In this document: one piece after another, positions 1 to 16,987 of the stretch
Position numbering within the stretch: the stretch's first letter is position 1
Layout: each line of letters begins with the position of its first letter
Assembly (NCBI GenBank): GCA_043754515.1
Contig: JAYUUO010000042.1
Coordinates: forward strand, 1 to 16,987
DNA from: Armatimonadota bacterium
Lineage (GTDB): Bacteria > Armatimonadota > Armatimonadia > Armatimonadales > Armatimonadaceae
DNA: 16,987 nt
Reading direction: 5' to 3'
Program-made: the position numbers and the translations under genes
Notes under the pieces: generated by a model
The model's input: only the letters and a program-made list of their open reading frames with translations
Told to the model about the DNA's origin: nothing
Database searches by the model: none

Positions 1-259
1 TACGCGCGCACAGGGCGGCGCAGAACCCCGCGTCGGCGTCGGCATCCGCTCCGCGTAATCCGTGATGGAAGTGCGCGGCGGCGATCAGCGCGTCCGGCAC
101 CACTTGATGTAGCGCGAGCAGGAGCGCGGACGAGTCGGGGCCGCCGGACAGCGCGACGAGGATACGCGGCACCTCCCCCGGCAGCACCGCCGCCGTTTGC
201 GCCCGCACCGCATGCCCGACGGCGTCCGCGAGCGAGCCTGATTGTCCGCGCCCACTCAA
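1..259 (-). CDS. tilS: tRNA(Ile)-lysidine synthetase, N-terminal part (runs off the left edge of the window)
   Basis: Not in the ORF track. Manual minus-strand translation from TTG at 259 gives MSGRGQSGSLADAVGHAVRAQTAAVLPGEVPRILVALSGGPDSSALLLALHQVVPDALIAAAHFHHGLRGADADADAGFCAALCAR. This has the PP-loop SGGxDS and HxxHGLR motifs of TilS. The TTG overlaps the upstream TGA (TTGA). Confidence 0.93.
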   Translation of the reverse strand, partial: MSGRGQSGSLADAVGHAVRAQTAAVLPGEVPRILVALSGGPDSSALLLALHQVVPDALIAAAHFHHGLRGADADADAGFCAALCAR

Positions 260-978
260 GGGCTGACCTTCACGACGGCGAAGTAAGCCTCGTTCGACTC
301 GCCTGCCGCCACCTGCTTGTGAAACGTCTCCGAATCCGTCGCGCTGGCACCTAAAGGGCGGAAGAACGGTATCCCGAGTAACTGACTCAGTGCCATGACC
401 GTTGCGTCCTCGTCACTGCCCGCTACTGGCGAACCATCTTTGTTGCCGCCTGATCCAGCCATAAATCGCGCGAGTGCCCCGGCTTTCCATGCGGCCAAAG
501 AAAGGTACCTGGCGCGGGCCTCCTCCGGTGTCACACGAAGATGGTTCGCGAGTAGTGTGTACAGACCCGCTTCTACGCCGGGGACGGCATAGGCGACACG
601 CGCGGTCGGATCATCCCGGAGCGCGGCGAAGTGCGTAAGTACCTTGGTGTATGAGTTTTCATCAAACTCATCCGGTAGCTCCGTGAAGTAGTGCGGGTTC
701 GAGTCGTACGCGTCGCTCTTTTCGCCATCCCTAAAAAGACTGTAGCCCCAAATGTCGGAATCATACATCCACAGGCGAAGCGTCTCCGTTCGTAGCCGAT
801 GGGAGAGTTGTGCCGCGACATGATCACATTTTTCGCGCCCCGGTAGGGAAATAAGAACCCAGCCACTTACCGGTTCCTCCGCTACGGAACAAGGGTACGT
901 ACTGACGCCCGACAGAGCCGCCATCACCCATTCGGGGTCGGCGGCACGGACAAGGACGTTATCGAAAGAAATCCCCAT
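256..978 (-). CDS. hypothetical protein (240 aa)
   Basis: ATG ORF in an operon-like position with its stop overlapping the tilS start. Protein-like composition, including an LWMYDSDIWGYSLFRDGEKSDAYDSNPHYF segment. Function not recognised. Confidence 0.75.
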   Translation of the reverse strand: MGISFDNVLVRAADPEWVMAALSGVSTYPCSVAEEPVSGWVLISLPGREKCDHVAAQLSHRLRTETLRLWMYDSDIWGYSLFRDGEKSDAYDSNPHYFTELPDEFDENSYTKVLTHFAALRDDPTARVAYAVPGVEAGLYTLLANHLRVTPEEARARYLSLAAWKAGALARFMAGSGGNKDGSPVAGSDEDATVMALSQLLGIPFFRPLGASATDSETFHKQVAAGESNEAYFAVVKVSP

Positions 979-993
979 GATGAGGAAACCATT

Positions 994-1518
994 CTATCGC
1001 ACCCGGTAGGCGGCGATATACAGGCGTTCACGGTCGGTATCCAGTGCCTCCATCCCGCCCTTCGGCCCAGTCCAGTCGAAGGCCGTTCCCTTCCTGGTAG
1101 ACGCGGTGTCGAACCGAGACGCGACCCCGTAGCAAACTCCCCAATCCTCGAAGGCAGTGAGTCGTGGGTTAAGTCGGCTTTCTTGCTGATTCATGCAGGA
1201 GGGAGGCCTACGCGGCACCAGCGGAATGGCTAAATGCCCACCATCCCCCTCCGCGACCGACCAGACACGGAACCGTTGTTCCTGATACAGCCACCGCCGC
1301 CATAAAGGGACGCGCACCATCGCCATATCCGCGAACGCGCCATGGGATGTCGTCGCCCAAGCGTCGGGGTGTAGACACGGCAAAAACCACGGCTCGCGAA
1401 CGCCGGGACACCAGACCGCGGTGATCTGCCAGACGCGATAGATATACAGGGAGCGGCACAGCCACAAAATAACGCAAACGGTCAGCACCCGGCCGGCGAC
1501 GCGCCAGACCCGCTTCAT
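994..1518 (-). CDS. hypothetical protein with N-terminal membrane anchor/signal (174 aa)
   Basis: ATGA overlap with the upstream stop (1515-1518). Basic N-terminus followed by a hydrophobic stretch (MKRVWRVAGRVLTVCVILWLC). Confidence 0.65.
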   Translation of the reverse strand: MKRVWRVAGRVLTVCVILWLCRSLYIYRVWQITAVWCPGVREPWFLPCLHPDAWATTSHGAFADMAMVRVPLWRRWLYQEQRFRVWSVAEGDGGHLAIPLVPRRPPSCMNQQESRLNPRLTAFEDWGVCYGVASRFDTASTRKGTAFDWTGPKGGMEALDTDRERLYIAAYRVR

Positions 1519-3335
1519 TTCCCGGACGCCGGAACCGCCGCAGTCTCAACCGGCTTCGGCGTGTCCCGTGTCAAGCCGATGAACGCGAAGCACATCTCGT
1601 CCGTAGTCGCCTCGCCGAACCGCACCTCTTTCGGCGGTTGCGACGGCTGGTACGGGTTGTCGGCGGTGTTGTCGTACACCGCCCGCAGTTCGAGACGCGT
1701 CCCCTTTGGCAGTTTGATCGGCGTCTCATATCGATACGCCATCTGCCACTGGAACTCCCAGTCGTCCACCTTGATCAGCGGAACGATCTCGCCGGTCGGG
1801 GTCTTCGCCGTCACCGTCATCCGCTTGCCGAGGTAGTGCATGTGCGGCAGAATCTGGTACACCGTCGCGTCATAAGGGAGCATCATGGACGCCCGCACCT
1901 CATTGTTCGCGACATCGGGGCGTAGCGTCAGGAGCGGGTTGCCGAGTGCCGCCACGTGCAGAATGTCGGTGATCTTCTCCTCGGGCCGCGCCAAATGCAG
2001 GGCGATTCGTGACAGGTCCTTTTCCGGCTTGCCCGACTTGTGGTAATGCACCTGGAGCACGAGCCGCGCCCCCTTCGGCACCTTGATCGCCATGCCGGGG
2101 CGTAGCAACGCGGCGTTCATGCCCGGTGCCCAGCCCGCGCCCCAATCCCAACTTTTCACGCCCGAACCCGCGCCGGAAACGAGCCAGCCCGGCTGACCAT
2201 CCGGCGACTTGCCCTCTTTCTCCGCGCAGGTCGCTCCGGTCAGATCCAGAAACACGATCATGTGATGCACCACGGCGCGGTTCTGCGGCGAAAACTCAAT
2301 CGCCTTGATGTACGTGTCCTCGGGGAATGCGTCCCCGACCGCGAAGTCACGGTACACGTCGCCGCCGTCCGCATCCAGGGTGTACGCGGACGCGGGCTTC
2401 AGTACCCGGTTCGGGTTGCCCAGTTCCCACTCGGTGGCGCGGGGCGCGGGCGGCTTCGGCGCGTACCGGAGGTCGCCCGGCGCCGCCCCCGTGTCGTGCC
2501 ACCGGGCGAGCGTGGCAAGGTCGCTAGCGGACAACACGCGCTGGTCGGCGAACGGCCCGCCGAAGTGCGGGTCGGCTTTGAACGGCGGCATTTTGCGCGC
2601 CGCCGTATACGATTTGACCGCCGCCGACCAGAGCTTCGCGGAGCGGTAGTTGTCGAGCGGGAACGGCCCCGCGTCGCCCGCGCGGTGGCACGAAACACAG
2701 TTCTTGTTCAGAATCGGCGCGACATCATGGGCATAAGTGACGAAAGACCGGGCCGGGCTAGCCACGCGGAGGGGCGCGATCGCAAGGTCAATCGCGCACC
2801 CGAACGCCTGAGTTCGGGATTTGGCGACCGGCTTTCCGGCGAGCAGTTCGTCCAGCGCGAGCCGCGCGTCGCTACGAGTGACCAGTGTCTTGTCCGCGTT
2901 GTCATCCATGCGCCCGAGGTAGCGCACGGTGCCTGCCGGGTCAGTAATCACCGCTTCCGGGGTCGTCGTCGCGTGTAGCTGTCGCGCCAAGGTGCCGTCG
3001 GCGTCCCGAATACGCGTCACGCTTGCCAAACCCCGCTCCGTCGCCCAGTGGGCGAACCGCGCGTCGGTAAAGGACGCGTCCCCGCCGCTGTAGACAAGTC
3101 TCACCGACACGCCCCGCCCCGCGTAATCGCGGGCGAGTTCGGCGATGCGCGTCGCATACCGGTTCGCGATCGGGCACTCCGGCGACACGAACAGGTACAG
3201 GTTCGCGGCGGCGACCGCCCTAGTTCGCGCGGCGGGGACGCTTTCACCCGGAACCGGGGACGGCCTGGCGGCGAGCGGTAGGCAGAGGGCGGGCAGGAGC
3301 AATAGTAGCGGCAGTGACGGGCGGGGCAGACGCAA
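1515..3335 (-). CDS. secreted redoxin (thioredoxin-fold) + c-type cytochrome + copper type II (PHM/DBM-like) monooxygenase fusion protein
   Basis: Leu-rich signal peptide. AhpC/TSA-like region (LFVSPECPIANRY...TTPEAVI...YLGRMDD...FGCAI). Heme motif CVSCH with a downstream MPP. Copper-ligand motifs VVHHM, QVHYH, LPHMH and DEMC. Start placed at the in-frame TTG at 3335 downstream of AGAAGGA; the ORF track start is 3389. Confidence 0.88.
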   Translation of the reverse strand: MRLPRPSLPLLLLLPALCLPLAARPSPVPGESVPAARTRAVAAANLYLFVSPECPIANRYATRIAELARDYAGRGVSVRLVYSGGDASFTDARFAHWATERGLASVTRIRDADGTLARQLHATTTPEAVITDPAGTVRYLGRMDDNADKTLVTRSDARLALDELLAGKPVAKSRTQAFGCAIDLAIAPLRVASPARSFVTYAHDVAPILNKNCVSCHRAGDAGPFPLDNYRSAKLWSAAVKSYTAARKMPPFKADPHFGGPFADQRVLSASDLATLARWHDTGAAPGDLRYAPKPPAPRATEWELGNPNRVLKPASAYTLDADGGDVYRDFAVGDAFPEDTYIKAIEFSPQNRAVVHHMIVFLDLTGATCAEKEGKSPDGQPGWLVSGAGSGVKSWDWGAGWAPGMNAALLRPGMAIKVPKGARLVLQVHYHKSGKPEKDLSRIALHLARPEEKITDILHVAALGNPLLTLRPDVANNEVRASMMLPYDATVYQILPHMHYLGKRMTVTAKTPTGEIVPLIKVDDWEFQWQMAYRYETPIKLPKGTRLELRAVYDNTADNPYQPSQPPKEVRFGEATTDEMCFAFIGLTRDTPKPVETAAVPASGK

Positions 3336-3481
3336 GTTGTCGGGATTCCTTCTGGTTCTGTTATACGACGTCACGGGCGGGTTTGTCACGGCTAAACCCG
3401 CGCCTGATATGCAGGCTCAGGCAGGGACAACGAACCGCGCCGTCGAACCGTATAACGGATGGCGGGACCGATCCGCCAATC

Positions 3482-4642
3482 ATGCCCCCAATGTCAACGT
3501 CACTCCCCCCACTTCCCAAAGTCGCGCACCTGCTTCGCCCCGCGCAGGGCGGTATGCGCGAGTTGGTACGCACCCTGCTACTCGCGGCATTGCCCCGAAC
3601 GCCGCCGCTACTCATCGCGCCGGAGGAGACTCTAACAACGCTGGAGGACGCGGCCCCCGACCCGGATTCGCGGCTAGCCCTTCGCGTGGAAGGCTCAGCA
3701 CCCCACCACCAGATAGCCGCTGGTCAGGTCGCCGGTCGTTTCGCGCGGCAACACGGTGCCGGGGCGTTACACGGGCACGGACTTCGGTACGCCCCGCTGT
3801 TCGCCGCCGCGTCGGTCACGTCCGGGTTGCCGCTTGTGGTAACGCTACACAATCTCGTTCCGACCGACTTGAATGGGCTACAAAAAGCGGCGGCTCGGAC
3901 CGCGCTTTCCCGCGCCCACGCGGTGATCGCGGTCTCGCGGGCGGTCGCGGACAGTGCCGCCGGAGTCGTCACCGACCGGGAGCGCATCGTGATGATCCCG
4001 AACGGCATTGACATCACTCGCTTCGTGGTTCCCGGACAGGAGCGCGAAGCGCGGCGGCAAGAAGCACGCGCCGCCCTCGCGATCCCCATGAACGCCCCGG
4101 TGATCGTCTGCCTTTCGCGCCTGTCGCCAGAAAAGGACGTCTCAAACCTGCTCGAAGCGTTCGCGCTGGTGTCGCGCCATTCTCCCGAAGTCCGTCTGCT
4201 TGTCGCAGGCGAGGGACGCCTCCGCAAAACGCTCGAGTGGCACATCGAACTGCTCGGCTTACAGGGGAAGGCGCAACTACTCGGCGCATATGACAGGGAG
4301 CGGGTCCCCGACCTGCTGTTCGCTGCCGACCTGTTCGCGCTGTCGTCGCGCGAAGAGGGCTTGTCGCTCGCCGTCCTGGAAGCGATGGCGGCGGGACTGC
4401 CGGTCGTCGCCACGAACATCGGCGGCCTACCCGAGGCGGTCGCCGCGAACGAAACCGGGTTTCTCGCGCCGCCGCGTGACCCACCCGCGTTTGCCGCGTG
4501 CCTCGAAGCACTGATCGCCGATCCCGACCGACGCCGCGCCATGGGCCAAGCCGGTGCGCGATGGGTGGCGGAGCGGTTCACGGACACGGCGATGATCGCG
4601 GCCACGTTCGCGCTGTACGGCCAGGTCGCGAGCGGGCGGTGA
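3482..4642 (+). CDS. glycosyltransferase family 4 (GT-B fold)
   Basis: GGM near the N-terminus, LVVTLHN, IAVS, IPNGID, RLSPEKD and EGLSLAVLEAMAAGLPVVAT (ExxxxxxxE). Start ATG at 3482 or 3491; the ORF-track extension to 3314 overlaps the divergent gene. Confidence 0.92.
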   Translation: MPPMSTSLPPLPKVAHLLRPAQGGMRELVRTLLLAALPRTPPLLIAPEETLTTLEDAAPDPDSRLALRVEGSAPHHQIAAGQVAGRFARQHGAGALHGHGLRYAPLFAAASVTSGLPLVVTLHNLVPTDLNGLQKAAARTALSRAHAVIAVSRAVADSAAGVVTDRERIVMIPNGIDITRFVVPGQEREARRQEARAALAIPMNAPVIVCLSRLSPEKDVSNLLEAFALVSRHSPEVRLLVAGEGRLRKTLEWHIELLGLQGKAQLLGAYDRERVPDLLFAADLFALSSREEGLSLAVLEAMAAGLPVVATNIGGLPEAVAANETGFLAPPRDPPAFAACLEALIADPDRRRAMGQAGARWVAERFTDTAMIAATFALYGQVASGR

Positions 4643-6381
4643 GACGTACTTTACTCGCCGCGCTTCTCCTCACGCTAGTTTTGAGCGTCGCGGCGTTGCG
4701 CGGGCGTCTCGCCCCACGAACCACGCCGCTCCCGCCGACACCGCGCGGCGTGGTACTGGTGGTGGTCGAGGGACTGGACGCGCGAACCACCCCGACCGCG
4801 TTTCCGGGGTTCGATGCCTATGGTCTGATACCGACGCGCAACGGCACTGCGGATGAGTCTGATTTCGCCGCCGGTCTGCGCATGATTCTCGCCGGTTCTC
4901 GTGCGCCCCGTCCCGGTGCGCCGAGCCTGTCCGAGGTCGTTGAAAGAAGTGACGCTCCGATTACGGTCTATCCCTGTGTCGGCACGGGCGCGATTCGTGA
5001 CGCCCGGTTGCTCACGAATGGCCTGATGGCACCGGGCGGCCTGCCGGACGGCGTGTCACTCCTCGTAGTCGGCGTCACGCCGTCCCCGGCGGCACTCGCC
5101 CGGCGCGAACGCGTCGCGCCACTCCTCTACTGGCGCAGCGACAGGCGAGTCACACCGCCGCGTCTGCTGACGTCGCCTTCGACGCGGCGGGGGGCGGGGC
5201 TTGTCGCCGCCACGGATGTCGCCACCACGGTCGCCGCTCTCCTCGGATTGCCGCCCGATCAGCAACGCATCGGCGACGGGCGTCCTGCCGAGATGCTGGC
5301 TACTCCACCGGGCGACATATCGCGGTTCTTAGTGGACCGGGTGACGGTTTGGGGACTACAGGCACGGGAGCAGAAGCGGCTGACGGTACTACCCTGGGTG
5401 CTCGCCGCGCTGTTCGCCGTCGCCACCTTCGCGCGTTCCGCCCCTATTCGTAGCGGTATACGTGCCGCCCTTCTTGCGCTGCCTATCGCCCTGATAGCGG
5501 TCGCGCCGTTAGTCCCCGCTCCCGTCTCCACGGCGTTGCTCGGCGGATGGACGGTGTACGCGCTCGCCCTGATCCCGGTGATCGTTCTGGCCGGACTTGT
5601 GGCATTTCGCCCGGAAAGGTTCGAGCGTCTATCCCGCGTGATCGCCCTGGTCGCGGTCGTGATGCTGGTCGCTGACACGCTCGCGGGCGGCTACCTGCTG
5701 TCGCGCACGCCGTTCTCTTACTCGGTGCTGGAGGCGGCGCGGTTTTACGGGATCGGCAACGATGTGTCGGGTTTATATCTGGGCGCGGCACTGGTTGCGG
5801 TCGGAGCGGACGTGGGTCTGGTCGCCACTCTAATTGGGGGCGCGGCTATCGCCGTCGTTTCGGGTGCCCCCTCCCTCGGTGCGGACGCGGGTGGTTTTGT
5901 CGCCGATCTGGCGGCGTTTTGCGTGCTCGCGCTCGCGGGTAGGAGAACGGCGCGGGGCAACCGGGAGGCGGTGCTGGCGGCGGTAGCGATAGTGGCCGTC
6001 GTAGCCGCGTTCGCCTCGTGGGATGGATCGCGCCCGCCCTCGTCCCGAACCCACATCGGGGAGGCGGTATCGCAGGCGCGAGACCACGGTGCCGGTGTGC
6101 TCGTCGCGCTCATCGGGCGCAAAGTCGCGGTCAACTTGCGTCTACTGACGACATCACCCTGGTCGGTATTACTTTTCACGGAGATAGCGTGTACCGCGAT
6201 AAATCTTTACCGGAGCAAACGGCGGGGGCAAGTAATACTTGCCCCCGCCGCCAGTGACAGAGACCGTCAGCGAATCGCGCTGGTCGCCGCGATGATCGCC
6301 CTGTTCGTATTGAACGACTCCGGGGTTGTCGCGGGCGCGGTCTGTGGTATATGGCTGTTAGCGGTCGAGCCACCCCGCTAG
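4639..6381 (+). CDS. polytopic membrane protein with an N-terminal extracytoplasmic, alkaline-phosphatase-superfamily-like segment
   Basis: GTG at 4639 overlaps the GT4 stop (GTGA) and gives the signal/anchor MRRTLLAALLLTLVLSVAAL. VVLVVVEGL and GLVAATDVATTVAALLGL resemble the ends of the AlkP core. Many hydrophobic helices follow, with RFYGIGND, LGADAGG, THIG and NDSGV loops. Confidence 0.8.
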   Translation: MRRTLLAALLLTLVLSVAALRGRLAPRTTPLPPTPRGVVLVVVEGLDARTTPTAFPGFDAYGLIPTRNGTADESDFAAGLRMILAGSRAPRPGAPSLSEVVERSDAPITVYPCVGTGAIRDARLLTNGLMAPGGLPDGVSLLVVGVTPSPAALARRERVAPLLYWRSDRRVTPPRLLTSPSTRRGAGLVAATDVATTVAALLGLPPDQQRIGDGRPAEMLATPPGDISRFLVDRVTVWGLQAREQKRLTVLPWVLAALFAVATFARSAPIRSGIRAALLALPIALIAVAPLVPAPVSTALLGGWTVYALALIPVIVLAGLVAFRPERFERLSRVIALVAVVMLVADTLAGGYLLSRTPFSYSVLEAARFYGIGNDVSGLYLGAALVAVGADVGLVATLIGGAAIAVVSGAPSLGADAGGFVADLAAFCVLALAGRRTARGNREAVLAAVAIVAVVAAFASWDGSRPPSSRTHIGEAVSQARDHGAGVLVALIGRKVAVNLRLLTTSPWSVLLFTEIACTAINLYRSKRRGQVILAPAASDRDRQRIALVAAMIALFVLNDSGVVAGAVCGIWLLAVEPPR

Positions 6382-6387
6382 CCGACG

Positions 6388-6945
6388 CTAGAAGCGCAGT
6401 CCCACCATGCCTTCGAGGCCGCCGACAAACTGCTTATCGTACTTATACGGATAGTGGTACTTCACTTCGACGAAGCTCTGCTTGGTCAGGTTCAGACCGA
6501 CGGTGCCATAAAACCCGAAGATGAACTTGTCTCGGTTGGAGGTAAAGCCAGCCAGATTCATTTTCACGTCGTATAGTCCGATGCCCAGCCCGTAGAAGTA
6601 GGACTTTCGACCGTCCGTGAAGTTCTGCCCGATCGTGAGCGGAATAATCCGGAGGTCTTTCTGCTGAATGTAGCCGACCGAAATCACCGAGTACGAGGAG
6701 TTCAGTTCGACAAGATTTTGGGTCGTGTATTCGGCTTCGAGCGAAAATACCGCGGACGCCGAGGCCATACGCGCCTTGCTCTCCGAGGGTCCGAACACGC
6801 CGAGTTTCAGCGCGAACGGTTTGATCACCGCCGTTGGTATGTTCTGTGCTCGGGCGGGGGTGAATCCGCCGAGAACGCCGAGTGCGAGCGACGTAGCGAC
6901 GGTCATGATGCCGAACGCCGTATTGGTGCCGCGAAAAGTGGTCAA
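6388..6945 (-). CDS. outer membrane beta-barrel protein
   Basis: Signal peptide ending TPARA|Q, alternating amphipathic strands (YFYGLGIGLY, FYGTVGLNL, FVEVKYHY) and a C-terminal GMVGLRF beta-signal. AGGAGG at 6957-6952 is 6 nt from TTG 6945; ATG 6951 directly abuts the SD. Confidence 0.8.
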   Translation of the reverse strand: MTTFRGTNTAFGIMTVATSLALGVLGGFTPARAQNIPTAVIKPFALKLGVFGPSESKARMASASAVFSLEAEYTTQNLVELNSSYSVISVGYIQQKDLRIIPLTIGQNFTDGRKSYFYGLGIGLYDVKMNLAGFTSNRDKFIFGFYGTVGLNLTKQSFVEVKYHYPYKYDKQFVGGLEGMVGLRF

Positions 6946-7005
6946 CGCCATCCTCCTACTTATTCCGCCCACATAAAAAGTGCCGTGAGTCGGATTTCCT
7001 GCCCG

Positions 7006-7035
7006 ATTATAGGAACCCACGCCCCGTTATGTCAA
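7006..7035 (-). promoter_or_regulatory. sigma70 consensus promoter for the beta-barrel gene
   Basis: Minus strand TTGACA (7035-7030), 18 nt spacer, TATAAT (7011-7006): both hexamers are perfect consensus. Confidence 0.85.
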
Positions 7036-7115
7036 GCGGGGTCGCTTACCCTTAGAGGAATACCACGTCGCCAAAGTTGCGATAACGTTCTGGCGAACCG
7101 AATCCGCCTTTTCCG

Positions 7116-8075
7116 TTATGCCTTCGCGACTCCGACCGGCACCGGAATCCGGTTGATCAGGTCGGCGATAACCGCCGTGTCCCCGATGCCGCGAGCACGC
7201 GTCTCTGGCGTCAGCACGATCCGGTGCGCGAGCACGAACGGCGCGAGCGTCTTCACGTCATCCGGTAACACGAAGTCTCGGCCAAGCGTCGCGGCCAGTG
7301 CCTGCGCGGCGTGAAGCAGCGCGAGCGAGCCGCGCGGAGACGCCCCGACCTCGACCTGATGATGCTCTCTGGTCGCGGTCACGATGGCTACGATATACTC
7401 CTGCACCGATTTATGGACATGCACCGCCCGCACGGCGTCCTGGAGCGTGAGCAGTGCCTCTGTAGACAACACCGCCCGGATCGCGCCGATGGGGTGCGCC
7501 TTGACCTGGAGCGAGAGAATACGGATCTCGTCTTCGAGCGATGGGTAGCCGATAGAAAGGCGCATCAGGAACCGGTCGAGTTGGGCTTCGGGTAGGGCAT
7601 ATGTCCCGGAGTGTTCGATGTTATTCTGTGTCGCGATTACAAAGAAGGGTCGCGGGAGCGGGTGTGTCACGCCGTCGGACGTCACCTGTAACTCCTCCAT
7701 ACACTCCAGCAACGCCGCCTGTGTTTTCGGCGTCGCGCGGTTGATCTCGTCGGCGAGCACCACATTCGCGAAAACGGGACCCTGCCGGAACTCGAAGTCG
7801 AGGTTTTTCTGGTTGTAAATCGAGGTACCCGTGATGTCGGCGGGGAGGAGATCAGGCGTAAACTGGATCCGCTTGAACGCCGAGCCGAGGGACAGCGCGA
7901 GCGTCTTCGCGAGCGTCGTCTTACCAACTCCGGGGATATCCTCGATCAATAAGTGGCCGTTACACAGAAGTGAAACGACCGCCAGTTCCACCACGTCGCG
8001 CTTCCCGATTACGACTGTTTCCACCCGCTCTACTACCTGCCGGATCTGCTCTGCTACCTCTATGCTACTTGCCAT
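7116..8075 (-). CDS. moxR: MoxR family AAA+ ATPase
   Basis: GHLLIEDIPGVGKT (Walker A), RIQFTPDLLPADITG, VLADEINRA (Walker B), ATQN, LPEAQLDRF, GASPRGS. Confidence 0.95.
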   Translation of the reverse strand: MASSIEVAEQIRQVVERVETVVIGKRDVVELAVVSLLCNGHLLIEDIPGVGKTTLAKTLALSLGSAFKRIQFTPDLLPADITGTSIYNQKNLDFEFRQGPVFANVVLADEINRATPKTQAALLECMEELQVTSDGVTHPLPRPFFVIATQNNIEHSGTYALPEAQLDRFLMRLSIGYPSLEDEIRILSLQVKAHPIGAIRAVLSTEALLTLQDAVRAVHVHKSVQEYIVAIVTATREHHQVEVGASPRGSLALLHAAQALAATLGRDFVLPDDVKTLAPFVLAHRIVLTPETRARGIGDTAVIADLINRIPVPVGVAKA

Positions 8076-8107
8076 TCGTTCACCCTACCCGTGTGACTTT
8101 CCATGTG

Positions 8108-8137
8108 AGTGTAGCACGTCAGGTCGCCGCGCGTCAA
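8108..8137 (-). promoter_or_regulatory. putative sigma70 promoter for moxR
   Basis: Minus strand TTGACG (8137-8132), 18 nt spacer, TACACT (8113-8108), with an extended -10 TG at 8116-8115. Confidence 0.6.
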
Positions 8138-8289
8138 ACGCGCGAATTGCCCCGGCTTCGCGGAGGCGCGGCGAACCCTCAATGATCATGGCCATCAGCG
8201 GTTTCCTCCGCCCCGCCCGTGGATACAATATGGGGGCGTTTCGGGCACATCGCGCCAATCTGATCTAGAAACGACGGTGTAGCGCACTC

Positions 8290-9120
8290 ATGGTAAGAAG
8301 CATTGAGGAAAGAAATTTGCTGGGGACGCAGGACCCCGACCACGATTCACCGAACACATTTTATGCGTACCGCGACGGGAAGTTAACCCCACCTTTAGAC
8401 CCGCTCGGCAAGCCGGATCCGGTCGCGGAGTTCGTACACGACTCGTTTCGAGCATTGATTTTGAACCCCCGTTTTACCTGCGTCACGGCGAAGTCGGCGT
8501 TTAATAAGGACAATTACCGGTTCAGTTCCTACCGGCATGACCTGGGTTCGCCGGACGCGCTCGCCCGTGATATATATCTTTTTATTAACGACCAGACTCG
8601 ACTCCAGGAGGGCGGCTTCTTTACCTTCGTCGCGACATTCACGGGACCTTCCGGGTTGAACGAGGGCGCATTCGAGGGACTGCTCTGGTCGCAACTCCAG
8701 GCACTACACGACCGCGACGCGGACGTATCGGTCTGGAATGACTCCGTGAGCAATGACCCGGCAAGCCCGCATTTCTCGTGGAGTTTCGGCGGGAGGGCAT
8801 TTTTCGTCGTTGGGTTGCACCCAGTGAGTAACCGGTTCACTCGCAGTTGCCCCTTCCCGACGCTGGTGTTCAACGCGCACTTCCAGTTTGAGCAACTGCG
8901 CGAAGCGGGGAAATTCGAGCGGATGCAGAATATCATGCGCTCGCGTGATACCGCGCTACAGGGCAACATCAACCTGAATCTTGCGGACTTCGGCGAGGCG
9001 AGTGACGCGCGCCAATACTCGGGGCGTCAGGTGGAGGGTAGCTGGCGGTGCCCTTTCCACGCCCACAAGGTCTCTCACCTTGATGACGCGGAGACCGACG
9101 CGCGGGGAAACCTCCTGTGA
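8290..9120 (+). CDS. YqcI/YcgG family (GntA/DcsA-like) heme-dependent guanidino N-hydroxylase homolog
   Basis: FTCVTAKSA (family FPC-like Cys motif), FEGLLWSQLQALHDRD, VSNDPASPHFSWSFGGRAFFVVGLHP, LVFNAHFQFEQLR, ARQYSGR, WRCPF. Recognised from memory of the family, not from a search. Confidence 0.85.
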   Translation: MVRSIEERNLLGTQDPDHDSPNTFYAYRDGKLTPPLDPLGKPDPVAEFVHDSFRALILNPRFTCVTAKSAFNKDNYRFSSYRHDLGSPDALARDIYLFINDQTRLQEGGFFTFVATFTGPSGLNEGAFEGLLWSQLQALHDRDADVSVWNDSVSNDPASPHFSWSFGGRAFFVVGLHPVSNRFTRSCPFPTLVFNAHFQFEQLREAGKFERMQNIMRSRDTALQGNINLNLADFGEASDARQYSGRQVEGSWRCPFHAHKVSHLDDAETDARGNLL

Positions 9121-9735
9121 ATAACCCCCCGCGAGAGTGGCCGGATACCGCCCCAGTCCGGCACCGCGTTCCTCCTGCGGCGGGGGGAGACACTCCGCGT
9201 CATGGACCCGAGCGGCGAGCAGGTGTCGGACCTGATGGCGTTCGCCGCGAACGAGACAAGCTGCACCATGGCACGCCTGCTCGAATGGCTCTCCTCCGGG
9301 CGCACATTAGACTACGCCGAGACGATCTATCTGATTACGGGGCACGTGCTTTACTCGCAGAACAGCCGCCCCCTGCTGACCATCACGGCGGACACCTGCG
9401 GGCGGCATGATTTCCTGCTCACGCCCTGCTCGCCCGAAACGTTCTCGATCATCTACAATACCACCGAGTACCACCCGTCCTGCTACGAGAACCTGTGGCG
9501 CAACCTTGCCCCCTTCGGCATGGAGCCGCAGGAGATCCCGACCTCGTTCAATCTGTTCATGAACGTCGCCGTGGACGGCGAAACCGGCAAAATCGCGGTG
9601 TTGCCCCCGCTATCGAAAGCGGGCGAATACATCGAACTGCGGGCGGAGCGTGACATTGTCGTCGGGTTGACCGCCTGCTCCGCCGAAATGGGCAACAACT
9701 ACGCCTTCAAGCCGATTGACTATATGATACAGTAG
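9117..9735 (+). CDS. DUF1989 / urea-carboxylase-associated (CgdA/B-like) protein; start region frame-disrupted
   Basis: The frame of ORF 9202..9735 is open from 9121: ITPRESGRIPPQSGTAFLLRRGETLRVMDPSGEQVSDLMAF...DTCGRHDFLLTPCS...HPSCYENL...FNLFMNV...LTACS. The natural-looking GTG at 9117 (GTGA overlap) is out of frame by one base in the C6 run at 9125-9130. Confidence 0.88.
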
Positions 9736-9774
9736 CTCGACCGCGCGCGTCGGTCACGAACGGGATGAGTAGAC

Positions 9775-10407
9775 ATGACCGAGCAGCCGGTGCCGACCCA
9801 TGAAAGAGAAGTAAGCGTAGCCCCCCTTCCCGTGATGCAAGGGATGGCGACGGCGGGTCTGGCTGCCCGTCAAGCATGGTCAGTGGAGCAGATTTCATTC
9901 CCCATAGTGACGAAGCCGGGGCGACAGAAGTGGAACGACCAGATTTCCGACTTTCGGACGGGGCAGGTCATTTTTGAACCGCGAAGAATTACTATAACAG
10001 GCAAAGCCGTGCTACCTTTAAGTACGCGGGCGTTGCTAATGTTCGTGTCGTTCGCCTTTTTTCTCGGCTGGGTTATTGTCGCTTTGGTGCTCGAGTATGT
10101 GATTCGGCGGGATCATACTGATCAGCTAACGTGGGATGAGGTAGACTCGCTAATAGTTGAGTCGCCTAAAAATCGGGTTTGTTTGATATACCACCACCCT
10201 GCCAAGCCTAAGACGAAATACGCGCTGGGTTTGAAGCTAGACGAGATTTCCTTGCGGGAGTTTGTCCAAATCTTCCGCGCGAATGTTCCGGAGCGTGTAA
10301 TTGAGGGGAAAATCGGCCCCGCCCCACCCCTCTTGGTCTGGATAGTGGCGTACCTAGTAATCGTGGGGCTGTTCCTACTTTCATATTTTGTTCAAGGTCA
10401 TCCGTGA
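9775..10407 (+). CDS. hypothetical membrane protein (210 aa)
   Basis: ATG ORF with hydrophobic segments LLMFVSFAFFLGWVIVALVL and LLVWIVAYLVIVGLFLLSYFV. Visibly AT-richer than the flanking genes. Confidence 0.75.
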   Translation: MTEQPVPTHEREVSVAPLPVMQGMATAGLAARQAWSVEQISFPIVTKPGRQKWNDQISDFRTGQVIFEPRRITITGKAVLPLSTRALLMFVSFAFFLGWVIVALVLEYVIRRDHTDQLTWDEVDSLIVESPKNRVCLIYHHPAKPKTKYALGLKLDEISLREFVQIFRANVPERVIEGKIGPAPPLLVWIVAYLVIVGLFLLSYFVQGHP

Positions 10408-10426
10408 TGGCGATAGATCAGGCCCC

Positions 10427-11338
10427 GTGGAGCTACACCAACTAGAAGCCTTCGTCGCCGTCGCGCGGGAGCGGTCTTTCACCCGCGCCGCGCAACCCCT
10501 GCACCTGACGCAATCGGCGGTGACGCGGGCCGTCGCCTCGCTGGAGTCCGAACTGCGGACGCGGCTGTTCGACCGACTCGGGCGCACGGTGCAACTCACA
10601 CCGTCCGGTGAGACGCTCCTGCGCTACGCCGAGCGAGTGTTACAACTCACGCGGGAAGCGAGGGACGCCGTGTCGGACATCGAATCCGGCTCCATGGGGC
10701 GGCTTTCGGTCGGCGCGAGTAGCACGCTGGCGACGTATCTCCTGCCCGGTCTGCTAGCGAAGTTCCGAACGGCGTACCCCGCCGTGGAGATTTCAATACA
10801 CACGGGAGTCTCCGAGCGGGTGCGCGAGCGAGTACGAAACGGTGCCGCCGACGTGGGGCTTGTGACGACAGGCCCCGGTCCGGCAGGCGGAGCCGGCGAC
10901 GCGACGATGACCACGCTTCCACTCGCGGATCTCGCCACATGCGTGGTTCTCCCGCCATCGCACCCACTCGCTAACCAGTTGTCCGTGGAACCCGCGACGC
11001 TCCTCGCCGGGGGGTTACCACTCCTTCTAATGGAAGTTGGGACGAACCTGCGCGGCTACGCCGAAGGCGTGCTGGGCAGTCCCCTCTCCCCAGCCATGGA
11101 GATGGACAACGTGGAAGCCATTAAGCGCATGATCGCGGCGGGCCTGGGTGTGTCACTCCTGCCGGAGCTGGCGGTCCGCGTCGAGGTAGCGGCGGGCACG
11201 CTCGCGACGCTATCCCTAACCGGCGTGCCGCCCGAATCCGGTCGGCGCATCGAGCTAGTTTACCACCGCGGTAAATACCTTTCCGCCGCCCTGCGCCGAT
11301 TTGTCGCGCTGTTACAGGTCGAGATTCCGAAGATGTAG
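10427..11338 (+). CDS. LysR family transcriptional regulator
   Basis: From GTG 10427: MELHQLEAFVAVARERSFTRAAQPLHLTQSAVTRAVASLESELRTRLFDR (HTH_1), then a substrate-binding domain (EAIKRMIAAGLGVSLLP). Confidence 0.95.
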   Translation: MELHQLEAFVAVARERSFTRAAQPLHLTQSAVTRAVASLESELRTRLFDRLGRTVQLTPSGETLLRYAERVLQLTREARDAVSDIESGSMGRLSVGASSTLATYLLPGLLAKFRTAYPAVEISIHTGVSERVRERVRNGAADVGLVTTGPGPAGGAGDATMTTLPLADLATCVVLPPSHPLANQLSVEPATLLAGGLPLLLMEVGTNLRGYAEGVLGSPLSPAMEMDNVEAIKRMIAAGLGVSLLPELAVRVEVAAGTLATLSLTGVPPESGRRIELVYHRGKYLSAALRRFVALLQVEIPKM

Positions 11339-11371
11339 GGCACGGAAGCAGGGTTAAGATGTAGAACGCGG

Positions 11372-11400
11372 GCGGATGTTCAGCCCGGCTGAACATCCGC
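11372..11400. terminator. strong palindromic hairpin between convergent genes (possible bidirectional terminator or REP-like element)
   Basis: GCGGATGTTCAGCC (11372-11385), C, GGCTGAACATCCGC (11387-11400): perfect inverted repeat. No clear U-tract. Confidence 0.55.
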
Positions 11401-11443
11401 GCCGAATACCGGCTCTGGTTTCGCCGCGCATCTGTCGCACCCG

Positions 11444-13228
11444 CTAGCGGCGACGGTGCCCGCGTCGCTTCGGGAGCGGGATCTCTGACTGCGCTTCCGC
11501 CGCCGACATCGCGCCGATGGATTCCTTCGCCTCGGTGAACGCTTTCAAGGTCTCGTCGTCGGTGGGCGATTCTGGGGTGCCGGTGACGACGATGCCATGC
11601 GGCACCGGGCGTGATGGCAGGTTCGGCGCGGTATGCCCGGTGACGAGAATCTTGTTATCGAACACGATGGAGGTCGAGAAGCCCGAGTCAACCAGCACCG
11701 CCTCGGTCAGGCCCGCCGCCGCCGCCGCGCGGGCGAGCGTTTCCGTAGTGATGACTTCGAGCGACCCGACCAGAGCGACCTCGCCATCCGCCGTGACGCC
11801 GAAACAGGCGCGGCGGCGCGGGTCGTTGAAGTCGGTCGCCGCGTACGCTTGCATCTGCTCGCGGGAGCGCGCCACACCGCCATGCACGATCCACGCCCCG
11901 GCTAAAAAGGCGTCAGTATAGGACGGCAACACCTTCTTAATCGCCTCCTCGTTATTCATCCAGCCGGGCTGGAACGGAAGGAAGACGATACTGTCGCCGC
12001 CCAAGATCACGAGCGGGCGGTTGCGCAGTTTGGGGAGATGCGCGACGAACTCTTCCGGTATGAACAGCGGGTCGTTCCCGGCTTTGCTCGGCCCGATCAG
12101 CACGTTGTTCGTGCCACGCAGGGCGGCGTCCGCGAAAAAGGTGCCATTCATGCCCGCGACGCCGCCGACCTGCCGCACGAACTCGCCGACGCTCTGCCGC
12201 TCCGAGGTCGCCCGCAGGGTTTGTGGCTTTCCGCCATACACGACGCCCAACTTCACGCCGTCGAACTGCTGTACTTTGAGCCGCACGGGCCCGCTTGTGA
12301 TCAGCGAAAGGTCAACCACGGACGCGGGCGCGTCCTCCGACGCCTTGTCACACTCCTCAATGGCCTGCTTAAGCCGCGTGTGGATGTACCGGTTTACAGT
12401 CACAATGTCCGGCGACTCTTCGGCAGAGCCGTTTTCGACGGTGAACGCCATCGTATATCCAGCACGCTTTGCCGCCTCGAACGTCACCTTGTCCCCCGTG
12501 CCGTTCGGATAGGCGAAGTAAGGCACCGGGTGCCCCAGTTCTTTTTCGAGCAGTGCTTTGGACTGCGTCAGTTCTTTGTCCTGCTCCCCGACCGGCAACT
12601 TCGCCATATCGGCGGGGTGGGACAGGGTGTGCGAGGCGATGGTAACCAGCCCGCCCGCGTCAAGCGTCTTGAGCGTATCCCAATCCATTTTCGGGTGCGA
12701 GCCGGTGGTGTCCCCGACGAAGTTCGTATGGACGAACATCGCCGACGGGAACTGCTTCTCCCGGAGGATCGGGTACGCATTGTCGTAATAGCCCTGATAG
12801 TTATCGTCGAAGGTCAGCACGATGCACTTCGCGGGAATATCCTCGCCGCGCGTCAGATGGCGGTGCAGTTGTTCTAGCGTGATGGGGGTTATGTCGTGCT
12901 CCGACAGATAGTCCATCTGCTCCCGGAACTCGCCCTCGGTGATGTCGAACCACACCGAGCCGCGCCCGCGCTTTTTAACCACGTCGTGGTACATGATCAC
13001 CGGGATGCGCGTGGACAGGCACCGGCCGTTCATCGGGGCGTACACCGTTTTGTCGAACGGTGTGTCAAGTAGCGCGACCGACGAGACGGGCGACGGCGAC
13101 GCGGCGACCGGGGGGCGGGGCGGGAGCGGGCGCGAGACGAGTTTGCGCAAGGTGTCACAACCGGACAGGGCAAGTATTATGGACAGAGCGAGCGTGGTGA
13201 GTAGCGTAGCGGAACGTGGGCGGAACAA
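11444..13228 (-). CDS. lipoprotein: polysaccharide deacetylase (CE4/NodB) fused to a phosphodiester glycosidase (NAGPA-like) domain
   Basis: Lipobox LALSGC. CE4 motifs IPVIMYH, LTFDDNY, SHTLSHP, FAYPNG. C-terminal GMNGTFF, PRRRACFG and LVDSGFSTS resemble NAGPA/DUF2233. GGAGG precedes the TTG start. Confidence 0.88.
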   Translation of the reverse strand: MFRPRSATLLTTLALSIILALSGCDTLRKLVSRPLPPRPPVAASPSPVSSVALLDTPFDKTVYAPMNGRCLSTRIPVIMYHDVVKKRGRGSVWFDITEGEFREQMDYLSEHDITPITLEQLHRHLTRGEDIPAKCIVLTFDDNYQGYYDNAYPILREKQFPSAMFVHTNFVGDTTGSHPKMDWDTLKTLDAGGLVTIASHTLSHPADMAKLPVGEQDKELTQSKALLEKELGHPVPYFAYPNGTGDKVTFEAAKRAGYTMAFTVENGSAEESPDIVTVNRYIHTRLKQAIEECDKASEDAPASVVDLSLITSGPVRLKVQQFDGVKLGVVYGGKPQTLRATSERQSVGEFVRQVGGVAGMNGTFFADAALRGTNNVLIGPSKAGNDPLFIPEEFVAHLPKLRNRPLVILGGDSIVFLPFQPGWMNNEEAIKKVLPSYTDAFLAGAWIVHGGVARSREQMQAYAATDFNDPRRRACFGVTADGEVALVGSLEVITTETLARAAAAAGLTEAVLVDSGFSTSIVFDNKILVTGHTAPNLPSRPVPHGIVVTGTPESPTDDETLKAFTEAKESIGAMSAAEAQSEIPLPKRRGHRRR

Positions 13229-13242
13229 AAGGCGAACCCTCC

Positions 13243-13302
13243 GCGCTTAGTTTACCGTGCCGCGCCCCCAAAAACCGGTACTAAACACGGTAAACTAAGC
13301 GC
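13243..13302. promoter_or_regulatory. perfect 17-bp inverted repeat carrying mirrored -10 boxes (twin divergent promoters)
   Basis: GCGCTTAGTTTACCGTG (13243-13259) and CACGGTAAACTAAGCGC (13286-13302), 26-nt spacer. Each arm contains an outward-facing TAAACT. The right arm ends immediately before the lysS ATG. Confidence 0.7.
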
Positions 13303-14841
13303 ATGGACGAACCCCAGAACCCTCCCTCCGGCATTATTCCGGAGCGACTTGAGAAGCTTCGCGCGCTACAGGCGGCGGGCATGAACCCTTTTTCGCCGGA
13401 AACATTCGACCGGACGCACTCCTTCGCCCGGATACACGAACAGTGCGATGACCTTCTAGAGCAGACGGTGCGCGTCGCCGGGCGCATCGTCGCGGTGCGC
13501 TGGATGGGCAAAGCCGCGTTTATGACGGTGCAGGATGACGCGCCGGTCGGGATCCCCGGTCGGGCACAACTCTACATGCGGCGCGACGACATCGGCGAAG
13601 CGACGTACGACGCGTTGCGGCACGGCCTCGACATCGGCGATTTCGTCGGGGTGGAGGGATTCGTGTTCCGCACGAAAACCGGCGAGCCTTCGGTACACGC
13701 GAAGTCGGTCTTGCCACTCGCCAAGGCGTTGCGCGATGTCGGTGCCGCGCTCGGCAAGGAATATGTCAAAGACGACGGCACGGAAGGCGAGGCGAACAAA
13801 GCATCGGACACCGAAATGCGGTACCGACAGCGGTATATGGATCTGTTCGTGAACCGGGACGCGCGCGAGGTGCTGGTCAAGCGGCTGACTATCACCCGCG
13901 CCACGCGCTCGTTTCTAGACGGCGAGGGCTTCCTGGAGGTCGAAACCCCGGTGCTACAAACGGAAGCGGGCGGCGCGACCGCGCGACCGTTTCACACGCA
14001 CCACAACGCGCTGGACCTAGATCTGCATCTGCGCATCTCATTGGAGTTGCCTCTCAAGCGGCTGATCGTGGGCGGGCTGGACCGGGTGTACGAGATCGGG
14101 CGCGTGTTCCGCAACGAGGGGATTTCGACGCGGCACAACCCGGAGTTCACGATGCTGGAGTTTTACCAGGCGTACACAAATCTGGAGGGCATGATGGATA
14201 TCGTGGAGCGCATGTTCCGCCATATCTGCCGCGCGGTCACCGGGGGCGAGACGCTGATGCTCCCGGATGGCACCGTGCTGAACTTCGCGAAAACCTGGGA
14301 TCGTTTGCCGATGCTCGCCGGGATCGAACAGAACGCGGGCATCACGCCGGATGCGTTCGATTCGCTGGACGCCGCGAAGGCCGCGATGGGAAGAGTCGGC
14401 GTTGACCCGTCTAGAGAGACCATGATCGGCGGCATCATCGAGAAGTTACACGAGGTCTTCACCGAGCCGAAACTGATCCAGCCGACGTTCATCACTGACT
14501 TCCCACTCGACACGTCGCCGCTCGCCCGCAAGCGTCCCGACAACCCGAACCTGACGCGGCGGTTCGAGATCTATATGACCGGGCGCGAAATCGGGAACGC
14601 GTTCTCGGAGATCAATGACCCGCTCGATCAGCGCGAGCGTTTCGAGGCGCAGGTCGCCCAGCGGGCGGCGGGCAACGCCGAGGCGCAGCCGATGGACGAG
14701 GACTTCCTCCGCGCCCTGGAGTACGGCATGCCGCCGACCGGCGGCTTCGGGATGGGGATGGATCGCGTCGCGATGATATTCACGGGCGCGGCGAGCATCC
14801 GAGACGTGATCTTTTTCCCGTTGTTGCGCCCGGAGCGGTGA
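13303..14841 (+). CDS. lysS: lysine--tRNA ligase (class II)
   Basis: OB-fold VAGRI...MGKAAF, RYRQRYMDL, FLEVETPVL, GGATARPF, FRNEGISTRHNPEFTMLEFY (motif 2), YGMPPTGGFGMGMDR (motif 3). Confidence 0.98.
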   Translation: MDEPQNPPSGIIPERLEKLRALQAAGMNPFSPETFDRTHSFARIHEQCDDLLEQTVRVAGRIVAVRWMGKAAFMTVQDDAPVGIPGRAQLYMRRDDIGEATYDALRHGLDIGDFVGVEGFVFRTKTGEPSVHAKSVLPLAKALRDVGAALGKEYVKDDGTEGEANKASDTEMRYRQRYMDLFVNRDAREVLVKRLTITRATRSFLDGEGFLEVETPVLQTEAGGATARPFHTHHNALDLDLHLRISLELPLKRLIVGGLDRVYEIGRVFRNEGISTRHNPEFTMLEFYQAYTNLEGMMDIVERMFRHICRAVTGGETLMLPDGTVLNFAKTWDRLPMLAGIEQNAGITPDAFDSLDAAKAAMGRVGVDPSRETMIGGIIEKLHEVFTEPKLIQPTFITDFPLDTSPLARKRPDNPNLTRRFEIYMTGREIGNAFSEINDPLDQRERFEAQVAQRAAGNAEAQPMDEDFLRALEYGMPPTGGFGMGMDRVAMIFTGAASIRDVIFFPLLRPER

Positions 14842-14849
14842 AGGGCACA

Positions 14850-14880
14850 GGTTGGCTGTCGAAGCACACGACGGCCAACC
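14850..14880. terminator. hairpin between convergent lysS and hemL
   Basis: GGTTGGCTGTCG (14850-14861), 7-nt loop, CGACGGCCAACC (14869-14880): 12-bp stem with one G-U pair on the plus strand. No strong U-tract. Confidence 0.55.
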
Positions 14881-14881
14881 A

Positions 14882-16183
14882 TCAAAGCGCGGCGAACGAC
14901 TCGTCCGCCGCGTCCGCGACGCGCCGGTACTCCTCGGGCGTGATCGCCGCCGACGCGAACGCCGCCTCGAACTGCGACGGCGGCAGGTACACGCCGCGCT
15001 TCAGCATCTCGTTGAAGAACCGGGCGAAGCGCGCCGTGTCGCTCGTCTTCGCCGTCGCATAGTCCGTGACCGGAGTGCCAGTGAAGAAGACAGTAAACAT
15101 GGAGCCGACCTGATTCACGATCACCGGAACATCGGCGCGGCGCGCCCCTTCGCGAAGCCGCTCGCAGAGCAACGTTACCTGCGCTTCCAGGTATTCATAC
15201 GGCGGTAGCTCGCGCAGTTTACGGAGCATTGCCCGCCCCGCCGCGACCGCGAGTGGATTTCCGGACAGCGTCCCCGCCTGATAAACCGGGCCGACCGGTG
15301 CCACGCAGTCCATGATGTCGGCCCGCCCGCCGTAGGCGGCGAGTGGTAGCCCCCCGCCGACGATCTTCCCGACCGCGCAGAGATCCGGTACCACGCCGAA
15401 ACGCTCGGACGCCCCGCCGTACGCGAGTCGGAACCCGGTCATCACCTCGTCGAATAGGAGTAGCACGCCGTGCTCGCGGGTGAGCGCGCGCAAGCCTTGT
15501 AGGTAGCCGGACGCGGGCGCGACGCAACCCATATTCCCTGCCACCGCCTCCAGTGCCACGGCGGCTATGTCATCGTCCGACTCCAGAAGCGTCGCGACGG
15601 CGTCCAGATCGTTGAACGGGAGTGTCAGCGTCGCCGCCGTCACGCCCGCCGGTACCCCGGCGGAATCGGGCAACCCGAACGTCGCCAGGCCGCTACCCGC
15701 CTTCGCGAGGAGCGCGTCGCTGTGCCCGTGGTAGCACCCCTCGAACTTGACGATCTTGTTCTTAGCCGTGAACCCGCGCGCGACCCGCAGGAACGACATG
15801 GCCGCCTCGGTACCAGACGACACCAGGCGCACCTTTTCGACGCACGGCACGGCGTCACGTATCTCTTCGGCGAACAGCACTTCCGCCTCCGTGGACGCGC
15901 CGAACGTGGTTCCGCGCGTCATGGCGTCCGCGACCGCCGCGAGGATCACGGGGTCGGCGTGCCCATAGATGAGCGGCCCCCAGGAGCCGACCAGATCCAG
16001 ATACCGGTTGTCGTCCACATCTACAAGGTATGCGCCCTCGCCCCGCGCGATAAAAAGCGGCTCGCCGCCCACGGAGCGGAAAGCGCGCACGGGGGAGTTC
16101 ACGCCACCGGGGATCACGGCCCGGGCCCGCGCGAACAGTTCGGTGCTACGGGCGCGGTCGAGGGGAAGAGGGATTGATGTCAT
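14882..16183 (-). CDS. hemL: glutamate-1-semialdehyde 2,1-aminomutase
   Basis: PGGVNSPVRAF, SWGPLIYGHA, SGTEA, FEGCYHGHSD, FDEVMTGFR, GKIVGGGLP (PLP lysine), YQAGTLSGNP, PPSQFEA. Start ATG 16183 (MTSIPL) preferred over 16252. Confidence 0.97.
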   Translation of the reverse strand: MTSIPLPLDRARSTELFARARAVIPGGVNSPVRAFRSVGGEPLFIARGEGAYLVDVDDNRYLDLVGSWGPLIYGHADPVILAAVADAMTRGTTFGASTEAEVLFAEEIRDAVPCVEKVRLVSSGTEAAMSFLRVARGFTAKNKIVKFEGCYHGHSDALLAKAGSGLATFGLPDSAGVPAGVTAATLTLPFNDLDAVATLLESDDDIAAVALEAVAGNMGCVAPASGYLQGLRALTREHGVLLLFDEVMTGFRLAYGGASERFGVVPDLCAVGKIVGGGLPLAAYGGRADIMDCVAPVGPVYQAGTLSGNPLAVAAGRAMLRKLRELPPYEYLEAQVTLLCERLREGARRADVPVIVNQVGSMFTVFFTGTPVTDYATAKTSDTARFARFFNEMLKRGVYLPPSQFEAAFASAAITPEEYRRVADAADESFAAL

Positions 16184-16196
16184 GCCCCATTGTAGC
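16184..16196 (-). promoter_or_regulatory. putative -10 box for a leaderless hemL transcript
   Basis: Minus strand GCTACAAT-GGGGC-ATG: TACAAT (16194-16189) lies 5 nt from the ATG, and there is no properly spaced SD. Confidence 0.5.
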
Positions 16197-16287
16197 GCGG
16201 ACGGGGTGGCCGCGCCCTCCATGCGCGGCTCCCGAACGCAGGTTTTCGACACATACCTATAAGCGTTCGCGACGACTTATCTATCCC

Positions 16288-16743
16288 TTATGGGCGGATG
16301 GTAGGGGCCTCGAAACAGACCGCTTTCACCTGGAAGTACGGGATGCTCGACTCCGGGCGTTGGGCGTCATACAACACCGTGAGGAAGGGGTTCCCCCGCG
16401 TATACTTGCAGTACACATCCTTCGGAACCCATATTTTGTTCTTTCGTCTTTTCGTACCTGTCCAGTATTCATACGTTACAGGGTAGACGTAGCCATCATT
16501 AAATATGACGTCGCCGGAAGTGACACATGCCGCCACCGCGACACCCTCTCGTAGTAAACGGTGTTCACATGCCCAGTTAACTTCATAGCCGAACGCGCCA
16601 ACGAATAGCGCGAACGCAAACGCAAGGCGCATCAGAAAGGACTGCATCCAATCCACGCTCTGATTCGCTGTAGCACCATCCATCTGATAGCTGTGAGCGA
16701 AGACCAGTACGTATAGAACGCAAGGAACGAACAGACCCCACAA
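16288..16743 (-). CDS. hypothetical membrane protein (DUF3592-like C-terminal beta domain), probably 5'-disrupted
   Basis: Two hydrophobic helices, then RLLREGVAVAACVT...YPVTYEY...LTVLYDAQRPESS. The frame continues upstream past a single TAG (16749-16747). Confidence 0.6.
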   Translation of the reverse strand: MWGLFVPCVLYVLVFAHSYQMDGATANQSVDWMQSFLMRLAFAFALFVGAFGYEVNWACEHRLLREGVAVAACVTSGDVIFNDGYVYPVTYEYWTGTKRRKNKIWVPKDVYCKYTRGNPFLTVLYDAQRPESSIPYFQVKAVCFEAPTIRP

Positions 16744-16886
16744 AAACTAGCGAATCTTCTGGTTTCTGTCTGTCAATCGGACGCGGCGCGGGACCGTTTT
16801 CGTCCGCAGTTCCGGCTCGATATGGTGCGTGTACCGGACGCAGTTCGCGTCAACTTCGGAGACAGTTAATTAGGCTTTCGTTTCCC

Positions 16887-16985
16887 TATCCGAAATACAT
16901 GACATTTAGAGCCACCGTTATTTGATGGGGCTTCCTCTGAAAAACACCGGCGACGGGTAAATCCTAAATGTCATGTATTTTGGTA
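16887..16985. mobile_element. MITE-like non-coding element with terminal inverted repeats
   Basis: AAATACATGACATTTAG (16893-16909) and CTAAATGTCATGTATTT (16964-16980) form a perfect 17-bp IR, extendable to 20 bp with 1 mismatch. 54-nt interior. TA dinucleotides at 16887-16888 and 16984-16985. AT-rich relative to the genes. Confidence 0.55.
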
Positions 16986-16987
16986 CA

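Follow-up and report, generated by a model that had tools for sequence, protein, structure and literature searches.

The YqcI/YcgG heme enzymes that have been characterised act in natural-product pathways (PMC12866846). The product of one of them, ChmN, is internal N-delta-hydroxyarginine (PMC10849742), and in the guanitoxin-type cluster GntA is found among dioxygenase, PLP cyclase, kinase and methyltransferase genes (PMC12371840). A DUF1989-type Zn(Cys)3 site in the Paracoccus TMAO demethylase (TDM) binds the N-oxide oxygen and D220 is required (PMC13619132). Known guanidine-use operons are under riboswitch control (PMC12186494). Hydroxyguanidine is a real bacterial metabolite, for which PMC9533460 names no sink. 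The locus reported here joins a YqcI/YcgG gene to a DUF1989 gene within a 16,987-nucleotide stretch of Armatimonadota DNA (the window). It was read as a probably decaying copy of a carboxylase-free two-gene module predicted to carry out guanidino N-hydroxylation and cleavage in a likely general-stress response; as a whole, this reading is put forward tentatively, at somewhat below even confidence.

Gene 1 (8290-9120, + strand; 276 aa) matched PF08892 (YqcI_YcgG) at 179.4 bits against a cut-off of 27 and the NCBIfam GntA model NF041366 at 258.3 bits against a cut-off of 145. Gene 2 (9121-9735, + strand; 204 codons from stop to stop, domain at 9142-9660) matched PF09347 (DUF1989) at 191.4 bits. 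These profile searches bore out the two family assignments of the earlier note and its description of the DUF1989 gene as a lone one: each profile had a single match in the 92.7% complete genome, gene 2 thus being its sole DUF1989 gene. Its picture of two abutting co-directional genes held in that both lie on the + strand and abut; gene 2 proved not to be an intact open reading frame, as its start is out of frame. As the note had said, none of the 15 window proteins scanned is a urea/guanidine carboxylase, an allophanate hydrolase or a second DUF1989 protein, and no biosynthetic cluster is present among them; its statement that the pair occurs in other bacteria was confirmed by the neighbourhood survey described below. 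It knew of no biochemical description of the pair, and none was found in the literature searched.

Gene 1 is a GntA-like member of the YqcI/YcgG family, with a predicted thiolate-ligated heme. Its Cys64 aligned with the axial heme ligand of AglA, Cys44, and was invariant in 67 of the 67 other aligned rows; R185, F172 and F200 corresponded to AglA Arg166, Phe152 and Phe182. On the substrate side AglA Gln177 and Arg179 were replaced by Asn195 and His197; AglA K196, R200 and loop L2 fall outside the part that aligned. A model of the gene 1 ortholog of the same-genus genome G002 matched the AglA fold in a Foldseek search of the PDB (TM 0.69, E 5e-12) at 22-24% identity, and the clade of gene 1 carries invariant motifs of its own, SxARQYSGR and WxCPF. 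Given this distance from AglA and the replaced Gln177/Arg179 pair, gene 1 may act on something other than a derivative of arginine. Guanitoxin-type biosynthesis genes were absent from the surroundings of gene 1 in the window, where the neighbours are MoxR, GT4, LysR, lysS, hemL-like and unknown genes.

The pair is a conserved unit that is occasionally fused. DUF1989 was adjacent to or fused with the GntA-like gene in 77 of 95 related loci: it lay directly downstream in 75, was fused in two and followed some 470 bp later in six; of the remainder, two had it on the opposite strand nearby, two lacked it and eight were too short to judge. Each locus held one DUF1989 gene except L048, with two matches. 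The pair spans at least five phyla. A second phylum sample gave DUF1989 nearby in seven of eight genomes over the cut-off, all 15 DUF1989 matches of at least 53% identity stood behind a GntA-like gene, and DUF1989 was directly downstream in 15 of 18 plasmid GntA-like matches. Fusions of both domains were seen in P0124, P0129, L067 and L072. Carriage by phages was rejected, one partial unannotated match having been found. The pair is a widespread bacterial enzyme pair with no published study found; Schneider et al. 2020 (CgdAB) may include a network of the family in which the clade appears.

Two further genes follow the pair in the window. An ORF with hydrophobic stretches (9775-10407, + strand) had no Pfam or NCBIfam match, and lies outside the conserved pair; among the 95 loci a homolog (49% identical) stood behind the pair in G001 only, and its presence there rejected the idea of an insertion specific to the window. 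The LysR-family gene at 10388-11338 (+ strand; PF03466, PF00126) was not upheld as the regulator of the pair: a LysR gene followed the pair in two of the 95 loci, both of the same genus (overlapping the DUF1989 stop in G002), so that the linkage is confined to the genus.

Other recurrent neighbours bear on the possibility that the pair is a minimal biosynthetic or tailoring module which, helped by a GT2-like glycosyltransferase and in some loci a PLP decarboxylase, would make or modify a small stress metabolite or envelope component carrying an N-hydroxyguanidine-derived group. A GT2-like gene was present in 20 of the 95 loci (upstream on the same strand in 12 of the 20), a same-strand gene of the Orn/DAP/Arg-decarboxylase family in seven of the 95, and GT2-like/GntA-like fusions occurred in P0123 and P0126; the natural-product pathways of characterised family members (PMC12866846) point the same way. 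The window, however, has neither a GT2-like nor a PLP decarboxylase gene, 75 of the 95 loci gave no GT2-like match (the upstream DNA reaches at least 2.5 kb in 42 of the 95, many loci being short), and five of six annotated plasmid regions consisted of the pair or a lone gntA amid unrelated genes. We regard such a module as unlikely.

The DUF1989 domain of gene 2 keeps Asp37, His96, Asp97, Cys103, Cys121 and Cys186. Asp37 and the three cysteines were present in 21 of 21 pair-type rows of the site table and in the UAAP2-type rows, and they align with TDM D220, C285, C301 and C365. Position 147 is Met, as in all 14 UAAP2-type rows, and is aromatic in the Tdm-type row; TDM has F327 at this position and D367 at that of Ala188. 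The domain scored below the cut-offs of the UAAP1, UAAP2 and Tdm families (as a reference for the UAAP cut-offs, the true UAAP genes of genome G036 score 323 and 326 bits). In the tree the DUF1989 proteins paired with GntA-like genes formed a separate clade (support 99/95); its invariant residues R61, D64 and Y65, candidates for the pocket, are found in neither UAAP2 nor Tdm. The G002 ortholog model matched 3ORU with TM 0.85 (Foldseek on the PDB). The pair-type DUF1989 is thus a clade of its own with Asp37 and a complete three-Cys predicted zinc site. The single DUF1989 keeps the whole catalytic-type site, and therefore no degenerate partner paralog is needed, in line with the partner-free DUF1989 proposed earlier.

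For a DUF1989 zinc site that works on an N-oxygenated substrate, the TMAO demethylase offers a precedent by analogy; bacteria with Tdm form their TMAO through an upstream N-oxygenase. An oxidative N-dealkylation resembling that of TMA monooxygenase and TMAO demethylase can be drawn, in which the heme enzyme N-oxygenates a nitrogen carrying an alkyl group and the zinc site, holding the N-O oxygen, breaks the N-alkyl bond, with an aldehyde as one product and either guanidine or an amine as the other. The four residues around the N-oxide-binding site of TDM (PMC13619132) are all kept here, the isomer needed for such a step, N-delta-hydroxyarginine, is the one made by ChmN (PMC10849742), and no carboxylase would be needed, as observed. 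Against it stand the replacement of F327 and D367, the low NF053776 score (90 against a cut-off of 1100) with no GcvT domain, the lack of an aldehyde-handling gene widely recurrent among the neighbours, and the tree, which gives no supported grouping of the pair-type clade with the Tdm-type row (89/44, long branch). On balance N-dealkylation appears unlikely.

The pair does not require a urea/guanidine carboxylase. In the window genome (92.7% complete) urea carboxylase and allophanate hydrolase stayed below their cut-offs, with best scores of 528 against 1304 bits and 212 against 511 bits. Urea carboxylase was found in three of 12 pair-carrier genomes and 12 of 49 non-carriers, urease in one of 12 and five of 49, and both were missing in nine of the 12 carriers, which agrees with the carboxylase independence proposed in the earlier note. 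Dependence on a carboxylase/CgdAB locus was rejected by the carrier genomes without urea carboxylase; in three genomes the pair occurs beside a separate carboxylase/UAAP locus.

The nitrogen salvage that the earlier note had considered fared less well. N-hydroxylation would there take the place of ATP-dependent carboxylation, with free guanidine or methylguanidine as nitrogen source. It is consistent with the independence from urea carboxylase, with the full catalytic-type site and UAAP2-like Met147 of a single DUF1989, and with hydroxyguanidine being a bacterial metabolite for which PMC9533460 gives no sink. Searches of the window and of the DNA preceding the pair in 20 loci, however, turned up neither a guanidine riboswitch nor any other Rfam RNA, and the genome gave no guanidine-I riboswitch (the class searched genome-wide), whereas the known operons are riboswitch-controlled (PMC12186494). 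The nine carriers without urease or urea carboxylase lack these enzymes to complete the breakdown, the three genomes with a separate carboxylase/UAAP locus also speak against it, no transporter was found among the 11 recurrent-neighbour representatives scanned, and the putative promoter motif is of a stress type. Salvage is judged very unlikely.

A motif of the form GTTT-N14..18-GGGTA was found upstream of the pair in eight of 11 Armatimonadota loci (shuffle mean 0.12) and in eight of 78 loci outside the phylum, five of these near-identical; the counts cover loci with sufficient upstream DNA, the pattern was picked after inspection of the data, and related loci are not independent. The motif resembles the SigB/SigF-type sigma-factor consensus. 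The window has a remnant of it (8201-8226, + strand; GTTT, 16 nt, GGATAC), in which one base is changed from the aligned GGGTAC of G002. The genome encodes two SigB/F/G sigma factors over the cut-off and has the same motif before DUF892, YflT-like and Hva1 TUDOR genes; genome-wide it is not enriched (56 matches, against 44-53 at other spacings). EcfG/SigT-type and RpoS-type patterns were discarded, with one of 89 loci (shuffle mean 0.67) and none of 89, and a scan of the + strand gave no sigma-70 promoter or terminator. Judged by sequence pattern, the motif is a candidate SigB/SigF-type general-stress promoter of the pair.

The junction of the two genes (9104-9130, + strand) comprises a purine-rich segment (9104-9108), a GTG/TGA overlap (9117-9120) and a run of six C (9125-9130). 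The DUF1989 domain, from 9142 on, shares the frame of gene 1 and lies behind the gene 1 TGA (9118-9120). No canonical in-frame start precedes the domain; the first in-frame ATG, at 9202, is 27 codons in, and the GTG overlapping the stop (9117-9119) opens an unrelated 97-aa ORF in another frame. In a DNA alignment the window junction was one base longer than those of the same-genus G001 and G002, whose DUF1989 genes start in frame at an NTGA overlap; the extra base therefore puts the GTG out of frame with the domain. All 75 adjacent DUF1989 genes of relatives (72 in the 95-locus set and three in the second sample) have an in-frame start. The extra base was also present in runs X5, X6 and X10; an assembly error was rejected because these runs come from three other studies and their contigs cross the junction gap-free. 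No RNA data set was listed as carrying the stretch, a result with no bearing on expression.

Further lesions were present within the species. The reading frame of gene 1 is intact in the window strain, with stop and frameshift alleles in other strains, and the same stop or frameshift ends four of seven members of its 90% cluster (the control clusters are thin, with seven members for five genes). The listed strain variants within the pair comprised 23 non-synonymous and 13 synonymous changes and two stops, plus two one-base indels, with five intergenic variants and two further rows standing outside this count; in the run data every one of these stops and indels comes from a single contig at depth 3-5. 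The pN/pS of the pair was 0.59 within the species against a dN/dS of 0.05-0.14 between species. A raised pN/pS is normal within species, and the non-synonymous excess over the flanking genes (4 to 8) was not significant (p 0.09). Among non-identical sequences of at least 150 aa without stops, the window DUF1989 and its same-genus orthologs differ from the conserved columns equally often (four each); extra residues at about positions 43-53 were dismissed as a sign of decay, since the same-genus orthologs have them. The junction showed no stable RNA structure above shuffles (z -0.25).

An inactivating lesion common to the strains, further lesions and relaxed selection, the marks of a pseudogene, were thus all found (the flanking-gene test alone giving p 0.09). 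Very probably selection on the copy has recently lapsed in the window species and full-length DUF1989 is no longer produced from it; the copy is probably a young pseudogene. This probable decay was not recognised in the earlier note. For the copy to be functional, DUF1989 would have to be translated starting with the ATA of 9121, through a +1 slip in the run of C after the GTG, or as a read-through fusion across the TGA. In favour, no stop interrupts the 204 codons from 9121 on and all catalytic residues are present, the ATA directly after the stop would suit re-initiation, natural fusions of both domains exist, and CCC-C near a start is a +1 slip site. Such a copy is nonetheless quite unlikely: no relative has such a junction, a canonical in-frame start being universal among the 75, strains with the same junction carry more stops and indels in both genes, a base of the promoter motif is changed, and the junction lacks stable RNA structure.

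For the intact pair the most likely mechanism, drawn by analogy, is N-hydroxylation of an arginine-type guanidino group followed by zinc-dependent C-N cleavage. With O2, and with electrons supplied by a ferredoxin/reductase whose genes lie elsewhere (the 11 recurrent-neighbour representatives scanned include neither a ferredoxin nor a flavin reductase), the Cys64-ligated heme would hydroxylate one guanidino nitrogen in a substituted guanidine such as arginine, agmatine or a conjugate; we consider this step probable. DUF1989 acting on its product is rather favoured. The Zn(Cys)3/Asp site would bind the N-hydroxyguanidine and hydrolyse a C-N bond as a deiminase, giving a ureido compound and hydroxylamine, or N-hydroxyurea and ammonia. 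The pair would serve metabolism during stress or in stationary phase, controlled by a SigB/SigF-type sigma factor, and not bulk nitrogen feeding. A bolder and improbable extension is that stressed bacteria break the guanidino group with neither a carboxylase nor NO synthase, heme N-oxygenation creating an N-O bond that the DUF1989 zinc site, in the manner of TMAO demethylase, would use to release hydroxylamine or other reactive N-O species or to cut off the carbon chain.

Were this N-O cleavage reading true, it would give YqcI/YcgG enzymes their first primary-metabolic role, DUF1989 a third reaction, and hydroxylamine or guanidine a new biological source. The NCBI label 'guanitoxin biosynthesis GntA' is misleading for many genes in the pair, which had no toxin cluster around them where checked and whose members are found in ordinary soil, ice and plant bacteria. 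With its two proteins the pair offers a system in which both families can be tested directly, and it may be a new stress-related route for the metabolism of guanidino or N-O compounds. The window copy is probably a pseudogene, and its own proteins would therefore be a poor test; an intact ortholog is preferable.

Compared with the known systems, gene 1 shares PF08892 and a score over the NF041366 cut-off with GntA, AglA (PDB 9UB3 series), ChmN and DcsA, and with AglA also the fold (TM 0.65-0.69, G002 ortholog model), the axial Cys and the equivalents of Arg166, Phe152 and Phe182, but it has Asn/His for Gln177/Arg179, is not part of a natural-product cluster in the window and belongs to a type paired or fused with DUF1989. 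Gene 2 has the DUF1989 fold in common with CgdAB (UAAP1/UAAP2, TIGR03425/TIGR03424) and the Asp, His-Asp, three Cys and Met147 with the UAAP2-type subunit; its scores of 111 and 100 bits fall short of the cut-offs, 285 and 206, however, and the pair type is a separate clade of one gene with no degenerate partner and no linked carboxylase, allophanate hydrolase or riboswitch. The Zn(Cys)3 site and essential Asp of Tdm/TDM (NF053776; PDB 9Q59, 9Q5A, 9Q5L) are kept, whereas F327 and D367 are not, and its 204 codons, against a three-domain chain, hold neither the degenerate N-terminal domain nor the GcvT/THF domain. The structural-genomics proteins TM1040_0329 (3ORU/3SIY) and SPO0365 (3DI4) are likewise stand-alone single-domain DUF1989 proteins, with TM 0.81-0.86 to the ortholog model and 27-30% identity.

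The first gene (8290-9120, + strand; 276 amino acids) matched PF08892 with 179.4 bits and the NCBIfam GntA model NF041366 with 258.3 bits (cut-off 145), and the reading frame behind it (9121-9735, + strand) matched PF09347 (DUF1989) with 191.4 bits. The latter stayed far below the cut-offs for UAAP2 (111 of 285 bits), UAAP1 (100 of 206 bits) and TMAO demethylase (90 of 1100 bits). A profile search of the whole genome (92.7% complete) returned one PF08892 and one PF09347 match, bearing out the assignment in the earlier note to YqcI/YcgG and a lone DUF1989. Urea carboxylase, allophanate hydrolase, urease and the guanidine-I riboswitch gave nothing over the cut-off in the same 92.7% complete genome.

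The pair is a real unit outside the window. PF08892 was found in 12 of 61 genomes (the window's own and 60 relatives), adjoined in all 12 by a DUF1989 gene of the pair type. A set of 95 loci, some of them duplicates or near-identical, was drawn from relatives (11), named genome contigs (3), metagenomes (80, the best of 575 confirmed) and a phylum sample (1). The two genes were adjacent in 75 loci, fused in two, separated by about 470 bp in six and on opposite strands in two; eight loci were too short and two were without DUF1989. On plasmids of Deinococcota, Bacteroidota and alpha- and beta-Pseudomonadota, the DUF1989 gene lay directly behind 15 of 18 GntA-like matches. All 15 plasmid DUF1989 matches of at least 53% identity were directly behind a GntA-like gene, the remainder being of at most 38% identity (among 45 matches listed of 168). 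The domains were fused in two of nine longer homologues. Conservation of the gene pair is upheld by the adjacent loci, the plasmid matches and the fusions.

In a 301-genome sample of the phylum of a Chloroflexota genome, eight genomes exceeded the GntA cut-off, seven of them with a DUF1989 gene nearby. Distribution of the module is patchy, with 7 carriers among 301 genomes of the window's own phylum. Two controls, Bacillus subtilis and Deinococcus radiodurans, carried both families, with urea carboxylase not over the cut-off; B. subtilis ycgG and ycgI are situated close together. A full-text search, with supplements and most subscription journals outside it, found no publication on the pair, and DUF1989 was named in 3 papers. 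The pair is a real, widespread and uncharacterized two-enzyme module combining two known families in a new way.

Some loci were arranged differently. In L166 and L173 (G365:C50) the gntA-like gene appeared in two pieces, some 1.5 kb from each other and with DUF1989 behind the second, possibly reflecting an insertion. The near-identical marine loci L101, L114-L117 and L119 carried a small membrane gene between the pair genes (e.g. L115 6640-7083), which by motif we take to resemble MgtC/SapB. The pair stood beside ligD and cyanophycin synthetase on a Chryseobacterium plasmid (L132) and beside a KGG-domain gene on a Deinococcus ficus plasmid (L131).

The two genes had been described as abutting and co-directional. 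Both families are present and their reading frames abut; the second gene is without a proper start. A single TGA separates the proteins when 8290-9735 is translated in one frame, and the GTG overlapping this TGA is in a different frame from DUF1989. The first in-frame ATG (9202) would remove 27 DUF1989 residues; the invariant Gly14 and Gly22 would be lost, as would the first two strands in a predicted orthologue model. A canonical in-frame start was present in all 75 adjacent DUF1989 genes of related loci (72 and a further three); in the same-genus relatives G001 and G002 and in G003 the gene begins in frame at an NTGA overlap. DNA alignment showed the window junction to be one base longer than in G001 and G002. 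Assembly error was ruled out by gap-free contigs over the junction from sequencing runs X5, X6 and X10, which belong to three studies distinct from the possible source, and the extra base is therefore a species trait.

The window's copy is probably decaying and is likely to be a young pseudogene. Among 50 coding variants from run contigs, the pair carried 23 non-synonymous, 13 synonymous and two nonsense changes vs four non-synonymous and eight synonymous in three flanking genes, an excess that is not significant (p = 0.09), which counts against decay. The nonsense changes fell at codon 106 of the first gene (run X9) and codon 55 of DUF1989 (X5), and run X7 showed a one-base deletion in the first gene and a one-base insertion in the second, each lesion in one shallow contig. 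Four of the seven members of the first gene's 90% cluster in the protein collection were truncated: three end shortly ahead of codon 106, and the fourth has the frameshift of the run data; the collection agrees with the run-data lesions, though its records may share samples with the runs. Control clusters for five genes gave a thin control of seven members, all full length. Within the species pN/pS in the pair was 0.59, a value that does not differ significantly from neutrality (p = 0.13), whereas dN/dS between congeneric species was 0.05-0.14 (the 10 of 12 comparisons not saturated). Of 55 conserved columns the first gene deviates in 5, against a median of 2 and one each in same-genus orthologues; as many departures were found in 8 of 89 other sequences. 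Departures in the second gene are no more than in same-genus orthologues, which also counts against decay, and all catalytic residues are retained. Judged from these sequences, selection on the pair was probably lost recently in this species, since the catalytic residues are kept, the second gene departs no further than its orthologues and the contrast with the flanks is slight.

The motif GTT[TA]-N14..18-GGGTA, its pattern fixed after a first look at the data, lay upstream of the pair in eight of the 11 loci from Armatimonadota, where shuffled sequences gave a mean of 0.12 and a maximum of 2. Among 78 other loci eight had it, five of these being near-identical. It resembles the SigB/SigF consensus, and such control of the pair is likely. 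Two sigma factors of the SigB/F/G type are encoded in the genome; such factors occur in 60 of 61 genomes, so their presence alone says little. The window reads GGATAC where G002 has GGGTAC, and no run covering this base had another letter. In the window's genome the motif preceded 24 ORFs (11 scanned), DUF892, YflT-like and Hva1 TUDOR genes among them, which suggests a SigB-like stress regulon; genome-wide it was not enriched (56 matches vs 44-53 at other spacings). GTTT-N15..17-GGGTA was seen ahead of DUF892, YflT-like, SDR and Hva1 TUDOR genes (contigs C37, C108, C254, C302 and others).

In this genus the pair continues into a LysR gene (window 9775-11338, counting the ORF in between; L010 1871-2821; L011), which in G002 overlaps the stop codon of DUF1989. 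The intervening ORF, present in the window and G001, is membrane-like, of low GC (0.53) and matches no family. Elsewhere, 1515-3389 (- strand) encodes a secreted-looking protein of 624 amino acids that ends in a copper type II monooxygenase C-terminal domain and also shows a weak AhpC/TSA domain and, by eye, a CxxCH-like heme motif, and 11444-13228 (- strand) a lipoprotein-like fusion of polysaccharide deacetylase and phosphodiester glycosidase (NAGPA) domains.

In AglA, Cys44 holds the heme and Arg166, Phe152 and Phe182 line the pocket; the enzyme depends on a separate reductase (PMC12866846). These residues align with C64, R185, F172 and F200 of the first gene; Gln177 and Arg179 are replaced by Asn and His. 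The predicted structure of the G002 orthologue matched AglA only (E = 5e-12, TM 0.69). With ChmN, free arginine is hydroxylated both at N-delta and at N-omega (PMC10849742). The predicted model for the second gene product, that of the G002 orthologue, matched 3ORU, 3SIY and 3DI4 (TM 0.81-0.86). From these likenesses, fold matches and that to Paracoccus TDM, we infer that the heme enzyme would N-hydroxylate a substituted guanidine and that DUF1989 would then cleave a C-N bond of the product by zinc-dependent hydrolysis.

A place in a biosynthetic pathway is possible, given a GT2-like gene in 20 of 95 loci, also fused to the GntA-like gene, and a PLP decarboxylase beside the pair in 7 of 95. The GT2-like domain was read N-terminal to the GntA-like domain in P0123 and P0126; P0125, P0127 and P0128 are similar matches of about 600 amino acids. 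On the Rahnella sikkimica plasmid NZ_CP019065.1 (L134), a gntA-like gene that has no DUF1989 partner is the first of an operon with SDR, 2Fe-2S protein, LysE, PheT-related and MOSC genes, which looks like a small biosynthetic cluster.

Carboxylase independence, as proposed, is supported, and nitrogen salvage is the less well supported reading. Urea carboxylase was found in 3 of 12 carriers vs 12 of 49 non-carriers and urease in 1 of 12 vs 5 of 49; nine of 12 carriers (82-95% complete) had neither. Rfam searches of the window and of 20 loci gave no riboswitch. These results favour independence from the carboxylase and speak against salvage of nitrogen in bulk.

The main chemical rival to N-hydroxylation and C-N hydrolysis would be Tdm-like dealkylation at the DUF1989 zinc site after N-oxygenation. 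Paracoccus TDM binds the oxygen of the N-oxide at a Zn(Cys)3 site and requires D220 (PMC13619132); D220 and the three Cys are kept in the pair's DUF1989, but F327 and D367 are not. In a DUF1989 tree of 45 rows, the 21 pair-type rows formed one clade (support 99/95) apart from UAAP1 and UAAP2, the two types of the carboxyguanidine deiminase CgdAB. By sequence comparison, pair-type DUF1989 is not CgdAB; by the counts in carrier genomes, a carboxylase is not needed. Like UAAP2 it keeps Asp37, His96, Asp97 and three Cys, whereas UAAP1 is without the Asp and one Cys.
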